Positions 1 through 64,000 of a stretch of 64,000 nt of DNA are shown here, piece after piece. The DNA is taken from sequence record MZ574431.2; one strand, written 5' to 3'. Below the pieces are notes generated by a model, which was not told the DNA's origin, searched no databases, and saw nothing but the letters and a program-made list of their open reading frames with translations. A program made the translations under genes and the position numbers. How positions within the stretch are numbered: the first letter of the stretch is position 1; the number at the start of each line of letters is the position of its first letter.

Positions 1-19
1 GAGAGCAGGACGACTTCTG

Positions 20-364
20 ATGCAAGTTCAGCACATCTCCCTCAAGGGCGGCCTGGGCGACGCCCGCAACGAGCAGTTCCAGCGGCTGAGCCCGATGGTC
101 CCCGCCGGCGTCCCCAGTCCCAACCTCCAGGCGATCATCACCAACCTGGAGTCGGGTAAACTCGGCACGCTGCGCGTCCTGGCCGACAAGATCGAGAACG
201 GCGCCGCCACCGAGGACGAAGCCGAACTCGACGCCCTCTACGATGGTCTGCCGCTGCTGGTGGCCTATGTCGAGGACCTGATCGGCATGTGCCTGCGCCG
301 CGAGGAAGCCCTGGCCGAGTGCGACGTGCGCGTCGGTCGCCCGATCACCGATGACGAGGTCTAG
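20..364 (+). CDS. hypothetical phage protein
   Basis: + strand chain, GC3-rich codons; no motif recognised. Confidence 0.75.
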   Translation: MQVQHISLKGGLGDARNEQFQRLSPMVPAGVPSPNLQAIITNLESGKLGTLRVLADKIENGAATEDEAELDALYDGLPLLVAYVEDLIGMCLRREEALAECDVRVGRPITDDEV

Positions 365-367
365 TCT

Positions 368-691
368 GTGAACGAGGACGTTGCCGAGCAGCGCCTGAGC
401 GAGTGGGGCGCTTACGATGCGCGGCGAGGGCGTAGCCCCTCGCAGGATCATCCCGCGTATCGCGAGGCTTATGAGCGCGCCGCGCATCAAGCCTTCGCCA
501 ATCTCGACCCGTGCCCTTTCTGCCGTAAGCCGCTGCACATCATCGGCACGGAAAGCCAGGACCTCACGGTCATTCAGTGCATGACCAAGACCTGTCCCGG
601 TGACGTTCGGATCGCCCTGACTGACCCTGACAAGCACAAGCGCTGGGTGCTTCTGGCCCACGGCTGGAACAACCAGGACACGGTGGCATGA
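368..691 (+). CDS. Zn-finger protein, Lar (restriction alleviation)-like
   Basis: LDPCPFCRKP...IQCMTKTC resembles LxPCPFCG Lar-type zinc ribbon. Confidence 0.45.
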   Translation: MNEDVAEQRLSEWGAYDARRGRSPSQDHPAYREAYERAAHQAFANLDPCPFCRKPLHIIGTESQDLTVIQCMTKTCPGDVRIALTDPDKHKRWVLLAHGWNNQDTVA

Positions 692-987
692 TCGACGAGA
701 CCGACATCGTCTACCGCCTGCGCAAGCGGGCCGAAATCCGCCGCCAGATACCGGGACGCAAGTCGGTCCAGGAGGGCAAGCCCGATCGCATGGCCGACCT
801 CCTCGACGAGGCGGCCGACGAGATCATGCGCTTCCGGCGTCTGGACTTTGAGGAACGGTGTCGCCAGTGGCTCGCCAATGGGGGCGCAGAAGAGTTGGCC
901 AAGGCGCTGGCCCGCGCCAAGCAGACGAGCGACGAGTTCGCCCGTTCGACCGCTGTGAGGCCCGAGACGCTGCACGAACGCTACTAG
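688..987 (+). CDS. hypothetical phage protein
   Basis: ATGA overlap, GC3-rich codons. Confidence 0.8.
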   Translation: MIDETDIVYRLRKRAEIRRQIPGRKSVQEGKPDRMADLLDEAADEIMRFRRLDFEERCRQWLANGGAEELAKALARAKQTSDEFARSTAVRPETLHERY

Positions 988-999
988 GGGAGGCACGAC

Positions 1000-1329
1000 A
1001 TGAGCACTGAGGACCTGGGTGGCCCGGCCGTCTACATCGACCAGATGGACCCCAACAATCGCTGGTACGATCCCAAGCTGGCGAAGGACGTCTCGGCTGT
1101 GGACCTGGGGCGATGGCCTGTCGACCTGACGCAGTGGCGGGAATGGAACCGCAACAGCGCCTTTGAGCCGGGGCGCTATGGCTATCAGCGCAAGGCGGCC
1201 GACGAGCGCAGCGAGACGGGGCGGCGCCGCGTCGATGAAACGCTGTTCAACAAGGCCTGCTACTATGCCGCCATGGCCACCTATATCGTGGCGATCACCG
1301 CCGTCCTGATGCTGGTGTTCCGCGCGTAA
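1000..1329 (+). CDS. hypothetical protein, C-terminal TM helix
   Basis: RBS GGAGG; hydrophobic C-terminus YIVAITAVLMLVF. Confidence 0.75.
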   Translation: MSTEDLGGPAVYIDQMDPNNRWYDPKLAKDVSAVDLGRWPVDLTQWREWNRNSAFEPGRYGYQRKAADERSETGRRRVDETLFNKACYYAAMATYIVAITAVLMLVFRA

Positions 1330-1366
1330 GAAAGCTGTTGACAGGCCATGTAGGCTCCTCTATCAC
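1328..1366 (+). promoter_or_regulatory. sigma70-type promoter, left-arm class
   Basis: AAGAAAGCTG-TTGACA(1338)-N17-TATCAC. Confidence 0.75.
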
Positions 1367-1398
1367 CGTGACAACGCAAGCGACACGAGGAGCCCGAG

Positions 1399-2094
1399 GT
1401 GAAGCAAGGACCGCAGGAACGAGACTATCACGAGGCGATCGTCGAACTGAGCGACGTCAGTATCGTGGAAGGTCTGGAGACCCTGCTGGAGCGGCTGCGC
1501 GCCAAAGGCCAGTTCGAGGTCGCCGCCTGGGTCAACGCCGCTGCTTGGCGCATGCGCTGCCTGCGCACCACCGACCCCACGCCCGAGGACGACGACGACC
1601 AGCCTGATCTGGCGGCCCTGGAGCACATCAAGGGTCGCGGCGGCCTGCTGGATGACAGCGAGCCCCTGCCGATCCTGGACAGCTATGTCCACACCCGTCG
1701 CAAGACGATGCCCGACACCTTGCGCCCCTGGTACATCGTCATGGTCTACACGACCGACGGCCGCGTGATCGGCCCGATCGAGGCCAAGGATGTCGACTGG
1801 GCCGATAATGTCGGAGGCTACCGCCTGGGCTGGGCGCGCAAGGCCATCCAGTTCGACGCGGCCGATCAGGCCCACATCGCCGCCGCCGCCATTGGCCGTG
1901 TCGAGGTCGACGTCGACTACTATCTCGACCAGATGATCGACGCGCCGCTCTGGCTGTGGAAGGCCCACGCCCTCGACTACGGCATGGACCCCTGGCAGTT
2001 CTTCATGGACCTGCCGGTCGAGCCCGAGGACGTCAAGGAGCGCGGGCTGCGCATCTTCGTCCAAATCAAGAACATGCCGCACAAGGACAAGTAG
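1399..2094 (+). CDS. hypothetical phage protein
   Basis: RBS GAGGAG, downstream of promoter, GC3-rich codons. Confidence 0.8.
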   Translation: MKQGPQERDYHEAIVELSDVSIVEGLETLLERLRAKGQFEVAAWVNAAAWRMRCLRTTDPTPEDDDDQPDLAALEHIKGRGGLLDDSEPLPILDSYVHTRRKTMPDTLRPWYIVMVYTTDGRVIGPIEAKDVDWADNVGGYRLGWARKAIQFDAADQAHIAAAAIGRVEVDVDYYLDQMIDAPLWLWKAHALDYGMDPWQFFMDLPVEPEDVKERGLRIFVQIKNMPHKDK

Positions 2095-2095
2095 G

Positions 2096-2512
2096 ATGCA
2101 AGACACGCTCTCTGGTCTCGTCGGCGCCATCCTGGCCCTCACCCTCGCCGCCGGCGTCTGGTGGATGACCCGCCGCGCCACCGCCAAGGAAGAGGCCAAG
2201 TTCGCGCTGGACATCGACAGTGACGGACAGGTCAACGTCTATTCCCTGGCCATCTTCATCGGCAACGTGCGGGCCAAGTTCCTGGTCGATCCGATCCAGC
2301 CGGCCAATAGCTGGATCGTCACCGGCTATGAGCCGGAGTACAAGCGCCGCCTGACGGCTGTCGCCTCGACGCTGCGCGTGTCGGTCCCGACCGTGAACGC
2401 GTACATCCGCAGCGAGGACGGCGACCTGATGGCCGCCACCTTGCTCCTGGTCGAAAGCCTCAAGGCCCAGGAAGAGATCGACCAGCAGATGGCGGAGACG
2501 GTTCATGCCTGA
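2096..2512 (+). CDS. membrane-anchored hypothetical protein
   Basis: N-terminal TM LVGAILALTLAAGVWW. Confidence 0.8.
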   Translation: MQDTLSGLVGAILALTLAAGVWWMTRRATAKEEAKFALDIDSDGQVNVYSLAIFIGNVRAKFLVDPIQPANSWIVTGYEPEYKRRLTAVASTLRVSVPTVNAYIRSEDGDLMAATLLLVESLKAQEEIDQQMAETVHA

Positions 2513-2927
2513 GCAGATCGCCCTCTGGGCGCCTTGGGATCGTCCCCGCTTCCACAAGAAGGACCTGGACGCGGCCGTCTATGTCGGCGCTGGCGGTGAT
2601 GCCTGGAAGGGCCATCGCTTCGCCAAGGAGCCCAAGCTTGCTACGTGCAAGCCCTACGGCGGTGACTGCCTGGGCGATGGCTGCCGCGCCTGGATGCCGC
2701 TGCCCTCGCCGGCCAAGTGCCAGGAGGGCACCTGTGGCCTCTCGCGCCGGGAGCAGCCCATCCACCTGCGCGAGGCCAAGCGCCGCGTGTCCCAGAACAT
2801 TCACGTCGGCAACGAAGCCGCCAGCCTGGGTTGGGCGCGCTCGGCGCAGATCGCCTATCAGCGGGCCTGGGCCTATGCCCTGCTCGTGGAGACCATGATC
2901 GAGGAACAGGAGAAGCAGGCCGCATGA
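2505..2927 (+). CDS. Cys-rich hypothetical protein
   Basis: overlapping start, several Cys, GC3-rich codons. Confidence 0.7.
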   Translation: MPEQIALWAPWDRPRFHKKDLDAAVYVGAGGDAWKGHRFAKEPKLATCKPYGGDCLGDGCRAWMPLPSPAKCQEGTCGLSRREQPIHLREAKRRVSQNIHVGNEAASLGWARSAQIAYQRAWAYALLVETMIEEQEKQAA

Positions 2928-3130
2928 CGCCCGAACAGCAGATCGCCGAGGCCGGCAAGCGCTACCTCTACTTCAAGAACTGGAAGACCCAGGAGATCGC
3001 GCCCCACCCCATCGACGTCACCCATCGCTCCGATCGCGAGATCGAGCAGATCAAGGGCGGCATGGGCATCAACATCGGCATGGACTGGTTCATCGGTGAC
3101 ACCTTCTACGACCGCGAGGGCAGGTCGTGA
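2924..3130 (+). CDS. hypothetical protein (MTPEQQ...)
   Basis: ATGA overlap; internal start of ORF-track 2717..3130. Confidence 0.75.
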   Translation: MTPEQQIAEAGKRYLYFKNWKTQEIAPHPIDVTHRSDREIEQIKGGMGINIGMDWFIGDTFYDREGRS

Positions 3131-3441
3131 CGCGGCTGACGCAGGCGCAGCGCCGCATCGTCTCCCAGGCCCTGGATCATCCGCTGAACCTCGCTGAGCC
3201 CCACCATTCGTGGAATGGGCTACGCCGCGCCAATTGGCATACGACGATGAGCCGGCTCGTCGCCGAGGACGTGTTCAGGCCCTACGCCCACGGCGGCTAC
3301 GAACTGACCGAAAAGGGCAAGGCTTTCGGTCGTCCGCCGATCATCCCGGTGGATCAGGCGCAGGTCGAGCGCACGGGTAAGGCCATTCAAAAATCCTTGG
3401 CCGAACCCTTCGTCATCCCGAGAAAGTCCTATCTGCGGTGA
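3127..3441 (+). CDS. hypothetical protein, possible winged helix
   Basis: GTGA overlap; GGYELTEKG wing-like motif. Confidence 0.7.
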   Translation: MTRLTQAQRRIVSQALDHPLNLAEPHHSWNGLRRANWHTTMSRLVAEDVFRPYAHGGYELTEKGKAFGRPPIIPVDQAQVERTGKAIQKSLAEPFVIPRKSYLR

Positions 3442-3623
3442 CCACCGACCAACGCCGTCTTCTCAAATACCGGCGCAAGAAAGCGGTTGCCTTTCGCTCT
3501 GGCAACGCTAAGCTGAGCAAATACCTGACCCTCTACTGGCGCTACCACTGGAAGGTCTACGGTCCACCCATTCACCTCTGGGGCACGCCCGTGGCGGCGC
3601 CGCAGAAAGGAGCCAAGCGATGA
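3438..3623 (+). CDS. small basic hypothetical protein
   Basis: GTGA/ATGA overlaps on both sides. Confidence 0.6.
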   Translation: MTTDQRRLLKYRRKKAVAFRSGNAKLSKYLTLYWRYHWKVYGPPIHLWGTPVAAPQKGAKR

Positions 3624-3874
3624 CACCGGCGATGGCCGCCCTGCTTAAGCGCCTGATCGAGGCTGATCGCGCGTACCATAGCCGGATCAAGTCCGGCGAG
3701 ATGGCGACCTGGGCTGAGCGCGGCGTCGAGGTCGGCTGGATCAACGGCGTCAACCCGCGCACCGCCCAAGCCTTGGCTGACCTCGACCTGTGTGAACTGG
3801 TCGTGGTCAACGTCCAGGGCCACTGCCACGCCTTCCTGGGCAAGCACTGCCCTTATGACGAGTATCAAGTCTGA
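3620..3874 (+). CDS. hypothetical phage protein
   Basis: coupled chain. Confidence 0.75.
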   Translation: MTPAMAALLKRLIEADRAYHSRIKSGEMATWAERGVEVGWINGVNPRTAQALADLDLCELVVVNVQGHCHAFLGKHCPYDEYQV

Positions 3875-4164
3875 TGCAGGAAACACCCCGCCAGAAGCAC
3901 GTCCGCGAGACCCAGGAACTGGTCGCCCAGGTCATGGCTCTGCGCCAGCTATGCGAGGACCCGCAGGTCAGCATCGTGGACCTGCGCGACGACATCAAGT
4001 TCCTCTGCCACAAGGTCACCTTCGCCCTACTGAAGGCGCCACTGCCGGCCTTCACCCTGGAGGACAGCGGCGACATCTTCGGCATCCTCAACAAGATGCT
4101 CGACGACGAAAACAACGTCGCGCTCAATCGCTCGCCGATCGTGCGCATGGCGCGCGGCTCCTGA
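3874..4164 (+). CDS. hypothetical phage protein
   Basis: TGATG overlap. Confidence 0.8.
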   Translation: MQETPRQKHVRETQELVAQVMALRQLCEDPQVSIVDLRDDIKFLCHKVTFALLKAPLPAFTLEDSGDIFGILNKMLDDENNVALNRSPIVRMARGS

Positions 4165-4556
4165 TGGCCGGCCCGCATCTCTATCGGCTGGCGATCGCCA
4201 CGGCCCTGCACGAGAAGTTCGGCGAGGCTCCCGAGGAGGTCATGGACCTCATCATGGAGACGATCACGCCGATGCTGGCCAAGGACGACGAGGCCATCGC
4301 CGGCATGATCGAGCAGGCGAAGGAGTTGGCGCGAGGGCGCGAGCACCTGCATAGCTACGAGGCCAGGGCCTTCAAGGTCCTGCTCGATCTCTATCACGAC
4401 AAGCCGGGTAGTCGGGAGGCGGTCGAAGCGTTCCTGGAATACGAATACCCGGCCGACTGGCGCAAGGTCGCCCACACCCGCAACTGGAAGCAGCCCGAGT
4501 GCCTGACCGAAGGGGTCCTCGGTCGCTGGCGCCGACACTGGCCCGTAGAGCCGTAA
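4164..4556 (+). CDS. hypothetical protein (MAGPHLY...)
   Basis: TGATG overlap; internal start of ORF-track 3792..4556. Confidence 0.8.
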   Translation: MAGPHLYRLAIATALHEKFGEAPEEVMDLIMETITPMLAKDDEAIAGMIEQAKELARGREHLHSYEARAFKVLLDLYHDKPGSREAVEAFLEYEYPADWRKVAHTRNWKQPECLTEGVLGRWRRHWPVEP

Positions 4557-4564
4557 GGATTTTC

Positions 4565-4849
4565 ATGAACGTCTTCAAGACCGGCAGCGCCTATGAGCGC
4601 AACACCCGCTACGCCCTGACGATCCTGTCGATCGTCGTCTTTGGCATCATCGTCGCCATGATGATGGCGACCTCGCGTCCTCGGATGCCGGCCGGGCCTG
4701 AGACCCCGCGCCTGCGCTCCTCCAGTGTCGACGGCGATGGGCGCAAGCAACTGATCCAGGACCCGCGTTCGGGCTGTGTCTGGCTCTCGACCAGCGAGAA
4801 CGTCTACAAGCTGCGCGGCGGCGTCGAGTGCGAGATTCGTCGCCCATGA
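4565..4849 (+). CDS. membrane-anchored hypothetical protein
   Basis: TM ALTILSIVVFGIIVAMMMA; two Cys in C-terminal part. Confidence 0.75.
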   Translation: MNVFKTGSAYERNTRYALTILSIVVFGIIVAMMMATSRPRMPAGPETPRLRSSSVDGDGRKQLIQDPRSGCVWLSTSENVYKLRGGVECEIRRP

Positions 4850-5649
4850 GCAAGGTCCCTGTCTCCTGGCTGCTGCAAACGCACGCCTTCAACGCCCATG
4901 ACATGGGTCGCATGCTGGTCCACGCCGCCCATCGTGGCTGGCAGGTCCATACCCTCCAGGTGCTCCCCTTCGTTCATCAGCCGATCGGCGAGGTTCCGCG
5001 CATCGACGGGCCGGTGGCGATCTATGGCCTGGGCGCGGCCAAGGCCTCGCGCTTCTATGGCTGGGGACCCGGCGTCTGGGACGACTATGACGCCTTCAGC
5101 TACAAGACCTTCCTCAAGGTGATCCCGGACCTGCTGCTCAACTATGACGCCCTGGTCGTGAAGCTCTCGGAGGTCGCCGACGTCGTCCACAATCTCGATG
5201 AGCCGTTCTTCCTCAAGCCGGCCGGCGAGAACAAGGAGTTCCCCGCCGGCCTGACGACCAGGGACAAGTTCAAGACCTGGATGGAGAAGCTCGCCGAGAT
5301 CGACTATCTGATCGAGGACGGCGCCCGGAACGACATCGACGTCATCGTCGCCATGCCTAAGGACATCGTCAAGGAATGGCGCGTGACCGTGGTCGACGGC
5401 CAGATCGTTTCCTCGACCCTCTACGTGCCCAAGGCGCAGCGGGACCTGCCCGAGGCGGTCGAGGACGTGGTGCGCGAGGCCATCGCGCGCTATGAGCCCG
5501 CGCCGGTCTATGTCATCGACGTGGCTCGCACGATCGAGGGCGATCACCTGATCGTCGAGTACAATAGCTGGAACTCCGCCGGCTTCTATGACGGTGACAT
5601 CGAGGCCATGATGGACGCCATCACCGCCTATATCGAAAGGACTGCCTGA
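4846..5649 (+). CDS. ATP-grasp domain protein (R2K/DUF4343-like)
   Basis: FFLKPAGENKEF, EWRVTVVDGQIVSSTLY, VIDVA...IVEYNSWNSAGFY. Confidence 0.8.
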   Translation: MSKVPVSWLLQTHAFNAHDMGRMLVHAAHRGWQVHTLQVLPFVHQPIGEVPRIDGPVAIYGLGAAKASRFYGWGPGVWDDYDAFSYKTFLKVIPDLLLNYDALVVKLSEVADVVHNLDEPFFLKPAGENKEFPAGLTTRDKFKTWMEKLAEIDYLIEDGARNDIDVIVAMPKDIVKEWRVTVVDGQIVSSTLYVPKAQRDLPEAVEDVVREAIARYEPAPVYVIDVARTIEGDHLIVEYNSWNSAGFYDGDIEAMMDAITAYIERTA

Positions 5650-6266
5650 TGGCGCGCTACGCCTCGCGGCCCTGGCAGAAGGGCGACCCCGTGCCCGAGG
5701 CCGGCGACGTCGTTCTCATCTCGGGCGTCCATGGCGACATCACCAGCGACCAGGATCGCGGCTACCGCGAGCGCAAGGTGCTGACCGTCACCGATGACCA
5801 GGAGTTCATCGTCCTGCAAACTCCCGGCTGCTGGCCTACCGTCGAGCGCCTGGAGAACTGCTGGTTCGCCGATCGGCGCTGGCCGGCGGTTGAGCGCCTG
5901 TGCGATCTTTTCGACGCGGCGCCCTGCGGATCGCCAGCGCTGGACGTCGAGGTCTGGGGCCTGTGCTGCGCCAAGCCGATGTCGCCAGCGCCGCACAAGG
6001 CCGGCGTCAAACCGCCCGCCTTCACCACCGACATCAATGCCGCCTTCTGGCTCCTCTGCTACCTCTTCCCCGGCCATGACGCCGGCAGCGTCCGTAGCGA
6101 GATCACCCGCGAGGCGCTGGATGAGGCCGAGAACGCCTTCTACACCTCCAAGGAGGACGTCGAGCCATTCGCTGAGCCCTTCACCCGGCGCTTCGCCATG
6201 GAGATCGCCCACGCCTGCGTGCGCAGCCTGATCGAGCGCGCCGACTACCTGCGAGACCGCCCGTGA
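5649..6266 (+). CDS. hypothetical phage protein
   Basis: TGATG overlap, GC3-rich codons. Confidence 0.8.
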   Translation: MARYASRPWQKGDPVPEAGDVVLISGVHGDITSDQDRGYRERKVLTVTDDQEFIVLQTPGCWPTVERLENCWFADRRWPAVERLCDLFDAAPCGSPALDVEVWGLCCAKPMSPAPHKAGVKPPAFTTDINAAFWLLCYLFPGHDAGSVRSEITREALDEAENAFYTSKEDVEPFAEPFTRRFAMEIAHACVRSLIERADYLRDRP

Positions 6267-6718
6267 CCGACCAAGAGCTTCTGGACCTGATCTTCGACCT
6301 GGAGAACGAGCTTGGTAACGATGGACGCCTCAACGCCCTCTTCACCGTCATGCTGTCGGGCTTTGGCCACCGCGCCACGTGGTGCGCGGACATCCGCGTC
6401 TCTTCGACCAATCCGGGCAAGATCGTCTCGACCTACCATAACGAGGGCCGCAAGACGACCTACGGCACCTCCTGGCCGCCGGAATGGACCCGCCGCCCCG
6501 ACTACACCATGGAGGCGTTCAAGGCCCTCTATCCGGGCGCGGTGATGACCGTCACCTTCGACCCGAGCGGTCACGATCCTGACTTCCCCTTGGGGGTCTA
6601 CAGCGCCACGGCCCATGTCGGCGAGACCTACACCTCCTTGGCCAAGACCATGGGCAAGGCCATCTGCGCCGTGCTGGCCGAGACGTTGCGGGGGCACGGT
6701 CCGTGGACGAAGTCGTGA
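6263..6718 (+). CDS. hypothetical phage protein
   Basis: GTGA overlap. Confidence 0.8.
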   Translation: MTDQELLDLIFDLENELGNDGRLNALFTVMLSGFGHRATWCADIRVSSTNPGKIVSTYHNEGRKTTYGTSWPPEWTRRPDYTMEAFKALYPGAVMTVTFDPSGHDPDFPLGVYSATAHVGETYTSLAKTMGKAICAVLAETLRGHGPWTKS

Positions 6719-7095
6719 CCCAAGGCCCCTGGCGCTGCTTCCACTGCGACTTCCTGGCCACGACCACCCAGGAGGCAATCGACCACTTCGGCTACGACGA
6801 GTCTGAAAAGCCCGCCTGCCTCCAGGTGTTGACCGAAACCGAGAAGGCCATCGTCGAGGACCGGCGGATGTGGCGCGGGCGCGCCTTGGAGCTTGAGGAT
6901 CATCTGGAGCAGGCCCACCACGAACTGGCGATGGCCCGCTATGACATCCACCACCACTTCAAGGTCCACACCCTGTCGGAGGCTGGCCACGTCTACGACA
7001 ACCTCAAGGGCGAGGTCCTGGCGCTCAAGGAGCGCGTCAACTGGGTCCCCAAATGGGTCCGCCGTATCTTCACGCCCAAGGGGTACTATCCGTGA
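6715..7095 (+). CDS. Zn-finger/coiled-coil hypothetical protein
   Basis: WRCFHC...PAC followed by heptad-like helix; GTGA overlap. Confidence 0.75.
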   Translation: MTQGPWRCFHCDFLATTTQEAIDHFGYDESEKPACLQVLTETEKAIVEDRRMWRGRALELEDHLEQAHHELAMARYDIHHHFKVHTLSEAGHVYDNLKGEVLALKERVNWVPKWVRRIFTPKGYYP

Positions 7096-7766
7096 CCGAA
7101 CTCGTCTTCGACAACCAGCACCCCACCGACGAGTTCTTCTTCGCTACCGCTGTCGATGAAGGGATCGGCAAGTGGCAGGTCAGCGACGACATGTTCTACG
7201 GCTACGAGGTTGGCTTCCAGCGTCTGCCCGAGGACAAGGAGAAGGCCGAGGCCGACTACGCGGCCTACTATGAGGCGCACGTCAAGGGCAACGACAAGCG
7301 CCCCAAGGCGGTGACCGCCCACTGGTTCGAGCTTGCCTCCTGGGTGCGCAGCCAGTCGTTCCTGCGCGCCAATGCCGACTTCACCTTCGAGTTGATCGAC
7401 TTCCTGCGCAGCCTCGACCTGGAAGGCGACTGCGCCGAGACCCTCTCCACACGCATGAAGGCGCAAAAGCCGTCGATCTGGCCCGGCGCGCCGGAGGGCT
7501 GGGCGCAGTTCACCCAGGAGTTCAAGTACACCGCGCCCGGTAAGCGCCACCTGTCGGTGATCCTCAACGATGGCCTGATCCGGGTCTACTATACCGAGCC
7601 CTTCAAACATCAGCGCCAGATCATGCGCCTCCAGACCGAGTCCGACGCCTTCCGCACTCACTTCCATCCGCGCATGAACGTCAGGCTCGCGGCCTGCCGA
7701 TTCATCGTCAAGATGATCATCCCGGCCATGGACAACGGTCACGTCTTCAGCAAACCCAAGCTCTAG
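7092..7766 (+). CDS. hypothetical phage protein
   Basis: GTGA overlap, GC3-rich codons. Confidence 0.8.
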   Translation: MTELVFDNQHPTDEFFFATAVDEGIGKWQVSDDMFYGYEVGFQRLPEDKEKAEADYAAYYEAHVKGNDKRPKAVTAHWFELASWVRSQSFLRANADFTFELIDFLRSLDLEGDCAETLSTRMKAQKPSIWPGAPEGWAQFTQEFKYTAPGKRHLSVILNDGLIRVYYTEPFKHQRQIMRLQTESDAFRTHFHPRMNVRLAACRFIVKMIIPAMDNGHVFSKPKL

Positions 7767-7834
7767 CTTCATGACGCGGTTGACGGCGCCGTGTCATCCT
7801 GCGATGAATGGCGTCAACTTCCACGAGGGACCCT

Positions 7835-8578
7835 ATGAGCGACACGTTCAAGAAGTATGACGGCGTCGTCGATCGCCTGAGCAAGAAGATCGGCTACTCC
7901 CAGTCCCGTGTGCCAGGGTTCATCATCGGCCTGTCGGGCACCGACTCGATCGTGGCGTTCGACGCCCTCTATAGCGCCATGCAGAACCACTGGCGCGAGG
8001 AACGCATGCTGGGCATCCACTATGTGGATCGCGTCGACAAGTCCAACGGCAGCTTCGACACCATCGCCATTCCCTGGATGCGCGAGAAGTACCCCAAGGC
8101 CACGTTCCTGGTCGCCGAACCGCTTGGCGGCAACCATGACCAGCAGCGCTGGGCTGACCTTCACTCCCGCGCCCTGCACACCTTCCATGCTGACGGCGGT
8201 CGTTCGCCGCTGCCGCCCGAGGAGACCTACTGGATCGCCGGCGCCATGAACGCCACCGAGGCGGCCCTGGGCAAGTACACCATCCTGGCCAACGCCGTCT
8301 CGATCCAGCCGATCCGCTCGCTGTGGAAGGCCGAGGTCCTGGAGATCAGCGAAAAGCTGGGCGTGCCAGCCAAGATCATCGCCAACTCCCGTATCCCCGA
8401 CTGCCTCTGCGGCCGGGACGATCTGGCCGCCGAGAACATCGAGTTGATCGACGACATCCTGCGCGCCCGGTACGATCCGACCCAGCACGACGTGGTCCTG
8501 CTCAAGAAGCTGCTGGAGTACGTGCGCATCAACCAGGAAGACAACGGCTTCCGCACCCGCATCCCGTACCGAGTCTGA
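7835..8578 (+). CDS. NadE-like PP-loop ATP pyrophosphatase (divergent NAD synthetase fold)
   Basis: GFIIGLSGTDS (SGGxDS-like), NATEAALGKY, PIRSLWKAEV..SEKLGVP. Confidence 0.7.
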   Translation: MSDTFKKYDGVVDRLSKKIGYSQSRVPGFIIGLSGTDSIVAFDALYSAMQNHWREERMLGIHYVDRVDKSNGSFDTIAIPWMREKYPKATFLVAEPLGGNHDQQRWADLHSRALHTFHADGGRSPLPPEETYWIAGAMNATEAALGKYTILANAVSIQPIRSLWKAEVLEISEKLGVPAKIIANSRIPDCLCGRDDLAAENIELIDDILRARYDPTQHDVVLLKKLLEYVRINQEDNGFRTRIPYRV

Positions 8579-8579
8579 C

Positions 8580-8912
8580 ATGAACGCCTTCGACTTCGAG
8601 GCCGCCGGCCTTTCCTACGAAGCCAAGTCCGCCAACAAGGTCTGGCAGGCGCCAGCCTTCGTTGGCGGAAAGACCTCCATGCGTCCGACGACCATCCAAC
8701 TCAGCGGCAACAAGCTCGCCGCCCTGGACCGGCTGGTTGCCTGGGTGAAGGCCGACCAAGAGCGCTCGCGCAAGCAGTTCGCCGCCCGGCGCCAGCGTGC
8801 TTACGAAACCAGGGGCCATCGCGACATCGGCGATCGCGGTCCGCTACGCCGCGTGGCGCGCCTGAGCCGGCAGGCTCATCAACTGCGCCGCAGGTTCCTG
8901 ACCGGTGCCTGA
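8580..8912 (+). CDS. hypothetical phage protein
   Basis: coupled chain. Confidence 0.7.
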   Translation: MNAFDFEAAGLSYEAKSANKVWQAPAFVGGKTSMRPTTIQLSGNKLAALDRLVAWVKADQERSRKQFAARRQRAYETRGHRDIGDRGPLRRVARLSRQAHQLRRRFLTGA

Positions 8913-9168
8913 CCATCGCTTCATCGTCCTGACGCCGCTTGTTAAAAAGGTCCGCGAGAAGTCAGACCTCAAGTCCGTGCGCAAGGCTGACTGGTTCCGC
9001 GTCTTCGAAGGCATCGAGCGCCTCAAGGACGCCGAGACCATCGATTACGAGGCCGCCGGGCTTGCGATCAAGGCCCTGCTCTTGCACCTGCCGGTGTCGG
9101 ACGTGGGCGGCAAACAACTCCGCGCCGACGCCTATCGTCGTCTCGTCTACCTGGAGAGTGTGCTTTGA
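8905..9168 (+). CDS. hypothetical phage protein
   Basis: coupled chain. Confidence 0.75.
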   Translation: MPDHRFIVLTPLVKKVREKSDLKSVRKADWFRVFEGIERLKDAETIDYEAAGLAIKALLLHLPVSDVGGKQLRADAYRRLVYLESVL

Positions 9169-9596
9169 GCATCACCGCCATCATCAACAAGACCGCCATC
9201 CGCTCGGCGATCACCAGCATCGAGATCGTCGCCAAGCGCGCCACCAACGTCGACGACATCGTCGACAAGATCATGGCCGAGATCAGGGTCGCCGAGGAGG
9301 CCGCCGCCACCGCTGCTGACTTTGGCCTGCCCGTCCAGGTCATGGCGGCGTTCGCCGACGCCGGCCTGCCGATCACCGAGGTCGAGAAAAACACGACCTA
9401 CGAGGGCCGCTGGGAGGTCAACGTCCGCGCCGGCAAGAGCGAGCCGCTGGTCTATCTGGCCCGGTCGGTCGACGGCCGCTGGTTCATCAACGAGCACGGC
9501 AGCATTGGCGCCACGGCGCTGCACTATCTGATCGAGCGACTCAATGCCGTGTCGCCCGACATCGAACTTCCATCCAATCGGAGTAAGCGATTTTGA
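9165..9596 (+). CDS. hypothetical protein, paralogue of 9593..9997
   Basis: AFADAGLPITEVE vs AFDELGWPVSDVE. Confidence 0.75.
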   Translation: MSITAIINKTAIRSAITSIEIVAKRATNVDDIVDKIMAEIRVAEEAAATAADFGLPVQVMAAFADAGLPITEVEKNTTYEGRWEVNVRAGKSEPLVYLARSVDGRWFINEHGSIGATALHYLIERLNAVSPDIELPSNRSKRF

Positions 9597-9997
9597 GCGC
9601 CACCGATCATCTGGAACTCATGAAGGTCTCGACCCTTCTGGAGGAGTTCCGTCACTCCAAACCGCCAGTTTCGGCGAGAAGCTGCGCCGCCCAGGTCATC
9701 AAGCTCGTGCTTGAGGCTGAGCAAAAGGCCAAGCGCTGCGAGGAGTGGCGCATCCCGCCCAAGGTCTTGAAGGCCTTCGACGAGTTGGGCTGGCCCGTCT
9801 CCGACGTCGAGGTTCCTGAAGGTCATCCCTATCTGCGCCGGGTCGAGATCGACGACGGCGCCGGCAATCCCGTCGTGACGCTGGCGACCGACCCGATGCA
9901 GTTCGTCTGGATCGTCGTCCACGTCACCAAGATGTCGACCCACCAGATCGGGCACATCATGAAAGCGTTCGAGAAGCTCTCCAGGGGCCAGGAATGA
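9593..9997 (+). CDS. hypothetical protein, paralogue of 9165..9596
   Basis: shared motif as above; overlap-coupled. Confidence 0.75.
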   Translation: MSATDHLELMKVSTLLEEFRHSKPPVSARSCAAQVIKLVLEAEQKAKRCEEWRIPPKVLKAFDELGWPVSDVEVPEGHPYLRRVEIDDGAGNPVVTLATDPMQFVWIVVHVTKMSTHQIGHIMKAFEKLSRGQE

Positions 9998-10326
9998 ACC
10001 GGACCATCAAGAACATCCTCCAGGCCAGCGCCATGATCGCTGCGATCCTGGTCCCCTTCGTCGGGGGAGCCTACGCCCTGGGCGCCCAGGCCCACAAGGC
10101 CCCGCGCTTGGAGGCCGGTGGCTTCCGCTGGCGGGGGCAGGCCTCGCCGCCTGTGCTGACCAAGGTGCTGACCATGCCGCGCAACAACTGCACGCTCTAC
10201 CGCGTCGACACCGAGGGCACGCGCCTCTACCTCGTCACCTCCGAGGACATCAGCGGCGAGCCCTATGGCGACCTGCAATGCCAAATCACCTCGGTGGCCA
10301 AGCCCGCACCCGAAGAGGATGACTGA
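9994..10326 (+). CDS. exported/membrane-anchored hypothetical protein
   Basis: signal-like N-terminus, two Cys. Confidence 0.75.
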   Translation: MNRTIKNILQASAMIAAILVPFVGGAYALGAQAHKAPRLEAGGFRWRGQASPPVLTKVLTMPRNNCTLYRVDTEGTRLYLVTSEDISGEPYGDLQCQITSVAKPAPEEDD

Positions 10327-10329
10327 TCC

Positions 10330-10698
10330 ATGACCCGCGAAGAGATCAATGGGCTGCTGGCCCTGTCGGGCATCAAGCCGGTCCTGGGCGCCGGCGGCGA
10401 GGGCGTCTGGGAAATTCCCGACGGCTATATGCGTGACCGCTCCGTTCCCTGGTGGCTGGTGCGCACCGACTGGGGCATGCTCAAGATCGGCTGGCGCAAG
10501 CGGGTCATCAACATCGACTGGGAAGACACGCCCATTCGTGAGAAGATCATCGACGAGGTCAACATCACCAGCGAGGAGACCTACGTCCACGCCTGGAGCA
10601 CGGCCGAGGCGGTGCGCTATCTGACCGAGTGGCGCAAGGTGGCGCAGACCTATGCCGCGCGCATGGAAGCCTATAGGATTGAGCAGGCCTACGGCTGA
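10330..10698 (+). CDS. hypothetical phage protein
   Basis: PWWLVRTDWGMLKIGWRKRVINIDW, GC3-rich codons. Confidence 0.8.
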   Translation: MTREEINGLLALSGIKPVLGAGGEGVWEIPDGYMRDRSVPWWLVRTDWGMLKIGWRKRVINIDWEDTPIREKIIDEVNITSEETYVHAWSTAEAVRYLTEWRKVAQTYAARMEAYRIEQAYG

Positions 10699-10706
10699 CG
10701 GCGTAC

Positions 10707-10745
10707 AATAAAACGGTTGACAGGCTCCGCTGCCCCGACTTAGAT
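10707..10745 (+). promoter_or_regulatory. sigma70-type promoter, left-arm class
   Basis: AATAAAACGG-TTGACA(10717)-N17-TTAGAT. Confidence 0.7.
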
Positions 10746-10778
10746 GGAGCCAACATCCATTCGAGCGGAGATCATGGC

Positions 10779-11174
10779 TTGTCACTGAACCCCTACTACC
10801 CGTTCGTCGTCATCGGCAACGACGTGGCCGCCTACGGCGACGCGGTCCTGAACCCGTCGGAGACGATCCTGATCATCCAACTGAAGGGCTCCTTGGAGGA
10901 GCTTGAGGATGAACTGGAGGAGGTCGGCAAGCGCTACCGCGCCGAGATGGAGAGCAAGATCGCCGACCTGAAGGCCGACATCGCCGACCTCCAGCAGCAG
11001 CGCGTCAAAGCCTTCCTAGCCGACCCCGACGGCGTCGTTCGGCCTCTGCGCGAGTTCCTGGCCGACCGCAAGCAGGTGCTGGCCGAGACCGTCGATCCCA
11101 ACGCCCGTGAGCACCTCACGATCGTGATCACCGAGATCGAGGCCGCCTTCGCCGAGTTGGGCGTGGCGGCATGA
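10779..11174 (+). CDS. coiled-coil hypothetical protein
   Basis: TTG start after promoter; heptad repeats. Confidence 0.75.
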   Translation: MSLNPYYPFVVIGNDVAAYGDAVLNPSETILIIQLKGSLEELEDELEEVGKRYRAEMESKIADLKADIADLQQQRVKAFLADPDGVVRPLREFLADRKQVLAETVDPNAREHLTIVITEIEAAFAELGVAA

Positions 11175-11557
11175 TCGACCCGCGCGAAGTCAAGGCTCTC
11201 TACTTTGACGTCGTCGCGACCGATGGCGATTTCATCGAGGGTATCACGGGCGCCTTCTGCCTGAACCTGGAGGCCCTGGCGCGGCATCGCGAAGCGGTGC
11301 GCGACTGGGTCGATCAGATCGCCGACGAGTTCCAGCGCGGCAAGGGCGAGGGCATGTCGTTCCTGCGCCTGTGCATCGACGCCGACGGCGTCCAGTGGAC
11401 CGGCGAGCAGCAGGTCTGCGAACTGCTCTACGTGCTGGCCGCCGGTCTCAACATGGCGCGCTTCTGCATGCCGCGAGACATCTGGCCGCACATGCCCGGC
11501 GGCGTGCCCTACGTCGTCTTCGACCGCGAGGGCAGCCTGACGCCGATCGCGACCTGA
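11171..11557 (+). CDS. hypothetical phage protein
   Basis: ATGA overlap; SFLRLCIDADGVQWTGEQ. Confidence 0.8.
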   Translation: MIDPREVKALYFDVVATDGDFIEGITGAFCLNLEALARHREAVRDWVDQIADEFQRGKGEGMSFLRLCIDADGVQWTGEQQVCELLYVLAAGLNMARFCMPRDIWPHMPGGVPYVVFDREGSLTPIAT

Positions 11558-11558
11558 G

Positions 11559-11603
11559 TTACGCATAGGCGTAAGTTCGGCCCGAAAATACGCCTATCCG
11601 TAA
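11559..11603. terminator. long hairpin (terminator or processing stem)
   Basis: TTACGCATAGGCGTA / TACGCCTATCCGTAA 14/15 inverted repeat with inner TTCG-GCC-CGAA stem. Confidence 0.6.
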
Positions 11604-11607
11604 ACGC

Positions 11608-11647
11608 AAGAAAGCTGTTGACATCCTCCAGGCTGTGCGGCTAGATC
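11608..11647 (+). promoter_or_regulatory. sigma70-type promoter, left-arm class
   Basis: AAGAAAGCTG-TTGACA(11618)-N16-GCTAGATC, matching Caulobacter -10 GCTANAWC. Confidence 0.8.
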
Positions 11648-11672
11648 GGCTCAACGTTCACTGGAGGCGGCC

Positions 11673-11930
11673 TTGAAGTTCCTGCGCAAGCTCTTTGGTC
11701 TCTGCGACCACGTCTGGGAGAAGATGCAAGACCCCAAGGTCGAGCGCCGGTTGGTGCGCGGTGACTACGAGGATCGCTTCGACACCGCCGACAAGGAAGA
11801 CATGGTCCACGTGCGGACCTACCACTTCCAGGCCTGCCTGCGCTGTGGCGTGATCGCCACCTACCACATCGAACACGAGAGGTTCCGGGCCGCCACCTAC
11901 AAAGGCGACCTGTCCTCGATCAGCCTGTAG
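11673..11930 (+). CDS. Zn-ribbon hypothetical protein
   Basis: RBS GGAGG; CDH...CLRC. Confidence 0.75.
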   Translation: MKFLRKLFGLCDHVWEKMQDPKVERRLVRGDYEDRFDTADKEDMVHVRTYHFQACLRCGVIATYHIEHERFRAATYKGDLSSISL

Positions 11931-11938
11931 GAGAGCCC

Positions 11939-12613
11939 GTGCGCTTTGTTGCCCCTGCCCTGGCCCGCAAGGTCCTGGAGGAGTCCCGCTTCTTCACCGA
12001 GGACGCGCCCTTCACCGGCCGGCTCTATGACGGCGACCCGCGCCTGACGCTGATCGTCGGCGAGAACGCGGCGGGCAAGAGCCTGTTCTTCCGGGTGATG
12101 AACGCGCACGCCAAGCTCGATCACGGCATCACCGGCATCACCATCTCGATCCGCGAGCGCACCGACAGCAGCGTGCCGTTCCGCCGCATGTTCATGTTCG
12201 GCGACGAGGCCGAACAGTCGACCGGCGCCACGTCCTTCAAGACCATCCTGTCGGGCTTCAACACCGCCAATGGCGACCAGCAGGGCAAGACCATGCTGAT
12301 GATCGACGAGCCCGAGATGGGCCTGTCCGATGGCTACGCCCGCGCGCTGGGCGAGTACCTGGGGCAGCAGGCCCACAAGCTCGAAGACAACTGCCACGGC
12401 CTTGTGGTGGTGACCCACAACCGTCCCCTGGCCGCCGGCTTGCAGGTGGGCCTGGGCGCGGCGCCGACCTTCGTGTGCCTGGGCTCCGATCCCGTCGATC
12501 TGGCCTCCTGGCAGACGCGCCAGGAGGTTCGTACGGTTGACGACCTCTTTGCGTTGAAAGACCTTGCCCTGGAGCGCTGGCGCAAGACCAACACCCTGAT
12601 GAAGGAGAAGTGA
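11939..12613 (+). CDS. stand-alone ABC/AAA_21-type ATPase
   Basis: Walker A GENAAGKS, Walker B LMIDEPEMGL, H-loop VVTHN. Confidence 0.85.
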   Translation: MRFVAPALARKVLEESRFFTEDAPFTGRLYDGDPRLTLIVGENAAGKSLFFRVMNAHAKLDHGITGITISIRERTDSSVPFRRMFMFGDEAEQSTGATSFKTILSGFNTANGDQQGKTMLMIDEPEMGLSDGYARALGEYLGQQAHKLEDNCHGLVVVTHNRPLAAGLQVGLGAAPTFVCLGSDPVDLASWQTRQEVRTVDDLFALKDLALERWRKTNTLMKEK

Positions 12614-12885
12614 TGGACGACTTCATGTCCCGTCGCCTGGACCAGATGGAGCCGATCGGCGCGCGCATGGGCGTGCGACTGGGTCTGCACTTCATGGTCT
12701 ACGTCTCGCTCGTCACCCTGGCCGGCCAGACCTATACCCGCATCGAACGCGAGGACGACAGCGATCGCCTGCACCTGCTGGGCGAGATCGGCAATGTCGA
12801 TGCGGCCACCGCCTGGGCCAAGCAGAAAGCCGGTCCCGAGGACCAGAAGCTGATGTGGGAAGCCTACCTGATGGAACTGGCCTGA
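12610..12885 (+). CDS. hypothetical phage protein
   Basis: coupled chain. Confidence 0.75.
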   Translation: MMDDFMSRRLDQMEPIGARMGVRLGLHFMVYVSLVTLAGQTYTRIEREDDSDRLHLLGEIGNVDAATAWAKQKAGPEDQKLMWEAYLMELA

Positions 12886-13142
12886 TGTCGAGCGCCTACC
12901 AGACGGAGATGGGAGACATCCACCGCGCCGAGATCGAGGGCGACCTGAAGGTCCTTCTCACCCCGCACATGCAGGTCTCCGACGCGCTTCGCCGCGAGAT
13001 CGCCAAGGTCGCCAACGCCGTCGACTATGCCGACTGCTGGCCCGGCGCGCCGCTGAACGTCGAGGAGATCATCCACGCCTACGCCATCGTCGAAGCCGTG
13101 CGCGCCAACGGGTTCGTGGCCCCGCCGGAGCTTGACGTCTGA
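12885..13142 (+). CDS. hypothetical protein (paralogue family with 13711 and 16626)
   Basis: LNVEEIIHAYAIVEAVRANG motif. Confidence 0.75.
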   Translation: MSSAYQTEMGDIHRAEIEGDLKVLLTPHMQVSDALRREIAKVANAVDYADCWPGAPLNVEEIIHAYAIVEAVRANGFVAPPELDV

Positions 13143-13161
13143 TGGGAATTCTCCTGGCGGC

Positions 13162-13191
13162 TTGACGCCCTTCATGGCGCCGTGCTACGCC
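13162..13191 (+). promoter_or_regulatory. sigma70-type promoter
   Basis: TTGACG-N16-GCTACGC upstream of 13199. Confidence 0.55.
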
Positions 13192-13198
13192 TGACGAC

Positions 13199-13714
13199 AT
13201 GAAGGAGCTTCACCATCAGGACCTATGGGTCGTCCAGGCGCCGGGCAAGGCGCGTCTCGTCCACGGGACCGAGCAGGACGCCGAGGCGCGCACGAGCGAC
13301 GTGGCAAGCTGGACTAATGGTCCGGCGGAATACTGGCCGCTGACCGACGCCTACCGCATCCTTCACCAGGACGCCATCTCGGCGCTGGAGCGCCGGCGCA
13401 TGGTCAACCTGATTACCATCCTGGGGCAGGTGGCCAAGGGCTCGACCCTGCTCGTCACCGGCAAGGCCGGCGATGCTCGCCCCGAACTGGTCTCCAAGGA
13501 TGACGTCGACGCCTCCAGCGCCATGATCCTGGCCGGCGCGGCGATCCATCGTCTGAAGAAGGCCGCCGAGGCTGGCGAGCCGGTGATGCTGGGCCTGGGC
13601 GATGTCGAGAAGATCATCGAAGGCTGGGCCGTGGCGATCGCCCGCTCCAGCCGCCTGGGCTATCTGGAACAAATGCTGAGCGGCGTGGTGCCGTGGGAGG
13701 GCGTTGAGCCATGA
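13199..13714 (+). CDS. hypothetical phage protein
   Basis: GC3-rich codons. Confidence 0.8.
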   Translation: MKELHHQDLWVVQAPGKARLVHGTEQDAEARTSDVASWTNGPAEYWPLTDAYRILHQDAISALERRRMVNLITILGQVAKGSTLLVTGKAGDARPELVSKDDVDASSAMILAGAAIHRLKKAAEAGEPVMLGLGDVEKIIEGWAVAIARSSRLGYLEQMLSGVVPWEGVEP

Positions 13715-13971
13715 GCGAAGAGTACGACACCGACGATCACCGCAAGGACATGTTGGACTTCATCGCCCCGGTCGAGGCCGAGTTCGATGACGACTTCGAC
13801 AATCCCACGTTCAAGCGCTCGCTCAACGAGGCCGGCTACACCATGAGCGAACTGAACCTCTGGCACGACCTGGAAGGCGGCCTGACGTCGGAGGCCATCA
13901 TCCAGGCCTGGGCGCTGATCGAGACCCTGCGGCGCAACGGTGGCAAGTTCCCGCCCAAACTGAGGATGTGA
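13711..13971 (+). CDS. hypothetical protein (paralogue family)
   Basis: LTSEAIIQAWALIETLRRNG motif. Confidence 0.75.
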   Translation: MSEEYDTDDHRKDMLDFIAPVEAEFDDDFDNPTFKRSLNEAGYTMSELNLWHDLEGGLTSEAIIQAWALIETLRRNGGKFPPKLRM

Positions 13972-14360
13972 GCATGGACCAGCAAGACATCGCCACCTCC
14001 AACCATCCCTGGTTCCTGGCCGCGCTCGTCAAGTACGCCAAGCTCGGTCCACAGGCGTGGATCGTCTGCGAGCGCACCAACGACCAAGACCATCTGCCGG
14101 GTCTGCTGAAGGGAACCTGGACGGTCGACGGTCACGTCAACTACGCCTCGTTCGACGAGAGCCACGTCTATGGCCACTTCGCCACCGAGGCCGAAGCGCA
14201 CAAGGCCCTGGAATACGCCCACGTCAACTGGAGCACCAACATCACCGCCGTGCTGCAAGCCGAGGCCGTCTTGAAGCAGGCCGTCAAGAACTGCCAGCAA
14301 GGCGCCATCGACATGGCCCGCGCACTCGCCCAGGTGCTGGATGAGGGTCGCGCCTCGTGA
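13968..14360 (+). CDS. hypothetical phage protein
   Basis: GTGA overlap. Confidence 0.8.
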   Translation: MSMDQQDIATSNHPWFLAALVKYAKLGPQAWIVCERTNDQDHLPGLLKGTWTVDGHVNYASFDESHVYGHFATEAEAHKALEYAHVNWSTNITAVLQAEAVLKQAVKNCQQGAIDMARALAQVLDEGRAS

Positions 14361-14788
14361 TCCAGGCTTGGCCGCAGGGCTATAGCTTCGAGCGCGACGA
14401 ACTCCTGGCCCTGGTCAAGACCCTGGACCAGTACGATGCGGCCACGCGCTCCAACTTCCTGGGTCTCGTCGCCGAGGAGGCCAGGGGCGGGTCCGTCGCG
14501 CTCCTCTCCAAGGTCTGGCCGCCGCAGCACCGGCAGTTCTGGCTGAGCATGACCGGCGTTCAAGAGCGCCTGTTCATCCGCTGCTTCGAGCACATTCGCT
14601 ATGGCGAGGCGCCGCTGAAGATCACCGACGAAGGCGTCAAGCTGCTGCACCTCTTCGCCGAATTCTATCCTGACGAGATCGCCGATCACATTGGCCCTCA
14701 CGCCGCCAAATGGACCCACCTGCGGCCTCCGCCCAAGGAGAAGCCCGCCAAGAAGCCCAAGAAAGACGCCTCATGTTCGGCTGGTTGA
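14357..14788 (+). CDS. hypothetical phage protein
   Basis: GTGA overlap. Confidence 0.8.
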   Translation: MIQAWPQGYSFERDELLALVKTLDQYDAATRSNFLGLVAEEARGGSVALLSKVWPPQHRQFWLSMTGVQERLFIRCFEHIRYGEAPLKITDEGVKLLHLFAEFYPDEIADHIGPHAAKWTHLRPPPKEKPAKKPKKDASCSAG

Positions 14789-15213
14789 AGACCCTGTTTG
14801 GCAAGGCCGACAAGGTGATGAGCACCGAGATCGTCAACCTCGCTGAACTGGCCGCCGCCAAGCGCTTTGGCGAGCACCGCATCATGCAGACCGACAAGGA
14901 CGTCTTCCAGGTCCAGATTTGCGACCGAGAAGGCGATTGGCGGCCCGTGGGCTGGCGCGTTTCGCGCACCTATTACGAGTATGAGTATCGCGGCGATTTC
15001 TACAAGAAGACTCGGGAAGAAGCGATCGCCTTTGGCAAGGCGGTCGAGGAAAAGGTCAGAGGAGATGTCTTGCAGGAAGTTCTACGCCTGCGAGAGCATA
15101 ACAATATACTCTACCCGACTGAGTATGGCGTCCAGCCTATCCATGCCAGGGTCTCCGATGATGGTCTGCTGATCCAGGCCGTGCGCGAGATTAATCAGAA
15201 GCTGCGCCGCTGA
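14773..15213 (+). CDS. hypothetical protein (MFGWLK...)
   Basis: internal start of 14710..15213; lower-GC3 3' half. Confidence 0.7.
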   Translation: MFGWLKTLFGKADKVMSTEIVNLAELAAAKRFGEHRIMQTDKDVFQVQICDREGDWRPVGWRVSRTYYEYEYRGDFYKKTREEAIAFGKAVEEKVRGDVLQEVLRLREHNNILYPTEYGVQPIHARVSDDGLLIQAVREINQKLRR

Positions 15214-15527
15214 TGCGCCGGCGCGCTCACGAAGTCCTGGCCATGCTGATCGCCGCGCCGCCGGACGAGAACGACATCCTCTGTGATCGCGGCACGTGCT
15301 ACGCCGGCAACGTGCGGATCGCGCGCGCCACGGTCGATGAGCTTCTCTGCCATCTAGCGATCACCCGCGACGGCGAGGAGATCGGCGACCGGTACGTGGT
15401 CAACAGCACCGGGCGCGCCATCCACCGCCGGCCGGCCCTGGCGCCTGAGATCATGAAGGTGATGGGCCAGCAACTGCCCTTCCGCATCGACGCAGACGAC
15501 CAGATCAAAATCCTGGAGGACCTGTGA
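15213..15527 (+). CDS. hypothetical phage protein
   Basis: TGATG overlap. Confidence 0.8.
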   Translation: MRRRAHEVLAMLIAAPPDENDILCDRGTCYAGNVRIARATVDELLCHLAITRDGEEIGDRYVVNSTGRAIHRRPALAPEIMKVMGQQLPFRIDADDQIKILEDL

Positions 15528-15976
15528 CCCTCGACGACGCTGTCCAGCGCCTGCCGACCTTGATGCTCCTGGCCTCCGGGGGCGGGCGCTGGACGCGCCT
15601 GCGTGACACCTCGATCGACGTGCCGCTGCTCAATGCCTTGTTGGCCAACGACATCGTCATCCTGGAGCACTACAAGAAGCCGCAGATCGTCCGGGGTAAG
15701 CAGCGCTTTTTCTACATGCTGGGGCTCACCCAGGCTGGAGACCGGCTGGCCGCCGCGATCAGCGACGCGTTTCGCCACGGCAATCTGGCCTGGGCGGCGG
15801 AAGGGCACGATGGTGTGGGGCGTCACGCCATGCGCCAGGAATGGGGTCTGCCGTCGACGAGCTATGTCAGCGGCCTCTATCATCGCCGCAAGGTGCTCAC
15901 GCCCAGCCCTTGCAAACGACGAGACGAAATGAAGGCCGCCGCCCTGAAAGGTCTGGCCGCCTGGAGAGCTTCCTGA
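15524..15976 (+). CDS. hypothetical protein, possible winged helix
   Basis: LGLTQAG wing-like motif; coupled. Confidence 0.7.
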   Translation: MTLDDAVQRLPTLMLLASGGGRWTRLRDTSIDVPLLNALLANDIVILEHYKKPQIVRGKQRFFYMLGLTQAGDRLAAAISDAFRHGNLAWAAEGHDGVGRHAMRQEWGLPSTSYVSGLYHRRKVLTPSPCKRRDEMKAAALKGLAAWRAS

Positions 15977-16629
15977 TGCGCACCGGCGTCTTCGATCGCA
16001 CCTACAACAAGGACAAGAGCTACTGGGTGGTGCGCGGGTTCTCCGAGCGCTCGCAGACCTACGTCTATCCTCATCACGGCTGGTCGTGGACCAGTTGGGT
16101 GGAGGACATCCGCGAGACCTACGAGACGCTGGACCGGGCCAAGGGCGCGATCGCCAGCGGCTACATCAAGGACATGATCAAGACCCAGAAGGTGGTCGAC
16201 ATCGTGTTCATCCATGTCGAGCGCACGCGCAAGATCATCGAGCACGAGGTGATCACCGCTTATGGCGCGGATGGGAAGCCCTCGACCCTGGCCGAGCCCG
16301 AGATCGTCACCGAGAACTGGGACCTCCAGATCGACAACTATCTGGGCGTGAGCCTTGCGGATGATACCCGCAACCCGCCGGCCCTCTATTGTCGGGCCAC
16401 GTCGATCCGCAATGGCAAGGCCTATCTTCGGGTCATCAATGGCGCTTGGACTCTCGTCGTGCGCCTGGGCGCCGACGGCGTCCTGACCGTCGATGAAGAG
16501 ACGCAAGGCGGCGAGGTGGGCACCCCCGTGGTCGTTCACTTTGTCGGCGTTCCCGATCCCCATGTCAGCGCCAGCGACTACGATCATCAGATCGAATTCT
16601 ACCGCGAAAAACAGGGCATTTCGGCATGA
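15976..16629 (+). CDS. two-domain hypothetical protein
   Basis: TGATG overlap; N-half similar to 17590 and 17903. Confidence 0.8.
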   Translation: MRTGVFDRTYNKDKSYWVVRGFSERSQTYVYPHHGWSWTSWVEDIRETYETLDRAKGAIASGYIKDMIKTQKVVDIVFIHVERTRKIIEHEVITAYGADGKPSTLAEPEIVTENWDLQIDNYLGVSLADDTRNPPALYCRATSIRNGKAYLRVINGAWTLVVRLGADGVLTVDEETQGGEVGTPVVVHFVGVPDPHVSASDYDHQIEFYREKQGISA

Positions 16630-16937
16630 GCATCGAAGACCTCGAAGAAGACCTCGCCAAGCGCTTCGATGGCGGTGGCTATGCGGTGCGCAAGTACGCT
16701 CGCGAGCAGTTTGGGCGCATGACCCTGGACATGCCAGCCCTGCCTGATCTTCCCGACACCGACGAGGTTGATACCGCCATTGCCTTCGCCAACCACTTTG
16801 GCTGGTTCGAGACCAAGCTGGACGTCGACGCCGTGATCGCCGCCTGGAGCTTGGTTGAGACCTTCCGCCAAGCTCCGGCCGGCGCAATGGACGCCCTGCT
16901 GGCCCGCATCAACGATCACATGGAGAGTCTGAAATGA
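16626..16937 (+). CDS. hypothetical protein (paralogue family)
   Basis: LDVDAVIAAWSLVETFRQ motif. Confidence 0.75.
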   Translation: MSIEDLEEDLAKRFDGGGYAVRKYAREQFGRMTLDMPALPDLPDTDEVDTAIAFANHFGWFETKLDVDAVIAAWSLVETFRQAPAGAMDALLARINDHMESLK

Positions 16938-17593
16938 CCCCGACCCGCCGCCACCTCCTCGCCGCGATCGCTGCCACCCCGCTCCTGGGTTCGACCGCCC
17001 TGGCCGCGCCGGCCTTCAGCAACATTCGGCCCTCGACGATCGAGGCCCTGCTGATCGATCGCGTCTCATCCGGCGACCTGACCTTCGTCGCCCGTAACCC
17101 GACCATGCTGGCCCTGGCGCGCGCCATGGCTGACGGCATGTACCTGACCCGCCAGAGCGTCACCACGCCGGGCGCGCCGCCGGTCTTCGACGTCACCAAG
17201 CTGGGCGTGCGCCACGGTCACTACCTCCTGGCCGAGCGCCTCTATGACGGCGCCGGCGGCAAGCGCGCGGTCCAACTGATGCGCGACTGTTACGCGCTGG
17301 CCAAAGCGCGTCAGAGCCTTCCCGTCGCCGAGCAGGTGACGCTCGTGCCGCAGGCGCAGCGTAATCTCATCCAGCAGGTCCGCGACGGCGGTCGAACGAT
17401 CCTGACCCTGGACCACGCCCGCGAGAACGACTGGCGAATGGCCCTCCTGCGCGCGGGCAAGCTTCGTCCCTACGGCTACCTGATGACCACCAACTACTTC
17501 ATCGTCGAGGCCACACCGGCCTTCCTGACGGAGAAGGGCAAGGCCCAGGCCAAGCGCATGGCCGAACTGCGAGCCGAACTGGGTCTGGCATGA
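16934..17593 (+). CDS. Tat-signal protein, paralogue 1
   Basis: TRRHLL + hydrophobic core + ALA; DWRMALLRAGKLRPYGY. Confidence 0.75.
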   Translation: MTPTRRHLLAAIAATPLLGSTALAAPAFSNIRPSTIEALLIDRVSSGDLTFVARNPTMLALARAMADGMYLTRQSVTTPGAPPVFDVTKLGVRHGHYLLAERLYDGAGGKRAVQLMRDCYALAKARQSLPVAEQVTLVPQAQRNLIQQVRDGGRTILTLDHARENDWRMALLRAGKLRPYGYLMTTNYFIVEATPAFLTEKGKAQAKRMAELRAELGLA

Positions 17594-17901
17594 GCCACGC
17601 CACCCACACCCTGGGCGCGCGGTACTACTACACCGTCGAGGCGACGGCGCGGCGCAAGAGCCCGACGGGCGGGGCCGACACCACGTGGCCGATCTTCCTG
17701 GCCGGCAGCCGCCATGTGCTGCACGGCTGGGCGCAGTCGCCGGGGCACCTGACCAGTTCGTTCCCCTTCCAGTTCCAGCGGCTGGAGGAGGCCAAGGCCG
17801 CCGCCTATGCGCCGGTCACCGGCTTCACCGTCGAGAACGTGGTCATCTCCCTGACCATCATCGAAACCAAGTCCACCACCAAGATCGTCGAGCACGTCTG
17901 A
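17590..17901 (+). CDS. hypothetical phage protein
   Basis: FQRLEEAK motif; coupled. Confidence 0.8.
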   Translation: MSHATHTLGARYYYTVEATARRKSPTGGADTTWPIFLAGSRHVLHGWAQSPGHLTSSFPFQFQRLEEAKAAAYAPVTGFTVENVVISLTIIETKSTTKIVEHV

Positions 17902-17902
17902 T

Positions 17903-18241
17903 ATGACGACCCTTAATCCCCGCAAGACCGTCTCCGAGACGAGCGAACACTATATCACCGTCAGGGCGCTCGCCCTCTTCGACAAGCCACGCGGCGAAGT
18001 CGGCTCCGCGCCGGTCGAGTACAAGGGCCGCGATGGACGCATGGCCGGCTGGCGGCTGGACGAGCAGCCTTTCCTCGCCTTACGTGGTGAGCTTGAACCC
18101 TATCGCTTCAAGACCCTGGAGGAGGCCCAGCAGGTCGTCGCCCAAATGCAGGTCTCGGGCTTCAAGGTCATCGATGTCGTCTATCGTGAGCATCGGGTAA
18201 CGACCGTCCGCTCCGTCGAGATCACCGAGCACCACGAATGA
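17903..18241 (+). CDS. hypothetical phage protein
   Basis: FKTLEEAQ motif; coupled. Confidence 0.8.
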   Translation: MTTLNPRKTVSETSEHYITVRALALFDKPRGEVGSAPVEYKGRDGRMAGWRLDEQPFLALRGELEPYRFKTLEEAQQVVAQMQVSGFKVIDVVYREHRVTTVRSVEITEHHE

Positions 18242-18543
18242 ACCTCACTCCCTACAAGGTCGTGATCCGCCGCTACCAGCACGAGGGCTTGAACGGCGAC
18301 CGCTCCACCCGCAAGGTTCCCTACTTCAACTACGAGGTGGTGGCGATCCGCGAGGACGGCATGGAGATGACCGGCAAGAAGCTCGACGGCTATGACGGCT
18401 TCCACTGCGCGCCGGCCTCCGACCGCCTCAAGGAGGCCGAGGACTTCGCCCTGGACCTGTCCGACTTCCTCCAGGCCGAATTGCTGCCAATGGAAACCTA
18501 CCAGCCCTTCGTCACCACCTCCTGGAAAAAGGTCGAGTCATGA
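18238..18543 (+). CDS. hypothetical phage protein
   Basis: ATGA overlap. Confidence 0.8.
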   Translation: MNLTPYKVVIRRYQHEGLNGDRSTRKVPYFNYEVVAIREDGMEMTGKKLDGYDGFHCAPASDRLKEAEDFALDLSDFLQAELLPMETYQPFVTTSWKKVES

Positions 18544-19235
18544 TCTCCCGCCGTACTCTTCTGCGCGCCGCCGGCGCCACCGCCGCGATCATCGCCCTGC
18601 CCGCCCACGCCGCCCTGCCGACCCTGGACGAGCGCATCGACGCGATCCTGGCCAAGCACATCCACAACGGCGACCTGGAGATCAGCGGCAAGGCCATCGA
18701 TGGCGAGGTGATCGCCGCCATGGTCGAGGATTGGCTGATCGACCGGACCATCCTCTTCCACCGCGTCTGGGTGACGAGCGAGGGTAAGACGATCGCCGAT
18801 CAGGTCTACAAGATCAACAGGCGCGGTATTGAGCGCGGGCAGATCGCCCTGGCCCATCGCCTGAGTCCACACGCCGGCATGCTGATGCGCACCGCGTTCG
18901 AACTGAACCAGAGCCCGCTTCGTCGGCAGGACTATCCCGAGGTGGCCCAGCGCGCCCGCAAGCGCGTCTTCACCGACCCGCCGATCGGCGGCGCCCTTCC
19001 CGTCGTCGTCCTGACGCCTGAGCAGGCCGAGGCCGGCGACTGGCGCATGCACGCGCTGCGCAACGCCTATCTGCGCCCGGTGCGCTATGGCAAGACCCTG
19101 CTGGCCCTGGAGCGCACGCCGCTGGGCGTGGAATGGTTCGAGAGCCACGAAGCCTTCCTGAACCAAGTTCAGTCGGTCACCGCCCGCGTCTCCCATCAAC
19201 ACCCCAACCTTAGCTATGGCATCGGCAAGGCATGA
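18540..19235 (+). CDS. Tat-signal protein, paralogue 2
   Basis: SRRTLL + AHA cleavage; DWRMHALRNAYLRPVRY..ERTP. Confidence 0.75.
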   Translation: MISRRTLLRAAGATAAIIALPAHAALPTLDERIDAILAKHIHNGDLEISGKAIDGEVIAAMVEDWLIDRTILFHRVWVTSEGKTIADQVYKINRRGIERGQIALAHRLSPHAGMLMRTAFELNQSPLRRQDYPEVAQRARKRVFTDPPIGGALPVVVLTPEQAEAGDWRMHALRNAYLRPVRYGKTLLALERTPLGVEWFESHEAFLNQVQSVTARVSHQHPNLSYGIGKA

Positions 19236-19522
19236 GCGAGCGCGAACTGGTCATCGTCGACAAGGAGCGCGAGGTCGTCGAGCTTCTGGAAGGCGGCTAT
19301 CTCTGGACGGTGCTGTCCTGGCGCGTCGATGACTATGCGCCGACCCTGATCGAGAAGTTCCAGAGCGCGGACTGGGCGATCGTCTGCGCCGAGCAGCGGG
19401 TCGCCGAAGGCTACCACCGGGTCGAGGCCTATCACGCCATCGCCTTCTCGTTCTGGACCGACGCGGTCGAACAGGAGCGGCTCTATCTGATGGAAGAACA
19501 GCGCCAAGAGGTATCTGGCTGA
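19232..19522 (+). CDS. hypothetical phage protein
   Basis: ATGA overlap. Confidence 0.8.
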   Translation: MSERELVIVDKEREVVELLEGGYLWTVLSWRVDDYAPTLIEKFQSADWAIVCAEQRVAEGYHRVEAYHAIAFSFWTDAVEQERLYLMEEQRQEVSG

Positions 19523-19884
19523 TGCGACCCCTGCGCCGCAACGACATCGTCCATGTCCCCAGCCTGCACGACGGCGTGCCGGGCGAGCGCTGCTTCTTCG
19601 GCCGCGTCTGGCGCCGGGTCTCGCCGACCGAAGTGGAGGTCATCTGCACCGGCCGCTACGTCCAGGTCTTCAAGGACGAATGGCTGGAGCGATCCGACTA
19701 CAAGGGCACCTGGGTCACCTATGGCGCGGTGCGCGAGAAGCACCCCTTCTGGCTGCCCATGTCCTCCCTGCGCAAGCTCAAGCAGCGCGCGGCCTATTAC
19801 GACGACCGCGTCTGGCGCAAGAAGAAGGACCGCCGGCGCGAGCGCTTTCACGCCTACATCCGCGCCGAGGAGGCGCAAGCCTGA
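19522..19884 (+). CDS. basic hypothetical protein
   Basis: TGATG overlap. Confidence 0.8.
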   Translation: MRPLRRNDIVHVPSLHDGVPGERCFFGRVWRRVSPTEVEVICTGRYVQVFKDEWLERSDYKGTWVTYGAVREKHPFWLPMSSLRKLKQRAAYYDDRVWRKKKDRRRERFHAYIRAEEAQA

Positions 19885-20072
19885 TGGGACTCTTCGCCCT
19901 GCCCTATGATGTCAAGACGCGCCAGGAAGCCATCGACTGCCTGAAGGCCAACATCGCCATCTGGGACGACTACGCCGCCAAAGGCCAGGACCTGGACTAT
20001 CTCCTGGGCTTCATGCAGGTCTCTCTCAACAAGGCCAAGGAGCTACCCTTCGTCGTGGAGCCCGCGTCGTGA
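19884..20072 (+). CDS. hypothetical protein (MGLFALPY...)
   Basis: TGATG overlap. Confidence 0.75.
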   Translation: MGLFALPYDVKTRQEAIDCLKANIAIWDDYAAKGQDLDYLLGFMQVSLNKAKELPFVVEPAS

Positions 20073-20085
20073 GGGCGCCGCCCCG

Positions 20086-20262
20086 GTGGGCTATGTCGTC
20101 ACGGTCCACAAGTGCCAGGGCGGGACCTACGAAGACGTCGTCACCATCATGCCCGACGGCAAGACCCCGGTCGAACTCAGGATGGGTGAAGGCCTCATCT
20201 TGCGTGGCTGCGACTGGCTCCATCTCCACAACCCGCGAGACCTCCCATGCCCCTCGTCCTGA
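20086..20262 (+). CDS. small hypothetical protein missed by ORF track (VGYVVTVHKCQGG...)
   Basis: GC3-rich frame; may start at 20069 if one C is missing at 20081-84. Confidence 0.55.
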   Translation: MGYVVTVHKCQGGTYEDVVTIMPDGKTPVELRMGEGLILRGCDWLHLHNPRDLPCPSS

Positions 20263-20657
20263 CCGATGAAGAACTGCGCCGCGCCTCCTCGTGGTTTGGC
20301 GCCTGCCAGGACCTGGGCATCAGCTTCGAGAGCCCCGACGCCGAATTGGTGATCAAGCTCTACGAGCACCTGGGCATCCACGTGCCGTTCTCGGTCCGCG
20401 CCATGGTTCGCCCGCCCGAGCCGTTCGTCGTCTATTTCGAGGACTGCGACGCGTCCGTCGAGGAGGTCTACAGCCAGACCGACACCTTGGACTTGATCAT
20501 CGCCCTGGGTGAGATCGCCCGCTTCAATCGTGTCGTGTCCCTGGGTCCCTACGCCTACCGGCTGGAGTGCGACATCGTCGCCCTGGAGGAGGTCCTGAAC
20601 CATCACCCCGACTGGTCGCTGACGACGCCCGACGCCTACAAGGCCATGACCGGATGA
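20247..20657 (+). CDS. hypothetical phage protein
   Basis: GC3-rich codons. Confidence 0.8.
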   Translation: MPLVLTDEELRRASSWFGACQDLGISFESPDAELVIKLYEHLGIHVPFSVRAMVRPPEPFVVYFEDCDASVEEVYSQTDTLDLIIALGEIARFNRVVSLGPYAYRLECDIVALEEVLNHHPDWSLTTPDAYKAMTG

Positions 20658-21055
20658 GCACGGTCGACTGGTCCTTTGAGGACGGCCGGCGCGAGCAGGC
20701 TCAGCGCCGCGAGAAGTGGTTCCAGAACGTCCTGATCAACGCCAGCTACAACGACCTCGTGGGCATCACCGATGCGCGCGAAGGCTTGCGAGGCCTCTGG
20801 CGCGATGGGCGGCTCTACTGGTGGAACCCGTGGCTGGCCACCCATGCCCAGGCCGGCCGCTGGCTTGGCAACGAGGGACGCCTTCTCGACGATGAGGTGG
20901 AGATGCACGTCGATGAAGACGGCATGCTGCACCTGTCGGCCTGGACCTGGGAGACCTTGCACAAGGCCGAGGCCCATCCTTCCTTGGCCGAGCCACAGAC
21001 GCGCCGGTTTGTCAGGCCCGCGCCACCGCCAGAATGGGAGGTTGACGCGGCCTAG
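20654..21055 (+). CDS. hypothetical protein (MSTVDW...)
   Basis: ATGA overlap. Confidence 0.8.
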   Translation: MSTVDWSFEDGRREQAQRREKWFQNVLINASYNDLVGITDAREGLRGLWRDGRLYWWNPWLATHAQAGRWLGNEGRLLDDEVEMHVDEDGMLHLSAWTWETLHKAEAHPSLAEPQTRRFVRPAPPPEWEVDAA

Positions 21056-21080
21056 GTCATCGTGCGAGAAACCCGTTGCC

Positions 21081-22160
21081 ATGACCCTACCCGTCGACAC
21101 CAAAGCCAAGCTCCTCTCCCGCGACCAGTTTCGCGAGGCCGTGTTCGCGCGCGACGGTCATGCTTGCGTTTTCTGCAAGCGCCGAGCCGAGGACACGCCC
21201 GAGGGCAAGCTGGATGCGCATCACATTCTCGAACGACGCCTCTTCCAGGCGCCCCACGAGAAGGGCGGCTACTTCCTGGGCAATGGCGCGACGGTCTGCG
21301 AGGACCATCACCGCCAGTGCGAGTCGACCCAAATTTCGGTCGACGAGGTCTATGCCGCCTGCGGCATCACCCGCCGGGTTCTGCCCGATCATCTCTATTC
21401 GGACCTCGACTACGACAAGTGGGGCAACATCGTCACGCCCAGCGGAGAGCGCCTGAAGGGCGAACTCTATGGCGACGAGAGCGTCCAGAAGATTATGGCC
21501 CAGTGCGCGCCGCCCCCGGTCTTCAAGCCCTACGTCAAATATCCGCGCACCAATCACCTGCCCTGGTCGCCGGGGCTCAACGATGACGACCGGGTCTTGA
21601 AGGACCTCTCGGCCTTCATCGGCGAGCGCGTGATCGTCACCACCAAGATGGATGGCGAGCAGACCAACATGTACCGCGACCACTACCATGCCCGGTCGGT
21701 GGAGAGCGCTCACCACGAGAGCCAGGGCTGGGCCAAGAACTTCTGGTCGCAGATTTGCGGCGACATCCCCGAGGGCTGGCGCGTCTGCGGCGAGAACCTC
21801 TACGCTAAGCACTCGATCGCCTATGACGCCCTGCCTACCTACTTCATGGGCTTTGGCGTCTGGAACGATCTCAACCAGTGCCTGTCCTGGGACGACACGC
21901 TCGAATGGTTCGAGCTTCTGGGCGTCACGCCGGTGCCGGTGATCTATGACGGCGTCTTCGACGAGGCCGCCATCAAGGCCCTCTATGACGCCAAGACCTG
22001 GGACACCTGCGAGGGCTATGTGCTGCGCGTGGCGCGTTCGTTCTCCTACGGCGAGTTCCGCGCCTGCGTCGGTAAGTTCGTCCGCGCCGGCCACGTCCAG
22101 ACAACCAAGCACTGGAAACACGGCCAGCGGGTCGAGAAGAACGGGCTAGTCAGCGCATGA
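21081..22160 (+). CDS. HNH domain-RNA ligase (Rnl2-like) fusion
   Basis: CVFC..DAHH...NGATVCEDHH HNH; ligase motifs TKMDG, GENL, EGYVLR, KFVR. Confidence 0.85.
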   Translation: MTLPVDTKAKLLSRDQFREAVFARDGHACVFCKRRAEDTPEGKLDAHHILERRLFQAPHEKGGYFLGNGATVCEDHHRQCESTQISVDEVYAACGITRRVLPDHLYSDLDYDKWGNIVTPSGERLKGELYGDESVQKIMAQCAPPPVFKPYVKYPRTNHLPWSPGLNDDDRVLKDLSAFIGERVIVTTKMDGEQTNMYRDHYHARSVESAHHESQGWAKNFWSQICGDIPEGWRVCGENLYAKHSIAYDALPTYFMGFGVWNDLNQCLSWDDTLEWFELLGVTPVPVIYDGVFDEAAIKALYDAKTWDTCEGYVLRVARSFSYGEFRACVGKFVRAGHVQTTKHWKHGQRVEKNGLVSA

Positions 22161-22915
22161 GCAAGGGACCGCCCAGGCGCTTCGACCACGACGAGATGAT
22201 CGATCTCTGGCGGGCCGGCCACAATTCCATCGCCCTGGCCGCTCGCTATGGCGTCACGCCTAGCGCGATCAGTCGCGCCATCAGCCATGCCCGCAGCAAG
22301 GACCCGACCATCCCGCGCCGCAAGCGCGTCGACCGCGAGGCCGTGGTCACTGCCTATCAGGCCGGCGCCAGCGAAGTGGCCATCGCCAAGGACCTGGGCC
22401 ATTCTCTGGCCGTGGTCTACCGCGCCCTGGCCCAGGCCGGCGTGCCGCTGCGTCCGCGCCCCGGCTCGGTTGATGTCCAGGCCGCCGCCGACCTACGCAA
22501 GCAAGGCCTGACGATCGACCAGATCGCCGAGGCCTTGAGCGCCTCGCGTCATGGCGTGCGCCGCGCTCTGACCCGCGCGGGCCTCTCCGCACGCCCCTCC
22601 CACACCCACGCCGGACCTGCGCCTCGCTTCGATCACGTCGAAGCCCATCGGCTCTATGCGGCCGGCGGGGAGAGCTTCTCGTCCCTGGCCCGCAGGTTTG
22701 GCGTCTCGCGCCAAGCCATGCAGGACATGCTGGTGCGCAACTATGGCGTCACGGCCAAGCGGCGCACCTATCGTCCCGTGGTCGACAAAGTCCGCAAGAT
22801 CGATCCGTTCGAAGCCCGCGCGCTCTATGCCACCGGCGACTGGACCTATCGCGCCTTGGCCGCCAAGTACGGCGCCACCTGCCGGGCAGTGGAGCGCGCG
22901 ATCAAGGGCGTTTGA
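22157..22915 (+). CDS. protein with five tandem HTH repeats
   Basis: repeated D..A..L(Y/W)..G.S...A...GVS...V...L units. Confidence 0.8.
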   Translation: MSKGPPRRFDHDEMIDLWRAGHNSIALAARYGVTPSAISRAISHARSKDPTIPRRKRVDREAVVTAYQAGASEVAIAKDLGHSLAVVYRALAQAGVPLRPRPGSVDVQAAADLRKQGLTIDQIAEALSASRHGVRRALTRAGLSARPSHTHAGPAPRFDHVEAHRLYAAGGESFSSLARRFGVSRQAMQDMLVRNYGVTAKRRTYRPVVDKVRKIDPFEARALYATGDWTYRALAAKYGATCRAVERAIKGV

Positions 22916-22921
22916 TCCTGC

Positions 22922-22960
22922 AAGAAAGCTGTTGACAGCCCTGTTGCCGGCGTGCTTTAT
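22922..22960 (+). promoter_or_regulatory. sigma70-type promoter, left-arm class
   Basis: AAGAAAGCTG-TTGACA(22932)-N17-CTTTAT. Confidence 0.7.
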
Positions 22961-22995
22961 GGCTCCAACGCAACAACGCAGAAGGAGCCGCCGTC

Positions 22996-23172
22996 TTGAA
23001 AACCGCTGACCTGGGCCAGGGCTGGTACGCCAACGCCAACGACGACGGCAGCTTCACGGTGCGCAACCCCGACAAGGGCCAGCGCATCAACCTGACGGCC
23101 GACGAGGCCAAGCGCTTTGTCGAACTCTACCGCGAGGCCGAGGCGCAAGTCGCACAAGGCGTCCAGTCGTGA
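22996..23172 (+). CDS. 58-aa hypothetical protein missed by ORF track (MKTADLGQGW...)
   Basis: RBS AAGGAG, TTG start, GTGA overlap with next gene. Confidence 0.7.
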   Translation: MKTADLGQGWYANANDDGSFTVRNPDKGQRINLTADEAKRFVELYREAEAQVAQGVQS

Positions 23173-23606
23173 AGATCGGCGCCAACGATCAGTTCGTGCT
23201 CGAAGCCGTCCACGGCGGCTGGTCGGTGCTGTTCCGCGCCGAGGTCGGCAACCAGAGCAACAGCCTGGAGATCGCCCGCTTCCTGGTGGCCTACTACCCC
23301 GACGAGGTCATCACCCTGGGCTCGGCTCAGGCCTTCGTCGAGAAGATGAACGCCACGCTGCAAGCCGAGCGCCGGCATAACCAGGGCCTGATGGCGCCCG
23401 AGTGGGATATGCGCGGCAGCTACGCGGCCGGCGATCGGGTGACCTTCGAGGGCGAGGTCTACGAGTACGTCTCGCGCACGCCCCGCGACTTCAGCGACGA
23501 CGACAAGGTCGCCATGACCCCGAAGTATTCGGGCCTGTGGCAGGACGTCAAGAACGAGCGCGCGCTGGCCTATGCCCGCAGCCTCGTGGCGGACAACGCC
23601 CTCTGA
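23169..23606 (+). CDS. hypothetical protein, C-terminal carbohydrate-binding-like motif
   Basis: WDMRGSYAAGDRVTFEGEVYE resembles ChiC-type W..Y..GD.V...G..Y module. Confidence 0.6.
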   Translation: MKIGANDQFVLEAVHGGWSVLFRAEVGNQSNSLEIARFLVAYYPDEVITLGSAQAFVEKMNATLQAERRHNQGLMAPEWDMRGSYAAGDRVTFEGEVYEYVSRTPRDFSDDDKVAMTPKYSGLWQDVKNERALAYARSLVADNAL

Positions 23607-23863
23607 TGCCCAAGGCCTACAACCTCACGGGCGGCCTGAAGCTGGTGGTCGAGATGCGTGGTCAGTACACGATCACGCGCGCCGGCAAGACCCTGGGCAG
23701 CGGCTCGTTCTGGCGCGGCAAGAACGCGGCCGGCGACATCGCCACCTACTGCCGGGTCTGGGACCACAACAACGTCGATCTGGGCATCAACGCTGTCTAC
23801 TTCAGCGACTTCAAGCGCGAGGTCGACTGGTACTGGACCCACGGCGAAGGCAAGGACCTCTAG
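23606..23863 (+). CDS. hypothetical protein (MPKAYN...)
   Basis: TGATG overlap. Confidence 0.8.
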   Translation: MPKAYNLTGGLKLVVEMRGQYTITRAGKTLGSGSFWRGKNAAGDIATYCRVWDHNNVDLGINAVYFSDFKREVDWYWTHGEGKDL

Positions 23864-23865
23864 CC

Positions 23866-24093
23866 ATGGGAACCTACGGCCTCAACGAACTCATGCGCCG
23901 GCGCCGCGAGCAACTGACGGCCGAAGCCCTGGAGCGTAAGGACGATCCCTATTTCCAGGCCCTGGAGCGCGAGCGCATCGCCGACGAGATCGCCATGGGC
24001 CTGCGCAACGCCGACGGTGAATGGCTGTGGGCCGACACCCCTGCTTCCGACGAGGCGGAAGACGAAATCCTTCAGGACGAGGACGAAGAATGA
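23866..24093 (+). CDS. hypothetical protein, acidic tail
   Basis: RBS-like spacing; coupled to next gene. Confidence 0.75.
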   Translation: MGTYGLNELMRRRREQLTAEALERKDDPYFQALERERIADEIAMGLRNADGEWLWADTPASDEAEDEILQDEDEE

Positions 24094-24407
24094 TCCGCGA
24101 GAACCCCCGCTTCGAGAAGACCTTCACCGTCGGCGACATGATCGACCTGCTCCAGGCCCACGATCGCAAGCTGCCGCTGGGCATCTTCAGTCCGTCCATG
24201 GGCGTGATGTTCCCGCCCCAGGTCAAGGCCGAGACGATCAACACGATCGGCTTCAAGTCCGAGGACGCGCGCGGCCGGATCGGCTTCAACCTGCATGATC
24301 CCTCCGAACTGAAGAACCCCATGCTCTGCGCCAAGACCGTCCGCAAGCTCAACGGCCCGCCCGTCAAGATCGTGCTGATCCACGCGCCCAAGGAATATGT
24401 GGGCTGA
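24090..24407 (+). CDS. hypothetical protein (MIRENP...)
   Basis: ATGA overlap. Confidence 0.8.
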   Translation: MIRENPRFEKTFTVGDMIDLLQAHDRKLPLGIFSPSMGVMFPPQVKAETINTIGFKSEDARGRIGFNLHDPSELKNPMLCAKTVRKLNGPPVKIVLIHAPKEYVG

Positions 24408-24413
24408 TCTTGC

Positions 24414-25460
24414 ATGGGCGACTGGAAGCAACAGCTTGTGGCCCAGGCCAAGGGCATGCCCTTGGACATCGAGCCGCTGGTGGCTTCGCCACCCAGACCG
24501 CCCGCGCCGCAACCCTTGCGCCGGCGCCGCCCGATCCTGACCGACGCCGAGCGCCAGATGCTTGGGATCGGCGTGGGTCCGACCCCAAAACAACCCGGCG
24601 GCAAGCGTAAGTTCAAGACGCCCCGCACCCGTCCATTCAAAGGTCCGCGCGCCTGCGTGCTGTTGGTCAGGGAGGCCAAGGTCCTGAATAAGAAACCGCG
24701 CATGGCCCGCCTGCGAGGCCGGAAGGTTCCGATGCTGGCGACCCGCACGCCGTTCAACTACGACAAGGCCATGGACCTGCGCGAAGCGGGAATCTCGGTG
24801 CAGAACATCGCCACGGCGCTGGATGTGTCGCCGCTGGCGATCCGGGCCTTCGTCAACACCTACGCCAGCCACGTCAAGGCCACGCGAGGGTCCAACCTCT
24901 CCGAAGAGGTTCAAGACCAGATCGTCAAGACCTATGCGCAAGGCGGCGTCACCCAGGCCCAGGTGGCCAAGCAGTTTGGCGTCAGCGGTCCGACAGTCTG
25001 CAACATTATCCGGCGGCGTGCGCCAGGGCTAGGCAAGTCCATGCGGCGCTATGCCTTCCACCCCAACCGCAGACTGGACATCGAAGAGGCGGCGGCTGCC
25101 TACGAGGCGGGTCAGACCTTGCGCGAGATCGCCAAGGCCCAAGGGGTGTCACAGAACGCCGTCTACCTGAACCTGAAGACCTATGCGCCACAGGTGATGG
25201 AGGCCAAGCGTCTGGAGCGCCTCGCCGCTAAGGCTGCCAAGGAAGCCCAGCGGCTCACCAAGCTGAAGGCCAAGGAACCGACCCTCGGTTATAGCTTCAA
25301 CGCGACCCTGGCGATCCGCACCCTGCGCGCCGGCGGCTCGCGCCAAAACGTGCTCGACTACTTCAAGATCAGTCGAAGCACGCTGGCTCGGATGCTGAGC
25401 AAGGAAGCGCCCGATCTCCTGCGCCCCAGAGCGGGACGCCCCCACAAGGAGACGACGTGA
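24414..25460 (+). CDS. basic protein with four tandem HTH repeats
   Basis: GISVQNIATALDVS, GVTQAQVAKQFGVS, GQTLREIAKAQGVS, GGSRQNVLDYFKIS. Confidence 0.75.
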   Translation: MGDWKQQLVAQAKGMPLDIEPLVASPPRPPAPQPLRRRRPILTDAERQMLGIGVGPTPKQPGGKRKFKTPRTRPFKGPRACVLLVREAKVLNKKPRMARLRGRKVPMLATRTPFNYDKAMDLREAGISVQNIATALDVSPLAIRAFVNTYASHVKATRGSNLSEEVQDQIVKTYAQGGVTQAQVAKQFGVSGPTVCNIIRRRAPGLGKSMRRYAFHPNRRLDIEEAAAAYEAGQTLREIAKAQGVSQNAVYLNLKTYAPQVMEAKRLERLAAKAAKEAQRLTKLKAKEPTLGYSFNATLAIRTLRAGGSRQNVLDYFKISRSTLARMLSKEAPDLLRPRAGRPHKETT

Positions 25461-25500
25461 CGCCCTGAAAAGGTGACGCCGTGAGGATGTGACGACCTGA
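25457..25500 (+). repeat. 3 x 12-bp direct repeat, 16-bp period
   Basis: GTGACGCCCTGA(25457), GTGACGCCGTGA(25473), GTGACGACCTGA(25489). Confidence 0.7.
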
Positions 25501-25605
25501 CAGGCGCCGGCCGATTGAAAGTGAGGCCGCGTCTGATTGAAGACTTGAAATCGCGAGCGGGTCGCCGAAGGCGGCGCGTGATGCGGCCATGAACAAGGAA
25601 CCTGG

Positions 25606-26438
25606 ATGACCCAAACTGCTGAAGCTCTCGCCCGCGCCAATTATGACCGCCTTGCGGCCATGGACATGTTCAAGTCCAATCCGATGCCGGCCTGGGACGC
25701 CATGCCTGATAGCCAGCGCGCGGCCTGGGTGCAGCAGGCGGCCGAACAGATCGAGCGCGAGCGCCCCAGGGTCCTGTCCCCGCTCGATCGCGACATCATC
25801 GACCTACTTCAGGAAGAAAGCGCCGAGGTCCTGGAGGAACTGGCGCCGCACATGGCCGCCGCCATCGCCCGGATCGTCAAGCTGGCCAACAAGGCCAAGC
25901 GCTTTGGCAACGTCAAGAACCCGTTCGCGGGCGAGGACACCAAGCCCAACTACGAAAAGCTCGAAGACGAGATCGGCGACTTCGGCGCCCTGGTGGCGAT
26001 CCTCGGCGCGCGCGGCGTGCTCTCCAAGGAGCGCATCAACCAGCGCATCGAGTGGAAGGTGGGCATGCTCACCACCCATGGCTCGATCGACTGGTCCAAG
26101 GATGATCAGCCGACCGCCGCCCCGAAGACCCCGCCACCGTCCAGGCCCGCTACGAGGACAAGGCCGCCTACCAGGAGATGATCCTGCGCAAGGCCCTGAC
26201 CGGCCAGTCCGCGCCGCACGAGGGCGTCTGGGTCGAAGCCCTGCGTCGGCTCAACGACTTCCTGGCCGAGGATACCCCGCCGCTGTCGACGGCCCTGGAC
26301 CTGATCGGCCTGCGCAACAACTTCCTGGCGAACCGCGACTACAGCGAGATCGACCTGTTCGAGCAGGCCGTCGTCATGCTGCTGGCCAAGCTGAAGGACA
26401 CCCATCCGGGCAACATCCTCGATCCGGCCGGCGCGTAA
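25606..26438 (+). CDS. MazG-like NTP pyrophosphohydrolase with C-terminal extension (apparent frameshift at 26120-23)
   Basis: LLQEESAEVLEEL...LEDEIGD EEXXE motifs; one extra C joins 25606 to the 26178..26438 frame. Confidence 0.7.
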
Positions 26439-26476
26439 GAAAACTGTTGACAACTTCTTGGGGCGGACGTAGAAGG
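26437..26476 (+). promoter_or_regulatory. sigma70-type promoter, left-arm class
   Basis: AAGAAAACTG-TTGACA(26447)-N17-TAGAAG. Confidence 0.7.
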
Positions 26477-26502
26477 GACGCAACAGCAGCCCAGGAGACC
26501 TC

Positions 26503-26922
26503 ATGACCTACGCCCTGCCCGACCTCGCGAAGATCACCTTCCACGACAAGAAGGTCGAGCGGTTCGCCGAGTTCCTGATCGGCTGCATCAACATCGGCTC
26601 CGCCAGCATCCAGGGCTTCAAGACGGCTCTGGACAGCGACCCGTTCGCCGCCTGCGAGGACATCGCCAAGCTGAAGTTGGCCGCCGCCCGCCTACGCACC
26701 GCCAAGTGCTATCTGGAGCATGTCCTGGACCTCGCCGCAAACGGCCCGGACAAGACCTGGGCCTACATCGGCGCGATGATCCGCAAGGACCTGGACACCC
26801 GCGTCGTCTACGCCGCCAGTCGCCCGCCGCGCTCGTCCAACCCCGAGTCCGATGACATGGCGGCGGTGGAACTGCGCGCCCTGGCTGAACTGCTCAAGCG
26901 CTTCCAGGACGGTGAGTTCTGA
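26503..26922 (+). CDS. hypothetical phage protein
   Basis: RBS AGGAG. Confidence 0.85.
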   Translation: MTYALPDLAKITFHDKKVERFAEFLIGCINIGSASIQGFKTALDSDPFAACEDIAKLKLAAARLRTAKCYLEHVLDLAANGPDKTWAYIGAMIRKDLDTRVVYAASRPPRSSNPESDDMAAVELRALAELLKRFQDGEF

Positions 26923-27293
26923 TGAACCTCGACCCGCGCATCGGCATGCTCCAGACCGAACGGGGTCTGGCCTTCTACGCCTATCCCCACGGCTATGACG
27001 CGCCGGCCGTGCGCGGCAGCCGCGAGAAGGTCGAGTTCGCCCTGGGCCTTCGCCATCGACGCTTCGCGCGGATGGCCGACGTCCCACTCGGCCCGTACCT
27101 GAGCGTCTATGACGTCGAGATCACCGTGCGCAGCTACAGCCACGGCTATCACCGCTACACGCGCGGCCCCTATCACTACGAGGGCATCCGTGCCCCGTCC
27201 AAATCCGCCGCCAACGACGAGGCCCGCCGACTGCATGGTCACAAGGGCCATGGCCTACCGTCGGCCAAAGCCACCCTGCGCCTGGACGCCTGA
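26922..27293 (+). CDS. hypothetical phage protein
   Basis: TGATG overlap. Confidence 0.8.
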   Translation: MNLDPRIGMLQTERGLAFYAYPHGYDAPAVRGSREKVEFALGLRHRRFARMADVPLGPYLSVYDVEITVRSYSHGYHRYTRGPYHYEGIRAPSKSAANDEARRLHGHKGHGLPSAKATLRLDA

Positions 27294-27296
27294 TCC

Positions 27297-27677
27297 ATGA
27301 AGAAGACCCACAAGATCACGGCCGACGAGGCCGCCATCATCCGCAAGGCCGCCACCAAGCTGGTCGGCAACGCCCGCGTGCGCCTCGAACTCAACCTCCA
27401 CGCCAACGACGCCGACCAGGAGGGCTACAACACCCTGGCCCTGGGCGAGGAGCACAGCACCGTTGACACCTGCGACTGGGGCCAGTTCCGCAACCGCGTC
27501 TTCCCACTGGTCGACGGCGCCGCGCGCCTGGACATCTCGATCTACACCGTGCGCTCCAAGGACGGCGACTTCGAAGTCCTCAACTACATCTACCCGATCT
27601 GGGAAGGCGGCAAGCTCGTGCGCATCGAGGGCCTGTCGCGCATCGGGGCTGGCTACGCGCCGATCTGGGGCCTCTAG
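27297..27677 (+). CDS. hypothetical phage protein
   Basis: GC3-rich codons. Confidence 0.85.
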   Translation: MKKTHKITADEAAIIRKAATKLVGNARVRLELNLHANDADQEGYNTLALGEEHSTVDTCDWGQFRNRVFPLVDGAARLDISIYTVRSKDGDFEVLNYIYPIWEGGKLVRIEGLSRIGAGYAPIWGL

Positions 27678-27679
27678 CC

Positions 27680-27934
27680 TTGGCGACCAAGCCTAGGCCC
27701 GTCGGCGTCCGAGGCCACACCGAGATCATCGAGGCGGGTGGCACGCGCGTGCGCTTCTTCTGCCCGCACGGCCATACCCAGATCGAGGACCTGGGACGCA
27801 AGTCCCTGCCGATTTCCAAGCGCCTGTCACCGGGCGCTGTGAAGCTACTTGCGCGCGTCTGGGGCAAAGGGCATGCTGGTGTGACCTTCACCTGTAAGGC
27901 CTGCACCAAGGAAAACCATGCCCTCTCGTCGTGA
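27680..27934 (+). CDS. Zn-ribbon hypothetical protein
   Basis: CPHGH...CKAC. Confidence 0.7.
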   Translation: MATKPRPVGVRGHTEIIEAGGTRVRFFCPHGHTQIEDLGRKSLPISKRLSPGAVKLLARVWGKGHAGVTFTCKACTKENHALSS

Positions 27935-28571
27935 CCTGATCACCGGCGCCCTGGCGCTAGCCGCCGCCTCGGCCCTGCCGGCGCTCTCCCTGGCCTCCAC
28001 GCCCATCGAGCACCGCGCCGAGAAGGTCCTGGCCAAGGCCGCCCATGCCGGCGGCGTCCTGCCGTTCGATGAGCCAATGGACGCCGACGTGCGTCTGTGG
28101 CTCCAGCAACAGGACCTGATGCGCGAGCGCTATCGCGGCTCCGATGGTCGCCAGGACCTGGGACTGACCCCAGCGGGGCTGGTGGTCGGGCAGCTATCCC
28201 TGGCGCGTGCCCTGCACCCGGAGGCTGGTGAACTCCTGGCCCGGCTGCTGGCCGTCGCGCCCAACCCCTACAGCATCTCGATCCTGCGCGGCGATGACGT
28301 CTATCATCGCAACGATATGCTGGCGCCGCCGGCGGCCGACGGCACCTTGCCCCACCACTTCATCCACGCCCAGACCGATCCCGCCAACTGGGCGATCAGC
28401 AGCCTGATGCTGGGCCACCTGCGCCCGGTCGGCTACGTGGCCAATCTGCGTGATCGAGAGGCCAGCGGTCACCTGCTGCTGGAGCGCACGCCGCTGATGC
28501 TCCAGCACTGGACCCACAACCCCGACCTGGGCAAGCCTTACCGCTACCAGCCCGTGATCATCTGGGACTAG
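27918..28571 (+). CDS. Tat-signal protein, paralogue 3
   Basis: SRRDLI + SLA; NWAISSLMLGHLRPVGY..LLERTP. Confidence 0.75.
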   Translation: MPSRRDLITGALALAAASALPALSLASTPIEHRAEKVLAKAAHAGGVLPFDEPMDADVRLWLQQQDLMRERYRGSDGRQDLGLTPAGLVVGQLSLARALHPEAGELLARLLAVAPNPYSISILRGDDVYHRNDMLAPPAADGTLPHHFIHAQTDPANWAISSLMLGHLRPVGYVANLRDREASGHLLLERTPLMLQHWTHNPDLGKPYRYQPVIIWD

Positions 28572-28575
28572 GCCG

Positions 28576-28764
28576 ATGCAATCGCCCTTCGAGCCCATGC
28601 ACTGGACCATCTCGCCGAAGGCCCTGGAAGCCGACCACGCCGAATTCGCCGCCCTGCCGCCAGCCATCCGCGCCCGCTTCGACCGGTTTCAGCGCGCCAT
28701 GGGCTGGCCCACCAGCGCCGAGATCGAGGCGTCCCTGGCCGATCCGCCTCCCCTTTCTCTTTAA
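28576..28764 (+). CDS. small hypothetical protein
   Basis: last gene before terminator. Confidence 0.65.
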   Translation: MQSPFEPMHWTISPKALEADHAEFAALPPAIRARFDRFQRAMGWPTSAEIEASLADPPPLSL

Positions 28765-28776
28765 TTCCACCCGCCG

Positions 28777-28808
28777 AAGGCGCATCCTTGTGGTGCGCCT
28801 TTTTCTTT
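28777..28808 (+). terminator. rho-independent terminator
   Basis: AAGGCGCA-loop-TGCGCCTT + TTTTCTTT. Confidence 0.85.
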
Positions 28809-28825
28809 CACCATGTCATTTCCGC

Positions 28826-28855
28826 TTGCACATTCCTTAAAATTCATCATAAATC
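28826..28855 (+). promoter_or_regulatory. AT-rich promoter for 28862 operon
   Basis: TTGCAC-N17-ATAAAT. Confidence 0.5.
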
Positions 28856-28861
28856 TCACCC

Positions 28862-29206
28862 ATGAAGAATTTGCTCACCCCTGAGGCCGTGGCTGACCTG
28901 GATTGGATGTATCCCACCCAGCAAGACCGCAAAGCTTTGATTTCATTCATCAATGAGTCTTTCGAAGGGACAAGCTTCGCCGACCGCATGGCGCGCGACA
29001 GTCACATCGCCGCCTTGGCGCCGAACCGCAAGACCCGCGAACACCTGCGCGCCCTCCTGCTGCGCTCCCGCCTTGGCGCGGGCCTGGGACTGAAGAAGAC
29101 GCCCACGCGGACGGCCATCCTCTGGCTCTTGAACCATCACGCGCCCCTGGCCGCAAGCCTGCACCCAGAAGCGATCGCGCTGGCGCGGGTTTCGCCCCCT
29201 CAGTAG
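28862..29206 (+). CDS. hypothetical phage protein
   Basis: follows promoter. Confidence 0.7.
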   Translation: MKNLLTPEAVADLDWMYPTQQDRKALISFINESFEGTSFADRMARDSHIAALAPNRKTREHLRALLLRSRLGAGLGLKKTPTRTAILWLLNHHAPLAASLHPEAIALARVSPPQ

Positions 29207-29286
29207 CGGAGTGTGCCGCGCGAAGCGCTCGCGTTATGGTTTTTCAAAGTTGCCTGACGGTTGTCGTATCAACAGGTTTTTCTCGC

Positions 29287-29598
29287 ATGACGAGTCCCAG
29301 GTCCCGCCGTTCAGGCACGCCCCCGCGAGGCGATCTCTCACGCCCTAAGTCCTCCAGCCATCGCTATGTGATCGACCAGCGCTGGTACTCCACCGAGGAG
29401 GTCCATGGCCTCATCGTCCAGACCCTGCCCAAGCTGAAACCCAACGCCCGCACCTGCGACCAGTTGGTCCTGCATCTGGGCTCGGCCGATCTCTCCCAGG
29501 GCACGCTCAGCCGCATGCTCAAAACCCTGGCCAAGAAGGGCGTGCTCGATCAAGTCGCCCACGGCCGCTACACCCTGCCCGCCAAGGACCCCCGATGA
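29287..29598 (+). CDS. winged-helix DNA-binding protein
   Basis: LSQGTLSRMLKTLAKKGVLDQVAHGRYTL. Confidence 0.7.
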   Translation: MTSPRSRRSGTPPRGDLSRPKSSSHRYVIDQRWYSTEEVHGLIVQTLPKLKPNARTCDQLVLHLGSADLSQGTLSRMLKTLAKKGVLDQVAHGRYTLPAKDPR

Positions 29599-30791
29599 CC
29601 GAGCCCAAGAAGAGAGGCCGCCGCGCCGGCGAGAGCAACAAGACCCGCTACATCAACGGCGTGGCCTTCGAGACCCGCGAGTTCGTCAACAAGCTGATCG
29701 AGACCATCAACGCCCTGCGCGATCTGCCTGTCCCCACCGTCCAGGGCATCGTCGACCTGTGGGCCGATCCCTACTGGACCAGCACCGAGGGCGACCTTGA
29801 TCTGCGCCGCTGCCTGCATCGCATGCACCAGCAGGGCAACCTGATCCGCGAGACGCGCGGCGTCTACCGGGTGTCGGACGTCCTGCACCTGCGCGCCTCC
29901 CATGATCTGCAACTGATCGCCGAGCGCACCTTGCGCGACCTGGGGGGGTTCGCCTCGGCCAAGACCCTGCGTAGGGCCATGGGCTATTCGGCCGAGGAAG
30001 CCGTCAACGCCAACCTCTGGCACGCCCTGCGCCTGGAAGGCTCGCGCATCCGCCGCGACTTCCGCGAGCGCTACCTTTACAACCTCCCCGCCGAGGACCT
30101 GCGCAACCTCGTCCTGGCCGGCAAGTGGGCGCTGCCCTACTATCGCGGGGTCTATCTGGGCATGGCCAGCGCCGAACCGGGCGAGCGTCCCTGGCGCGCG
30201 CTCGTTGATCTGCACATCACCGCCGTCGGGTCGGCCTTCCAGACCGCGCGGCTGATCTGCGGCCTGGAGATCGAGGACCTGATCGCCCTCAAGCCGAACC
30301 GCGTCGACGGCGAGAGCCCCCACGTCTATCCCGATCTGGTCAAGGCCATCGACGCGGCGCGCTACGCCAATCCAGCCCGGCGATCGGTCAGCGAGTATCG
30401 CCGCGAGATCAAGAACAAGGTCGTCGTCGGACAGCGCGAGAACCGCAATGGCCGCCTCGTCGACGAGGTCGCCGAAATCCCGATCGAGGATCACGAGGAA
30501 AAAGCCGTCTTCGCCGACGACCTGCGCCGCGCCTTCCTGCGCTCTATCGAGAGCCCCGGCGCCGATCCTGATCCGCGCTATCTCGACGACAGCGACTATC
30601 GCTTCCTGCCGGCCGAGTTCTTCACCGCCGCCGCCGCGATCTTCAAATGCGATCCCGTCGACCTGTCCTGGGGACGGGTGGGGCCGCGCGCCGACCTCGG
30701 CTGGCATACACGACGCGACAGCCGCAACCACGCTCAGCCCGAGTTCGAGGATGAAGACCTCACCGAAGAGGGCGATCGCCAGGAGACCTGA
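29595..30791 (+). CDS. multi-winged-helix protein (possible replication initiator or regulator)
   Basis: DLRRCLHRMHQQGNLIRETRGVYRV and second wHTH-like unit; abuts AT-rich repeat region. Confidence 0.6.
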   Translation: MTEPKKRGRRAGESNKTRYINGVAFETREFVNKLIETINALRDLPVPTVQGIVDLWADPYWTSTEGDLDLRRCLHRMHQQGNLIRETRGVYRVSDVLHLRASHDLQLIAERTLRDLGGFASAKTLRRAMGYSAEEAVNANLWHALRLEGSRIRRDFRERYLYNLPAEDLRNLVLAGKWALPYYRGVYLGMASAEPGERPWRALVDLHITAVGSAFQTARLICGLEIEDLIALKPNRVDGESPHVYPDLVKAIDAARYANPARRSVSEYRREIKNKVVVGQRENRNGRLVDEVAEIPIEDHEEKAVFADDLRRAFLRSIESPGADPDPRYLDDSDYRFLPAEFFTAAAAIFKCDPVDLSWGRVGPRADLGWHTRRDSRNHAQPEFEDEDLTEEGDRQET

Positions 30792-30931
30792 AACCCTTGG
30801 CGTGCTTGGCCCGAAGGGCCTTTTAGGGGCTGCCCGGTCATGAAAAATAGACAGGTAAGACTCTTGGTGTACTGAAAGACAACAAAAAGACTAGACCTGA
30901 ACAGGGGGTGGGCGGTGCAGACACGGCCTGC

Positions 30932-31130
30932 CCCTATAAGCTTATACACATACATGGTGTATTAAACGACAAGGGAACGACATACTCAGGAGCGGCGGAA
31001 AAGGTCCCTTCCCTATAAGCTTATACACATACATGGTGTATTAAACGACATATAAAAGGTATGAGCCACAGGCTCTCACAGACATGCCGCCCTTATAAGC
31101 TACACCACATACATGGTGTATTAAATGACA
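30932..31130. repeat. 3 x 40-bp direct repeat with 39/40-bp unique spacers (CRISPR-like or iteron array)
   Basis: CCCTATAAGCTTATACACATACATGGTGTATTAAACGACA at 30932 and 31011; variant at 31091. Confidence 0.85.
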
Positions 31131-31189
31131 TGTTAAAGGCATCACTCCCCCACTCCACACAGGAGACAGGGCGAAGCTTTCTCACAACC

Positions 31190-31446
31190 ACACTCCCTAT
31201 CATTCTTTTTATTTATTATTAAATACACCAATTTATCCCTCTTATAGAATAGGAAAAGAAGGAATCTTCTACTTTGGTGTAAAAAGAGTAGAGACAACCT
31301 TTGAGAGAGTGATCCCCAGCCTGCATGGTCCAGACGAAGAGACGATGAGAGGACGGCGAAGGGAGGGCGACACGATTTGCGACACCTCCCGGTAGGACGA
31401 CACCGAGGGGACGATCCTGACCAGCCGACGTCACGACACCCGACAC
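31190..31446. other. AT-rich tract plus CGACAC x5; candidate replication origin
   Basis: A/T-rich 31200-31290 in a GC-rich genome; TGGTGTA in both orientations; CGACAC at 31368, 31380, 31398, 31434, 31441. Confidence 0.45.
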
Positions 31447-31733
31447 CGCGATGATGAGTGCGCGACCGGCGAACGGAGGGCGCAGCCCGAGTGAGGTGGG
31501 AGGCGTAGCTGACCTGGACTCCTGGTGATCGAACCGTCCTGGCTCCAGCCGCTCGATGCCGAGGTCTTCGAGGATTCTGGGGAAACTGATCCCGACCGGC
31601 GACGAGGGCGAAGCCCGAGGCGGTGGGATGGGGCGTCGATCATGACCCATGTCGTGTTTGTTGACATGTGTCACGTGACGTGGCATGAAGGATTCAAGAT
31701 GGTTAACGGACACCATCTTCAGGACCTCCCGAA

Positions 31734-32462
31734 ATGTTCACGCCCATCCGCGCCGCCAGCCTCGACGACCCCCGCCCCCAACTGGGCGATGGGGCTGTTC
31801 TGACCGCCGCCGTCAAGCTGGTGCTGCCCAGCTTCGTCGAGTGGACCAAGGCGCGCGGTCTGGACCTGACCGACGAGCAGATCACCTTCGCGGTGGAACT
31901 CGCGCTCAAGCAGTCCAAGACCGCCGGCGCGGATTGGGCCTGGACTTCGGCCAAGGTCCTGGAGACCGCCTTTGGCCTGCCCGGCGATGGCAAGCTGATC
32001 GCCCGCCTCGAAGCGGTGATCGCCAACCAGAAGCTGGCCTGGGAGCGCGAGACGCGCGCCTGGGTCCTGCGCACCGGCTATCGCATCCCGGCCGACGAGC
32101 AGGAGAAGGTCGAGGCCCTGGTCGAGGGCGTGCCCGTCGTTGGCAAGATCGTCGGCGTCTCGCGCGGCCTGGGCGTGGCCTATCTCCAGACCGAGGACGG
32201 GACCCAGACCTTCCGCATCGACGGCGAGGACATCATCGCCAACCACACCCAGGGCCGCTTTGCCCCCGAGACCCCGATCCTGGGCTCGCGCTATGAGGAT
32301 GCGCCGGCCCTGGCGCTGGCCGCCGAGGCGCAGCGTCGCAAGAAGCCGGCCGGCAAGTTCGCCCAGCCGGCGAGCGATGCACGCACCCGCCAGCAACAGA
32401 TCGCCGACGCCTACAAGGCCGGCACGTTCGGCGCGGACGCCGATGGTCCTGGAGTCGCCTGA
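31734..32462 (+). CDS. hypothetical phage protein
   Basis: 242 aa, GC3-rich codons. Confidence 0.85.
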   Translation: MFTPIRAASLDDPRPQLGDGAVLTAAVKLVLPSFVEWTKARGLDLTDEQITFAVELALKQSKTAGADWAWTSAKVLETAFGLPGDGKLIARLEAVIANQKLAWERETRAWVLRTGYRIPADEQEKVEALVEGVPVVGKIVGVSRGLGVAYLQTEDGTQTFRIDGEDIIANHTQGRFAPETPILGSRYEDAPALALAAEAQRRKKPAGKFAQPASDARTRQQQIADAYKAGTFGADADGPGVA

Positions 32463-32572
32463 TGTTGACCAGCATCCCCATTTTCGTCGGCGGCCTCGTG
32501 CTGGTGATCGTCCTGCTCACCGCCCTGATCCGTGTCGCCGACGACCGTTACGACCGGAGCAGCTTCAAGTGA
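32462..32572 (+). CDS. micro membrane protein 1 (36 aa)
   Basis: TGATG overlap; MLTSIPIFVGGLVLVIVLLTALIRV. Confidence 0.7.
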   Translation: MLTSIPIFVGGLVLVIVLLTALIRVADDRYDRSSFK

Positions 32573-32712
32573 GCCTCTTTCTGACCATCCTCGCCATCCT
32601 GACGCTCATCGTCGTGTTGGTGATCGCCGCCTTCTACTTCGGCGTCTTCGTCCTGCTCTACGCCCTGGCTGGCATGTTCGAGACCAACGGCTCCAAGTGG
32701 GGCAAGGCATGA
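32569..32712 (+). CDS. micro membrane protein 2 (47 aa)
   Basis: GTGA overlap; long hydrophobic run. Confidence 0.75.
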   Translation: MSLFLTILAILTLIVVLVIAAFYFGVFVLLYALAGMFETNGSKWGKA

Positions 32713-32852
32713 CCCTGCTGCTCACCGCCATCATGGTCCTGGGACCCTATCTGGTCATGTTCGGCATGCTGGGCGTGGCCGCCCTCGCCGTCTGGATGTG
32801 GTCGGGCCTGATCGCCAAGGCCCTCGCCGGCCAGACCAAGGACGACCAATGA
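32709..32852 (+). CDS. micro membrane protein 3 (47 aa)
   Basis: ATGA overlap; hydrophobic. Confidence 0.75.
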   Translation: MTLLLTAIMVLGPYLVMFGMLGVAALAVWMWSGLIAKALAGQTKDDQ

Positions 32853-33130
32853 CCTTCGCCCTCACCCTCCTGGGCTGGCTGCTCAAGTCGATCCTGGTCC
32901 TGCTGATCACGGTCGCTGCCGGCACGATCCTGGTCGTGGTCCTCTATTTCGGCCTGATCCTGCTGGGCGTGATGACGGGCGTCGTCCTCATCGCCGCCGA
33001 GATGCGCAAGGAGGCCGCGCGCGTCGACCACAAGGTCAGCGTCTCGACGGCCGGCGACCTGCGCCTGGAAGAAGCGGTCATCCCGCTCAGCCGCACCCGG
33101 TCGGTCAAGATCGAGCGCGCCACGGCCTGA
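32849..33130 (+). CDS. small membrane protein 4 (93 aa)
   Basis: ATGA overlap; two TM helices. Confidence 0.75.
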   Translation: MTFALTLLGWLLKSILVLLITVAAGTILVVVLYFGLILLGVMTGVVLIAAEMRKEAARVDHKVSVSTAGDLRLEEAVIPLSRTRSVKIERATA

Positions 33131-33132
33131 CC

Positions 33133-33216
33133 TTGAACGACCTCCTCACCCTGGGGCTGGTGGCGATCCTCGCCTTCGCCCTGTTCTTCAACTCCGACCC
33201 GGACAACACACGATGA
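33133..33216 (+). CDS. micro membrane protein 5 (27 aa)
   Basis: TTG start; LLTLGLVAILAFALFF. Confidence 0.55.
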   Translation: MNDLLTLGLVAILAFALFFNSDPDNTR

Positions 33217-33365
33217 GCATGCTGCTGCAAGTGACCCTGGTGCTGGTCGGCGTCGCCCTGGTGGCGGGCCTTGCCTGGGCCATGGAGCACGTCGAGGACG
33301 CCATCCACCAGACGATCGACTATTCGGACCGCTTCACCGAGAAGACCGCCGAGGCCCCCGAATGA
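33213..33365 (+). CDS. micro membrane protein 6 (50 aa)
   Basis: ATGA overlap; one TM then acidic tail. Confidence 0.7.
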   Translation: MSMLLQVTLVLVGVALVAGLAWAMEHVEDAIHQTIDYSDRFTEKTAEAPE

Positions 33366-33448
33366 TCGAGATTGTCTTTGCCGCCGCCGTCGCCCTGGTC
33401 CTGGTCATCGCCATCTTCCGGGTGGTCGACCACTACGACGGCCAATAG
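33362..33448 (+). CDS. micro membrane protein 7 (28 aa)
   Basis: ATGA overlap; IVFAAAVALVLVIAIF. Confidence 0.65.
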   Translation: MIEIVFAAAVALVLVIAIFRVVDHYDGQ

Positions 33449-33450
33449 CC

Positions 33451-33624
33451 ATGGCGCTGCTCGTCCTGCTGCTGACCCTCGCCGCCTTCGTCTTCGGCGC
33501 CAGCGTCTCGGAGAAAATCTACGACGTGGGCGAGGCCGATGACGGCGATCTCTGGCGCGCGGGCGTCATGACCCTGATCTTCGCCGCCGCCCTGATCGCC
33601 ATCGCCTTTCGCGAGCACCTCTGA
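33451..33624 (+). CDS. micro membrane protein 8 (57 aa)
   Basis: two TM helices. Confidence 0.7.
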   Translation: MALLVLLLTLAAFVFGASVSEKIYDVGEADDGDLWRAGVMTLIFAAALIAIAFREHL

Positions 33625-33695
33625 TGTCCCTGCTGCTGATCGGCGCCTTCATCGTCTGGCTGGCCTACGCCACCGCCCGAAATCTACGCGTGTAG
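33624..33695 (+). CDS. micro membrane protein 9 (23 aa)
   Basis: TGATG overlap; LLLIGAFIVWLAYA. Confidence 0.55.
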   Translation: MSLLLIGAFIVWLAYATARNLRV

Positions 33696-33696
33696 C

Positions 33697-33783
33697 ATGA
33701 TCTGGACCATCCTCGGCTGGGCCTTTGGCGTGGGCTTCGTCGTGCTGCTGTTTGCCTCCTCCAATTCGAAGACCTGCTCATGA
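33697..33783 (+). CDS. micro membrane protein 10 (28 aa)
   Basis: IWTILGWAFGVGFVVLLFA. Confidence 0.6.
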   Translation: MIWTILGWAFGVGFVVLLFASSNSKTCS

Positions 33784-33944
33784 CCTTCATCGCCTTCGCC
33801 CTGGCCGTCAGCTTCGGCGCCGCCTGCGCCGACTTCAAGCGCTATGCCGACGACGACAATGGCGGCGGCGCTCTGTACGCGGCCGGGGTTGGCGTCATCC
33901 AACTGATCGCCATCGGGATGCTGTTCCAAAAGGTCGCGGGATGA
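33780..33944 (+). CDS. micro membrane protein 11 (54 aa)
   Basis: ATGA overlap; two hydrophobic segments. Confidence 0.65.
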   Translation: MTFIAFALAVSFGAACADFKRYADDDNGGGALYAAGVGVIQLIAIGMLFQKVAG

Positions 33945-34111
33945 TCGCCGCCGCTGGCGCGGTAGGGGCGCTCGCCGCCCAGCGCATCCGTGAGCGCGGC
34001 GACCCGCCGCTCGCGCCGATGACCCGCGCCGAGATGATGATCCTGCTGACCGAGGCGGGCGTGATGGTCCTGGCCGTGGCGATCGTCATCGCCGTCTGCT
34101 TGGCGGCCTGA
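33941..34111 (+). CDS. micro membrane protein 12 (56 aa)
   Basis: ATGA overlap; C-terminal TM. Confidence 0.7.
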   Translation: MIAAAGAVGALAAQRIRERGDPPLAPMTRAEMMILLTEAGVMVLAVAIVIAVCLAA

Positions 34112-34113
34112 CC

Positions 34114-34632
34114 ATGCGAATTCTCGGGGTCGACCCCGGCACCAAGGGCGCGCTGGCCATCCTCGACACCGTCAAGTGGACGGTGGCCATCATCGACATG
34201 CCCCTGGAGATCGGCACCAAGGGCAAGGAGAAGGTCTCGGCCCAGGGCGTGCTCGAAGTCGTCCGCGCCGCCGCCCCCGACGCGGCCTTCCTCGAAGAGG
34301 TCCATGCCAGCCCGCAAATGGGCGTGACCTCGGCCTTCTCGTTCGGCGACGGCTATGGCTGCACCCGCACGGCGATCCTGGCCTATGGCTGCGCGCTGTG
34401 GCCGATCCGCCCCCAGGTCTGGAAGCCGGCCATGAAGGCGCCCAAGGACAAAAAGCAGGCCACCACCCGCGCCAGCCAACTGGTCCCCGCCGCCCACAGC
34501 ATCCTCTTTGGTCCGCGCGGCGGCGCCTATGACGGACGGGCCGAGGCCCTGTTGCTCAGCCTCTATGGCTGTTTCCACCTCAAGGACGTGCCCAAGAAGG
34601 CCCTCACCCTCGTGCCGTTCCCGACCCTCTAA
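34114..34632 (+). CDS. ruvC: RuvC-like Holliday junction resolvase
   Basis: MRILGVDPG, FLEEV, SAFSFG..YG, DGRAEALL. Confidence 0.85.
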   Translation: MRILGVDPGTKGALAILDTVKWTVAIIDMPLEIGTKGKEKVSAQGVLEVVRAAAPDAAFLEEVHASPQMGVTSAFSFGDGYGCTRTAILAYGCALWPIRPQVWKPAMKAPKDKKQATTRASQLVPAAHSILFGPRGGAYDGRAEALLLSLYGCFHLKDVPKKALTLVPFPTL

Positions 34633-34654
34633 GCTTACCCGAGTAGCACCCAGT

Positions 34655-35209
34655 ATGACCGGCTATACCGTCCAGCCCTACCAGTACCGGCCCAAGAAGG
34701 CCCGCCTGCGCGACAACACCGCCCTGGCTCTGCTGGACCTGCGTCCGCGCCGGCCCGCCCCCACCGTCGCCGCCTACCAACCGCGCAAGAAGCGCGCCCG
34801 CCTGACCGGGCCATACCTACCGCTCGATGCGCTGAAGGCGGGCCATACCCGGCCATACCAGCCCACCAGCCGTCCCCAACCGGCCACCCGCGCGGGCGTC
34901 CACCCCGTCTACGACGAGTGCTTCGCCACCGCCGATCACGTCTATGAGGAGCCGCGCGGCCCCGAGATCGTGCCGATCGGCATCCTTGACGAGCGCGGGG
35001 TCATGCTCTGCCGCGTGACCATGCCGATCAAGCAGCAGATGGGCATCAACACCGGCGGGAACGCCTGGACCGGCGATTTCGACGAGGAGGTCGAGGCGCT
35101 CGTCCCGGCCGACATGCTGCGCATCTCCACTGGCGGCGGCGGGGTCAGCGAGATCGACGCCTCGGAGTTCGACGAGGATTTCGACGATGAGGACGAGGAC
35201 CTCTTCTAG
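34655..35209 (+). CDS. hypothetical protein, basic N-terminal repeats and acidic tail
   Basis: YQYRPKKARL / YQPRKKRARL; ends EFDEDFDDEDEDLF. Confidence 0.75.
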   Translation: MTGYTVQPYQYRPKKARLRDNTALALLDLRPRRPAPTVAAYQPRKKRARLTGPYLPLDALKAGHTRPYQPTSRPQPATRAGVHPVYDECFATADHVYEEPRGPEIVPIGILDERGVMLCRVTMPIKQQMGINTGGNAWTGDFDEEVEALVPADMLRISTGGGGVSEIDASEFDEDFDDEDEDLF

Positions 35210-35212
35210 GCC

Positions 35213-35425
35213 ATGAACATCGACTTCACCCCCATCTTCGTCATGGCCTTCATCGGCCTTGTCGCCTGCGGCGCGGGCGCCGGCGCGCTCCTGGCCCTGC
35301 TGATCGCCTTGCCGGCCATGCTCTGGAGCCACAGTTTCGTCGCCGCCGGCGACTACGCCCTGATCGGCGCGGGCGCCGGCGTGGCCCTCACCAGCCTGTG
35401 GGTCTATCGGGGGATGCGCCCATGA
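35213..35425 (+). CDS. small membrane protein
   Basis: 70 aa, hydrophobic. Confidence 0.75.
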   Translation: MNIDFTPIFVMAFIGLVACGAGAGALLALLIALPAMLWSHSFVAAGDYALIGAGAGVALTSLWVYRGMRP

Positions 35426-35748
35426 CCCGCGCCATCGAAGCCGAAATCGTCAAGCTCCTGGCCGAGATCAAGGACGCCGAGGCCCGTCAGTCGGCCCAGA
35501 CCGATTTCTGGGCGGAAAAGCAGCGCGCCTATCTCGACGCCTGCGAGACCACCGGCGATCCCAAGGTCTTGTCGGCCGCCCAGATCGCCGCCCAGGTGGC
35601 CTATGACCTGACCCTCGACGCGGTCGCCTTCAAGGGGGCCATGATCGTCAAGCTCAAGGACCTCAAGGCCCAGCGCCAGGACGCCATCGCCAAGAAGACC
35701 GCCGCCCGCAAGGGCCGGCAGGGCGATGATGGACGCGAGGCTGCCTGA
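35422..35748 (+). CDS. coiled-coil hypothetical protein
   Basis: ATGA overlap, coupled to TerS. Confidence 0.8.
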   Translation: MTRAIEAEIVKLLAEIKDAEARQSAQTDFWAEKQRAYLDACETTGDPKVLSAAQIAAQVAYDLTLDAVAFKGAMIVKLKDLKAQRQDAIAKKTAARKGRQGDDGREAA

Positions 35749-36460
35749 TGCCGGTTCTCGCCAACGCCCGCCAGGAGCTTTACGCCAAGCACCGCGCCAA
35801 CGGTTTTGTCGCCAAGAAGGCCGCCCAGGCCGCCGGCTACGCCACCGGCTCGGCCATCTATCAGGGGCTGGAGGAAGACCCCGAGATCATCGCCCGCATC
35901 CAGGAACTGATGGATGAGCGCGCCGAGGCCAAGGCCGCGCGCATGGCCGCCGCCCAGGCCAAGGCCCTGGCCGAAGGTCACACCGTCGGCACCATCACCG
36001 GCGTCTCCCATGCCTGGGTCATCGAGCAGTTGAAGATGAACGCCGAGGACGCCCGCGAGGCCGGCGACTTCAAGGAAAGCAACGCCTCCTTGAAGCTGAT
36101 CGGCGAGGCCATGGGCATGTGGAGCGGCGCGGGCAATGACGGCGGGCCGGGCGGCAGCTTCAATCCGCAAGGCGGCAATGACGCCATGCAACTGATCGAC
36201 CTGGACGCCATCGGCCAGCTTGTCCAGGTCACCGACCAGTTCCACGCCAAGCTCGAAGGCCCACCGAAGTCAGCGTCGACGAGCGCGACACCGCCATGAT
36301 GCTGATCGCCGGCCAAGGGACCAAGAACCTTGCGCCCCAGCGCGAGATGTCCACCGGCAGCGAGACCGACGCCGCCCTCCAGATGCTCGACGCTCTGGAC
36401 GAGGACCTGATCGAACTGGCCCGCGAGGTTCCCCCGCCGGCCCCTGAAATTCTCGACTAA
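35748..36460 (+). CDS. terS: terminase small subunit (apparent frameshift near 36260)
   Basis: N-terminal RQELYAK...AAQAAGY HTH typical of TerS; upstream of TerL; GC3-rich -1 frame continues to TAA at 36458-60. Confidence 0.65.
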
Positions 36461-36477
36461 GGACAAGACCTAAGACC

Positions 36478-36633
36478 ATGACTCAAGCCGCTCCCCGCAC
36501 CACCTTCAAGGCCTTTTTGCTGAATGGCACCGCCATCCACAACCAGACCGCCCTGATGCACGAGGTGCGCATCCCCAGCGCCTATGGCCCGATGCGCGCG
36601 TGGCAACTGATCGCCGATCGGTACGACCAGTGA
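36478..36633 (+). CDS. 51-aa hypothetical protein
   Basis: GC3-rich codons, GTGA overlap with next gene. Confidence 0.6.
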   Translation: MTQAAPRTTFKAFLLNGTAIHNQTALMHEVRIPSAYGPMRAWQLIADRYDQ

Positions 36634-36770
36634 GGCCCTCGACGCTCGCCCTGGGGCTGGCCGCCGTGGTGGCGGCCCTGGCCCTGCGCCTGACCGCCCC
36701 GGTCAGCGCCCGCACCAAGCTCATGTCGCTGGCCACCAGACCCCCGTGGGTCGGCCGCAAGCTTCCCTGA
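36630..36770 (+). CDS. 46-aa membrane peptide
   Basis: LALGLAAVVAALAL. Confidence 0.5.
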   Translation: MRPSTLALGLAAVVAALALRLTAPVSARTKLMSLATRPPWVGRKLP

Positions 36771-36851
36771 AAACCTCAAGAGCCCGCCCGATCAACGAGG
36801 CGGGCCTTGCCATATCGATGACGAGCCGCCCACCAACCTGGACGACTCAAA

Positions 36852-39677
36852 GTGACCTCCGCTTCTGCTCTTGGCCTGGATTTCTCCAAGCCGCCGATTT
36901 CTCCCTATCCGCACGAGGAGCGCTCCAAGCGCCGTGAGGGTGTGCGCCGCATGCGCAAGCTCTCCGAGGACGTGCGCTATTTCGTCGATCGCGGCCTGGA
37001 GCCGGACCCGACCATCGCCCAGGTCGCCAACGCCATCACCGGCGTGGCCGATCCGCGCATGCAGGTCAATCTGCTCGATCAGATCGCCGACAAAATCCAG
37101 CACGAGCACCTGGAGAAGCTCTCGGCCCTGGCCAAGAACGATTTCTCGGCCTTCTGCGAGGTGATCAGCCCCGAGGAGCCGCCCGAGAGCCCCTGGCACA
37201 TCTGGCTGACCAACTTCCTGCAAGAGGTCGAGATGAGCCCCGACCTCAACAAGGTCGTGCTCAACGTGCCGCCCGGCCACGCCAAGCCCCTGGCCGACAC
37301 CACCCCGGTGCTGATGGGCGACGGCGCCTACAAGCTCTTGCGCGACATCAAGGTCGGCGATCAGGTCTGGACCCACGCCCAGCGCGCGCGCCCGGTGACG
37401 GCGATCCACGACCAGGGCAAGCTCGCCACCGTCTGGGTCGAGACCACCGCCGGCCGCCGCGTCCAGGCCGCGCTCGACCACCCGTTCCTGGTCAAGCTCG
37501 GCGAGCGCGAGGATGGCAGCCCCATCGCCGAGTGGATCAACGCCGGCGACCTGCGTCCGGGCATGGACCTCGTCGTGGCCGCCCACACCCCGCCCCGCCT
37601 TGTCCATCACCGCTATGACGGCGACCACACCGACTACGACGCCTTCCTGCACCGCGCCCGCATGCTCGGCTACATGGCCATCGGCGGGGCGCTGCACTGG
37701 CAGAAGTCCAAGACCCAGGTCACCCCGTCGCCGGACTTCCGCCTGTCGACCCACAAGCGGCCCTTGATGAAGGCCATCCTGGCCCTGGTCAAGAAGGACC
37801 TTGGCCACCACATGAGCGTCTGCAAGGTCTCCTCGCAGAACACCTTCGTCGCGCGCCTGGGCGTCAAGGCCTTTCGCGATCTCAACGCCGGCGACTGGTT
37901 CACCTACGAGCCCGAAAAGCGCCGCGCCCCGCCGGCCATCTTCACCGCCTCCAAGGAAGAGATCGCCGCCTTCGTCGGCGCGGCCTTCACCCTGCGCGGC
38001 GAGGTCATCCGCCGCCTGAAGGGCAAGAACCTGCGCCTCTACCATCGCTCGCAAGACCTGCTGAGCGACATCCAGAAGCTGTGCGCCTCGCTAGGGGCGT
38101 TTTCCAGCCTCGACAGGGGCGATCCCGACTTTGGCGGCCGACCCTGCTTGAACCTCGATTTCGGGGCTGTGGAGGCCCTCCAGGCGGCTGGAGTGACCTT
38201 CGATGCGGAGACCGACGCCGACCTCGCCGCTCAGCCGCCCAAGGTCCTAGGGGCTGCCTTCGATCCGGGCCTGGACGCGGTGGTCTCGGTCATGCCCGGC
38301 AAGAAGGCTGCGTGCCTGTGCCTGACGGTCGAGGAGGACCACAGCTTCACCGCCGAGACCCTGGTGGTCAAGAACTCCACCTACGCCTCGCGCCTGTTCG
38401 TGGCGTGGCGCCTGGGGCGCGATCCCAACCAGCGCATCATCGGCGGCGGCCACAGCCAGAACTTCGTCGAAAACGAGTTCTCCTCGAAAATCCGCGACAT
38501 CGTCGAGAGCCCCGAATACCAGAAGGTGTTCCCGGCCGTGGTCATCGACCACAAGACCAACGCCAAGCAGCAATGGAAGCTGGCCGGCTACAAGGGCCAG
38601 TATGTCGCGCGGGGCGTGGGCCAGGGCATCCACGGTTTCCGCGCCACCTTCATCTGCGTCGATGACCCCTACTCCAAGATCGAGGACGCCAACAGCCCCG
38701 TTCACCGCCGCAAGGTCGAGCAGTGGTTCGACGCCGACATCGGCTCTCGCGCCCTGCCCGGCTGCAAGACTTTCCTGATCATGACCCGCTTCCATGGTGA
38801 AGACCTCACCAATCACCTGGAAGAGATGAACAAGGTCTTGCCGGCGGATGCACAGTGGAAGATCGTCACTGTACCTGCGATTTGTTTTGACGAAGACACC
38901 GATTTGCTAGGCCGCAAGGTCGGTGAACTTTTGTGGGATTACTATCCCTTGAGCTACTTCGTTGATAAGAAAGTACAATTTGGATTTCTGGGTTTCGCCC
39001 TCACCTACCAACAAGTCTCTTCGGCGGCCAATCCCGACAATATCGCCAGCAAGTTCAATTTCTACGATTATTTGCCTCACGAGTCGCCTGAGGCCCTGGC
39101 CCGCGCCCCCAAGGATCAGTTCGGAAGGCCCCAGCCGGACCTGTCGGATTTTTACCGGCGCACGATCGTCTCGGTCGACACCGCCGCCAAGACCACCGAA
39201 CGGGCCGACTACACCGTGGTCCAGGTCTGGCGCGAGGATTTCAAGGGCAACCACTATCTGGTCCACCAGGACCGCCGGAAGGTGGAATTCAACGACCTGA
39301 TCGCCATGATCGAGGGGCCGGCGCTGAAGTACCGGGCCGATCAAATCCTCGTCGAGGACAAGGGCTCAGGCACCCAGTACCTGCAAAATCGCGGCGCCAC
39401 CGACAGCCAGAAGCGTCAGGCCCCCGCCCCGCTGGTGGCGGTCAATCCAGGCGTGGCCGGCAAGGAGTTCCGCTTCGACGGCGTCACCCCGATGATCACC
39501 GCCGGCGAGGTCTGGCTGCCCAAGAACGCGCCCTGGATCGAGCAGCTTCTGGTCGAGGTGGGCCAGTTCCCCGACAGCGCCCACGATGACCAAGTCGACG
39601 CCCTGTCGCAGTACCTCAACCACGCCAAGAAGAACCGCACCCGCTACGGCAGCCGCAAGATCACCAAGCATACCTGA
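36852..39677 (+). CDS. terL: terminase large subunit, intein-containing
   Basis: Walker A PPGHAK|ST split by intein; ICVDDP Walker B; IMTRFH; nuclease VSVDTA...HDDQVDALSQ. Confidence 0.95.
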   Translation: MTSASALGLDFSKPPISPYPHEERSKRREGVRRMRKLSEDVRYFVDRGLEPDPTIAQVANAITGVADPRMQVNLLDQIADKIQHEHLEKLSALAKNDFSAFCEVISPEEPPESPWHIWLTNFLQEVEMSPDLNKVVLNVPPGHAKPLADTTPVLMGDGAYKLLRDIKVGDQVWTHAQRARPVTAIHDQGKLATVWVETTAGRRVQAALDHPFLVKLGEREDGSPIAEWINAGDLRPGMDLVVAAHTPPRLVHHRYDGDHTDYDAFLHRARMLGYMAIGGALHWQKSKTQVTPSPDFRLSTHKRPLMKAILALVKKDLGHHMSVCKVSSQNTFVARLGVKAFRDLNAGDWFTYEPEKRRAPPAIFTASKEEIAAFVGAAFTLRGEVIRRLKGKNLRLYHRSQDLLSDIQKLCASLGAFSSLDRGDPDFGGRPCLNLDFGAVEALQAAGVTFDAETDADLAAQPPKVLGAAFDPGLDAVVSVMPGKKAACLCLTVEEDHSFTAETLVVKNSTYASRLFVAWRLGRDPNQRIIGGGHSQNFVENEFSSKIRDIVESPEYQKVFPAVVIDHKTNAKQQWKLAGYKGQYVARGVGQGIHGFRATFICVDDPYSKIEDANSPVHRRKVEQWFDADIGSRALPGCKTFLIMTRFHGEDLTNHLEEMNKVLPADAQWKIVTVPAICFDEDTDLLGRKVGELLWDYYPLSYFVDKKVQFGFLGFALTYQQVSSAANPDNIASKFNFYDYLPHESPEALARAPKDQFGRPQPDLSDFYRRTIVSVDTAAKTTERADYTVVQVWREDFKGNHYLVHQDRRKVEFNDLIAMIEGPALKYRADQILVEDKGSGTQYLQNRGATDSQKRQAPAPLVAVNPGVAGKEFRFDGVTPMITAGEVWLPKNAPWIEQLLVEVGQFPDSAHDDQVDALSQYLNHAKKNRTRYGSRKITKHT
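37287..38375 (+). mobile_element. 363-aa intein with degenerate LAGLIDADG domain in TerL Walker A
   Basis: starts PLADTTPVLMGDG, block B AALDHPF, block F CLTVEEDHSF, ends VVKN/S. Confidence 0.9.
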
Positions 39678-40117
39678 TGAGCACCCTGGCCTACAAAGAC
39701 GGCGTCCTGGCCGCAGACACTCGCGTCACCGACGGAGGTGTCATTGTCGGCTCGGTGTCCAAAATCCGCCGTGTCGGACCGGTCCTGATCGCTGGCTGCG
39801 GGGACCTGCTGGACTTGGAACGTTTCCACGTCTGGGTGAAGGCGGGCCTGGAGGATGGCTTTGCAGTGGAAGACAGTGAGTGCTGGTTGATCGCACCGGG
39901 TCACCCGTTTCTGGTCTTCGAGGCCACGGGCTTTCTGAGCCTGGAGGCGCCGTTTCATGCGGCGGGCTCGGGCGGCAAGTTCGCGCGCGGCGCCCTGTCG
40001 ATGGGCGCAGATGCGGTTGAGGCGATCCGATGCGCTCAGCAGCACGACACCCTAAGCGGTGGCCCCATCGACGTCCTCTACCTCGACGGCCGCCCCAGTC
40101 AACGGCTGGCCAGCTGA
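39677..40117 (+). CDS. HslV/proteasome-beta-like Ntn hydrolase
   Basis: MSTLAYKDGVLAADTRVT...SKI...AAGSGGKFARGAL. Confidence 0.8.
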   Translation: MSTLAYKDGVLAADTRVTDGGVIVGSVSKIRRVGPVLIAGCGDLLDLERFHVWVKAGLEDGFAVEDSECWLIAPGHPFLVFEATGFLSLEAPFHAAGSGGKFARGALSMGADAVEAIRCAQQHDTLSGGPIDVLYLDGRPSQRLAS

Positions 40118-40236
40118 CTTTGCGGCCTGTGGGCTGCGTTAACCATGTTTGTTTACCCTCTTCGCCGCGTTAACCTTAACAAAATCCCAGGTAGTACCCG
40201 GTATGGCCGGTACTACCGGCGGTATTACCGGAGAAA

Positions 40237-40773
40237 ATGCCCGTGTTTCGCTATCTGAGCGCCCTTTTCGACCACATCGTCCACTACAAGCTCGCCCCCG
40301 CCCACCTGAAGGTGGAGAACCAGTACGCCCTGGAGCGCCTCAAGGCCGTCGACCGCGAAATCGCCGCTGGCCGCTATGAGGGCGCCGACCTCTATGGCTC
40401 GCGCTCCTGGACCTTCTGGCGCCTGAGCCCCACCGAGCGGCTCAAGCGCGCCAACAAGGCCATCGAAGGCCGCTATGGCCGCTTCCACGCCGGCGTCAAT
40501 CTGGCCGCCCCGATCACCCCGGCCCGTCCTGGCGCGCGCGATCGCCGCGTCCTAGGGCACAACGCCGCCTATGACGCTGATCTGGTCCTGGGCTTTCACG
40601 ATGCGCGCGAGGCCGTCGATGTCGCCCCTGCTCGCATCGAGCGCTATCCGCGCTACAGCGAACTGCCCGCGACCCTGCCGGCCCACCTCGACAAGGACAG
40701 CTTCCTGGACTCCCACCCGGCCGACACCGGCGGGGACCCCTTCGCCACGGCCTCAGGGACCCTGGCCAAATAG
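40237..40773 (+). CDS. hypothetical phage protein
   Basis: RBS GGAG, GC3-rich codons. Confidence 0.8.
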   Translation: MPVFRYLSALFDHIVHYKLAPAHLKVENQYALERLKAVDREIAAGRYEGADLYGSRSWTFWRLSPTERLKRANKAIEGRYGRFHAGVNLAAPITPARPGARDRRVLGHNAAYDADLVLGFHDAREAVDVAPARIERYPRYSELPATLPAHLDKDSFLDSHPADTGGDPFATASGTLAK

Positions 40774-40810
40774 CGTCAGGGACCCTGGCCCAAACCGGTC
40801 AGGGACCCTG
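40753..40810. repeat. 3 x TCAGGGACCCTG, 23-bp period
   Basis: copies at 40753, 40776, 40799; near-palindromic core CAGGG-A-CCCTG. Confidence 0.8.
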
Positions 40811-40834
40811 CGACTTTTCGTTTCCAAGGCCGCC

Positions 40835-40972
40835 ATGAATTTGCTTCCCATCCTTGCCTTCTGCGCCACCCTGATCGTCCTGACCCTGGTCTGCGCCTCC
40901 TTGCGCCTGTTCCGCGCCCAGGGCGATCTGCACACGCTCGCCCACGATCTGGCCGGCCTACCCCGGTCATAG
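40835..40972 (+). CDS. 45-aa membrane peptide
   Basis: LLPILAFCATLIVLTLVCASL. Confidence 0.6.
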   Translation: MNLLPILAFCATLIVLTLVCASLRLFRAQGDLHTLAHDLAGLPRS

Positions 40973-41520
40973 TTCAGGGCAATCATGACAGGGTTTGATT
41001 TCATTGAGGAATTTCGGCCGCTGTCATCTTTCAGAGTGTTTCACGCATGCCCCGCGCCCTCGAAATCCACCCATTTTGGGCGAAATCGCTCGATCTCCTG
41101 ATCTGGACCATCGCCTGGATCATGCTGGCCAAGGACGAGGTGCTCGGACCACCCACCAAGAGGCCGTGGTTGTCAAGACCCGCCTGAAATCGTGTCATAG
41201 ATGGGCGGATTCGTGACAGAGTGGGCGAAAATAAACCCAAAAAGCCTACCAAGGCCCTGAAATCACAGCGAGAATCCTATTCTCCGCCGTTTCTGCGGCG
41301 ATTGGGCCGCCTATTCGCCGCATGTCGCCCCCGATGGCGCCGTACCGCAGCGCTTGACACGCCATTCGCCGCCGATTAGACGAAAGGCTCGGGACCGGCG
41401 AGGGGATGTCCACCCTCTCGCGCAGGACCTGCCCTGGAGCTAGGCTTAAGCCGCCTTCTAGCCTCGCGCTCCAGGGGACCTCGTCGAGCGGCAGGCCCCC
41501 ATGCAGAGCCGCTCGACCCT

Positions 41521-41570
41521 GACGCCCGCCCTGGCCGCCCCCCGCGCGCCTCGGCGGGCGTCTTGCATTT
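41521..41570 (+). terminator. hairpin before repeat arrays
   Basis: GACGCCCGCC / GGCGGGCGTC perfect 10-bp inverted repeat + TTGCATTT. Confidence 0.5.
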
Positions 41571-41581
41571 GGGACCTTAAC

Positions 41582-41814
41582 TTGACGTCGGATCATTTCC
41601 CCCAGGCGCCGGGCCGGCCGATGTCGACGATCCTCGACATTGACAGGTGTCACCGATCGTCGACTTGACGTCGGATCATTTCGCCCAGACTTGACGCAAG
41701 CGCATTTTGCCGGGCGACTTGACGCGAGCGCATTTTTCAAATTTGACGCGAACGCATTTCGAATTTGACGCGCAAGCATTTCGTTTCCAAACTTGACTTG
41801 ACGTCATTTCATTT
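41582..41814 (+). repeat. 7 x TTGACG-N6-CATTT
   Basis: copies at 41582, 41665, 41691, 41719, 41743, 41765, 41798. Confidence 0.85.
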
Positions 41815-41843
41815 CTTGACCTGACCGCGTTCCGATTCCCCTG

Positions 41844-42118
41844 GTTAACGAAGAAGGTTAACGGCCGGTTAACCATTGGGCCGTTAGGGTTAATTTTTAG
41901 GGTTAACACCCATGGTAAACAAACATGGTTAACGCGCCTTAAGGTTAACCGTTAGGGTTAATGCGCGTTAAGGTTAACGCCCTTAGGGTAAAGGGGCCGT
42001 TAGGGTTAACGCCCAGGCCCGCAGCGTTAAGGTTAACCCCGCCAGGGCGCGCGTTAGGGTTAATCCCGAGGCCCTGAGGCGTTAAGGTTAACGAAAAGGG
42101 CCAAAAATTAGGGTTAAG
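41844..42118. repeat. dense array of about 11 TTA(A/G)GGTTAA units plus CtrA-type boxes
   Basis: direct copies 41882-42118; TTAA-N7-TTAA at 41858; TTAACCAT at 41869. Confidence 0.85.
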
Positions 42119-42124
42119 ACGCGG

Positions 42125-42240
42125 AAAATCGCCCAAAATCGTGGATTTTGGGGTCAAAATGGCCATTTTTAGCGGTTTTTCGGCCGATTTTGGGCCTTCT
42201 AGCCCGTTTTTGGGTTAATTTCGGCGAGTCGCCCGGTTTT
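42125..42240. other. helically phased A/T tracts (curved DNA)
   Basis: A4/T4-5 tracts at 42125, 42135, 42146, 42156, 42166, 42176, 42188, 42207, 42217, 42237. Confidence 0.6.
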
Positions 42241-42443
42241 GGGTGTGCCCTGAGCGGCGGCGCGCGACCTGTCGTGATCCCAGGTCGCGCGCGGGTCAAT
42301 GCAGGAGCCAGAGCAGGAACGCCAGCGTCAGCAGTGACCATCCGTTCAAAAGCTTCAGGCGCTCGCCTCCTTGGTTGCCGTGGCCGCTCGCCACGTTCAG
42401 ACCCTAGCGCATAAGAAAAGTGTTGCCAAGCCCAACAATGCAG

Positions 42444-42471
42444 TTGACAGCATAATTCTGCTATGCGACAA
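42444..42471 (+). promoter_or_regulatory. cassette promoter a
   Basis: TTGACA-GCAT-N9-ATGCGACAA. Confidence 0.8.
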
Positions 42472-42499
42472 AGGCTCATCGAAACGAGGAGCCGCCCAC

Positions 42500-42640
42500 A
42501 TGTGGGAAGTCAAGACCTTCAAGACCCGCCTCGCCAAGGAGGCCTGGATCGCCCGCAATGAGGCGCGTTACCAGATCGTCGAGATCGTGGTCGCCAACGC
42601 CTACGGCGTCGAATTCAAGCCCCTGCGACGCATCGGCTAG
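42500..42640 (+). CDS. 46-aa hypothetical protein
   Basis: RBS GAGGAG. Confidence 0.75.
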   Translation: MWEVKTFKTRLAKEAWIARNEARYQIVEIVVANAYGVEFKPLRRIG

Positions 42641-42659
42641 ACACGAAAGGAAAGCCCCC

Positions 42660-42851
42660 ATGATTCCGCCCGAGGTCCTCAACCCGCGCGACTACTGGAC
42701 CCCCATCGCCACGCGTCAGAAAGCCGAGGCCCTCGCCGAACGCTACGCGGTGGACGACTACGAGGCGCCCGGAACCTACACCGTCGAAGAAAAGGGCGCG
42801 GCCTTCGCCATCGCCTATTACGAAGACGGCGAATTCATCGCCTACGTCTAG
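42660..42851 (+). CDS. hypothetical protein
   Basis: RBS AAGGA. Confidence 0.75.
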   Translation: MIPPEVLNPRDYWTPIATRQKAEALAERYAVDDYEAPGTYTVEEKGAAFAIAYYEDGEFIAYV

Positions 42852-42856
42852 GCCAG

Positions 42857-42890
42857 ACCCGGCGCCCCCTCCCCAGGGCGCCGGGTTTTT
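42857..42890 (+). terminator. rho-independent terminator
   Basis: ACCCGGCGCCC/GGGCGCCGGGT + TTTT. Confidence 0.85.
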
Positions 42891-42904
42891 CCTGGCGCCC
42901 AGCC

Positions 42905-42978
42905 GTTAAGGTTAACCCGGCGTTAAGGTTAACGCCCCATTAGGGTTAACGCCGCGTTAGGGTTAATCGGCCATTAAC
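42905..42978. promoter_or_regulatory. tandem CtrA-type boxes, 17-bp period
   Basis: TTAA-gg-TTAA-N7-TTAA-gg-TTAA-N7-TTAG-gg-TTAA-N7-TTAG-gg-TTAA-N7-TTAA. Confidence 0.75.
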
Positions 42979-43008
42979 CCTCCAGGCGAAAATAGTGCAA
43001 GAAAGCGG

Positions 43009-43036
43009 TTGACTGCATATCAGGCCTATGCGACAA
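43009..43036 (+). promoter_or_regulatory. cassette promoter b
   Basis: TTGACT-GCAT-N9-ATGCGACAA. Confidence 0.8.
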
Positions 43037-43064
43037 GAGGGCGTCCCCAACGAGGAGGCCTCTC

Positions 43065-43700
43065 ATGGCTCTGCCGGAACACCTTTTCATCGCCGATCAC
43101 GGCGACCTCTACGATACCAGCGTCGAAGGCTGGAGCGCCAAGGCGCCCCTGCGCCGCGCCTATCGCGTCGCCCTGCCCAAAATCGAGAGCATGGGCCACG
43201 TCAAGGCCGCGCTGCGCTATGGCGACACGACTGACCTGGGCGGCTATCCGCTCTACTTCGTCACGCGCGATGGCGCGGCGCTGTCGTTCGAGAGCGCCCG
43301 CAAGATGCTCTATCAGATCGCGCTCGACTTCCAAGCCGACGCCTCGACCGGCTGGCGCATCGCCGCCGTCCAGATCAACTATGAGGACGGCGACTTGCGT
43401 TGCGATCATAGTGGCGAGCGCATCCCCTGCGCCTACAATGACCCCGAAGTCATGGCCTGGGCGAGCGGCTCCAACGTGTCGGGCTTCATGCCGGACAACG
43501 AGCCTTCCCATCATGCGACCTGGGAAGAGGCCCGCGACGCGCTCAAGCAAGACATCGAATTCGCGCGCGAGGCCTGCGAGGAGGGGAGCGAGGAGGACGG
43601 CCAATTCGCCCACGTCCTCGACGTCCTGGCCACGCTCCAAGAGGGCGCGGAATTCAACTACGGCGCCAACGGTTACCGTTGGTGGGTCGAAAAGCTCTAG
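43065..43700 (+). CDS. two-domain hypothetical phage protein
   Basis: GGYPLYFVTRDG...LRCDHSGERIPCAY; second domain GFMPDNEP. Confidence 0.85.
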   Translation: MALPEHLFIADHGDLYDTSVEGWSAKAPLRRAYRVALPKIESMGHVKAALRYGDTTDLGGYPLYFVTRDGAALSFESARKMLYQIALDFQADASTGWRIAAVQINYEDGDLRCDHSGERIPCAYNDPEVMAWASGSNVSGFMPDNEPSHHATWEEARDALKQDIEFAREACEEGSEEDGQFAHVLDVLATLQEGAEFNYGANGYRWWVEKL

Positions 43701-43714
43701 CGAAAGGAACGCCC

Positions 43715-43861
43715 ATGTTCATCCTGATTGTCGGCAATCCCGTCGATGGCTACGCCTATTATGGTCCCTTCCATGACCATGACGATGCGACCAACTATGC
43801 CGAGAACACCGGCACGGAAGGAAACCCTTGGTGGGTCGCGCCGCTTGAAGAGGCCGAGTAA
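43715..43861 (+). CDS. 48-aa hypothetical protein
   Basis: RBS AAGGA; GNPVDGYAYYGPF. Confidence 0.75.
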   Translation: MFILIVGNPVDGYAYYGPFHDHDDATNYAENTGTEGNPWWVAPLEEAE

Positions 43862-43898
43862 CCCCGCGATCTAAACCCCCTTTAAGAGGAGACCGCCC

Positions 43899-44201
43899 AT
43901 GGGCGCCGACTGTTTTGTGACCACCGCCAAGGGCAAGAACGCCAAGGAAGCGTTTCGCGACGCCGTGGACGAAGCCCAGTATAAATATGGCCATGGTGGC
44001 TATACCGGAACCATCGCCGAAAAGCACGAATTCGCCATGGACAAGGGTTTCAAGCCCGACCCCGCGAGCGAAAAGACGGTGATCGAGCAAGCCCAAGACT
44101 ACGCCTGGACCAAGGTCGAGGACGAAGACAAATATGGGCCTGCCGTGTGCCTGGACCTGGGCGAAGGTCAATTCCTGTTCTACGGCGTCGCCAAATGCTA
44201 G
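43899..44201 (+). CDS. hypothetical phage protein
   Basis: RBS GAGGAG; GHGGYTGTIAEK. Confidence 0.85.
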   Translation: MGADCFVTTAKGKNAKEAFRDAVDEAQYKYGHGGYTGTIAEKHEFAMDKGFKPDPASEKTVIEQAQDYAWTKVEDEDKYGPAVCLDLGEGQFLFYGVAKC

Positions 44202-44325
44202 GCGAGTCCAGGCCTTCGCGGCCTGGGCTTTGCCCTCCCGCCGGCGTTAACCTTAACGCGGCATTAGGGTTAACGCCGGCCGCCCAGGCTGTTAACCACC
44301 TTGCGAAAATAGTGCAAGAAAGCTG

Positions 44326-44353
44326 TTGACTGCATCAAAGCCCCATGCGACAA
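44326..44353 (+). promoter_or_regulatory. cassette promoter c
   Basis: TTGACT-GCAT-N9-ATGCGACAA. Confidence 0.8.
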
Positions 44354-44379
44354 GAGGTCATCGAAACGGGAGACACCCC

Positions 44380-44931
44380 ATGACCGACAAGACCACCGAC
44401 CTGCTCTATCCGCAAACCCTGCTGGCCCAGAACCTGCCGGGTCGCCCCGGCATGCTGCCGGCCTGGATCGTGCTGCGCGACATGGGGCCGAAATCCCATC
44501 ACCGCTACGTCACCCATATGCGGCTCGAATATCCGGCCATTGACGAGGCCGGCCCGAAATACGGCTTTGACCATGGCCATTATTTCGCCGACCTGCGCGA
44601 GGCGATCGAAGACTATAGCCAGCGCTGCGCCGATAAGGTCATGAGCGCCATGCGCCAAGCCTACGACGTACCGCGCGCGCCGGACAAGCCGCGCACCGTG
44701 ACCCTGCCGCTGGGCGTGGTCCAGGCCGCCTATGGCCTGATCGACGGCAACACCTTCGACCTCAACGCCGCCACCGAGGACAAGGACTTGGTGAACGCCA
44801 CCGAGGAGGCGCTTCGCGAGGCCCTGGGCTCCGATCGCTTTTTCCGCGATGTCGAAGCCGCCTCCAAGGCGCTCGCCGACGCCTACCGCGCCGCCAATCA
44901 ACCGCCGGCCGAGGAGACCGCCCATGGCTGA
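44380..44931 (+). CDS. hypothetical protein (MTDKTT...)
   Basis: leader ACGGGAGACACCCC-ATG. Confidence 0.85.
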   Translation: MTDKTTDLLYPQTLLAQNLPGRPGMLPAWIVLRDMGPKSHHRYVTHMRLEYPAIDEAGPKYGFDHGHYFADLREAIEDYSQRCADKVMSAMRQAYDVPRAPDKPRTVTLPLGVVQAAYGLIDGNTFDLNAATEDKDLVNATEEALREALGSDRFFRDVEAASKALADAYRAANQPPAEETAHG

Positions 44932-45439
44932 TTATGAGGCCTATGTGGTCTTGGACAAGCGCCGTCGCCATGTGGCGACGGTGACGTTCAAATTCACCGA
45001 AAGCCAAGTGACGGCCACCGTCGTCACGCCGTGGTCGGCGCCGGAGTCCCTGGCGCGCATCGCCAAGGTCAAGGGCTGGGTGATCGATCAAAACCGGCTC
45101 ATCGATCCTGCGACCGGCAAGGCCGTGGCCTATGTCTCCAAGGTCCAGGAGCAGACCGGCAAGGCCGGCGGCTACGGCTACGACAAGCGCGCCGCCTCGC
45201 TCGCCGGCCTCTATGTCGATGGCCACGAGATGGGCGACCATTCGTCCAGCCTCGGCGCCCCGAAAAAGCCCAAAGGCGCCGACCTCTACCCGGCCGACTT
45301 CACCCCGCCCAAGGGCTACCGGCTGGCCAACTACCAGAGCGCCACCGAGACCAAGGAAGCCGGCTATATGTCGTGTTTCCGCGAGCAAGGGCTGAACTAC
45401 CTGACCGCCCTGGGCTACGACGTTATCCAGGCGCTCTAA
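44924..45439 (+). CDS. hypothetical protein (MADYEA...)
   Basis: RBS GAGGAG; GKAGGYGYDK motif. Confidence 0.85.
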   Translation: MADYEAYVVLDKRRRHVATVTFKFTESQVTATVVTPWSAPESLARIAKVKGWVIDQNRLIDPATGKAVAYVSKVQEQTGKAGGYGYDKRAASLAGLYVDGHEMGDHSSSLGAPKKPKGADLYPADFTPPKGYRLANYQSATETKEAGYMSCFREQGLNYLTALGYDVIQAL

Positions 45440-45443
45440 GGCG

Positions 45444-45470
45444 AAGGCCCGCCACACCGGCGGGCTTTCT
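45444..45470 (+). terminator. rho-independent terminator
   Basis: GCCCGCC-ACACC-GGCGGGC-TTTCT. Confidence 0.75.
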
Positions 45471-45578
45471 GCTGGCCCTAGGCGTTAACCTTAACCGGGC
45501 GTTAGGGTTAACGGGGCGTAAACAAACATGGTTAACGCGGCCCATGGTCAGCCCAGGCGAAAAGGTGCAAGAAAGCTG

Positions 45579-45606
45579 TTGACAGCATTTCGACCCCATG
45601 CGACAA
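45579..45606 (+). promoter_or_regulatory. cassette promoter d
   Basis: TTGACA-GCAT-N9-ATGCGACAA. Confidence 0.8.
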
Positions 45607-45654
45607 GGGGGCTCCAAACAACGCCAACGCCCCAAGCGGGCAGGGAGACACCCC

Positions 45655-46236
45655 ATGGCCCTGGTCACCGAATCCTTCGCCGTCGACATCGACTGCACCC
45701 GCGCCCTGACCCCTGCCGAGCGGCGCGGTCTGGCCGCCGCCATCGCCCATCTGCTGGCCATCAACATCGATAAGGTCGAGCCCGAGCCGGGCGGCTACCT
45801 GACCGCCAATATCGGCCGCGTTCGCCCGGCCGGCATGACCGGCGAGGCCGGCCGCGAGGCGCGGATCAGGACCGAGGCCCTGACCAGCCTCGACCATGAC
45901 GCCCCGGTCGCCCTGACCCTGGAGTGTGGCGGCAGCGTCGATGTCATCGCCCGCTTCTACACCATGGCCGACGCCGAAACCTACCTCAACGAAAACCCGG
46001 AAATCGACCCGGTGTCGCTGAACCTGGGCTGCTACGGCATCGACGCCCCCTATGGCGTGGCCAGCGATGCCGACGCTGATAAGCTGCTCTACGACCTGGG
46101 CTATCGCCTGCACGCCACGGCCGGCGGCTCCTGGACCTTCACCGACCCGAAGGGCTATCTCTGGGACGGCGGCGCCAAGCGTGAGGCCGTGGTCATGATC
46201 GCCCTGGCGCAAGCCGCCCAAATCGAGGAGGCGTAA
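45655..46236 (+). CDS. hypothetical protein (MALVTES...)
   Basis: leader GGGAGACACCCC-ATG. Confidence 0.85.
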   Translation: MALVTESFAVDIDCTRALTPAERRGLAAAIAHLLAINIDKVEPEPGGYLTANIGRVRPAGMTGEAGREARIRTEALTSLDHDAPVALTLECGGSVDVIARFYTMADAETYLNENPEIDPVSLNLGCYGIDAPYGVASDADADKLLYDLGYRLHATAGGSWTFTDPKGYLWDGGAKREAVVMIALAQAAQIEEA

Positions 46237-46241
46237 ACGCC

Positions 46242-46667
46242 ATGACCCGCTATTCGATCATGGTCGAGGTCCAGACCCTCGCCGACAGCGAAACCCAGGC
46301 CCGCAAGGACGTTGAATTCGCCATCATTGAGGGCCGGTTCCCCGAGCACATGAATTGGATGGTTCGCCAGAGCGCCCCTTGCGCCGGCGAGACCGTCCAG
46401 GCCGATGACACCCCCACCCGCTGGGCGACCTTTGTCGGTCAAGCCTGGGTCCAGGGCCACAGCATGGAGGTGGACGACGCGCGCGTGCGCTACGGGATCA
46501 CCGACGCCGAATTCAACGCCAATGGCGGCGATGAGCCCGCCGACTTCGACGCCCTGGCCCAAGCCGCCCGCGCCCCGCAATGGGTCAAGGACTGGTCAGG
46601 CCCGTTCGACGTCTATATTTCCGACATCGAGGACGGGGAAGACCCCGAGGAAGTGCGCCAGCTATGA
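46242..46667 (+). CDS. acidic hypothetical protein
   Basis: RBS GGAGG; WSGPF motif. Confidence 0.85.
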   Translation: MTRYSIMVEVQTLADSETQARKDVEFAIIEGRFPEHMNWMVRQSAPCAGETVQADDTPTRWATFVGQAWVQGHSMEVDDARVRYGITDAEFNANGGDEPADFDALAQAARAPQWVKDWSGPFDVYISDIEDGEDPEEVRQL

Positions 46668-47215
46668 AACGCCGCCACAGCCTTTATTTGCTGGTGATCA
46701 ACACCGGCCCCCTGGTGATCCTCCAGGCGCCGGCCGATTTCCTGCGCTGGGACATCCACCGCGCCGCCATCCTGCGCATGATGCGCCGTGACCATGGCGT
46801 CAAGGCCAAGGACGTTCACGCCATCGAAGGCCTCGCCGGCTCGCCCTACGGCGCCGACGATGACCGCGAGGCCCTGGGCAAGCTCAAGGAAACCTTCGCG
46901 GGCCTGCGCCACGGCTTCGCCGCCTTCCACCTCTACACCTGGGACGGCAAGGACTATCAGCCCTTGCGCGAGCCCCTGACGCGCCCGCAAGGCCTTGTTC
47001 GCCTCCTAGGCCCCTATCCGCCGCCGAGCGGCGTCTATGGGCCGCACGCGCGCAAGACCGCCTCCCACGTCTATCAGGTCTTCAACGCCGATGGCGTCAA
47101 GCTGGTGGGCGGCTCGTTCGGCCCCGATCCTGACGCGGCCCTGGCCTATGCCCGCGCCCAAGCCGCCGCCAAGGGCTACCCTGACCCGGCGGTCGAGATC
47201 GTCACCCCGAATTAA
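46664..47215 (+). CDS. hypothetical protein (MKRRHS...)
   Basis: ATGA overlap. Confidence 0.75.
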   Translation: MKRRHSLYLLVINTGPLVILQAPADFLRWDIHRAAILRMMRRDHGVKAKDVHAIEGLAGSPYGADDDREALGKLKETFAGLRHGFAAFHLYTWDGKDYQPLREPLTRPQGLVRLLGPYPPPSGVYGPHARKTASHVYQVFNADGVKLVGGSFGPDPDAALAYARAQAAAKGYPDPAVEIVTPN

Positions 47216-47229
47216 ATGCAAGAAAACTG

Positions 47230-47257
47230 TTGACAGCCTTTCGGGGCCATGCGAGAA
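47230..47257 (+). promoter_or_regulatory. cassette promoter e (left arm GCCT)
   Basis: TTGACA-GCCT-N9-ATGCGAGAA. Confidence 0.7.
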
Positions 47258-47330
47258 CAAGGCTCAAGACGAGACAAGAGACAGCCAAGAGGAGGACATC
47301 ATGAAGTAGCGACAATCTGGAGCACACCTC

Positions 47331-47789
47331 ATGAATGTATTCGTCCGCGACGATCTTTTTCAAACCGATCTCGACGAGTGTGGTGACCCGCTTCTGGGTC
47401 GCGTCTTCTACGTCGTTGTCGAGGATCAGAACGGCGCCCGCATCGCCCACGATCGTTGTTTCTACGATCACCGGCGCGTCACCGATGAGGATGGCTTCGC
47501 CTTCTGGCAAGCCCTCTCTTACGAAGACGTCGCCGCCGAGGAAGCCAAGGCGAAAGCCCTGGCCGCCAAGATCGAGAGCCATCTGGCGCGGGGCGGCGCC
47601 CTGGACCCCGAGCACTGGCGAGACATCGACCCGTGCTATGGCTCCAAGGCCTATGCCGATCTCGACCGGTTCGGCTACTTCCTGGCCAAGGAACGGGCCG
47701 CCGACCGCGATCGAGGCGAGAACGTCCCTGACAGCCCTTGGGACGGCATCGCCGCCATGGTCGATGGCCCCAACTGGTTCGACCGCTGA
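47331..47789 (+). CDS. hypothetical phage protein
   Basis: RBS GGAG; preceded by in-frame ATG-AAG-TAG minigene. Confidence 0.85.
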   Translation: MNVFVRDDLFQTDLDECGDPLLGRVFYVVVEDQNGARIAHDRCFYDHRRVTDEDGFAFWQALSYEDVAAEEAKAKALAAKIESHLARGGALDPEHWRDIDPCYGSKAYADLDRFGYFLAKERAADRDRGENVPDSPWDGIAAMVDGPNWFDR

Positions 47790-47793
47790 TCTT

Positions 47794-47821
47794 AAGGCCT
47801 CGCCACCCGGCGGGGCCTTTT
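47794..47821 (+). terminator. rho-independent terminator
   Basis: AAGGCCTCGCC/GGCGGGGCCTT + TT. Confidence 0.75.
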
Positions 47822-47906
47822 GACCACCGCCTGGGCGTTAACCTTAACCGCCCGTTAGGGTTAACCCCGTCGCGCCCGGCGTTAACCCTGTGGCGCAAGA
47901 AAGCTG

Positions 47907-47934
47907 TTGACAGCATATCAGCCCCATGCGACAA
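47907..47934 (+). promoter_or_regulatory. cassette promoter f
   Basis: TTGACA-GCAT-N9-ATGCGACAA. Confidence 0.8.
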
Positions 47935-47962
47935 GAGCCCATCACAACGAAGGAGGTCGCCC

Positions 47963-48640
47963 ATGGGCGCCGGCATTTCAAAGACCGCACTGAACGCCCG
48001 CGTTCGGCGCCGCCTGCAAAACTTCGCCCACGCCAACGGTGGGACCTACGCCAAATATCAGGCCCAAGGCGTCAAGGACGGCCTGCCCTGGACCAAGGGC
48101 GTCAACGTACTTCGCGCCTCCAATGGCGAGACCTTTGGCCTTGACTGCATCGTCATCGGTCAGGGCGAGGCCGCCCGCCCCTACGGCTTTTCCGACCTCG
48201 ATAGCGCGATCCTGGCCTATCGCCTGGACGAGGCCGAAACCGGCGCGGCGATCTTCGCGGGCCAGCGCGGCGATTACAAGCGCTTGATCGGCCGGCGTAG
48301 CCCGTTCATCCAGACCTGGGGCTTTGACTATTGCCTCGCCCTGGAGTTGGACGACGGCGGGTTTACGCTCTTTCGCCCGAACGGGACCATGCTTCCCTTC
48401 CGGGGCGAGGCCGCCGACAGTTGGGCGCGTGAGCTTTGGGTTCTGTTGCCCAAGGTCTACCGCCGCCACGACGAGCGCAAGCCGCTCTATCGCAGCGAGG
48501 CGATCGCCCAAGCCCAGGCCCTGGACCTGTGGGCCAGCCAGTTCGCCGACGAGGATTGGACCACCGCCGGGGATGACTGGCGCGGCAAGCCCGACCACTA
48601 CAAAGGCCCCCGCAACCTGCCCCACGGCGACCCGCTCTAG
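47963..48640 (+). CDS. hypothetical protein (MGAGISK...)
   Basis: RBS AAGGAGG. Confidence 0.85.
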   Translation: MGAGISKTALNARVRRRLQNFAHANGGTYAKYQAQGVKDGLPWTKGVNVLRASNGETFGLDCIVIGQGEAARPYGFSDLDSAILAYRLDEAETGAAIFAGQRGDYKRLIGRRSPFIQTWGFDYCLALELDDGGFTLFRPNGTMLPFRGEAADSWARELWVLLPKVYRRHDERKPLYRSEAIAQAQALDLWASQFADEDWTTAGDDWRGKPDHYKGPRNLPHGDPL

Positions 48641-48740
48641 CCAGAGGATCACCCAGGCCCCGCGCCTGGGTTCGATCCTTGCCGCGTCCGTTAACCCTAA
48701 CACGGCGTTAAGGTTGACAAAAATAAATGCAAGAAAGCTG

Positions 48741-48768
48741 TTGACAGCATCGAAGCCACATGCGACAA
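48741..48768 (+). promoter_or_regulatory. cassette promoter g
   Basis: TTGACA-GCAT-N9-ATGCGACAA; leader nearly identical to c. Confidence 0.8.
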
Positions 48769-48794
48769 GAGGTCATCGAAACGGGAGACACCCC

Positions 48795-49295
48795 ATGAAC
48801 GACCAATATCCGCCCCTGACCGATGGCCAGCAAGCGGCCCTGGTCGCCTTCGCCGACCAGCATGGCGGCCTGGGCGAGGCCTGGAAGGAAGCCCTCGGCG
48901 ACGCCTGGAGGACGTGCAGCGAGCCCGAGGCCCTCAAGGCCGACCTGCGAACCATCCGCAACACCTATGGCCCCTCCTGGCTCTATGATGAATATGCCTG
49001 GGGCTGGCGCCCGACCCTGCCGGAGTGGGAGCGCGCCGGGCGCTGGACCGACACCCCGCCGCAGCCGACGCCGGGCAAGGCCCGCTGGAGCGCGTCGTTC
49101 GACCCGCCGGCCATCGGCGAGCGCGTCCGGGTGACCACCAACGGCCTGGGCTGGGCGAGGGTCACCGGCTACTTCGTCGAAGGCGACTGGCTGGGCGTGA
49201 TCGTCAAGCTTGAAGCCCCGGCCGACTGGTATGTCAAGCAGAACGGCGGCAACGTCCCCGGCCACAGCTTCGGAACCGAAATCGCCCTGGATTAA
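48795..49295 (+). CDS. hypothetical protein (MNDQYP...)
   Basis: leader ACGGGAGACACCCC-ATG; LRTIRNTYGPSWL. Confidence 0.85.
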   Translation: MNDQYPPLTDGQQAALVAFADQHGGLGEAWKEALGDAWRTCSEPEALKADLRTIRNTYGPSWLYDEYAWGWRPTLPEWERAGRWTDTPPQPTPGKARWSASFDPPAIGERVRVTTNGLGWARVTGYFVEGDWLGVIVKLEAPADWYVKQNGGNVPGHSFGTEIALD

Positions 49296-49451
49296 CCATC
49301 TGGGACTAGCCTGGGCGGCCCTGGCTGGGAAACCAGCCGGGGCGCAAGGCCGCCGGCCGGCGTTAAGGTTAACCTCTCTCGCCCGGCAGTTAAGGTTAAA
49401 CCCGCCGCCCAGGCCGTTAACCAAGGCGCCCAAGAAAGTGCAAGAAAGCTG

Positions 49452-49480
49452 TTGACAAGCATCTAGGCCACATGCGACAA
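49452..49480 (+). promoter_or_regulatory. cassette promoter h
   Basis: TTGACA-A-GCAT-N9-ATGCGACAA. Confidence 0.8.
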
Positions 49481-49507
49481 GAGGGCATCACAACGGGAGA
49501 CACCCCC

Positions 49508-50361
49508 ATGACCACCGCCCCGCGCCTGTTCGCCGATCTCGACGACCTCGCCAAGACCACCTATGTCGTCCGCATCGTCGACAACGGCGGCGAGAGCGCC
49601 GACCGTTACACGATCGTCACCGCCGACGGCGACTATTACGCCTACAGCGCCAACCCCGGCCATCCCCAAGGCGTGGGCCTGTCGGGCGAAGGCATCGACC
49701 CCAAGTGCTGGCCACCTGGGTTGAGCGCGGCGAGGCCGTGGACCTCACCCTAGGCGAGCTTCCCGAGGCCGCCGCAAGGTGCCTGCTGGGCTCGCTGAAC
49801 CAGTCTTTCGAGGACTTCCTGAAAGCCGTCGAGGACGGCGCCCGCGACGCCGTGGCCCCGACTCGCGAAAAGGCCTCGATCCATGACGGCTCTTACGACT
49901 CGTTCGGCAAGGGCCTCTATCGGGTCGGTGAGGCCCTGGCCATCCGCCGCGACGGCGACGACGCGGGCGACGATCTAGGCCCCTACATGACCGCCGTCGA
50001 GGCGGTCAAGAACACCCTCCCCGATGAATACGCCTTCGCCGGCGAGGAATATCTGTCGCCCCGCGACATGACCTTGACCGAGCCGGTCGCCAAGCCGCTG
50101 GCCCTGGTCCACGCCCTGGAGGCCATTCGTGACTATGAATATCAGCGCGACAACCCCGGCTCGTTCTTCGACGGCCTCAACGAGGACGACACTGACGCGG
50201 GCCTGGGGACCGATCGCCGTATCGCCTACCTCAACGCCGTGACCAGTGATGCGCGCATCGTGTCGCGGATCGGCGAGGCCGACGCCCTGGCCCTGGCCCA
50301 TGAGTGCCTCGCCGAACTGTGGACCCTCGCCCAAGAGCGTTGGGAAGAGGCCAAGGCCTAA
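49508..50361 (+). CDS. hypothetical protein (apparent frameshift at 49699-702)
   Basis: MTTAPRLF...DNGGESADRYTIV; one extra C joins it to the 49705..50361 frame. Confidence 0.75.
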
Positions 50362-50373
50362 GACTCCTGCATC

Positions 50374-50403
50374 GCCCCGGCCTCATCGCCGGGGCGTCTT
50401 TTT
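50374..50403 (+). terminator. rho-independent terminator
   Basis: GCCCCGGC/GCCGGGGC + GTCTTTTT. Confidence 0.75.
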
Positions 50404-50490
50404 GACCACCGCCTGGGGTTAACCCTAACGCGACGTTAAGGTTAACCCCGGCGGCCCAGGCCTTAACCATCTTTTCCCGCAAGAAAGCTG

Positions 50491-50518
50491 TTGACGGCAT
50501 GGCATGGACATGCGATGT
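50491..50518 (+). promoter_or_regulatory. cassette promoter i
   Basis: TTGACG-GCAT-N9-ATGCGA. Confidence 0.75.
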
Positions 50519-50549
50519 CACAGAAACACCGAACGGGAGACACCCCCTC

Positions 50550-51515
50550 ATGACCACCTATCGGACGACCACCCGCCCCGACCGCCTGACGCAGATGGCG
50601 TTTTTCTCGTTCGACGCCCTGCGCTCGGACTCGCCCTTCGCCGTCAAGCCCGCCTGTGGCAAGGCGCCGCGCGAGCGCGCCCTGGAGGACTTCGACCCGG
50701 CCGTGATGTTCACCATCAAGCCGCGCGATCGCGGCGACGGCTACACCGCCCATGCCAATTTCGGCGGCTCTGAGGTGTCGTGGATCAGCATCGCCGGCTA
50801 TGGCCTCACCGAGGAGGCCGCCCGCGCTGATCTCCTCGCCCGGTTCATCGCCGATCGCAACGGCGAGGGCAAATATGGCCCTCATGAGCCGCTGCATGGC
50901 TATGCCTGGACCAGCCAACTGGCGCCGTACTGGGATTTGCTGGAGCGTGAGGCGGCCATTCGCCAGCCCTTCGCCCGCACTCTCTATCTGGGCAAGCTCA
51001 AGTCGGGCCGCCCCAATCCCAAGGGCTTTGACGTGTTCGTCGATGTCACATGGACCGGCGAGCGCCTGACGCTGTCGGGCGTCATTGGCCCCAAGGCTAA
51101 CGGCAATTCCTGGGGCGGCTGTGGCCAGATCATCGACAGTCTGGAGCGCAAGGCCTTCCTCGAATTCGCCCCGTCCTGGCATTATGACAGCGCCCTGACG
51201 GGCCTTGTGCAGGCCTGGACGCGCTGGCATTTGAACGACCTTCGCGCCGGCTCGCCGGCTCAGGAAAAGCACCTGCGCCACTATCAGGCCAAGCTCAACA
51301 TTGAGCAGGCCATGACCGCCGGCGCCCATCATCTGGACGCCACCCGCGCCGAACTGGCGCGCGTGGGCCTGGAGCCTGACCCCTACCACCGCCACGGCGT
51401 CGGCTCCAAGGCCTACAGCTACGGCAGCGGCTGGCTGAAAGAGGAGGTTCCAACCCACGTTCTGGACTTCCTGCGCAACCTACCCGCCCCCATCAAACAA
51501 AGCCCCTGGAGGTAA
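50550..51515 (+). CDS. hypothetical phage protein
   Basis: GGCGQI, RWHLNDLRAG, YSYGSGWLKEEVP motifs. Confidence 0.85.
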   Translation: MTTYRTTTRPDRLTQMAFFSFDALRSDSPFAVKPACGKAPRERALEDFDPAVMFTIKPRDRGDGYTAHANFGGSEVSWISIAGYGLTEEAARADLLARFIADRNGEGKYGPHEPLHGYAWTSQLAPYWDLLEREAAIRQPFARTLYLGKLKSGRPNPKGFDVFVDVTWTGERLTLSGVIGPKANGNSWGGCGQIIDSLERKAFLEFAPSWHYDSALTGLVQAWTRWHLNDLRAGSPAQEKHLRHYQAKLNIEQAMTAGAHHLDATRAELARVGLEPDPYHRHGVGSKAYSYGSGWLKEEVPTHVLDFLRNLPAPIKQSPWR

Positions 51516-51519
51516 TCGC

Positions 51520-51908
51520 ATGGCCCTAAACACCGCCGGCCTCGTCGCCCGTCTGCGCGAGGTTCTCGCCGCCGCCCGTCCCTGACCGAATGGGCCAAGG
51601 GGCGCGGTCTACAGCATCAAAACGTGTCCGCCGTGGCGCGTGGCGACACCGTGCCGCAAACCTCGATCGCCACGGCCCTGGGCTTGCGCCGGGTGACCAT
51701 CCAAGCCTATCTGGCGCCCAGTGAAGCCCTGCCCCTGCTTCCGCCGGGCTGGGAAGAGGTGCAGCCCGGATCGGCGACCCCGGTCGGCTGGACCCCTCGC
51801 GACAAGGCCGCCCAACCCATCCCGCAAAGCGGTTCGGCCGATCGCGCCGCCCGCGCCATCCGCCTGGAGCGGCTGCGAAACGAAAAAGAAATGCGAGAAA
51901 GCCGTTGA
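51520..51908 (+). CDS. Cro/XRE-like HTH protein (apparent frameshift at 51575-77)
   Basis: corrected reading APSLTEWAKGRGLQHQNVSAVARGDTVPQTSIATALGL. Confidence 0.6.
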
Positions 51909-51932
51909 CAGCATAACAAGGCCATGCGACAA
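51905..51932 (+). promoter_or_regulatory. cassette promoter j
   Basis: TTGACA-GCAT-N9-ATGCGACAA; -35 overlaps the HTH gene stop. Confidence 0.8.
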
Positions 51933-51958
51933 AGCCTCATCAACTGAGGAGCGCCGCC

Positions 51959-52177
51959 ATGGCCTATGCTCAAGCCTTCGTCGTCAACGCCTACATCAAC
52001 GCTCATGTCGAGGAAATCGCCTATAGCGCCATGATGGAAGACCGCGCCGCCGAGGAACTCGACGGCCTGGACTTTGGCGACCGCTGTTACTACGGCGACC
52101 GCGCTTATACGGAACAAAGGATGCTGGAGCGCTACGCCCTGGCCGCCGCTGATCTTCACCCCATCCTCTACGCCTGA
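51959..52177 (+). CDS. hypothetical protein
   Basis: RBS GAGGAG. Confidence 0.8.
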   Translation: MAYAQAFVVNAYINAHVEEIAYSAMMEDRAAEELDGLDFGDRCYYGDRAYTEQRMLERYALAAADLHPILYA

Positions 52178-52191
52178 AAGGAGGGCGTTCC

Positions 52192-52584
52192 ATGGCTAAG
52201 AAAAAGCTTCCGACGCCAAACCCGTATCGCCGCTACAGCGTCGAGGGCCTGGACGCGGCGACGAAGGCCGCCCGCCGTCCTTCGCGCGCCTGCATCCGCC
52301 ATCACGTGGAAGAGGCCGCCAAGCGCCGCGCCGACGCCCTGGCCGCCCTGGCCAGCAAGACCCGCGTTTCGCGCGCCTCGACGATGAGCCTCCAGATGTG
52401 GCAAGAGGCCGCCACCGTCTCGCTCCACATCCTGGCGCGCAAGGCCCTGGAATACCATCGCATGAGAGCGTTCGCCGTCTCCAGCGGCGGCGGCTCCTAC
52501 GCCCCGAGCGGCTGGCCTCTCGACCGCCACGCCCGCGACCAATGGGCCGCCCTCAACCCTCAAGCTTTCAGCGAGGCCGCATGA
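52192..52584 (+). CDS. basic hypothetical protein
   Basis: RBS GGAGG. Confidence 0.8.
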   Translation: MAKKKLPTPNPYRRYSVEGLDAATKAARRPSRACIRHHVEEAAKRRADALAALASKTRVSRASTMSLQMWQEAATVSLHILARKALEYHRMRAFAVSSGGGSYAPSGWPLDRHARDQWAALNPQAFSEAA

Positions 52585-52793
52585 CCCTGACCTATCGCAC
52601 CGACTACACGCCCGACGACGGCAAGACCATCGAGGTCAGCGACCCGATGACGCGTGAGCAGGCCATGCGGCAAGCCGCCTACCTGTCGCGCACCTACGGG
52701 ACCGCCTACGCCATCGCCAGCGACGGCAAACGCGACACCGGCCAAAGGGTCTATCAAGACGGCCGGTTCGCCTACCAAGACGACAAGTTCTAA
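52581..52793 (+). CDS. hypothetical protein (MTLTYRT...)
   Basis: ATGA overlap. Confidence 0.8.
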   Translation: MTLTYRTDYTPDDGKTIEVSDPMTREQAMRQAAYLSRTYGTAYAIASDGKRDTGQRVYQDGRFAYQDDKF

Positions 52794-52796
52794 GGA

Positions 52797-52823
52797 AGGG
52801 CCTGGAGCGATCCGGGCCTTTTC
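52797..52823 (+). terminator. rho-independent terminator, same sequence as at 55538
   Basis: AGGGCCTGGAGCGATCCGGGCCTTTT. Confidence 0.75.
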
Positions 52824-52908
52824 ATCGCCGGCCGGCGTTAACCCTAACGCGGCGTTAAGGTTAACCCTGGGACGCGGGGCGTAAACCAAGGAAAATGCAA
52901 GAAAGCTG

Positions 52909-52937
52909 TTGACACGCATCGAAGGACCATGCGACAA
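52909..52937 (+). promoter_or_regulatory. cassette promoter k
   Basis: TTGACA-CGCAT-N9-ATGCGACAA. Confidence 0.8.
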
Positions 52938-52963
52938 AGGCTCACCAACAACGGAGAGCCCCG

Positions 52964-53521
52964 ATGCTCGACCACCCGCTGATCGTCACCGCCCTGGCCA
53001 ATCTTCGCGAAGGCCCCGGCATGACCAATTCCGCCGATCGTCAGACCAAGGTCACGAGTCATCAACTGACCACGGCGATCATGCTCAAGGCCGCCGACCA
53101 GATCGCCCAAGCCCTGGGCGACCTCACCCCGCCGCCCTGCCTGGGCTATTTCCTCGCCAACGAGTTTGATCGCCTGGGAGACACCTGGGGCGACTTCATG
53201 ACCGCCTTCGACGAAGGTCAGGCCCTTGCGGATGCTGACGAGGTGCTGGCGTGGTATCGCCGCACCGTCCGCGACGATCCCGAGGGCTACGCCGAGCGCA
53301 TGGACGGCGCCTTGCCCAACGCCGCCACCCGAGCCCAGATCGAATCCGACTACGCCGCCGCCAAGGCCGGCGGCCGGTTCATCGTGGTTCACGGCAAGAC
53401 CGGCTCGCAGTACGGCGACCGCCTGTCGCAACGCTTCGCCACCTACGAGGCGGCCGAAGAAGCCTGCGCCCCCTACCGCAAGCCCGGAACCTGGGCTTAT
53501 GTCGATGAGGCCGCCTCGTGA
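52964..53521 (+). CDS. hypothetical phage protein
   Basis: RBS GGAG. Confidence 0.85.
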
Positions 53522-53919
53522 CCAAGTTCGAGCGCCTGGACGGCTTCACGCAAGCCTTCATTTCGTCGATGGTGACGGGCAAGCCCTACGGCTTCGCCGA
53601 CCTGTCGCCCGACGCCCTGGCCCGCATCATCGCCGATTGCGAGGCCTTCCAATGCGGGCGCCTGGACAAGCCCGCCCGCATGGTCTTTGGCCGCACGCCG
53701 CCGGCCACCACCGCCGTCATGGCCGTGGTCCGGGGCTCCCTGTGCTGGCACGCCGGCCGGCACTTCTGGTTGTCGCGCCAAGGCCTGCCCGACGGCTTCG
53801 ACCAGAGCGAGGCCTTCGCCGGGACCTGGGCGCCGCTGCTGCACAAGCTGGCCCTGACCTTCCCGCCCCTCACCGTTCACCAAGACGCCCAAGGCGTCGT
53901 CACCGTCTCGGAGGCCTGA
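53518..53919 (+). CDS. hypothetical protein, paralogue of 61499..62155 C-domain
   Basis: DGFTQAFI...IIADCEAFQ...[12 protein letters not shown]. Confidence 0.8.
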
Positions 53920-53921
53920 CC

Positions 53922-54557
53922 GTGGACCGCATCGAATCCGCCACCCGCGCCGTGGACACCTTCGTAGGCGCCACGTGCGCCCCCGCCTCCATGTTCGGGC
54001 ATCTGCGAGACGACGACGCCCGCGACGGCGCGCTCTGCGAACTGCTGCGCAATCTGCGCCACTTCGCCGACACCTACGGCCTGGACTTCGCCGCCCTGGA
54101 CGCCCGCGCCGGCCGGCTCTACGAGGGCGACACCGCCCAACTCGGGACCCTCGTTCTCGACGAGTCGGCCTGGAGCGCCTACGGCGACACCCTGGACACG
54201 CGCCGCGCGGCGATCGCCGCCGCCCTGCTGGCCAAGGACCACGCCGAACCGTCCGCCAGCCGCGAGGAGGCCGAAACCGAGGCCATGACCGATCACGCCG
54301 CCGTCGTCGGAACCGTGATCCGGGTAAACGACATCACCGGCTATTACGGCGAGACCGGGCAAGAGGACTTGCGCCCCCATGACGGCGCCCCGCCCTTCGC
54401 CGTCGTCGTCATGCCCTCGCCGCGCGATGATGTCATCTACTGGAATGACGAGCATCTGGACGCGCGATGGAACGTCGAGCCCGCGCCGGGCGAAACCCGC
54501 CTCTATGGCCTGCGCTCGCTCTGGGTCTTTGGCCGCTCTTTCGTCGTGGAGGGCTGA
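53922..54557 (+). CDS. hypothetical protein (VDRIESA...)
   Basis: GTG start; CELLRNLRHFAD motif. Confidence 0.8.
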   Translation: MDRIESATRAVDTFVGATCAPASMFGHLRDDDARDGALCELLRNLRHFADTYGLDFAALDARAGRLYEGDTAQLGTLVLDESAWSAYGDTLDTRRAAIAAALLAKDHAEPSASREEAETEAMTDHAAVVGTVIRVNDITGYYGETGQEDLRPHDGAPPFAVVVMPSPRDDVIYWNDEHLDARWNVEPAPGETRLYGLRSLWVFGRSFVVEG

Positions 54558-54559
54558 TC

Positions 54560-54703
54560 ATGACCAGCCTGCAACGCGCCGGCTACGAGGCCCAGCGCGC
54601 TGGCGTCAAGTGGTGGCACAACCCGCACCCGTCGGGCTCCCCCGCCGCCTATCAATGGGACGAGGGCCACACCTTCGCCCGCCGTTCGATCACCCCCGTC
54701 TAG
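54560..54703 (+). CDS. 47-aa hypothetical protein
   Basis: AGYEA...NPHPSGSPAAYQWDEG. Confidence 0.7.
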   Translation: MTSLQRAGYEAQRAGVKWWHNPHPSGSPAAYQWDEGHTFARRSITPV

Positions 54704-54715
54704 GAAAGGCCACCC

Positions 54716-55012
54716 ATGACCGAAGAACCGATTCGCCTGCGCTCCGAGCCCGCCAACATGACCACCGTCGCCGTGGGCGGGGTGCTGCTGTACTTCTCAT
54801 ATCTGACCCTGGTGGGCTTCCGCTGCCCGCGCCTGGGAACCGTCGTCAATCCCGAGGGCCGGGCCAAGTCCAAGACCACCGCCGCCCACATGACCCACTT
54901 TGGCCTCAACGCGCTGGGAACGGGTCAATGCAGCACTGAAGAAGACTTTCAGACCCTGGCCATGGGTGCGGTCATGGGTTCGAGCGGCCCTGATCACCTG
55001 TTGCTCAACTAA
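54716..55012 (+). CDS. hypothetical phage protein
   Basis: RBS AAAGG; SKTTAAHM motif. Confidence 0.8.
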   Translation: MTEEPIRLRSEPANMTTVAVGGVLLYFSYLTLVGFRCPRLGTVVNPEGRAKSKTTAAHMTHFGLNALGTGQCSTEEDFQTLAMGAVMGSSGPDHLLLN

Positions 55013-55127
55013 AGACCTCTCCAAGGTCTTGGGCTGTCATCTTCCCGTTAGACTATGACAGCCCAGCCCCCGCGAACACTTCCCAACACTCGAAAACACA
55101 ACCCTGTGTAGAAAGCGATTCCAAGTA

Positions 55128-55190
55128 ATGCGTTTGATCGAAGGCGGCGGCTTCCTGGCTTTGTGCTTCCTGCTGTGGCTGCTGCACTGA
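55128..55190 (+). CDS. possible 20-aa hydrophobic peptide
   Basis: MRLIEGGGFLALCFLLWLLH; weak RBS. Confidence 0.3.
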   Translation: MRLIEGGGFLALCFLLWLLH

Positions 55191-55209
55191 GAAAACTGCA
55201 AGAAGGCTG

Positions 55210-55237
55210 TTGACAGCATCGAGAGCCCATGCGACAA
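55210..55237 (+). promoter_or_regulatory. cassette promoter l
   Basis: TTGACA-GCAT-N9-ATGCGACAA. Confidence 0.8.
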
Positions 55238-55265
55238 AGGCCCATCGCAACCGGAGACCGCCGCG

Positions 55266-55532
55266 ATGGCCACCGACTACGACGATTACGGGCAAGACGC
55301 CTACGACAATTACGAAGGCTCTGTCATTGACGAGGCTTTCGAGCGCAACGCCGAAGACGCCTATGAGGACGACCTGGGCGCCGAAGACCCCGACCTCGAA
55401 TTCCCCGACGAGGAGGACGACGAGGCCGACCTTCGCCGGGCCGAAGGGCTCATGCCCTGGGCCACCCCCGAGGGCGTGGAGCCGGGGCAGTTCCCCCGCC
55501 GCGCCTACGACGACGACGAAATCCCGTTCTAG
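55266..55532 (+). CDS. 88-aa hyper-acidic protein ending in SSB-type tail DDDEIPF
   Basis: 32/88 D+E; C-terminus YDDDEIPF; too short and acidic for an OB fold. Confidence 0.85.
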   Translation: MATDYDDYGQDAYDNYEGSVIDEAFERNAEDAYEDDLGAEDPDLEFPDEEDDEADLRRAEGLMPWATPEGVEPGQFPRRAYDDDEIPF

Positions 55533-55537
55533 CGGGG

Positions 55538-55565
55538 AGGGCCTGGAGCGATCCGGGCCTTTTTC
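55538..55565 (+). terminator. rho-independent terminator
   Basis: GGCCTGGA-GCGA-TCCGGGCC-TTTTT. Confidence 0.75.
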
Positions 55566-55677
55566 GCGCCGGCCAGCGTTAACCTTAACGCGCGCTTAAG
55601 GTTAACCCCGCCCGGACCGTTTTTCGTTTTGGCTGTCGGGCGGGATTTCGTTTTGTCTGTCGAGTGCAAGAAAGCTG

Positions 55678-55706
55678 TTGACACGCATCGCAGCCCCATG
55701 CGACAA
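55678..55706 (+). promoter_or_regulatory. cassette promoter m
   Basis: TTGACA-CGCAT-N9-ATGCGACAA; 36 bp identical to q. Confidence 0.8.
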
Positions 55707-55734
55707 AGGCTCATCACCAACGGAGGCCTTTTTC

Positions 55735-56034
55735 ATGGCCAGCTACGAGATCACCATTTCGGTTGACGTGTCGGTCGAGGACATCGAACTCCTTTACGCC
55801 GCCGCCCTGGCCCGCGCCAAGCAAGAGGGTCAACCCGACGACAACGCCGTCGCCCTGCTGACCAATAGCGACCCGCTGGGCCGCCCTGACGTGCCGTCCT
55901 GCCTCATGATGCTGTTCGATCCGGGCGTGAGCCCTGACGGCACCTCGATCAACAACACCGCCGCCAAGCGCGCGGAGTACGACGAGGACGAGGACATGGA
56001 CGCCTACGAGGAATCCCTGGAGGACGACAAGTGA
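55735..56034 (+). CDS. acidic hypothetical protein
   Basis: RBS GGAGG; tail EYDEDEDMDAYEESLEDDK. Confidence 0.85.
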   Translation: MASYEITISVDVSVEDIELLYAAALARAKQEGQPDDNAVALLTNSDPLGRPDVPSCLMMLFDPGVSPDGTSINNTAAKRAEYDEDEDMDAYEESLEDDK

Positions 56035-56486
56035 GCTATTCCGGCCCCATCACCATCAGCCAAGGTCTGCGCTGGCGCCTCGATAGCTACGGCAACGGCG
56101 CGGCCTATGCCTTCTACGACCTTTCGGCCGGCGCCAGCGTCTGGCTTGAGGGCGACGACGCCAGCGCCTTCCGCGAGGCCCTCGATACGGTCGAGACCCT
56201 GCGTCCGCAAGACGAGCCTGACGAAATCCTGGGTCATCTCTGGGACGAGCACGACTATGGCGCCGCCGCCACGGTGCAGGTTGTCGTCGTGCGCCGGGTG
56301 ATCCGTGAAGACACCGTCATCGCCTTGCGCCCTGGCGAGACCGAAGCGCAAGCCAAGGAACGGGCGATTTTCAATCAATCCTCCCTCAAGTGGGATACCT
56401 ACGACTGCGAATATAGCGCCGACCCCGTCACCACCGAGCCGGCCGCCGAATACGACTATCTGCGCCAACTGCCCGGCGCCATCTAA
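56031..56486 (+). CDS. hypothetical phage protein
   Basis: GTGA overlap. Confidence 0.8.
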   Translation: MSYSGPITISQGLRWRLDSYGNGAAYAFYDLSAGASVWLEGDDASAFREALDTVETLRPQDEPDEILGHLWDEHDYGAAATVQVVVVRRVIREDTVIALRPGETEAQAKERAIFNQSSLKWDTYDCEYSADPVTTEPAAEYDYLRQLPGAI

Positions 56487-56493
56487 GGCCCTG

Positions 56494-56522
56494 GCCCGCC
56501 CTGACCCGGCGGGCCTTTCTTT
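56494..56522 (+). terminator. rho-independent terminator
   Basis: GGCCCGCC/GGCGGGCC + TTTCTTT. Confidence 0.8.
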
Positions 56523-56586
56523 CGCCGATCGCCGTTAACCCTAACCGCCCGTTAGGGTTAACGCCAAAGAAACTACAAGAAAGCTG

Positions 56587-56615
56587 TTGACACGCATAGC
56601 GGCCCTATGCGAGAA
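56587..56615 (+). promoter_or_regulatory. cassette promoter n
   Basis: TTGACA-CGCAT-N9-ATGCGAGAA. Confidence 0.8.
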
Positions 56616-56651
56616 CGTCCCTGCCGCATTGGCGGCCTGGAGACCTATGCC

Positions 56652-57230
56652 ATGACCCGCGATTTCGTTCCGCACGTCATCACCGCCCGCACCATCGACG
56701 GCGCCTGCTATTTCATCGGCGGCCAGACCTATGGCGATCACCTGGGCCACGCCCGCGTCATGACCAAGGACGACGCCGAACGCCGCGTCGGCGCCCTCCA
56801 GCGCCTGGAGCGCGCCAGCGCCGAGACCCGCCGCGCCAACGACCCCCATGAGGACGACTTTTCGGGCGTCTATGGGCTCGCCGTCGTGGCCACGACCTGG
56901 GAAGCCCTGGACAAGGCCGCCGAGGCGGTCAAGACCTGGGAAGAGGCCGACCTTGCCGCCGAGGAGGCTCACGACGCCCTTTATGACGACTATGACCCGA
57001 ACGAGGGCATGAGCGCCGAGGAGATCGCCGCCGAAAGCGCGTGGTGGCGCGAGCAGATGGCCAAGGACCAGCCTTTCGCCCCTGGCCAGTCGGTGACCAT
57101 CACCGATGAGCTTCACCCCGACCACGGCGCCAGCGCCCGCGTCGTCGAAGCCGAGCAATCGGGCTATCTGGTGCTTGCCCTGGGCGAGCGCCTGACCTGG
57201 GGCTTGGCCAAGGGCGTGGCCGCCGCCTAA
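56652..57230 (+). CDS. acidic hypothetical protein (MTRDFV...)
   Basis: RBS GGAG. Confidence 0.8.
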   Translation: MTRDFVPHVITARTIDGACYFIGGQTYGDHLGHARVMTKDDAERRVGALQRLERASAETRRANDPHEDDFSGVYGLAVVATTWEALDKAAEAVKTWEEADLAAEEAHDALYDDYDPNEGMSAEEIAAESAWWREQMAKDQPFAPGQSVTITDELHPDHGASARVVEAEQSGYLVLALGERLTWGLAKGVAAA

Positions 57231-57233
57231 AGA

Positions 57234-57263
57234 AAAAGGCCCTGGCGAGCGCCGGGGCCTTTC
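57234..57263. terminator. bidirectional terminator
   Basis: AAAAAGGCCCTGGC-GAGC-GCCGGGGCCTTT. Confidence 0.75.
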
Positions 57264-57301
57264 GATCGTAAGCTGTGATTAACCCTAACGCCGCCTTAAG
57301 G

Positions 57302-57538
57302 TTAATCCTTGGCCGAGCGCCGATGCGGGTTCGAGCGAAGCCATGTGTCGGCTTCGGTGCGGGTCGAGAACGGCGCCCCGCCAATGCCCGTGGTTCCGTC
57401 ATCCCATTGGATCGTCCAGCCGACCTGAATGACTTCCCAGTCCTGGGAGACGCCGAACGGGATCGTAGCATGGATAGGGATACGGTTATGGGGCGGGCGC
57501 TTGAGTTGGCGCACCCGCGCCGGGATCACTTGCGGCAT
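57302..57538 (-). CDS. 78-aa hypothetical protein, only convincing minus-strand gene
   Basis: own promoter TTGACA-N16-TACTTT (57608-57581), RBS AGGA; GWTIQWDDGTTGIG..PFSTRTEA. Confidence 0.6.
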   Translation of the reverse strand: MPQVIPARVRQLKRPPHNRIPIHATIPFGVSQDWEVIQVGWTIQWDDGTTGIGGAPFSTRTEADTWLRSNPHRRSAKD

Positions 57539-57656
57539 TGGGATTTCCTGTAGGTCAAGCGGAGGCTTGGGCCATCGAGGAAAGTACCACGCCGCCGGCC
57601 CATGTCAAGAACGGCGCCACGGGTCAAGAATCGCGACTCAAGGCGCAAGAAAACTG

Positions 57657-57685
57657 TTGACACGCATCGCGCCGCCATGCGACAA
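57657..57685 (+). promoter_or_regulatory. cassette promoter o
   Basis: TTGACA-CGCAT-N9-ATGCGACAA. Confidence 0.8.
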
Positions 57686-57712
57686 AGGCTCAGCACAACA
57701 GGGACACCCGCC

Positions 57713-58156
57713 ATGAACCTCGAAGACTGGTTTTACCCTTCCTCCGACATCTCCAACTCTGACCAGACCATCGACTCCCGCGACGTCATCAAGCGGGTCG
57801 ATGAACTGCAAGCCGCTTTCGATGACGCCGAGATCGATCCTGATCAGGTGCTCGCCGACGACGAGCTAGACCTGGGCAAGGACGCCGAGGAAATCCGCGA
57901 CGCCGCCCAAGAGCTTAAGGCGCTCAAGGACTTCGCCGAGGAGGGCGAGAACTACGCCGCCGACTGGACGAGCGGCGAAACCCTGATCCGAGAAAGCTAT
58001 TTCGTCGAGTATGCCGAGCAGCTTTGCAAGGACATCGGCGACCTGCCCGACAACATCCCCGGCTATCTGGCCATTGACTGGGAAAAGACCGCCAACAACA
58101 TCAAGGCCGATTACTCCGAAATCGAGTTTGACGGCGTCACCTATCTGGTCCGCTAA
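57713..58156 (+). CDS. acidic ArdA-like antirestriction / DNA-mimic candidate
   Basis: about 40/147 D+E; C-terminal YLAIDWEKTANNIKADYSEIEFDGVTY resembles ArdA C-domain. Confidence 0.55.
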   Translation: MNLEDWFYPSSDISNSDQTIDSRDVIKRVDELQAAFDDAEIDPDQVLADDELDLGKDAEEIRDAAQELKALKDFAEEGENYAADWTSGETLIRESYFVEYAEQLCKDIGDLPDNIPGYLAIDWEKTANNIKADYSEIEFDGVTYLVR

Positions 58157-58163
58157 GGCGAGC

Positions 58164-58191
58164 GGCCGGCGTCCCCTGGGCGCCGGCCTTT
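58164..58191 (+). terminator. rho-independent terminator
   Basis: GGCCGGCG/CGCCGGCC + TTT. Confidence 0.65.
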
Positions 58192-58259
58192 CCCTGGCCA
58201 CGATCGGTTAACCTTAACGCCTGGGGCCAGACGGTTAAGGTTAACGCAAGGCCCTGGCG

Positions 58260-58356
58260 AGGGAACGTCAAGGCCGCGAGCTAGGATTACTCGCGAATGG
58301 CTTAGCCGGCGTCCAGCCGGCGGCGCCTTCGACCACCGCGAGGCGGCCTTGACCCT
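58260..58356 (-). ncRNA. candidate ~95-nt structured ncRNA (four-way junction)
   Basis: perfect 11-bp closing stem 58267-77/58343-53, three inner hairpins, minus-strand TTGACA at 58383-88. Confidence 0.4.
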
Positions 58357-58414
58357 GACAGTCTCGCCCAAGCGCCGCGCCATGTCAACCGATTTCTTAT
58401 GTGCAAGAAACCTG

Positions 58415-58442
58415 TTGACAGCATGTCCGCCCCATGCGAGAA
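58415..58442 (+). promoter_or_regulatory. cassette promoter p
   Basis: TTGACA-GCAT-N9-ATGCGAGAA. Confidence 0.8.
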
Positions 58443-58470
58443 AGCCTCATCATTCACTGGGAACGACCCC

Positions 58471-59130
58471 ATGCCCCGCACCGTCACCAAACAGGTCTAC
58501 AAGTTCACCGAACTGAGCGACAAGGCCAAAGCCAAGGCCGTCGAGTGGTATCGCGAGCTTGAGATGCAAGAAACCGGCTGGTGGGATTACGTCTATGAAG
58601 AGGCCGACCGCATCGCCGACGCCTTCGGGATCACGCTCAATCGCAGCGAAGCCGGCAAGCCCATGTCCGGCCCCGACATCCTGTTCAGCGGCTTCTACAG
58701 CCAAGGCGACGGCGCCTGTTTCCAAGGCCGCTACGCCAGCCCCCAAATCCCGGCCGTGGAGGGCTTCGCCGCCCTCGGGATCGAAGACGACAACCTCAAG
58801 GCCCTCGCCGTGCGCCTGGACGCTCTGAGCGCCAAGACCGGCGGACGCCTGACGACCGTGGTTCGCCACAGCGGTTACTATTATCACGAGTATTGCACCG
58901 CCTTCGAAACCGAACTGACCGACCCTGAAGACGGTTCGGACTTCGACCCCTACGCCTATGACGTGGAGGATGAAAAGGAACTGGTCGACATCCTGCGCCG
59001 GTTCATGAAGTGGATTTATCGTCAGCTTGAAGAGGCCGATGAGGCCCGCCTGTCTGACGAGACGATCACCGAAGCCCTCGCCGACTCCGACTACGAGTTT
59101 GAGGCCAGCGGGGCGCCGACCAGAGACTAG
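58471..59130 (+). CDS. acidic protein of a plasmid/ICE leading-region family (often labelled antitoxin-like)
   Basis: YKFTELSDKAKAKA, FSGFYSQGDGACF, IYRQLEE...SDETITEAL. Confidence 0.65.
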   Translation: MPRTVTKQVYKFTELSDKAKAKAVEWYRELEMQETGWWDYVYEEADRIADAFGITLNRSEAGKPMSGPDILFSGFYSQGDGACFQGRYASPQIPAVEGFAALGIEDDNLKALAVRLDALSAKTGGRLTTVVRHSGYYYHEYCTAFETELTDPEDGSDFDPYAYDVEDEKELVDILRRFMKWIYRQLEEADEARLSDETITEALADSDYEFEASGAPTRD

Positions 59131-59265
59131 GCCAAGACGGCGCCCGGCCCTCCCGCCGGGCGCCGATCGTGGTTAACGCCGTGTCGGGTTTTTGTAACCT
59201 TAACCCTCTGTTAAGGTTAATGAAAAAGGCCCTTTCCGTTAACCACGAATAATGCGAGAAAGCTG

Positions 59266-59294
59266 TTGACACGCATCGCAGCCCCATGCGACAA
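59266..59294 (+). promoter_or_regulatory. cassette promoter q
   Basis: TTGACA-CGCAT-N9-ATGCGACAA. Confidence 0.8.
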
Positions 59295-59320
59295 AGGGCC
59301 ATCGCAACGGGAGACACCCC

Positions 59321-59608
59321 ATGACGAAACAAGCCCCAAAGCGCCGCAAGCGCTACCCGCCCAAGAGCGACGCGGCCAAGGCCCGCGCCGCCGCCAAGAG
59401 CAAGGCGTTTTTCGCCCGCCACGCCCTCAAGGCCACCGAGGCGGCTATCGCCGCCATGGCGGCGGGCGATCAAAAGGCCGTCCAACGCCACGCCAAGGAC
59501 GCCCGGCGCCTCAATCGCTGGATGTGCCACAAGCGCGACATCGCCGCCGCCTTCAAGGCCGTGTTCGACATCCGCGCCGCCGCTCAAGCCCTGCGAACCG
59601 CCGCATGA
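59321..59608 (+). CDS. basic Ala-rich hypothetical protein
   Basis: leader ACGGGAGACACCCC-ATG. Confidence 0.8.
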   Translation: MTKQAPKRRKRYPPKSDAAKARAAAKSKAFFARHALKATEAAIAAMAAGDQKAVQRHAKDARRLNRWMCHKRDIAAAFKAVFDIRAAAQALRTAA

Positions 59609-59820
59609 TCCGCCGCCCCGCCCTCATGACCTGCATCGCCGGCGCCGCCCTCATCCTGTCGGGCGTGGCCGTTTCGGCCGCCAGCGCCCCGGAAAAGCGG
59701 GTTCTCGTCGGTCAATACTGCGACGGCGACCCCGTGCGCCTCTATGGCCTGGAGGACGGCGAGGAAGCCGCCCAAGCCTGCGCCATCGTCGAGGTCCACG
59801 CCCTGCCGAAAGGACTCTGA
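59605..59820 (+). CDS. small exported protein
   Basis: ATGA overlap; signal peptide ending AASA; Cys pair. Confidence 0.7.
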   Translation: MIRRPALMTCIAGAALILSGVAVSAASAPEKRVLVGQYCDGDPVRLYGLEDGEEAAQACAIVEVHALPKGL

Positions 59821-59822
59821 CC

Positions 59823-60281
59823 ATGCCCGGACATCCCGCCTTCGATCTTGATGAGCGCGAAGCCGCCGCCGTCATTGCCGGCCTGCGCCTGCTGCAACGC
59901 ATCGGCGTGCCGGTCGAGCTAGAAGACGTCGCCACCAACGGCGGCGCCTTCGACGTGCTCGATGACACCGCCATCGACGCGCTCTGCGAGCGCATCAATC
60001 TGGACCTGACCACCACGCCGCCGCCCGTGCTGATCGAGAGCCGCGAGGAGCCGGTTCGCGTCGAGGACCTCAAGGGCGGCATGATGTGCGACCTTGAGGG
60101 CGACATGTTCGCCGACAACGCCGGCCGTTACCCCGAATTCGAGTTCGCCTATGCCGTCGTTGTCGAGGTGCAGGTCAACCCGAAGGGCGAGCCGCCTGGA
60201 ACCGTGATCGTCGAGTTCGACAAGATCACCGTGGCCTTTCCCATCGGCCACACCCTGCCGACCATCAAGGACCCGCAATAA
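59823..60281 (+). CDS. hypothetical phage protein
   Basis: EAAAVIAGLRLLQ motif; RBS AAGGA. Confidence 0.8.
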   Translation: MPGHPAFDLDEREAAAVIAGLRLLQRIGVPVELEDVATNGGAFDVLDDTAIDALCERINLDLTTTPPPVLIESREEPVRVEDLKGGMMCDLEGDMFADNAGRYPEFEFAYAVVVEVQVNPKGEPPGTVIVEFDKITVAFPIGHTLPTIKDPQ

Positions 60282-60296
60282 AACGCAAGAAAGCTG

Positions 60297-60324
60297 TTGA
60301 CAGCATAATCAGCCTATGCGAGAA
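60297..60324 (+). promoter_or_regulatory. cassette promoter r
   Basis: TTGACA-GCAT-N9-ATGCGAGAA. Confidence 0.8.
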
Positions 60325-60362
60325 AGGATCGTCAAAGGCGATCCCGCCTCGTGGAGACACCC

Positions 60363-60707
60363 ATGAAACTGGTCAAGTCCAACATCATCGACAACCACCG
60401 CATGACGGCGCTGCGCAACTGCATCACCGTCGCCATCGAGCGCTTTCAAGAGCACGTCGATGAGATGAAGCCGGCCGCCGAGCAATACGAGGCCGCCGAC
60501 GACGCGGGCAAGAAGGCCCTGGAAGCGGCCACGCCCATGGTTCACCCTCGCGTCTATCGCCAGCTTTCCGACCAGTTCGAGGGCCAGATCGAAGAAGCCC
60601 GCAAGCTGCTGGACTGGCTGGACGGCGACGCCTACCAAGACGCCTCGGGCGAGTTCCCCGAAGGCACCGATTTCGTCGTCGTCGCCGGCCTCGTCCGCGA
60701 CTACTGA
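60363..60707 (+). CDS. hypothetical protein (MKLVKS...)
   Basis: leader GGAGACACCC-ATG. Confidence 0.85.
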   Translation: MKLVKSNIIDNHRMTALRNCITVAIERFQEHVDEMKPAAEQYEAADDAGKKALEAATPMVHPRVYRQLSDQFEGQIEEARKLLDWLDGDAYQDASGEFPEGTDFVVVAGLVRDY

Positions 60708-60714
60708 CCAAGCC

Positions 60715-60742
60715 AAGGCCCGCCTCACCGGCGGGCCTTTTC
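60715..60742 (+). terminator. rho-independent terminator
   Basis: AAGGCCCGCC-TCACC-GGCGGGCCTT-TT. Confidence 0.8.
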
Positions 60743-60827
60743 CTCGCCAGCCCACGTTAACCTTAACGCCGCGTTAGGGTTAACGGCGGGCCGGTTTTCG
60801 TTAACCAAAGAAAATGCAAGAAACCTG

Positions 60828-60856
60828 TTGACTGACATCTTGGTTCTATGCGACAA
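60828..60856 (+). promoter_or_regulatory. cassette promoter s (left arm ACAT)
   Basis: TTGACT-G-ACAT-N9-ATGCGACAA. Confidence 0.75.
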
Positions 60857-60883
60857 AGGCCCATCACCAACGGGAACGCTCCC

Positions 60884-61282
60884 ATGACCCAAGACCTGAC
60901 CACCGAAGAACGCAACGCCAAGCTCGCCGAAATGGCCGATCACTGGCGCGAGCAACTCAAGGTCGCCCAGGCTCGCCTTGACATGACCGTGCTGGTCGGC
61001 AAGGGCTTTATCTGCGCCCTGGACCGCGATCAATCGATGGCGATCCGCGCCGATGGTCCCGACCGCTATCGCCTGTGGCCGGTGTCGGCGCACCTGACCC
61101 ACCTCCTCCACTTCACCAAGCTTGACGCCATGCGGGTCGCCGCCCATTGGAACGCGCGCCTCCCCGACGACAAGCAAGACCTGCGAGTGAGCGCCATCCA
61201 CTACCGCGACGCGCTCAAAACCTTCGTGGAAGTGGCCAAGTCGCAAATCGCCTGGATCGAAGGCGGCTGCAAGGCGGCCTGA
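60884..61282 (+). CDS. hypothetical protein (MTQDLT...)
   Basis: leader AACGGGAACGCTCCC-ATG. Confidence 0.8.
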   Translation: MTQDLTTEERNAKLAEMADHWREQLKVAQARLDMTVLVGKGFICALDRDQSMAIRADGPDRYRLWPVSAHLTHLLHFTKLDAMRVAAHWNARLPDDKQDLRVSAIHYRDALKTFVEVAKSQIAWIEGGCKAA

Positions 61283-61441
61283 TCTTGACGCCCTCCGGCT
61301 CCGGCCGGAGGGTTAATTTTTGGCCAGCCTGCATTAACCTTAACGCGCAACCGTTCTCAGGTTAACCTTAACGTGAAAACGGTTGCAGGTTAACCTTAAC
61401 CCCGCCCGCCCAGGCCTTAACCAAACCTCGCGAGAAAACTG

Positions 61442-61470
61442 TTGACTCGCATCGAGGCCCCATGCGACAA
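61442..61470 (+). promoter_or_regulatory. cassette promoter t
   Basis: TTGACT-CGCAT-N9-ATGCGACAA. Confidence 0.8.
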
Positions 61471-61498
61471 GGTGACATCGACAACCGGAGGCCCTTCC

Positions 61499-62155
61499 AT
61501 GGCCAGCCCTGAAGACATCGCCACCGTCCAAGCCGCCGCCGTCTCTTTCGACCTGGAAGCGTGGGAAGCGGAAAAAGGCGAGTATGCCGAGGCTCATTGG
61601 CGTTATCTGAACTACGCCTTTGAAATCGAGACCTATTCGCACATGTTCAGCCAAGCCGAACGCGACGCCGCGCGCCGTCTCATCGAAGAATATGAGACCG
61701 CCCAGACCGACCATCAAGGCACCTATGTTGACGAGAGCGCCGCGCTCATCGCCAGCGCCGACGCCTTCACCCGCCAATATATCGCCAGCGCCCTTTGGAC
61801 CGGCGTCGAGTTGCCCTATGGCGACGACCGCGCCGACAGCGGCGGCGCCTATGACCTCGAAGAGGATTCGATCATCCCCGCCACGCTGCGCGACATGATC
61901 GAAGATTGCGCCACCTTCCAACGCGACAACGCCGACACCCTGGCCAAGGCCTATGAGTCGGACGTGTATATTCAAGGCGAGCGCTACAACGCCAGCAACG
62001 CGGGGCACGATTTTTGGCTGACCCGCAACGGCCATGGCGCGGGCTTTTGGGATCGCGGCCTAGAAGAGGTCGGCGAGGCCCTGACCAAGGCCTGCAAGGC
62101 GTTCGGGGAATACTATCTCGCCATGAGCGACAACGGCGAAATCTCCAAGATGTGA
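61499..62155 (+). CDS. acidic hypothetical phage protein
   Basis: NAGHDFWLTRNGHGAGFWDRG motif; RBS GGAGG. Confidence 0.85.
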   Translation: MASPEDIATVQAAAVSFDLEAWEAEKGEYAEAHWRYLNYAFEIETYSHMFSQAERDAARRLIEEYETAQTDHQGTYVDESAALIASADAFTRQYIASALWTGVELPYGDDRADSGGAYDLEEDSIIPATLRDMIEDCATFQRDNADTLAKAYESDVYIQGERYNASNAGHDFWLTRNGHGAGFWDRGLEEVGEALTKACKAFGEYYLAMSDNGEISKM

Positions 62156-62160
62156 CGATC

Positions 62161-62189
62161 AAGGCCCGCGCTTGACGCGGGCCTTTTTC
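62161..62189 (+). terminator. rho-independent terminator
   Basis: AAGGCCCGCG-CTTGA-CGCGGGCCTT-TTT. Confidence 0.85.
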
Positions 62190-62256
62190 TGCCCCGTCCG
62201 GGTTAACCTTAACGCCGGGCGACTTTCCGTTAACCGAAGAAAATGCAAGAAAGCTG

Positions 62257-62285
62257 TTGACTCGCATCTTCGTTATATGCGAACT
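62257..62285 (+). promoter_or_regulatory. cassette promoter u
   Basis: TTGACT-CGCAT-N9-ATGCGA. Confidence 0.75.
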
Positions 62286-62315
62286 TGACGACATCGGAAA
62301 TCAAGGAACGCCGAC

Positions 62316-62690
62316 ATGGCTAAGACCGAAACCGTCGACCTCGCCCTGGTCATGCTCGATGAGAGCAAGGCCGCCAAGGGCGCCCCGCGCGCCTTCACGT
62401 TCGGCGAAGTCCGCGAGGCCTTCACCGACGCGCACGCCTTGACGTTGCTTCAAGCGCGCTTGCGCCAGATCAACGAAAACGAGTGCAACGGCTATCGCGA
62501 CGAAACCGCCGAACGCCTGGACGCGCGCCGCGAGGAGCGCGCTAAGGCCGCCGTCGCCGAGATCGCCAAGCGCTACGGCCTGACCTTCCATTTCAACGGC
62601 GATCCGCGCGGGTCGGCGCTGAAGCTGAAGACGCCTCACACCGGCCGTTATAACGGCTTTGGCGGCCGTGAGGATGGTTGGGCCGTCTAG
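62316..62690 (+). CDS. hypothetical phage protein
   Basis: FNGDPRGSALKL motif; RBS AAGGA. Confidence 0.85.
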   Translation: MAKTETVDLALVMLDESKAAKGAPRAFTFGEVREAFTDAHALTLLQARLRQINENECNGYRDETAERLDARREERAKAAVAEIAKRYGLTFHFNGDPRGSALKLKTPHTGRYNGFGGREDGWAV

Positions 62691-62758
62691 GCCCAACTTG
62701 ACGCCGCTTCACCCCCTGTAACGCGTCCCCTTCCACCCCTAGGCCTTGGAGACACACA

Positions 62759-62968
62759 ATGGCCCGCACTGCCGATCACACCACCGCCGACCGTACCCGC
62801 GCCCCTCGCGACCTCGCGCCGTGGGAACTCGACGCCGAACGCCGCCGCGCGCGCAAGGCTTCCAAGTCCTGGCGCGCCGAACGCAAGGGCGTGCGCTCGA
62901 TGGGCGACTATGCCCAGGGCGACGACATGCGCACCCTCGCCGATGGGGCCGATTTCTACCCGAACTAG
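62759..62968 (+). CDS. small basic hypothetical protein
   Basis: RBS GGAG. Confidence 0.65.
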   Translation: MARTADHTTADRTRAPRDLAPWELDAERRRARKASKSWRAERKGVRSMGDYAQGDDMRTLADGADFYPN

Positions 62969-63016
62969 GGCGCGCCCTGGCCAGCGAAAAAAAGTGCCGT
63001 CAACGCAAGAAAGGCG

Positions 63017-63044
63017 TTGACGGCATAATCGCCATATGCGACAA
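63017..63044 (+). promoter_or_regulatory. cassette promoter v
   Basis: TTGACG-GCAT-N9-ATGCGACAA. Confidence 0.8.
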
Positions 63045-63070
63045 AGGCTCATCGGCAACGGAGACACGCC

Positions 63071-63265
63071 ATGACCTTCCACCACAACCTGATGAGCAAG
63101 CTGGACGCGGCCCAAATGGCGGGCGAAATGACCTACGCCCAACACGCCGACATGCGCGCCACGCTGCGGGCCTCCAACATGCGCGGTCAAGTCTTCACCT
63201 CGATGGATGAACTGCGCAAGGCCTGCAAGGGCGCCGGTCGCGACTTCCAAGGCCGGTTCGCCTAA
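63071..63265 (+). CDS. 64-aa hypothetical protein (MTFHHNLMSKLDAA...)
   Basis: leader ACGGAGACACGCC-ATG; duplicated at 63957. Confidence 0.8.
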   Translation: MTFHHNLMSKLDAAQMAGEMTYAQHADMRATLRASNMRGQVFTSMDELRKACKGAGRDFQGRFA

Positions 63266-63283
63266 GACCCCCTCCCCTGAGAG

Positions 63284-63310
63284 GCCCGCCCTAGAGGCGG
63301 GCTTTTTCTT
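63284..63310 (+). terminator. rho-independent terminator
   Basis: GCCCGCC-CTAGA-GGCGGGC-TTTTTCTT. Confidence 0.85.
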
Positions 63311-63443
63311 GGCCGTTAGCCTACCGTTAAGGTTAACCCCCAGGCCCTCTGGGGTTAACCCTAACGCCGCGTTAAGGTTAACCCCGGCGGCCCAGGCCTT
63401 AACCATGACAAGGAAAAAAGATCGCTTTCCTGCGAGAAAGCTG

Positions 63444-63471
63444 TTGACCGCATAAAGGCGATATGCGACAA
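63444..63471 (+). promoter_or_regulatory. cassette promoter w
   Basis: TTGACC-GCAT-N9-ATGCGACAA. Confidence 0.8.
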
Positions 63472-63495
63472 AGGGTCATCAACGGAGCAAGTCCA

Positions 63496-63666
63496 ATGTC
63501 CTTCCGCCTCGCCCTTACCGAAGACGCCCGCTTCACCGCCGCCCGTGGCGCGGTCCGCACCGTCCGCGAGCAAGCCCGCCCGGCGCCGCACAAGGACATT
63601 GACGGCAAGGCCCTGCTGGCGCCCGCCTCGGCGCTGGACCGCATCCGCGCCGTTCTCGGGAACTGA
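63496..63666 (+). CDS. 56-aa hypothetical protein (MSFRLAL...)
   Basis: RBS GGAG. Confidence 0.7.
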   Translation: MSFRLALTEDARFTAARGAVRTVREQARPAPHKDIDGKALLAPASALDRIRAVLGN

Positions 63667-63669
63667 GTC

Positions 63670-63861
63670 ATGAAGGTCATCGCGCACTATGCCAACGGCC
63701 TGCAACGGGTCATCCCCTGCGAGACCTCGCAAGAGGCTGTGGCCGCGATCAAGGCGGCTCTGACCTATGATCGCGCCGCCAAGTTCACGCTTGACAAGCG
63801 CCTTGCCTCGGCGATCCCGACCCGCGCCGCCTCCGAACGGGTTTGGCTGTTGAGCGCGTGA
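63670..63861 (+). CDS. 63-aa hypothetical protein
   Basis: coupled to the previous gene. Confidence 0.7.
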   Translation: MKVIAHYANGLQRVIPCETSQEAVAAIKAALTYDRAAKFTLDKRLASAIPTRAASERVWLLSA

Positions 63862-63900
63862 GGGCGATCGAAAAAAGATCGCCTCACCGCAAAAAACCTG

Positions 63901-63929
63901 TTGACTCGCATAAGGCCCCTATGCGATAA
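63901..63929 (+). promoter_or_regulatory. cassette promoter x
   Basis: TTGACT-CGCAT-N9-ATGCGATAA. Confidence 0.8.
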
Positions 63930-63956
63930 AAGGTCATCGGCAACGGAGACACGCCA

Positions 63957-64000
63957 TGACCTTCCACCACACCATGATGAGCAAGCTGGACGCGGCGATG
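63957..64000 (+). CDS. partial CDS, paralogue of 63071..63265
   Basis: MTFHHTMMSKLDAAM with identical leader. Confidence 0.8.

Follow-up and report, generated by a model that had tools for sequence, protein, structure and literature searches.

Three diverged paralogues in Caulobacter phage J4 with predicted twin-arginine signal peptides and winged-helix-like bodies

The window analysed here is a 64,000-nucleotide stretch of the 312 kb genome of Caulobacter phage J4 (Bertelyvirus; record MZ574431.2). An earlier note on its sequence had singled out three open reading frames (ORFs) as paralogues with export signals. Each of these ORFs is present on the + strand at the coordinates listed below and corresponds to an annotated GenBank coding sequence, namely CcrJ4_gp442, gp446 and gp467, all of them named "hypothetical protein". 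The features are:

16934..17593, + strand: gp442, 219 aa, clade A paralogue
16934-17005, + strand: predicted signal peptide of gp442, residues 1-24, T-RR-H-LL, with ALA before A; the mature part has 195 aa, pI 10.0 and net charge +9
18540..19235, + strand: gp446, 231 aa, clade B paralogue
18540-18611, + strand: predicted signal peptide of gp446, residues 1-24, S-RR-T-LL-R, with AHA before A; the mature part has 207 aa and pI 9.0
27918..28571, + strand: gp467, 217 aa, clade C paralogue
27918-27995, + strand: predicted signal peptide of gp467, residues 1-26, S-RR-D-LI, with SLA before S; the mature part has 191 aa, pI 6.2 and net charge -4
28776..28802, + strand: intrinsic-terminator-like hairpin, an 11-bp stem followed by a T run

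The start codon of gp442 overlaps the stop of gp441 and lies 10 nt downstream of a GGAG-type ribosome site. In none of the three genes is there another possible start codon between the preceding in-frame stop and the start, so longer N-termini are impossible. The hairpin, directly past gp468, is probably the end of the transcription unit containing gp467. The three genes had been described as dispersed, which is a relative matter: gp442 and gp446 are separated by a gap of only 0.95 kb holding three small genes, while gp467 lies another 8.7 kb downstream. Judged by sequence comparison, gp442, gp446 and gp467 are true but distant paralogues, as had been proposed, with BLASTP E-values of 3e-11 (gp442/gp446), 1e-9 (gp446/gp467) and 7e-4 (gp442/gp467). 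Both of the shared body motifs described previously could also be recovered in a consensus of 11 sequences, the first as YxLTxxGxxxGQxxLAxRLxxxAGxLM and the second as DWRMxxLRxGxLRP...LERTP. The underlying alignment has ~30% identity and only nine invariant columns, R4 and R5 among them.

At the N-terminus of each protein, a polar residue, RR, any residue and two hydrophobics are followed by an uncharged, Ala-rich stretch, a Pro and an AxA-like site. The RR motif, hydrophobic core and AxA-like site that had been claimed for each ORF are all seen in all three. The S/T-R-R-x-L-L motif is a signal that targets folded proteins to Tat export. Among the 1182 start-to-stop ORFs of at least 80 aa in the six frames of the window, three fit the signal pattern, and these were gp442, gp446 and gp467 only. 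In the J4 genome sequence as a whole (8519 candidates of at least 60 aa), the matches were the same three genes, two other annotated genes, one of which was found twice (in each terminal repeat), one + strand membrane-like candidate ORF, and four - strand ORF entries that are apparently spurious. The signal pattern is thus far beyond chance.

Is the pattern kept by the rest of the family? The other 11 full-length members all have D/T/N/S-RR-x-[FLI]-[LIF] at this position, giving a polar-RR-x-hydrophobic-hydrophobic context in 14/14. The earlier note had named loss of the RR in homologues as the observation that would count against it, and the RR is invariant in all 14; it is also retained in CcrSC, by two genes with a GenBank start annotated too far downstream. 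The h-regions, with 17-24 uncharged residues, vary in sequence and length and keep their hydrophobicity (~2.1, the Kyte-Doolittle mean of the best 10 residues). A near-invariant Pro precedes the cleavage site, which by pattern only is ALA, AHA, SLA, AQA or AKA. We rejected a lipoprotein reading, as there is no Cys at or near the cleavage region and no lipobox Cys.

Profile models of Tat signals gave borderline results. The Pfam TAT_signal model (PF10518) matched 5 of 11 members at E-values up to 1, reaching 19.6 and 21.3 bits (E-values of 9e-4 and 2e-4), under its gathering score of 22.7, and TIGR01409 fell short of its cut-off, with a best E-value of 0.089. When the first 30 positions of the family profile were compared with PDB sequences, the matches were to signal regions only and were non-significant. 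Several of the matched proteins are Tat substrates, namely the NapA precursor, copper nitrite reductase and a tyrosinase co-factor protein. The sub-threshold scores would also suit ordinary Sec signal peptides, where the proteins pass SecYEG unfolded and the RR is merely positive charge in the n-region, as would an h-region that is not especially weak in hydrophobicity and a predicted signal length of 22-29 aa across members, which is short for Tat and nearer the Sec average. The n-region of a Sec signal tolerates K or a single R. What makes a Sec route unlikely is that the RR persists without exception, and always in the same context, at 19-40% body identity across clades, and that several c-regions contain a basic residue (Lys or His) of the Sec-avoidance type.

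The Tat system of Caulobacter is active and essential and has many predicted substrates; PBP2 is reported to need Tat for its localisation and to have a single N-terminal span (PMC12911857). Periplasmic tethering has been proposed for this reportedly Tat-requiring protein (PMC12911857), and cleavage in the phage family is read from the AxA pattern alone. The signal might accordingly stay uncleaved, as a Tat- or Sec-inserted anchor, N-in and C-out, that tethers the body at the periplasmic face of the inner membrane. However, an uncharged stretch of 17-24 residues with a Pro near its end is short for a stable span and every member keeps an AxA-like site, so that we consider such an anchor improbable.

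The AF2 model of gp446 has a well-folded body (pLDDT 84.6, pTM 0.77), from which the N-terminal helix is detached, with a pLDDT of ~50 and no packing on the body. Two winged-helix-like units, spanning residues ~29-92 and 134-192, are predicted, together with linker helices (94-122) and a C-terminal helix (194-220). The second unit is a canonical winged helix (H134-145, E155-158, H160-164, H168-174, E178-183, E188-192), and the first has one helix fewer (H29-43, E47-49, H55-63, E73-78, E84-92). The top structural neighbours of this model were all winged helices of the MarR/PadR/TFIIE/Vps25 type, at middling scores, which supports the winged-helix guess made earlier from the sequence motifs. For gp442 and gp467 a winged-helix-like fold is predicted on the basis of homology and, for gp442, of an ESM Atlas model with low confidence, the nearest clusters of which were MarR/PadR. 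Comparing the N-terminal with the C-terminal half by hhalign gave a probability of 0.2% for an internal repeat, so there is no repeat at the sequence level. The mature domain had no family match in Pfam, NCBIfam, PHROGs or PADLOC, including no Pfam HTH match, and a PDB profile search returned no match to the mature part. An ESM Atlas feature search gave no usable match for gp442, gp446 or gp467, and the significant matches from BFVD Foldseek were limited to members of the same family.

The winged helix is a fold typically found in proteins that bind DNA in the cytoplasm. The proteins could in principle be MarR/PadR-like regulators that never leave the cytoplasm, with the hydrophobic N-terminal helix serving for dimerisation: the top neighbours are all transcription-factor winged helices, the ESM Atlas model of gp442 lies closest to MarR/PadR clusters, some VIA alignments to MarR proteins begin at model residues 11-14, within the putative signal, and the proteins of clades A and B have a basic pI of 9-10.5. 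Yet the 17-24 uncharged residues between the RR and the Pro and AxA are signal-like, unlike an amphipathic dimer helix, and this stretch drifts freely in sequence and length while its character is retained. The predicted helix is unpacked from the body, a Pfam HTH match is absent, and clade C is neutral to acidic, its would-be recognition helix being free of basic residues. A cytoplasmic regulator is therefore a very unlikely identity for the family.

When we searched 1.84 billion protein representatives with a family HMM, 10 members were found, all from giant Caulobacter-type phages or from a metagenome contig with the same synteny. The sole match in a word-indexed homology search was a near-identical C1 orthologue. 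As far as these sequence searches reach, the family is tiny, phage-only and confined to giant Caulobacter-type phages. J4 has three copies, C2 and Colossusvirus one each (C2 has no gene of the gp442 or gp446 type, and the Colossusvirus copy is of the clade B type, like gp446), and phiCbK and CcrSwift none; judged by copy number across phages, the genes are accessory. For gp467, the comparison of J4 with C2 gave a dN/dS of 0.36 (0.17-0.51 for neighbour genes), which indicates a coding sequence under purifying selection; the same comparison gave no positive selection in gp467, and thus no short-range arms-race signature. Clade C is the fastest-diverging of the clades, with 31-34% identity vs. 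51-92% for its syntenic neighbours. BLASTP found no conserved neighbour genes between the Bertelyvirus and Colossusvirus loci, which leaves unsupported the idea that a small, signal-less neighbour is co-exported as a hitchhiker.

Up to three copies per genome, further RR-signal genes, and a host in which Tat is essential and PBP2 localisation depends on it (PMC12911857) might together suggest that the proteins are decoys, substrates abundant enough to saturate TatBC or jam it, such that host export (e.g. of PBP2) stops and wall growth is frozen during infection. For this purpose the signal alone would suffice, but conservation and purifying selection extend to the mature domain, and related plaque-forming phages have one copy or none. 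We give decoys very little credence.

The explanation that we favour, with a probability of roughly 0.6, is that the gp442/gp446/gp467 family consists of Tat-exported, cleaved, soluble periplasmic binding proteins acting on an envelope component. Since three diverged copies all keep the twin-arginine tag, they are probably exported ready-folded. The proteins would be made as precursors with a cleavable twin-arginine signal peptide, the RR motif of which would be recognised by the host TatABC; TatABC would carry the protein, folded beforehand, through the inner membrane, and cutting by signal peptidase I at the AxA site would leave ~190 aa as a soluble protein in the periplasm. The mature protein lacks both a cofactor motif and a conserved catalytic set of Cys, His or Ser, so its two winged-helix-like units would most likely act by binding rather than catalysis; the partners probably differ between the three clades. 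The envelope component would then be modified or blocked during infection, for example such that superinfecting phages are excluded or the envelope of the infected cell is protected. What the analysis shows is that the genes exist, are paralogous, keep the signal features, occur in few phages and have the predicted fold; Tat dependence, cleavage, a periplasmic location, a binding function and a biological role such as superinfection exclusion or envelope takeover are inferred. A more specific and unlikely proposal is that the basic clades A and B are periplasmic DNA-binding winged-helix proteins, exported folded by Tat, that seize the DNA of superinfecting phages in transit, blocking its entry or sensing it for the lysis clock, as has been proposed for T4 RI. 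If true, a classical DNA-binding fold would work outside the cytoplasm.

Tat signals had been called unusual for lytic phages. This is reasonable, in that a review of the Tat pathway from 2026 does not name any substrate encoded by a phage, but RR-signal proteins are not rare in this phage group. Phage proteins acting in the periplasm decide further infection and lysis timing, and few of them are understood. Here a virus-only family has diverged deeply without losing its twin-arginine signal, in a host with an essential Tat system, and joins it to a predicted fold normally used for DNA binding or for cytoplasmic scaffolds. The system is easily tested, as Caulobacter is a model organism that does no harm, Tat depletion strains exist and there are natural phage variants with three, one or no copies.

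How does the family compare with known systems? The closest likeness in the signal is to cofactor-free Tat substrates such as AmiA/AmiC and SufI of E. coli and PBP2 of Caulobacter (PMC12911857), with which it shares the polar-RR-x-hydrophobic-hydrophobic motif, a weakly hydrophobic h-region, an AxA site and the absence of cofactor-binding residues. In contrast to these, its mature domain has no sequence or clear structural relation to cellular proteins, it is encoded by a lytic giant phage, and its Tat dependence is predicted. In structure, the top matches of every search with the family were MarR/PadR, TFIIE, Vps25/ESCRT-II, ScpB and kleisin C-terminal domains; MarR/PadR and tandem winged-helix scaffolds have the same predicted helix-strand-helix-helix-strand-strand topology, with two units per chain.

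In its inferred role, the family can be likened to Spackle (Sp) and antiholin RI of phage T4. Both are small, non-structural and made with a cleavable signal peptide, and both work by binding in the periplasm. Sp is an inhibitor of the tail lysozyme carried by superinfecting phage. RI, which binds to the holin, is believed to detect periplasmic DNA arising from superinfection (PMC8385771). The family has no sequence or fold match to these proteins (PHROGs; BFVD), and no homology to exclusion or antiholin proteins that have been characterised came from PHROGs, BFVD Foldseek or PADLOC. That a basic protein of the periplasm can act on DNA in transit has a precedent in HxsA of the bacterial HXS defence, which is processed, periplasmic and proposed to stop the entry of phage DNA by binding it electrostatically as it comes in (PMC13128918). 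HxsA differs from the family in being host-encoded and rSAM-matured and in having a peptidoglycan-binding domain and HxS repeats (PMC13128918), and the two share no homology.

Giant Caulobacter and Brevundimonas phages have further RR-signal proteins, which include a ~200 aa family in phiCbK and Colossus, a UvrD_C_2-like mini-protein in CcrBL9 and two J4 proteins of 71 and 91 aa. These have the same signal type as the family described here and a similar A-[IL]-P...A-x-A ending, and differ from it in having unrelated mature parts. Several unrelated RR-signal genes in the same phage group suggest that giant Caulobacter phages have a "phage periplasmic secretome" routed through Tat.

The window matches Caulobacter phage J4 (MZ574431.2) at 100% identity by megablast. 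J4 (312,338 bp; Dolichocephalovirinae, Bertelyvirus) has C. vibrioides CB15 as its host, and subtracting 248,000 from a record position gives the window position. An earlier note had pointed to three paralogues with Tat-type signals; its ORF coordinates proved exact, and no earlier start codon is available to any of the ORFs in its frame. The three genes, each annotated "hypothetical protein", are:

16934..17593, + strand, CcrJ4_gp442 (N-terminus T-RR-H-LL)
18540..19235, + strand, CcrJ4_gp446 (N-terminus S-RR-T-LL-R)
27918..28571, + strand, CcrJ4_gp467 (N-terminus S-RR-D-LI)

They lie in a long series of short same-strand genes, often overlapping, that precedes the 24.7-kb right terminal repeat. 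gp442 (GGAG site) overlaps the stop and start codons of its neighbours, gp467 carries an AAGGA site, and a strong terminator-like hairpin follows gp468. The paralogy is genuine but old (BLASTP E-values of 3e-11, 1e-9 and 7e-4), and J4, searched with a profile of all three, yields exactly three copies. Between gp442 and gp446 lie three small genes, of which two, gp443 and gp444 (17590-18241, +), are paralogous to each other (BLASTP E 6e-6), have orthologues at the equivalent place in CcrSC and on a metagenome contig, and carry no signal. Further along, gp453 (21080-22160, +; 1080 bp) is only hypothetical in the J4 annotation; RefSeq names its counterpart in CcrSC and CcrBL9 as an RNA ligase, and a syntenic gene of equal length on a metagenome contig has Pfam RNA_ligase.

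After the twin arginines (RR), each protein has 17-24 uncharged residues rich in Ala, Leu, Gly and Thr, then a proline, then ALA, AHA or SLA. We scanned for ORFs with RR and two hydrophobic residues near the N-terminus, followed by at least 12 uncharged residues of sufficient hydrophobicity. The six frames of the window contain 1182 start-to-stop ORFs with a length of 80 aa or more, and gp442, gp446 and gp467 were the sole matches. Over the whole of J4, with 8519 candidates and a 60-aa minimum, the pattern returned these three, two other annotated small genes (one matched twice, once per terminal repeat), one + strand membrane-like ORF and four - strand ORF entries of spurious look. The observation of three paralogues with Tat-type signals is therefore real and well supported, and not an effect of Arg- and Ala-rich composition in a 65% G+C genome.

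Homologues were translated together with sequence upstream of their annotated starts, and no feature of the family is more conserved than the signal. The RR motif holds up outside J4: every full-length member opens with RR behind a polar residue and ahead of one free position and two hydrophobic residues. For CcrSC gp457 (L005:918-1523) and gp481 (L005:12287-13069; L-numbers are stretches of phage records in local coordinates), GenBank starts are placed inside or after the signal peptide, and an upstream in-frame ATG gives back M-D-RR-S-F and M-T-T-RR-A-L-L, the RR motif of the CcrBL9 orthologues. Three metagenomic members begin likewise. Only nine columns of an 11-sequence alignment (~30% identity to gp446) are invariant, and the twin arginines are two of them. 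The h-region, the uncharged hydrophobic stretch, varies freely in sequence and length and never gains charge; nearly all members keep the proline ahead of the c-region, with an AxA-type site after it. Judged from the alignment, this segment evolves as a targeting peptide does and a structural helix does not. Pfam TAT_signal scores reached 19.6 and 21.3 bits, below the gathering score of 22.7, and the best TIGR01409 E-value in the family was 0.089. Export might instead use a Sec signal, or the segment might stay in place as an uncleaved signal anchor; the invariant RR together with the conserved body fits either less well than a Tat signal, and a Lys or His of the kind found in Sec-avoidance signals occurs in several c-regions. 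A lipobox was rejected, as no family member has a suitably placed cysteine.

Several RR-signal genes unrelated to this family occur in the giant Caulobacter phage group. gp528 (71 aa; 59605-59820, +, within the 24.7-kb terminal repeat, and again at record 19990-20205 in the left repeat) begins M-I-RR-P-A-L-M-T-C before a hydrophobic stretch, another RR-type signal or a possible lipoprotein-like one; it has no Pfam match and no relation to the gp442/gp446/gp467 family. A further Tat-like small J4 protein, gp356 (91 aa; record 228242-228517, outside the window; L026:1243-1518), has D-RR-S-F-L and then a Gly/Ala-rich hydrophobic stretch. A second RR-signal family (~200 aa, M-N-RR-E-[IL]-[LI]) is conserved between phiCbK and CcrColossus, and its hhalign match to the gp442/gp446/gp467 family is limited to the first 25 residues, the signal:

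phiCbK, JX100813 record about 174307 (L030:508-1128)
CcrColossus, record about 201832 (L032:333-932)

J4 gp450 (20086-20262, +), a free-standing product of 58 aa, looks like the C-terminal motif of UvrD-like helicases (Pfam UvrD_C_2 27.0 bits, cut-off 27.4), with homology established only to CcrSC gp461, at the equivalent position. CcrBL9 gp471 (L031:174-497), directly 3' of a gp446-type gene, joins the same UvrD_C_2-like motif (Pfam E 0.004) to an M-I-D-RR-T-L-L signal.

Relatives are confined to giant Caulobacter phages (tblastn, 50,697 phage records).

Copies of the gp442/gp446/gp467 family by phage
J4, C1, RB23, BL47: three copies each (tblastn)
CcrSC, CcrBL9: three copies each (29-42% identity, tblastn)
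CcrColossus, CcrPW: one copy each (34-36% identity, tblastn)
Phage C2, one Bertelyvirus sp. record: gp467 type only (C2 confirmed by HMM)

HMM searches found no member in phiCbK or CcrSwift. Plaque-forming relatives that share the host have anywhere from zero to three copies, so the genes are accessory. Searched exhaustively with HMMER, 1.84 billion representative proteins yielded 10 hits, all of this family, and no cellular homologue; the newly found members all come from one metagenome sample. The two contigs of that sample that we examined are made up of series of short same-strand genes homologous to the surroundings of the J4 copies; on one of them an RNA ligase gene lies nearby. We found no neighbouring gene conserved across genera. 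The maximum-likelihood tree splits into three: the gp442 type forms clade A, the gp446 type, joined by the one copy of Colossusvirus, forms clade B, and the gp467 type forms the long-branched clade C. The family genes are coding and constrained, with a dN/dS of 0.36 for gp467 between J4 and C2 (neighbours 0.17-0.51); at longer range the clade C gene retains 31-34% identity, versus 51-92% for syntenic neighbours.

An AlphaFold2 model of gp446 built with the family alignment was confident (mean pLDDT 84.6, pTM 0.77). Its N-terminal helix (~50 pLDDT) is unpacked against a body of two helix/hairpin units: residues 134-192 follow the canonical winged-helix order and residues 29-92 a variant lacking one of the helices. 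The units are connected by two linker helices, and a long helix closes the C-terminus. We found no sequence-level repeat between the halves. The two body motifs singled out in the earlier note are the best-conserved blocks of the alignment, and the conserved motifs fall on the third helix and wing of the second unit (W168, L173, L178, R179, P180, E191, T193). Because most of these residues are hydrophobic or salt-bridge-capable, they may only maintain the fold. We assign a winged-helix-like fold with moderate confidence from the models; as no HTH sequence profile supports the family, we left it out of any HTH family. For gp442, an ESM Atlas model obtained independently and of low confidence has MarR/PadR as its nearest clusters. 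A cytoplasmic MarR-like regulator matches the invariant RR on a conserved body less well than an exported protein. Basic character is strong in clade A (pI 10-10.5, net +9 to +10) and mild in clade B; clade C is neutral to acidic with no basic residue in its would-be recognition helix, and these differences argue against a single shared DNA-binding function. Catalysis or cofactor binding is unlikely, since the mature proteins have no conserved Cys, His or Ser set and only 0-3 cysteines.

The host adds context: in C. crescentus the Tat components TatA, TatB and TatC are individually essential, and Tat there has many predicted substrates and is needed for PBP2 localisation (PMC12911857). What the comparison and models bring together is a conserved RR-type signal, a predicted folded, phage-only, non-enzymatic-looking domain of ~190 aa, and an essential host Tat system. 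The proteins might jam that system, a role that the invariant RR and conserved body fit less well than passage through it. For Tat export, the precursor would fold in the cytoplasm, TatBC would bind the RR motif, TatA would mediate transport to the periplasm, and signal peptidase I would release the mature protein. A compact winged-helix body perhaps folds too fast for Sec, or Tat may simply be a major route in this host. The periplasmic protein would most likely bind something, candidates being the envelope machines these phages use for entry, wall enzymes or incoming DNA. It is quite probable that the proteins reach the periplasm by one route or another; we put Tat export of a soluble binder at about 0.6, and consider exclusion less likely than not as the role. 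Comparative evidence supports, short of proof, the core reading of a Tat-type signal conserved ahead of a winged-helix-like body.

The gp442/gp446/gp467 proteins are a new protein family, and would fall among the periplasmically acting accessory proteins of phages. T4 Sp and RI are precedents for such proteins; RI is believed to sense the periplasmic DNA of a superinfecting phage (PMC8385771). A bacterial precedent for action on incoming DNA is the HxsA effector, proposed to halt it electrostatically (PMC13128918).

Follow-up and report, generated by a model that had tools for sequence, protein, structure and literature searches.

The systems closest to the locus described here come from both phages and their hosts. 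Bacillus phage SPO1 carries a host-takeover module, gp37-gp60, of small, tightly packed genes that include one for gp56, a membrane protein that blocks division. The SPO1 module is early, lies within the terminal redundancy, encodes mostly soluble proteins, and has strong promoters and ribosome-binding sites. T4 Imm and Sp are superinfection-exclusion membrane proteins of lytic phages, and such genes typically diversify fast; we know of no exclusion phenotype in the Bertelyviruses. In Caulobacter, SidA (29 aa) and DidA (71 aa) are small inner-membrane division inhibitors that bind FtsW and FtsN (PMC4211646). Caulobacter crescentus is a leading model for cell biology, and its division is known to be stopped by membrane peptides of this size (29-71 aa). 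Phage genomes abound in tiny genes that are skipped by annotation pipelines and left unstudied.

The window analysed here, a stretch of 64,000 nucleotides, is 100% identical to the Caulobacter jumbo phage J4 (MZ574431.2), a Bertelyvirus. Within it, 12 ORFs with products of 23-93 aa tile positions 32462-34111 on the + strand (280462-282111 in the full record), such that about 99.6% of these 1650 nt is coding. From ORF1 to ORF12, the lengths are 36, 47, 47, 93, 27, 50, 28, 57, 23, 28, 54, and 56 aa. Junctions from gp473 to RuvC comprise seven 4-nt GTGA/ATGA overlaps (at 32569, 32709, 32849, 33213, 33362, 33780, and 33941), two 1-nt TGATG overlaps (gp473/ORF1 and at 33624), and four spacers of 1-2 nt, which precede 33133 (a TTG start), 33451, 33697, and the RuvC start at 34114. 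Few of the 12 ORFs have a Shine-Dalgarno-like sequence. An earlier, sequence-only reading had listed 12 ORFs with one or two hydrophobic helices, mostly joined by ATGA, GTGA, or TGATG; all are present at the starts it gave, each with one or two strongly hydrophobic segments, and the joins are read from the sequence at most junctions (9 of 13 overlap). Such clustering exceeds chance. A genome-wide census of GC3-supported hydrophobic ORFs of ≤110 aa found 44 in the 312-kb J4 genome, 12 of them inside one 2-kb interval; the next densest interval holds 3 and the rest ≤2. The array occupies 0.5% of the genome length and contains 12 of its 44 small membrane ORFs.

The array lies within a run of + strand genes. 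Upstream is a promoter/operator-like block (31640..31715, +) in which TTGACA at 31661 is followed by a 10-nt palindrome, GTCACGTGAC. This block is near-invariant across J4, CcrBL9, and CcrSC within an otherwise poorly conserved intergenic region, and the TTGACA-palindrome motif occurs once in the window. A search for the sigma-70 consensus gave no match. As a conserved motif, the block is the likely point at which transcription of the array-bearing unit begins. The first gene of this unit, gp473 (31734..32462), encodes a soluble protein of 242 aa (phrog_11118) with homologues in phiCbK (gp312) and Colossus (gp441), and its stop codon overlaps the ORF1 start (TGATG). Two nt past ORF12 lies the gene for a RuvC-like Holliday junction resolvase of 172 aa (34114..34632; phrog_1770, E 2e-24), whose homologues carry the resolvase annotation in many phages. 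Placing the array directly upstream of ruvC-terS-terL, as the earlier reading did, is right for ruvC, which adjoins it, but not for the terminase genes: terS is 1.6 kb on, after three other genes, and terL is 2.7 kb on. The small subunit gene, terS (35748..36299; phrog_11494, E 2e-41), is shortened in J4 by a 1-nt indel, a frameshift relative to C1. The large subunit gene, terL (36852..39677), is intein-bearing like its counterparts in phiCbK-like phages, and public annotation marks the intein in those of phiCbK and Colossus. The three other small TM ORFs of the earlier reading are also present, with 70 aa at 35213, 46 aa at 36630, and 45 aa at 40835. The first is gp484 (35213..35425), a multi-TM protein encoded downstream in the gp473-array unit and kept in BL9/SC at 38-40% identity; it lies outside the array, but is the same kind of protein as the array members.

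Multiple measures indicate that the ORFs are genes. GC1/GC2/GC3 is about 0.6/0.4/0.9 in each of them (GC3 range 0.83-0.95). The 5' extensions of longer open frames (GC3 0.39-0.63) have a non-coding look, as do the antisense ORFs, which show a wrong-frame pattern (GC3 0.65-0.82). Against a reference of 102 long J4 genes (CAI: 5th percentile 0.58, median 0.69), the 12 ORFs score 0.59-0.82, and the codon usage of each exceeds that of 97-99.9% of 1587 wrong-frame small ORFs. Both signals, GC3 and codon usage, change frame exactly at every claimed start. Pooled pN/pS is 0.45 between CcrBL9 and CcrSC (511 codons, p=7e-10), 0.53 between J4 and C1 (p=0.005), and 0.47 between J4 and RB23 (p=4e-4); for ORF7 and ORF9 together it is 0.35 (p=4e-4). 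The J4 versus BL9 comparison is saturated (pN/pS 0.90, not significant). The flanking genes have lower values (0.10-0.27); selection on the array is purifying but relaxed. The sequence-only reading had named dN/dS and synteny in relatives as a check, and here the reading frames are kept and pooled pN/pS falls within 0.45-0.53. Composition and codon usage agree with a significant signal of purifying selection and with frames and boundaries that four independent lineages have kept, and on this evidence we regard the 12 ORFs as real genes, protein-coding in the frames given here. The two weakest calls are ORF5 and ORF10, which have the lowest codon-usage scores. Taken singly, ORF3, ORF5, and ORF10 show weak evidence of selection, and ORF8 is identical to its C1 copy, so that it is without comparative support.

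Six genomes carry a tiled array at this site, all with one style of junction: J4 and C1 (12 ORFs each), RB23 and BL47 (11), CcrSC (13), and CcrBL9 (16). Between the gp473 homologue and RuvC there is 1 gene in phiCbK and there are 2 in Colossus/PW; in an uncultivated relative whose RuvC is 62% identical, the two genes abut with 0 between. Searches of PHROG and Pfam placed the array members in no family, and no relatives were found beyond the genus. This distribution indicates that the array is genus-specific (Bertelyvirus), a lineage-specific expansion from 0-2 genes. By conservation, a core of ORF1, 3, 6, 7, 9, and 11, and positionally ORF5, is under purifying selection and can be separated from a variable shell of ORF2, the ORF4 tail, ORF8, 10, and 12, plus further CcrBL9/CcrSC genes. 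The core order, ORF1 ... ORF5-6-7 ... 9 ... 11, is constant in all lineages.

The array peptides were classed as membrane proteins by hydropathy, using 17-residue Kyte-Doolittle windows with a threshold of 2.0. Every ORF has at least one such window, the highest mean per ORF being 2.0-3.3, and the predicted products comprise 7 single-pass proteins, about 4 hairpin or double-TM proteins, and 1 tail-anchored protein. ORF1, 5, 6, 7, 9, and 10 (23-50 aa) have one TM segment each, and each array unit has its own Met-TM-polar-tail layout.

Among the core members, ORF1 (gp474; 32462..32572) has an N-terminal single TM and a C-terminal tail containing LIRVADDRYD (GC3 0.89, CAI 0.65). Its orthologues occur in all lineages (BL9/SC Z 9.5), and its pN/pS versus C1 is 0.45. 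ORF3 (gp476, annotated from a later start; 32709..32852) is hydrophobic with an LGPY kink (GC3 0.92, CAI 0.80) and has a weak BL9/SC match (Z 5-6.5). The BL9 and SC copies of this protein are 100% identical at a pS of 0.19; J4 versus C1 gives a pN/pS of 1.1, that is, no constraint. The single-TM ORF5 (33133..33216), with a TTG start, is unannotated in J4 (GC3 0.89, CAI 0.59), and 3% of wrong-frame small ORFs exceed its CAI. Its TTG start and frame are retained in C1, RB23, and BL47, and BL9/SC have at this position a 25-aa ORF with a pN/pS of 0.13 between them. ORF6 (gp478; 33213..33365) combines an N-terminal TM with an acidic tail (net charge -6) and has orthologues in all lineages (Z ~19; pN/pS 0.35, BL9 versus SC); a search against 5.8 billion proteins returned nothing but itself. 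ORF11 (gp480; 33780..33944), a TM hairpin with an acidic loop (GC3 0.85, CAI 0.69), has a BL9 orthologue (Z 9.2); RB23/BL47 have an unrelated 59-aa hairpin instead.

Alignment indicates that ORF7 (28 aa) and ORF9 (23 aa) are the two best-conserved members of the array. ORF7 (33362..33448), a single TM followed by the tail FRVVDHYDGQ, is unannotated in J4, C1, BL9, and SC. In this peptide, 20 of 28 columns are invariant across four lineages, and comparison with RB23 gives pN 0.017 and pS 0.33 (pooled pN/pS 0.33, p=2e-5); no relatives were found in 185,579 bacterial species genomes. ORF9 (33624..33695), a single TM with the tail ARNLRV, lacks a correct annotation in all six records examined, and RB23 gp483 is a wrong-frame call over it. 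Seventeen of its 23 columns are invariant in J4, RB23, BL9, and SC, and 8 codon columns show synonymous changes alone, among them switches between codon families for Ser (TCC/AGC) and Arg (CGC/AGG). A search of IMG/VR matched ORF9 only in BL9 and SC.

Shell members are more unevenly distributed. ORF2 (gp475; 32569..32712), with a GTG start and a hydrophobic stretch of about 37 residues (GC3 0.92, CAI 0.68), has a weak BL9 orthologue (Z 6.9) and none in SC; its pN/pS versus C1 is 0.59. ORF4 (gp477; 32849..33130) has two TM segments and a 50-aa polar C-terminal tail (GC3 0.95, CAI 0.80), with a pN/pS versus C1 of 0.22. RB23/BL47 have an 86-aa form of this protein with a swapped C-terminal tail, and the ESM Atlas gave no informative neighbour for it. 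ORF8 (gp479; 33451..33624), a TM hairpin with an acidic loop (GC3 0.91, CAI 0.76), is present only in J4 and C1 and is precisely missing from RB23/BL47 (a 173-nt indel) and from BL9/SC. The single-TM ORF10 (33697..33783), unannotated in J4 (GC3 0.83, CAI 0.59), has an RB23/BL47 orthologue (63% identity, pN/pS 0.51) and is missing from BL9/SC. Finally, the tail-anchored ORF12 (gp481; 33941..34111) has a 40-aa N-terminal part with the motif AAAGAVGALAAQR and then a C-terminal TM. Its SC orthologue is 58-61% identical (pN/pS 0.64), it is missing from BL9, and BLASTP gave no match. Colossus gp443 and PW gp445 share its length, position, and architecture (hhalign probability 59%, E 9e-5, over 16 residues), and ORF12 is probably the ancestral occupant of the gp473-ruvC site.

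Gene content varies even between phages that are 96-98% identical. Between close relatives, mismatches and indels cluster in the array, and the flanks are identical or indel-free. The array indels are multiples of three or the loss of whole genes, and in one SC array gene two BL9 genes are fused in frame. These patterns make the array a hotspot of whole-gene indels and recombination, and show that the shell changes through whole-gene, frame-preserving indels and recombination between co-circulating phages. Such fast turnover among phages with a common host and a common creek points to inter-phage exclusion or adaptation to host variants as the probable selective force.

The earlier reading called the genes mostly invisible to the ORF track, which does not hold for public annotation: this has 8 of the 12 in J4, all as hypothetical proteins, and nearly all in RB23. 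Genes already deposited are J4 gp474-481, RB23 gp476-486, and BL9 gp498-508. No paper on the array turned up in the library searched. Not on record before are four J4 ORFs that lack annotation, ORF9 as a universal 23-aa member, and three properties of the array: it consists of membrane proteins throughout, it is confined to the genus, and its content turns over.

What the peptides do is argued by analogy; the inhibitors of pilus/flagellum, division, or transporters and the lysis/exclusion modulators suggested by the sequence-only reading are candidate roles. In the database searches, no array member showed similarity to any characterised small membrane protein or had a homologue of known function. 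Most likely, the products would be a set of small inner-membrane proteins that work independently of one another and target host envelope machinery or competing phages. With moderate confidence, we propose that the array is a genus-specific accessory module of twelve separate small inner-membrane protein genes, each acting alone on a host inner-membrane protein. In this mechanism, the promoter-like element at about 31661 would drive one transcript spanning gp473, the array, ruvC, and the terminase genes, and ribosomes would translate one ORF after the next, terminating and reinitiating where stop and start codons overlap or abut. The peptides would insert into the host inner membrane, where each would independently bind a host protein or complex via its TM helix, altering division, envelope, receptor, or DNA-entry functions during infection. 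SidA acting on FtsW, DidA acting on FtsN, SPO1 gp56, and T4 Imm exemplify such a mode of action. A wider scenario, which we put forward tentatively and think rather unlikely as a whole, is that the gp473-ruvC junction of Bertelyviruses is a site of repeated birth or duplication, swapping, and fusion of membrane micro-genes (from 0-2 to 11-16 ORFs). The result would be a diversifying battery, deployed either for mutual exclusion between competing jumbo phages that co-circulate or to counter variation in the host envelope, with a fixed core, including the 23-aa and 28-aa peptides, that hits conserved inner-membrane targets such as the divisome or the pilus/flagellar portals used for adsorption.

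Small peptides with one or two TM helices and charged tails also resemble class II and III holins, and their position in one unit with the terminase genes hints that they are expressed late. The array might then supply lysis-timing or membrane-permeabilising peptides (holin/antiholin/pinholin-like or type-I-toxin-like), made with the packaging genes and tuning the moment of lysis. ORF6 does have very weak PHROG matches to an Rz-like spanin and a "membrane associated protein" (E 0.01-0.07), but these are at noise level, and the array has no PHROG/Pfam match below E 0.01. In the phiCbK-like phages, the endolysin, holin, and spanin genes form a recognisable cassette that follows the tail genes (PMC3556154). 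In J4, the sole stand-alone GH24 lysozyme gene is at record 119330-119677; because this endolysin gene is 161 kb from the array, a canonical lysis role is unlikely, and the array as a lysis cassette was ruled out. Moreover, 12-16 genes are far above the need of any lysis system, and members are gained and lost between near-identical phages. All told, we judge a function in lysis timing to be improbable.

Tight stop-start overlaps and a core order that is the same in all lineages would also suit subunits of one hetero-oligomeric membrane complex, with translational coupling fixing their proportions. The sequence-only reading had likewise argued from coupling to real, stoichiometric expression. 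Real genes they do appear to be, on composition, codon usage, conservation, and selection; the stoichiometry does not follow, since 4-nt and 1-nt overlaps are usual among J4 neighbours (e.g., gp484/485, gp485/486, and gp488/489). Nor is the subunit set constant, with 11-16 members and with gains, losses, replacement, and fusion among close relatives, and a fixed-stoichiometry assembly is disfavoured because gene content varies at 96-98% identity. A co-fold of ORF6 with ORF7 and ORF9 (score 0.13, mark 0.34) counts neither way. We therefore consider such a complex very improbable. That most of the ORFs are non-functional, either debris of a decayed multi-pass membrane gene or chance frames in GC-rich, T-skewed DNA with only a few real genes (ORF6, 7, 9, 12), is scarcely credible: high-GC DNA does yield many long chance ORFs, selection is relaxed, and ORF3 (J4 versus C1), ORF5, ORF8, and ORF10 have little individual support, but the composition signals shift frame at the claimed starts, the lineages agree in where the ORFs start and stop and in how long they are, three independent comparisons give significant purifying selection, and the separate layout of each unit comes with no Pfam match to a transporter or polytopic family.

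The two best-conserved genes of the locus (23 and 28 aa) are missing or mis-framed across the public records of six Bertelyviruses, and if the peptides have no phenotype, the finding is an annotation correction only. As a tractable test set, the array supplies 12-16 natural peptides with which to look for new ways of manipulating the inner-membrane machinery for division, pili, flagella, and DNA entry. For evolution, it shows cleanly how gene number can expand locally, and modules be exchanged rapidly, at one genomic junction.

Each described system shares some features with the array. Holins and antiholins are likewise small and phage-encoded, with one to three TM helices and a charged C-terminus; the array differs in that it is not beside endolysin/spanin genes and has far too many copies. 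The SPO1 module is also a long run of small packed phage genes, some for membrane proteins that act on host envelope machinery, but the J4 products are all hydrophobic and are encoded in a unit with ruvC and the terminase genes. T4 Imm and Sp are small phage inner-membrane proteins, and fast diversification, to be expected where phages compete with one another, fits the mosaic seen among phages of the same creek and host; they have no homology to the array, however, and exclusion systems usually consist of 1-2 genes rather than 12-16. SidA and DidA are host-encoded single genes induced by DNA damage, in contrast to a phage array of 12. They share with the J4 peptides the host, the size class, and a one-TM layout with short flanks, a resemblance of form only. 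SidA and DidA show that a regulator can be potent in Caulobacter even at the size of ORF7, ORF9, and ORF10.

Most of the 12 small plus-strand ORFs that lie between gp473 and ruvC of Caulobacter phage J4 (ORF1 to ORF12, together the array; 32462-34111) are very probably genuine membrane-protein genes. The sequence-only reading had placed their starts at 32462, 32569, 32709, 32849, 33133, 33213, 33362, 33451, 33624, 33697, 33780, and 33941. An ORF is indeed found at each of these positions, with lengths of 36, 47, 47, 93, 27, 50, 28, 57, 23, 28, 54, and 56 codons, respectively. Counting from gp473 up to ruvC, there are 13 junctions. Nine of these show the stop/start overlaps also claimed by that reading, seven of them 4 nt long (ATGA or GTGA) and two 1 nt long (TGATG); the other four have a spacer of 1-2 nt. 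In every ORF, the GC contents of codon positions 1, 2, and 3 are about 0.6, 0.4, and 0.9, which is the coding signature of J4, with GC3 ranging from 0.83 to 0.95. GC3 is just 0.39-0.63 within the 5' extensions of the longer open frames, thus fixing the starts at the positions listed. Long antisense ORFs over the array have the composition of a wrong frame. Relative to a reference of 102 long J4 genes (median CAI 0.69, 5th percentile 0.58), ORF1 to ORF12 have CAI values of 0.59-0.82, and the codon score of each exceeds that of 97-99.9% of 1587 small ORFs taken from wrong frames of real genes.

All 12 products are strongly hydrophobic, with a Kyte-Doolittle mean of 2.0-3.3 over the best 17-residue window. 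A rough segment map assigns a single pass to seven of them (ORF1, 2, 5, 6, 7, 9, and 10), either a pair of helices or a long hydrophobic stretch with a kink to ORF3, 4, 8, and 11, and a tail-anchored form to ORF12. The second residue is often T, I, S, or N, because the ATGA overlap dictates this codon; it carries no family signal. When the J4 genome, rebuilt from the public record, was scanned for GC3-supported ORFs of at most 110 aa with a hydrophobic segment, 44 were found in 312 kb. Twelve of these fall within a single 2-kb window, the array; the adjacent window is the next densest, with three, and elsewhere there are two at most. The clustering of small hydrophobic ORFs at the array is beyond chance. 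Among the 2-kb bins of the 64-kb window, that of the array is also the only one whose AT skew is clearly negative, which fits T-rich second codon positions.

J4 is a 312 kb jumbo siphophage of 65% GC, genus Bertelyvirus, subfamily Dolichocephalovirinae, and the 8 kb surrounding the array are 100% identical to its record (MZ574431.2; record position = window position + 248000). Over these 8 kb the nearest phages are C1, C2, and two 'Bertelyvirus sp.' records, each at 98.5% identity, followed by RB23 (96.9%) and BL47 (95.9%). CcrBL9 and CcrSC (BL9 and SC) are ~82% identical in the alignable parts only, and phiCbK, Colossus, and the Brevundimonas phages match this stretch only in terL.

A tiled, overlapping array between the gp473 homologue and ruvC is present in every Bertelyvirus examined. 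Including ORF9 orthologues located by hand, it comprises 12 ORFs in C1, 11 in RB23 and BL47, 16 in BL9, and 13 in SC. By shuffle alignment, clear BL9/SC orthologues exist for ORF1 (Z 9.5), ORF6 (Z 19), ORF7 (Z 20-30), ORF9 (Z 20), and ORF11 (Z 9), and ORF12 has one in SC only (Z 19); the matches of ORF2 (Z 6.9) and ORF3 (Z 5-6.5) are weaker. ORF8 is limited to J4 and C1, ORF10 is limited to the J4/C1/RB23/BL47 group, and BL9 and SC have five or six members that J4 is without.

Purifying selection acts on the array, as judged from Nei-Gojobori counts pooled over the micro-ORFs and evaluated by Fisher test. The sequence-only reading had proposed checking dN/dS and synteny in relatives; the frames are kept, and pooled pN/pS is 0.45 for BL9 vs SC (511 codons, p = 7e-10), 0.53 for J4 vs C1 (ORF1-4, p = 0.005), and 0.47 for J4 vs RB23 (p = 4e-4). 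For the same pairs, the flanking genes gp473, ruvC, gp483, and gp485 give 0.10-0.27. Thus, the array is constrained, yet its proteins change 2-4 times faster than their neighbours. For J4 vs BL9 and J4 vs SC, saturation (pS ~0.43, codons being GC3-restricted) leaves dN/dS uninformative for the majority of members; it can still be read for ORF7 and ORF9 (pN/pS 0.35, p = 4e-4). These two, the smallest of the conserved members, are also the most constrained. ORF7 has 20 invariant columns of 28, and its pN and pS vs RB23 are 0.017 and 0.33. ORF9 has 17 of 23, and eight of its codon columns vary synonymously only, with switches that include Ser TCC/AGC and Arg CGC/AGG. Taken as a whole, the earlier observation is correct and well supported by coding signals and comparison.

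Most of the array is already on record as hypothetical proteins. GenBank carries 8 of the 12 in J4 (gp474-481), with ORF3 begun too late, and has no J4 entry for ORF5, ORF7, ORF9, and ORF10. Nearly all array ORFs are annotated in RB23. However, RB23 gp483 is a wrong frame over ORF9 (it reads MVSSHERLDH...; locus positions 3224-3295 vs 3237-3308), and the conserved product at this site, in a different frame, is the 23-aa ORF9 orthologue MSVLIIGVFIVWLAYASARNLRV. The ORF9 gene is unannotated in J4, C1, BL47, BL9, and SC, where in SC it starts with GTG, and the ORF7 orthologue is missing from the BL9, SC, and C1 annotations. New are the four J4 genes that lack annotation, among them one of 23 aa that all examined Bertelyvirus lineages share, and the recognition of the gp473-ruvC site as a hotspot of expansion and turnover.

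More distant phages have little at this junction. In phiCbK it holds one small soluble gene, and in Colossus and PW two genes, encoding a 98-aa soluble and a 56-aa tail-anchored protein. The uncultivated jumbo phage IMGVR_UViG_3300001199_000001 (279 kb, 56% GC) has a RuvC with 62% identity to the J4 protein, intermediate between Bertelyvirus and Colossusvirus, and here the gp473 homologue directly adjoins ruvC. With zero to two genes at the junction in these relatives, the hydrophobic array must have expanded within Bertelyvirus. The ancestral gene at this site was probably ORF12, whose length, position, and architecture agree with those of Colossus gp443, which helps to make orthology probable; BLASTP finds no match, and the profile-profile match is weak (59% probability, E 9e-5, over 16 N-terminal residues).

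Sequence divergence between close relatives concentrates in the array. C1 matches J4 at every site between ORF5 and a point past terL; from gp473 (3' half) to the end of ORF4, the two have 9-35 differences in every 250 nt. RB23 shows no difference from J4 as far as mid-ORF4, followed by massive divergence up to the end of ORF11, part of it a 173-nt indel that takes out ORF8. Between BL9 and SC, eight indel blocks fall within the array, and the flanking genes are free of them. The changes are whole-gene or frame-preserving. For example, a 52-aa gene of CcrSC (locus 3114-3272) is an apparent in-frame deletion fusion relative to CcrBL9 (locus 3562-3923), joining the first ~46 codons of a BL9 hairpin gene (56 aa) to the final five (YKAPA) of the next gene, which encodes 63 aa. 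A single decayed polytopic gene was rejected as the source of the array, given that the coding signals change frame at each start and that ORF boundaries persist across lineages. Hints of tandem duplication stay at the noise level: ORF1 and ORF7 have R-V-x-D-x-Y-D in common as a tail motif, and the ORF12 helix is similar to the second one of ORF8, but BLASTP within the array finds no alignment, and the shuffle Z is 5.5-8.

Downstream, the array is followed by a RuvC-like resolvase (phrog_1770), gp483, gp484 (a small TM protein), gp485, terS (phrog_11494), three small ORFs, and an intein-bearing terL, all on the plus strand with equally tight junctions. Relative to C1 (GGCCCC), the J4 terS (35748-36299) lacks one nucleotide of a C run at 36255-36265 (GGCCC). 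This deletion, whether a real frameshift or a sequencing error at a homopolymer, splits the 237-aa TerS of C1, RB23, BL47, BL9, and SC into gp486 (183 aa) and gp487 (54 aa; ORF 36296-36460). The 24.7-kb direct terminal repeat given in GenBank starts in the last terL codons (window 39615, record 287615), as described for phiCbK.

Upstream of gp473 lies a 940-nt intergenic region of low GC that contains three 54-nt direct repeats (30930-31142; spacing 79-80 nt). GenBank gp472c (165 aa; 31219-31716, minus strand), which spans this region, is probably a spurious CDS call, given its non-coding-like GC1/2/3 of 0.61/0.50/0.60. The 80-nt block directly before gp473 (31640-31715) is near-invariant in J4, BL9, and SC. 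It holds TTGACA/G and the perfect palindrome GTCACGTGAC, which occurs once in the window, and is a probable promoter/operator of a unit extending from gp473 through the array and ruvC to terL. A sigma-70 consensus scan of 30500-37000 found no site, and no plus-strand terminator was found within the array. The homologous unit of phiCbK is gp312-gp318, and a time course of phiCbK infection has been published (PMC10688885). A Shine-Dalgarno-like sequence precedes only a few array ORFs, so ribosomes would likely move through them by termination-reinitiation. The sequence-only reading had also taken the coupling to indicate stoichiometric expression. This argument is weak, since overlapping junctions are the rule throughout the J4 genome and by themselves say nothing for a fixed stoichiometry.

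Homology searches return little. PHROGs and Pfam yielded nothing below E 0.01 for any of the 12 products. ORF6 retrieved only itself from a word-indexed search of 5.8 billion proteins, and ORF4 only noise-level neighbours from the ESM Atlas. An ORF7 profile was run against 185,579 prokaryote species, each represented by one genome, and not one of its 177 pattern matches was confirmed. An ORF9 profile found only CcrBL9 and CcrSC in IMG/VR. Rfam and tRNA scans of the 64-kb window found none.

The members are orphan and all-hydrophobic, with a conserved core and a variable shell, and they recombine between phages of one creek and one host. This pattern is as expected for accessory proteins engaging host envelope components or rival phages. 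A single fixed complex of array members is unlikely, since membership changes between phages. Co-folding of ORF6, ORF7, and ORF9 scored 0.13 against a mark of 0.34, a result that speaks neither for nor against contact between them. A lysis cassette was rejected: the J4 GH24 lysozyme gene sits at 119 kb of the record, and in the phiCbK-like family endolysin, holin, and spanins come after the tail genes (PMC3556154).

Small membrane-protein genes are a known feature of variable accessory regions in phages, and the array is an unusually dense example of them. The earlier suggestion of membrane-protein inhibitors or exclusion modulators seems reasonable by analogy. Given the array pattern and the host precedent below, the reading adopted, tentatively, is that the peptides may bind host inner-membrane machines by their TM helices, independently of one another, for exclusion or takeover. 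The explanation as a whole, which blends real membrane-protein genes with this function, is rather likely to hold. The best mechanistic precedent is the host's own: SidA (29 aa) and DidA (71 aa), single-pass inner-membrane peptides of Caulobacter that halt division by binding FtsW and FtsN (PMC4211646).

Follow-up and report, generated by a model that had tools for sequence, protein, structure and literature searches.

A conserved direct-repeat array beside the large terminase gene of Caulobacter phage J4 as a candidate cis-acting CtrA landing pad

CtrA sites in phages and their hosts

The closest described systems to the array treated here are the CtrA-site clusters of LPEG phages, which share with it the phage group, an intergenic location in direct terminal repeat (DTR) DNA and a CtrA-bearing alphaproteobacterial host (Mascolo et al., 2022; PMC9437464). 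Such clusters are already published for its relatives, and the array is most likely a CtrA docking platform of that kind. In phiCbK-like phages, CcrSC and CcrBL9 being among those named, predicted CtrA sites concentrate in the intergenic DNA of the DTRs (PMC9437464). CtrA~P shifts EMSA probes from phages Delta, phiCbK and Cp1R7A-A1, and the Delta assay includes a cold-competitor control and no mutant probe (PMC9437464). CtrA represses the gap promoter of Delta, whose fragment shows a 4.5-6 fold derepression when CtrA is temperature-sensitive (ctrA-ts), and activates phiCbK promoters (PMC9437464). Delta is reported to be circularly permuted, and "lytic deferment" has been proposed for the related phages (PMC9437464). 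The highest-scoring sites under the published CtrA matrix read GTTAAC-N5-(G/A)TTAAC (PMC9437464). Only 17-nt TTAA-N7-TTAA sites are scored in that study, and its phiCbK tests concern promoter-proximal boxes, not the gap array (PMC9437464). Its text makes no mention of a 10-12-nt doublet unit, a conserved gap array or titration, nor does it describe a single-strand, non-N7 arrangement, a cross-genus conservation on the terL side, or adjacent TTGACG-N6-CATT and A-tract arrays.

Host loci offer further parallels. Cori resembles the phage array in its clustered CtrA sites and its non-coding, relatively A+T-rich DNA, and binding there silences a cis function in swarmer cells. The Cori sites differ, however, in being described as full TTAA-N7-TTAA-type boxes, and neither DnaA boxes nor an initiator were identified in the phage array region. 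The pilA promoter carries multiple non-consensus CtrA sites at irregular spacings (3, 31 and 78 bp, with N6 variants), the upstream ones repressing and delaying transcription and raising sensitivity to the CtrA level (PMC11264516). Four sites lie within ~150 bp of the promoter at pilA, whereas the phage array sets 16 cores on one strand at 326-600 bp upstream. In Bacillus phage phi29, clustered Spo0A boxes, sites for a host developmental regulator, suspend the lytic programme, a parallel already cited for the LPEG phages (PMC9437464); regulator, phage type and site architecture all differ, and the likeness is one of analogy only.

Source phage and terminal repeat

The window, a stretch of 64,000 nucleotides from record MZ574431.2, derives from Caulobacter phage J4. 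Its positions 41000-44000 match that record at 100% identity, phages C1, C2, BL47 and RB23 at near-identity, and parts of CcrSC and CcrBL9 at 75-81%. All of these phages belong to the genus Bertelyvirus, and their records give Caulobacter vibrioides CB15 as host. The start sequence of ctrA, taken from a primer of Mascolo et al., is present in Caulobacter genomes, so the host carries CtrA.

Match coordinates place the window at 248001-312000 of the 312-kb J4 genome, with window position 41000 corresponding to J4 1386 and 289000. The DTR, annotated as a repeat_region, measures 24,723 bp, and 263 kb of unique sequence separate its two copies. The right copy, an early-gene region, runs from 39616 to 64000 (+), where it is clipped by the window end, and begins within the 3' end of the large terminase gene terL (36852-39677). 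The genes of the DTR all point away from its left end, and GC skew is monotonic over the window, with no switch. A third conserved family of repeats, tandem and built on CCAGGGACC(CTGG), is found close to where the DTR begins in J4, CcrColossus and phiCbK (window 40753-40810; 350-490 in locus L007; 4590-4700 in locus L005).

The 10-mer array

The window contains 46 copies of the 10-mer TTARGGTTAA where 0.02 would be expected (at most 1 in any of 100 shuffles), and every one of them stands at or after 40170, within the DTR. The whole J4 record holds 95, of which 92 fall in the two DTR copies (46 each) and 3 in the 263-kb unique part. This concentration in the intergenic DNA of the DTRs is the skewed distribution that characterizes phage CtrA-box clusters.

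The array spans 41843-42117 (+) in the window and 2230-2503 in J4 coordinates, 2.2 kb inside the annotated left end, and sits in a 1.3-kb gap without annotated genes. Exact copies start at 41884, 41897, 41939, 41952, 41968, 42000, 42027, 42054, 42082 and 42108, all on the plus strand, and a single-mismatch copy, TTAGGGTAAA, lies at 41983. These ten exact copies and one near copy are among 16 GGTWAA cores, which follow one another at 13, 11, 21, 13, 13, 13, 16, 13, 16, 15, 17, 27, 27, 28 and 26 bp. The 275 bp thus defined hold 18 perfect TTAA as well as the 16 cores, yet only one N7 and two N6 boxes. The sole canonical CtrA box, TTAA-N7-TTAA at 41858-41872 (+), overlaps one copy of TTAACCAT at 41869; a second copy stands at 41925 on the minus strand. 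The published CtrA matrix assigns a score of 17.2 to GTTAACGGCGGATTAAC, the CcrSC orthologue of this box, and three distinct sites are predicted in the orthologous CcrSC array, at 3084, 3154/3155 and 3183/3184 (PMC9437464, Table S6).

A preliminary description of this DNA had counted about 11 direct copies, which agrees with the ten exact and one near copy once its starts, 1-2 nt early, are adjusted. The 26-28-bp period that it gave for the last five was measured as 27, 27, 28 and 26 bp, and both the N7 box that it placed at 41858 and the two orientations of TTAACCAT were found. The array is indeed very dense, as it had said, and its "dozens of sites" per genome correspond to the 46 per DTR copy; the nearest promoter, which it put at about 300 bp, is represented by a promoter-like site at 42444, 326 bp past the array. 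It erred in setting the array at the start of the repeat region: from the DTR start at 39616, four small genes and one 10-mer copy (40170) precede the array.

The repeat unit and its relation to CtrA sites

Alignment of the 46 copies yields the consensus c(34/46) G(39/46) TTA R GG TTAA C(36/46). The full unit, cGTTARGGTTAAC, can be written as GTTA(A/G)G plus GTTAAC, that is, as two abutting CtrA half-site hexamers (GTTAAS). Position 4 is G in 19 of the 46 J4 copies, which breaks the inner TTAA, and G is rare at this position in CcrSC and CcrBL9. The GG of the unit is invariant, whereas canonical CtrA boxes carry no information there. Of 12 palindromes, eight join an A unit to a G unit. Compared with CcrSC and CcrBL9, the J4 lineage carries at 42000-42107 a duplication of 54 bp that comprises a G-type and an A-type unit.

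Between adjacent DTR units the favoured spacings are 17 bp, with 13 pairs, and 26-28 bp, with nine. Outside the array, the 17-bp pairs are mostly inverted (10 pairs, with 3 direct), and further direct pairs stand at 26-28 bp. These two spacings set facing TTAA 11 and ~21 bp apart, one and two helical turns respectively, and 11 bp is the spacing of the CtrA box. The main array spacings of 13 and then 26-28 bp are not those of a CtrA dimer.

A single regulatory niche is occupied by two kinds of DTR promoter. Those of Bertelyvirus carry 10-mer palindromes centred on a TTAA-N7-TTAA-type box, and a CtrA site is predicted on the inner or central box of every CcrSC palindrome (PMC9437464, Table S6). 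Those of phiCbK and Colossusvirus carry canonical TTAA-N7-TTAA boxes instead of the 10-mer. Compared across genera at the level of sequence, the 10-mer word appears to be interchangeable with canonical boxes at DTR promoters. The array itself, however, is not a set of ordinary CtrA boxes. That the 10-mer is kept in the gap cluster of phiCbK, CcrPW and CcrColossus while their promoters use ordinary boxes hints at a second binder or binding mode.

CtrA might be joined on the array by SciP, for which ChIP returns the motif RTTAACCATR (Fumeaux et al., 2014; PMC4083442). Read as its reverse complement, GTTAACCYTAA, the unit agrees with nine of the ten positions of this motif, and the array contains the two exact copies of TTAACCAT. 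At the base after CC the SciP motif has A, where the phage word has C or T, and the ChIP data leave open whether SciP alone binds DNA (PMC4083442).

Elements flanking the array

A terminator-like hairpin at 41546-41571 (+) closes the leftmost small operon ahead of the repeat arrays, and a terminator or hairpin occupies the equivalent place in phiCbK, where it is annotated, and in CcrSC and CcrBL9. The DNA that leads directly into the 10-mer array, 41582-41813 (+), carries eight TTGACG-N6-CATT(TC) units: seven are exact, the other has one mismatch, and each includes a perfect -35-type hexamer. Exact copies are confined to the gap in J4, phiCbK, CcrPW and CcrColossus, and CcrSC has one extra exact copy ~340 bp upstream of its gap. 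As real promoters the TTGACG units were rejected, with no sigma-70-type promoter predicted among them and no -10 element at a usable distance. In an alignment of J4, RB23, CcrSC and CcrBL9, the 10-mer and TTGACG units are conserved and the spacers between them are divergent.

On the other side, seven A4-5/T4-5 tracts phased at 10-12 bp lie at 42125-42192, between the array and the first early promoter, and are predicted to form intrinsically curved DNA. CcrSC and CcrBL9 have stronger phased A-tracts (GAAAATCAGC-type) at the equivalent place, and the Delta array adjoins phased A-tracts of a GAAAATC type. A G+C-rich hairpin with a 12-bp stem, read from the sequence at 42260-42292, separates the curved DNA from a minus-strand micro-ORF; its position is conserved in CcrSC and CcrBL9. 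The micro-ORF (42296-42394, -; ~32-37 aa), unannotated in J4, reads towards the array and is conserved with synonymous changes in J4, CcrSC and CcrBL9. It ends ...LKLLNGWSL(L/A)(T/A)LA(F/L)LLW(L/I)LH, and its product is probably a single-pass membrane micro-protein.

No known RNA family matches the array, and matches elsewhere are weak and below threshold. One of these, to the alphaproteobacterial sRNA family ar14 at 42791-42893 (+), reaches 30 bits where the gathering threshold is 58.8; it covers the terminator region that follows the second small gene and probably reflects mere terminator resemblance. A CsrB-like sponge RNA was dropped as a candidate because neither a promoter nor a terminator frames the array and because the word serves in either orientation at other places of the DTR.

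Early promoters and a second cluster

The promoter-like site at 42444-42470 (+; TTGACAGCAT..ATGCGACAA) is the first of 19 copies per DTR of an early promoter of the form TTGAC-N12-16-ATGCGAYR. These span 42444-63928 in the window, always on the plus strand, and none occurs in the 263 kb of unique J4 sequence; the DTR therefore constitutes a separate transcription class. At 12 of the 19, the promoter-proximal 10-mer unit starts 50-77 nt upstream. A second cluster, at 42906-42966 (+), consists of four direct 10-mers at an exact 17-bp spacing, which creates TTAA-N7-TTAA-type boxes between neighbouring units, and the promoter at 43009 follows it at a distance of 52-103 nt.

One early gene travels with the arrays. 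Its product, the 64-aa protein P0001 (63071-63265, +; TFHHNLMSKLD...NMRG...), has homologues just past the gap of Delta (at ~1583-1762 in that genome) and on three metagenomic contigs that bear arrays, L132, L158 and L186. It matches no Pfam or PHROG family.

Distribution among phages

The array lies 1.3-2.3 kb downstream of terL in phiCbK, CcrPW, CcrColossus, CcrSC, CcrBL9, Lacusarx, Bajun and Kikimora, and 1.4-3.3 kb inside the terminal repeat in phages where a repeat is annotated. The DTR copies of CcrSC and CcrBL9 hold 76 of 80 and 62 of 65 10-mers, respectively. In phiCbK, CcrPW and CcrColossus, whose TerL is ~43-44% identical to that of J4, a single cluster of five to seven mostly same-strand TTARGGTWAA occupies a non-coding gap 1.5-2.1 kb inside the DTR and always directly follows a TTGACG-N6-CATT array. 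These three phages have 6-9 10-mer copies per DTR, limited to its first 2.2 kb save for two CcrColossus variants towards the other end of that record, and nearly all within the gap cluster; an outlying minus-strand copy in phiCbK stands nearer the DTR start. In CcrColossus (NC_019406.1), TTAGGGTAAA occurs at 273737 and 273814 (-), ~3.4 kb upstream of terL, these being the sole non-gap copies there.

Phages of other hosts carry the same word. Sphingobium phage Lacusarx has 13 copies near terL, with a cluster 1.4 kb downstream of it, and Brevundimonas phage Bajun has six, with a cluster 1.3 kb downstream. Mesorhizobium phage Cp1R7A-A1 has six dispersed copies 1-6 kb from terL, and Brevundimonas phage Kikimora has 55 within 36 kb. 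All four keep the 10-mer within the terL-proximal region. Brevundimonas phage Delta, which is unrelated, has all seven of its copies in its 1.3-kb gap region; it shares with J4 only metabolic, replication-type and structural genes. The 81-bp EMSA probe from Delta maps to this gap and holds two exact 10-mers and one near copy. Many uncultured viral contigs (49-64% GC) also contain 10-mer clusters, of up to 27 copies. Comparison of the J4 ORFs with 27 array-bearing loci and the whole Delta genome found no shared DNA-binding protein.

The constant place of the array downstream of terL in Bertelyvirus, phiCbK, Colossusvirus, Lacusarx, Bajun and Kikimora might suggest a signal for packaging or DNA entry, recognized by the terminase small subunit (TerS) or serving as a stop, anchor or ratchet at the leading end during ejection. 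TerS-binding sites typically consist of direct repeats beside curved DNA, a combination that the locus reproduces, and genes that read away from the left end of the DTR are consistent with entry of that end first. Such a signal is nevertheless highly improbable here. A site of the pac or cos type would stand at or next to the genome end, and the terminus annotated in the record is 2.2 kb from the array. The word also recurs at dozens of promoters in Bertelyvirus and Kikimora, unlike a pac site, and it is present in Delta despite the reported circular permutation of that phage.

Use of the word in host genomes

Host genomes make no comparable use of the word. Each of five Caulobacter genomes contains it zero to two times, at unrelated places. 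Across 81 Caulobacteraceae genomes there are 147 matches against 209 for a reversed control, with a median of one per genome; no arrays occur among them, the closest two copies being 281 bp apart. A host role for the word was rejected on these grounds, its occurrences in the 5 and 81 genomes being scattered, at chance level and in non-orthologous places. The 10-mer word belongs to the phages and not to the host.

A word foreign to the host, at spacings that misfit CtrA dimers, is what might be expected if the 10-mers, and perhaps the TTGACG-N6-CATT units, were iterons for a phage-encoded DNA-binding protein, forming an origin or a partition or handcuffing-type site in which the resemblance to CtrA half-sites is incidental or secondary. 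The setting is suggestive: the same-strand direct repeats, in two arrays, lie by phased A/T tracts in the lowest-GC part of the DTR (0.58-0.59 versus ~0.65), much as the repeats of an iteron origin adjoin A+T-rich DNA that melts easily. Each repeat family is present about once per genome unit in three genera, as expected of a cis-acting site. All array phages save Delta share ancestry (TerL 32-46% identical), which makes a conserved phage binder possible. Iterons nonetheless seem unlikely. No candidate binder emerged, and a search of the local loci and the J4 and Delta genomes found no protein shared among the array loci, as a co-inherited initiator would be. An ORF suggested to encode an HTH (XRE/Cro) binder (51624-51908) was discarded, as it matched neither Pfam nor PHROG. 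To keep an identical 10-mer both across TerL identities of 32-46% and in unrelated Delta, a phage protein would need an unusually frozen specificity. GC skew does not turn in the window, and DNA that holds the word is shifted by CtrA~P.

A broader proposal, and an unlikely one, takes the terminator, the perfect -35-type TTGACG array, the GTTAAS doublet array and the curved DNA as one dedicated module for host-factor capture. Such a module would predate the phage genera of Caulobacter, Brevundimonas and Sphingobium and would bind CtrA non-canonically through half-site doublets, in a mode never used by the host genome itself and for a role other than promoter control. At the leading end it could gate the start of replication, help to pull DNA in or titrate CtrA, and in the last case would, once amplified, force the host out of G1.

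Function of the array

The best reading of the array is as the core of a conserved non-coding control region that heads the early-gene terminal repeat. More specifically, there is roughly an even chance that it acts in cis as a CtrA landing pad, perhaps together with SciP, that gates early phage functions.

CtrA is the best candidate for a binder, on several grounds. The unit carries a CtrA half-site, the preferred spacings give helical phasing of 11 and 21 bp, and the word appears to substitute for canonical boxes at DTR promoters. CtrA~P also shifts DNA that holds the word (PMC9437464). Phages of four host genera share exactly the same word, which marks the terL-proximal early region in those of Caulobacter, Brevundimonas, Sphingobium and Mesorhizobium as well as the gap of Delta, and invariance of this degree is easier to reconcile with a conserved binder from the host than with a phage protein that evolves fast. 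That the compared array loci have no protein in common likewise counts towards a CtrA landing pad. The preliminary description had already proposed CtrA, and this part of it stands, given the half-site GTTAAC in the unit, the predicted sites in the CcrSC array and the 10-mers in the CtrA~P-shifted Delta probe. Its premise, a dependence of Caulobacter cell-cycle control on CtrA titration, does not agree with the published accounts consulted, in which control is exerted by phosphorylation, proteolysis and resynthesis. As for CtrA binding to the J4 array itself, its stoichiometry and the direction of its effect, these we only infer.

In the mechanism envisaged, phage DNA would enter swarmer or late-predivisional cells, as is thought to be the case, where CtrA~P is dominant. 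CtrA~P might then load on the 16 same-strand half-site cores, possibly with SciP, and the adjacent phased A/T tracts could bend the resulting assembly towards the first early promoter. Acting in cis, this assembly would either silence early transcription or set the time at which it starts, and perhaps do so for replication too, according to the cell-cycle state of the host. Gating of this kind would follow the logic of the "lytic deferment" proposed for related phages (PMC9437464).

Several observations speak against this reading. The 16 cores form only one N7 and two N6 boxes; 19 of 46 copies have G as their fourth base, and the GG is invariant; and host genomes do not use the word above chance. 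The next promoter is 326 bp away. In phiCbK, CcrPW and CcrColossus the 10-mer is almost wholly restricted to the gap and promoters use ordinary boxes, and the published Delta EMSA lacks a mutant probe. The non-N7 spacings, the invariant GG, the G at position 4, the word kept in the gap cluster and its non-use by the host are the reasons why the landing pad is rated no higher.

If CtrA does bind, the sites could in principle act in trans, as a sponge that, once replication had raised the high-affinity sites to thousands, would soak up CtrA~P, release the G1 block and rewire the CtrA regulon. The packaged genome brings 92 copies in its two DTRs, and since CtrA activates only ~100 host genes (PMC11264516), replicated phage DNA would outnumber the host targets. 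Many units have neither a dimer-spaced partner nor a nearby promoter, as decoys might, and the 54-bp two-unit duplication in the J4 lineage represents a recent enlargement of the array. A sponge is still very unlikely: the published effects are exerted in cis on adjoining promoters, by repression in Delta and activation in phiCbK, and the units 50-77 nt upstream of the -35 element at 12 of 19 promoters point to an operator function. With 6-9 copies per DTR, moreover, phiCbK, CcrPW and CcrColossus have too few for titration, yet the array is conserved in them.

Significance

Should the cis-acting CtrA landing pad prove to be just another CtrA operator cluster, the result would be an ordinary one. 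The published picture of many CtrA boxes in the DTR is here reduced to one exact, mutable word, a single array of which is kept beside terL across several phage genera, and Caulobacteraceae hosts do not use this word. Together, the exact word, its terL-side conservation and its non-use by the host give EMSA, ChIP and deletion experiments a precise target of 275 bp, with which cis gating, replication control and titration could be separated. phiCbK-like phages are standard tools for the study of the Caulobacter cell cycle, and the array may bear on how they read or reset that cycle.
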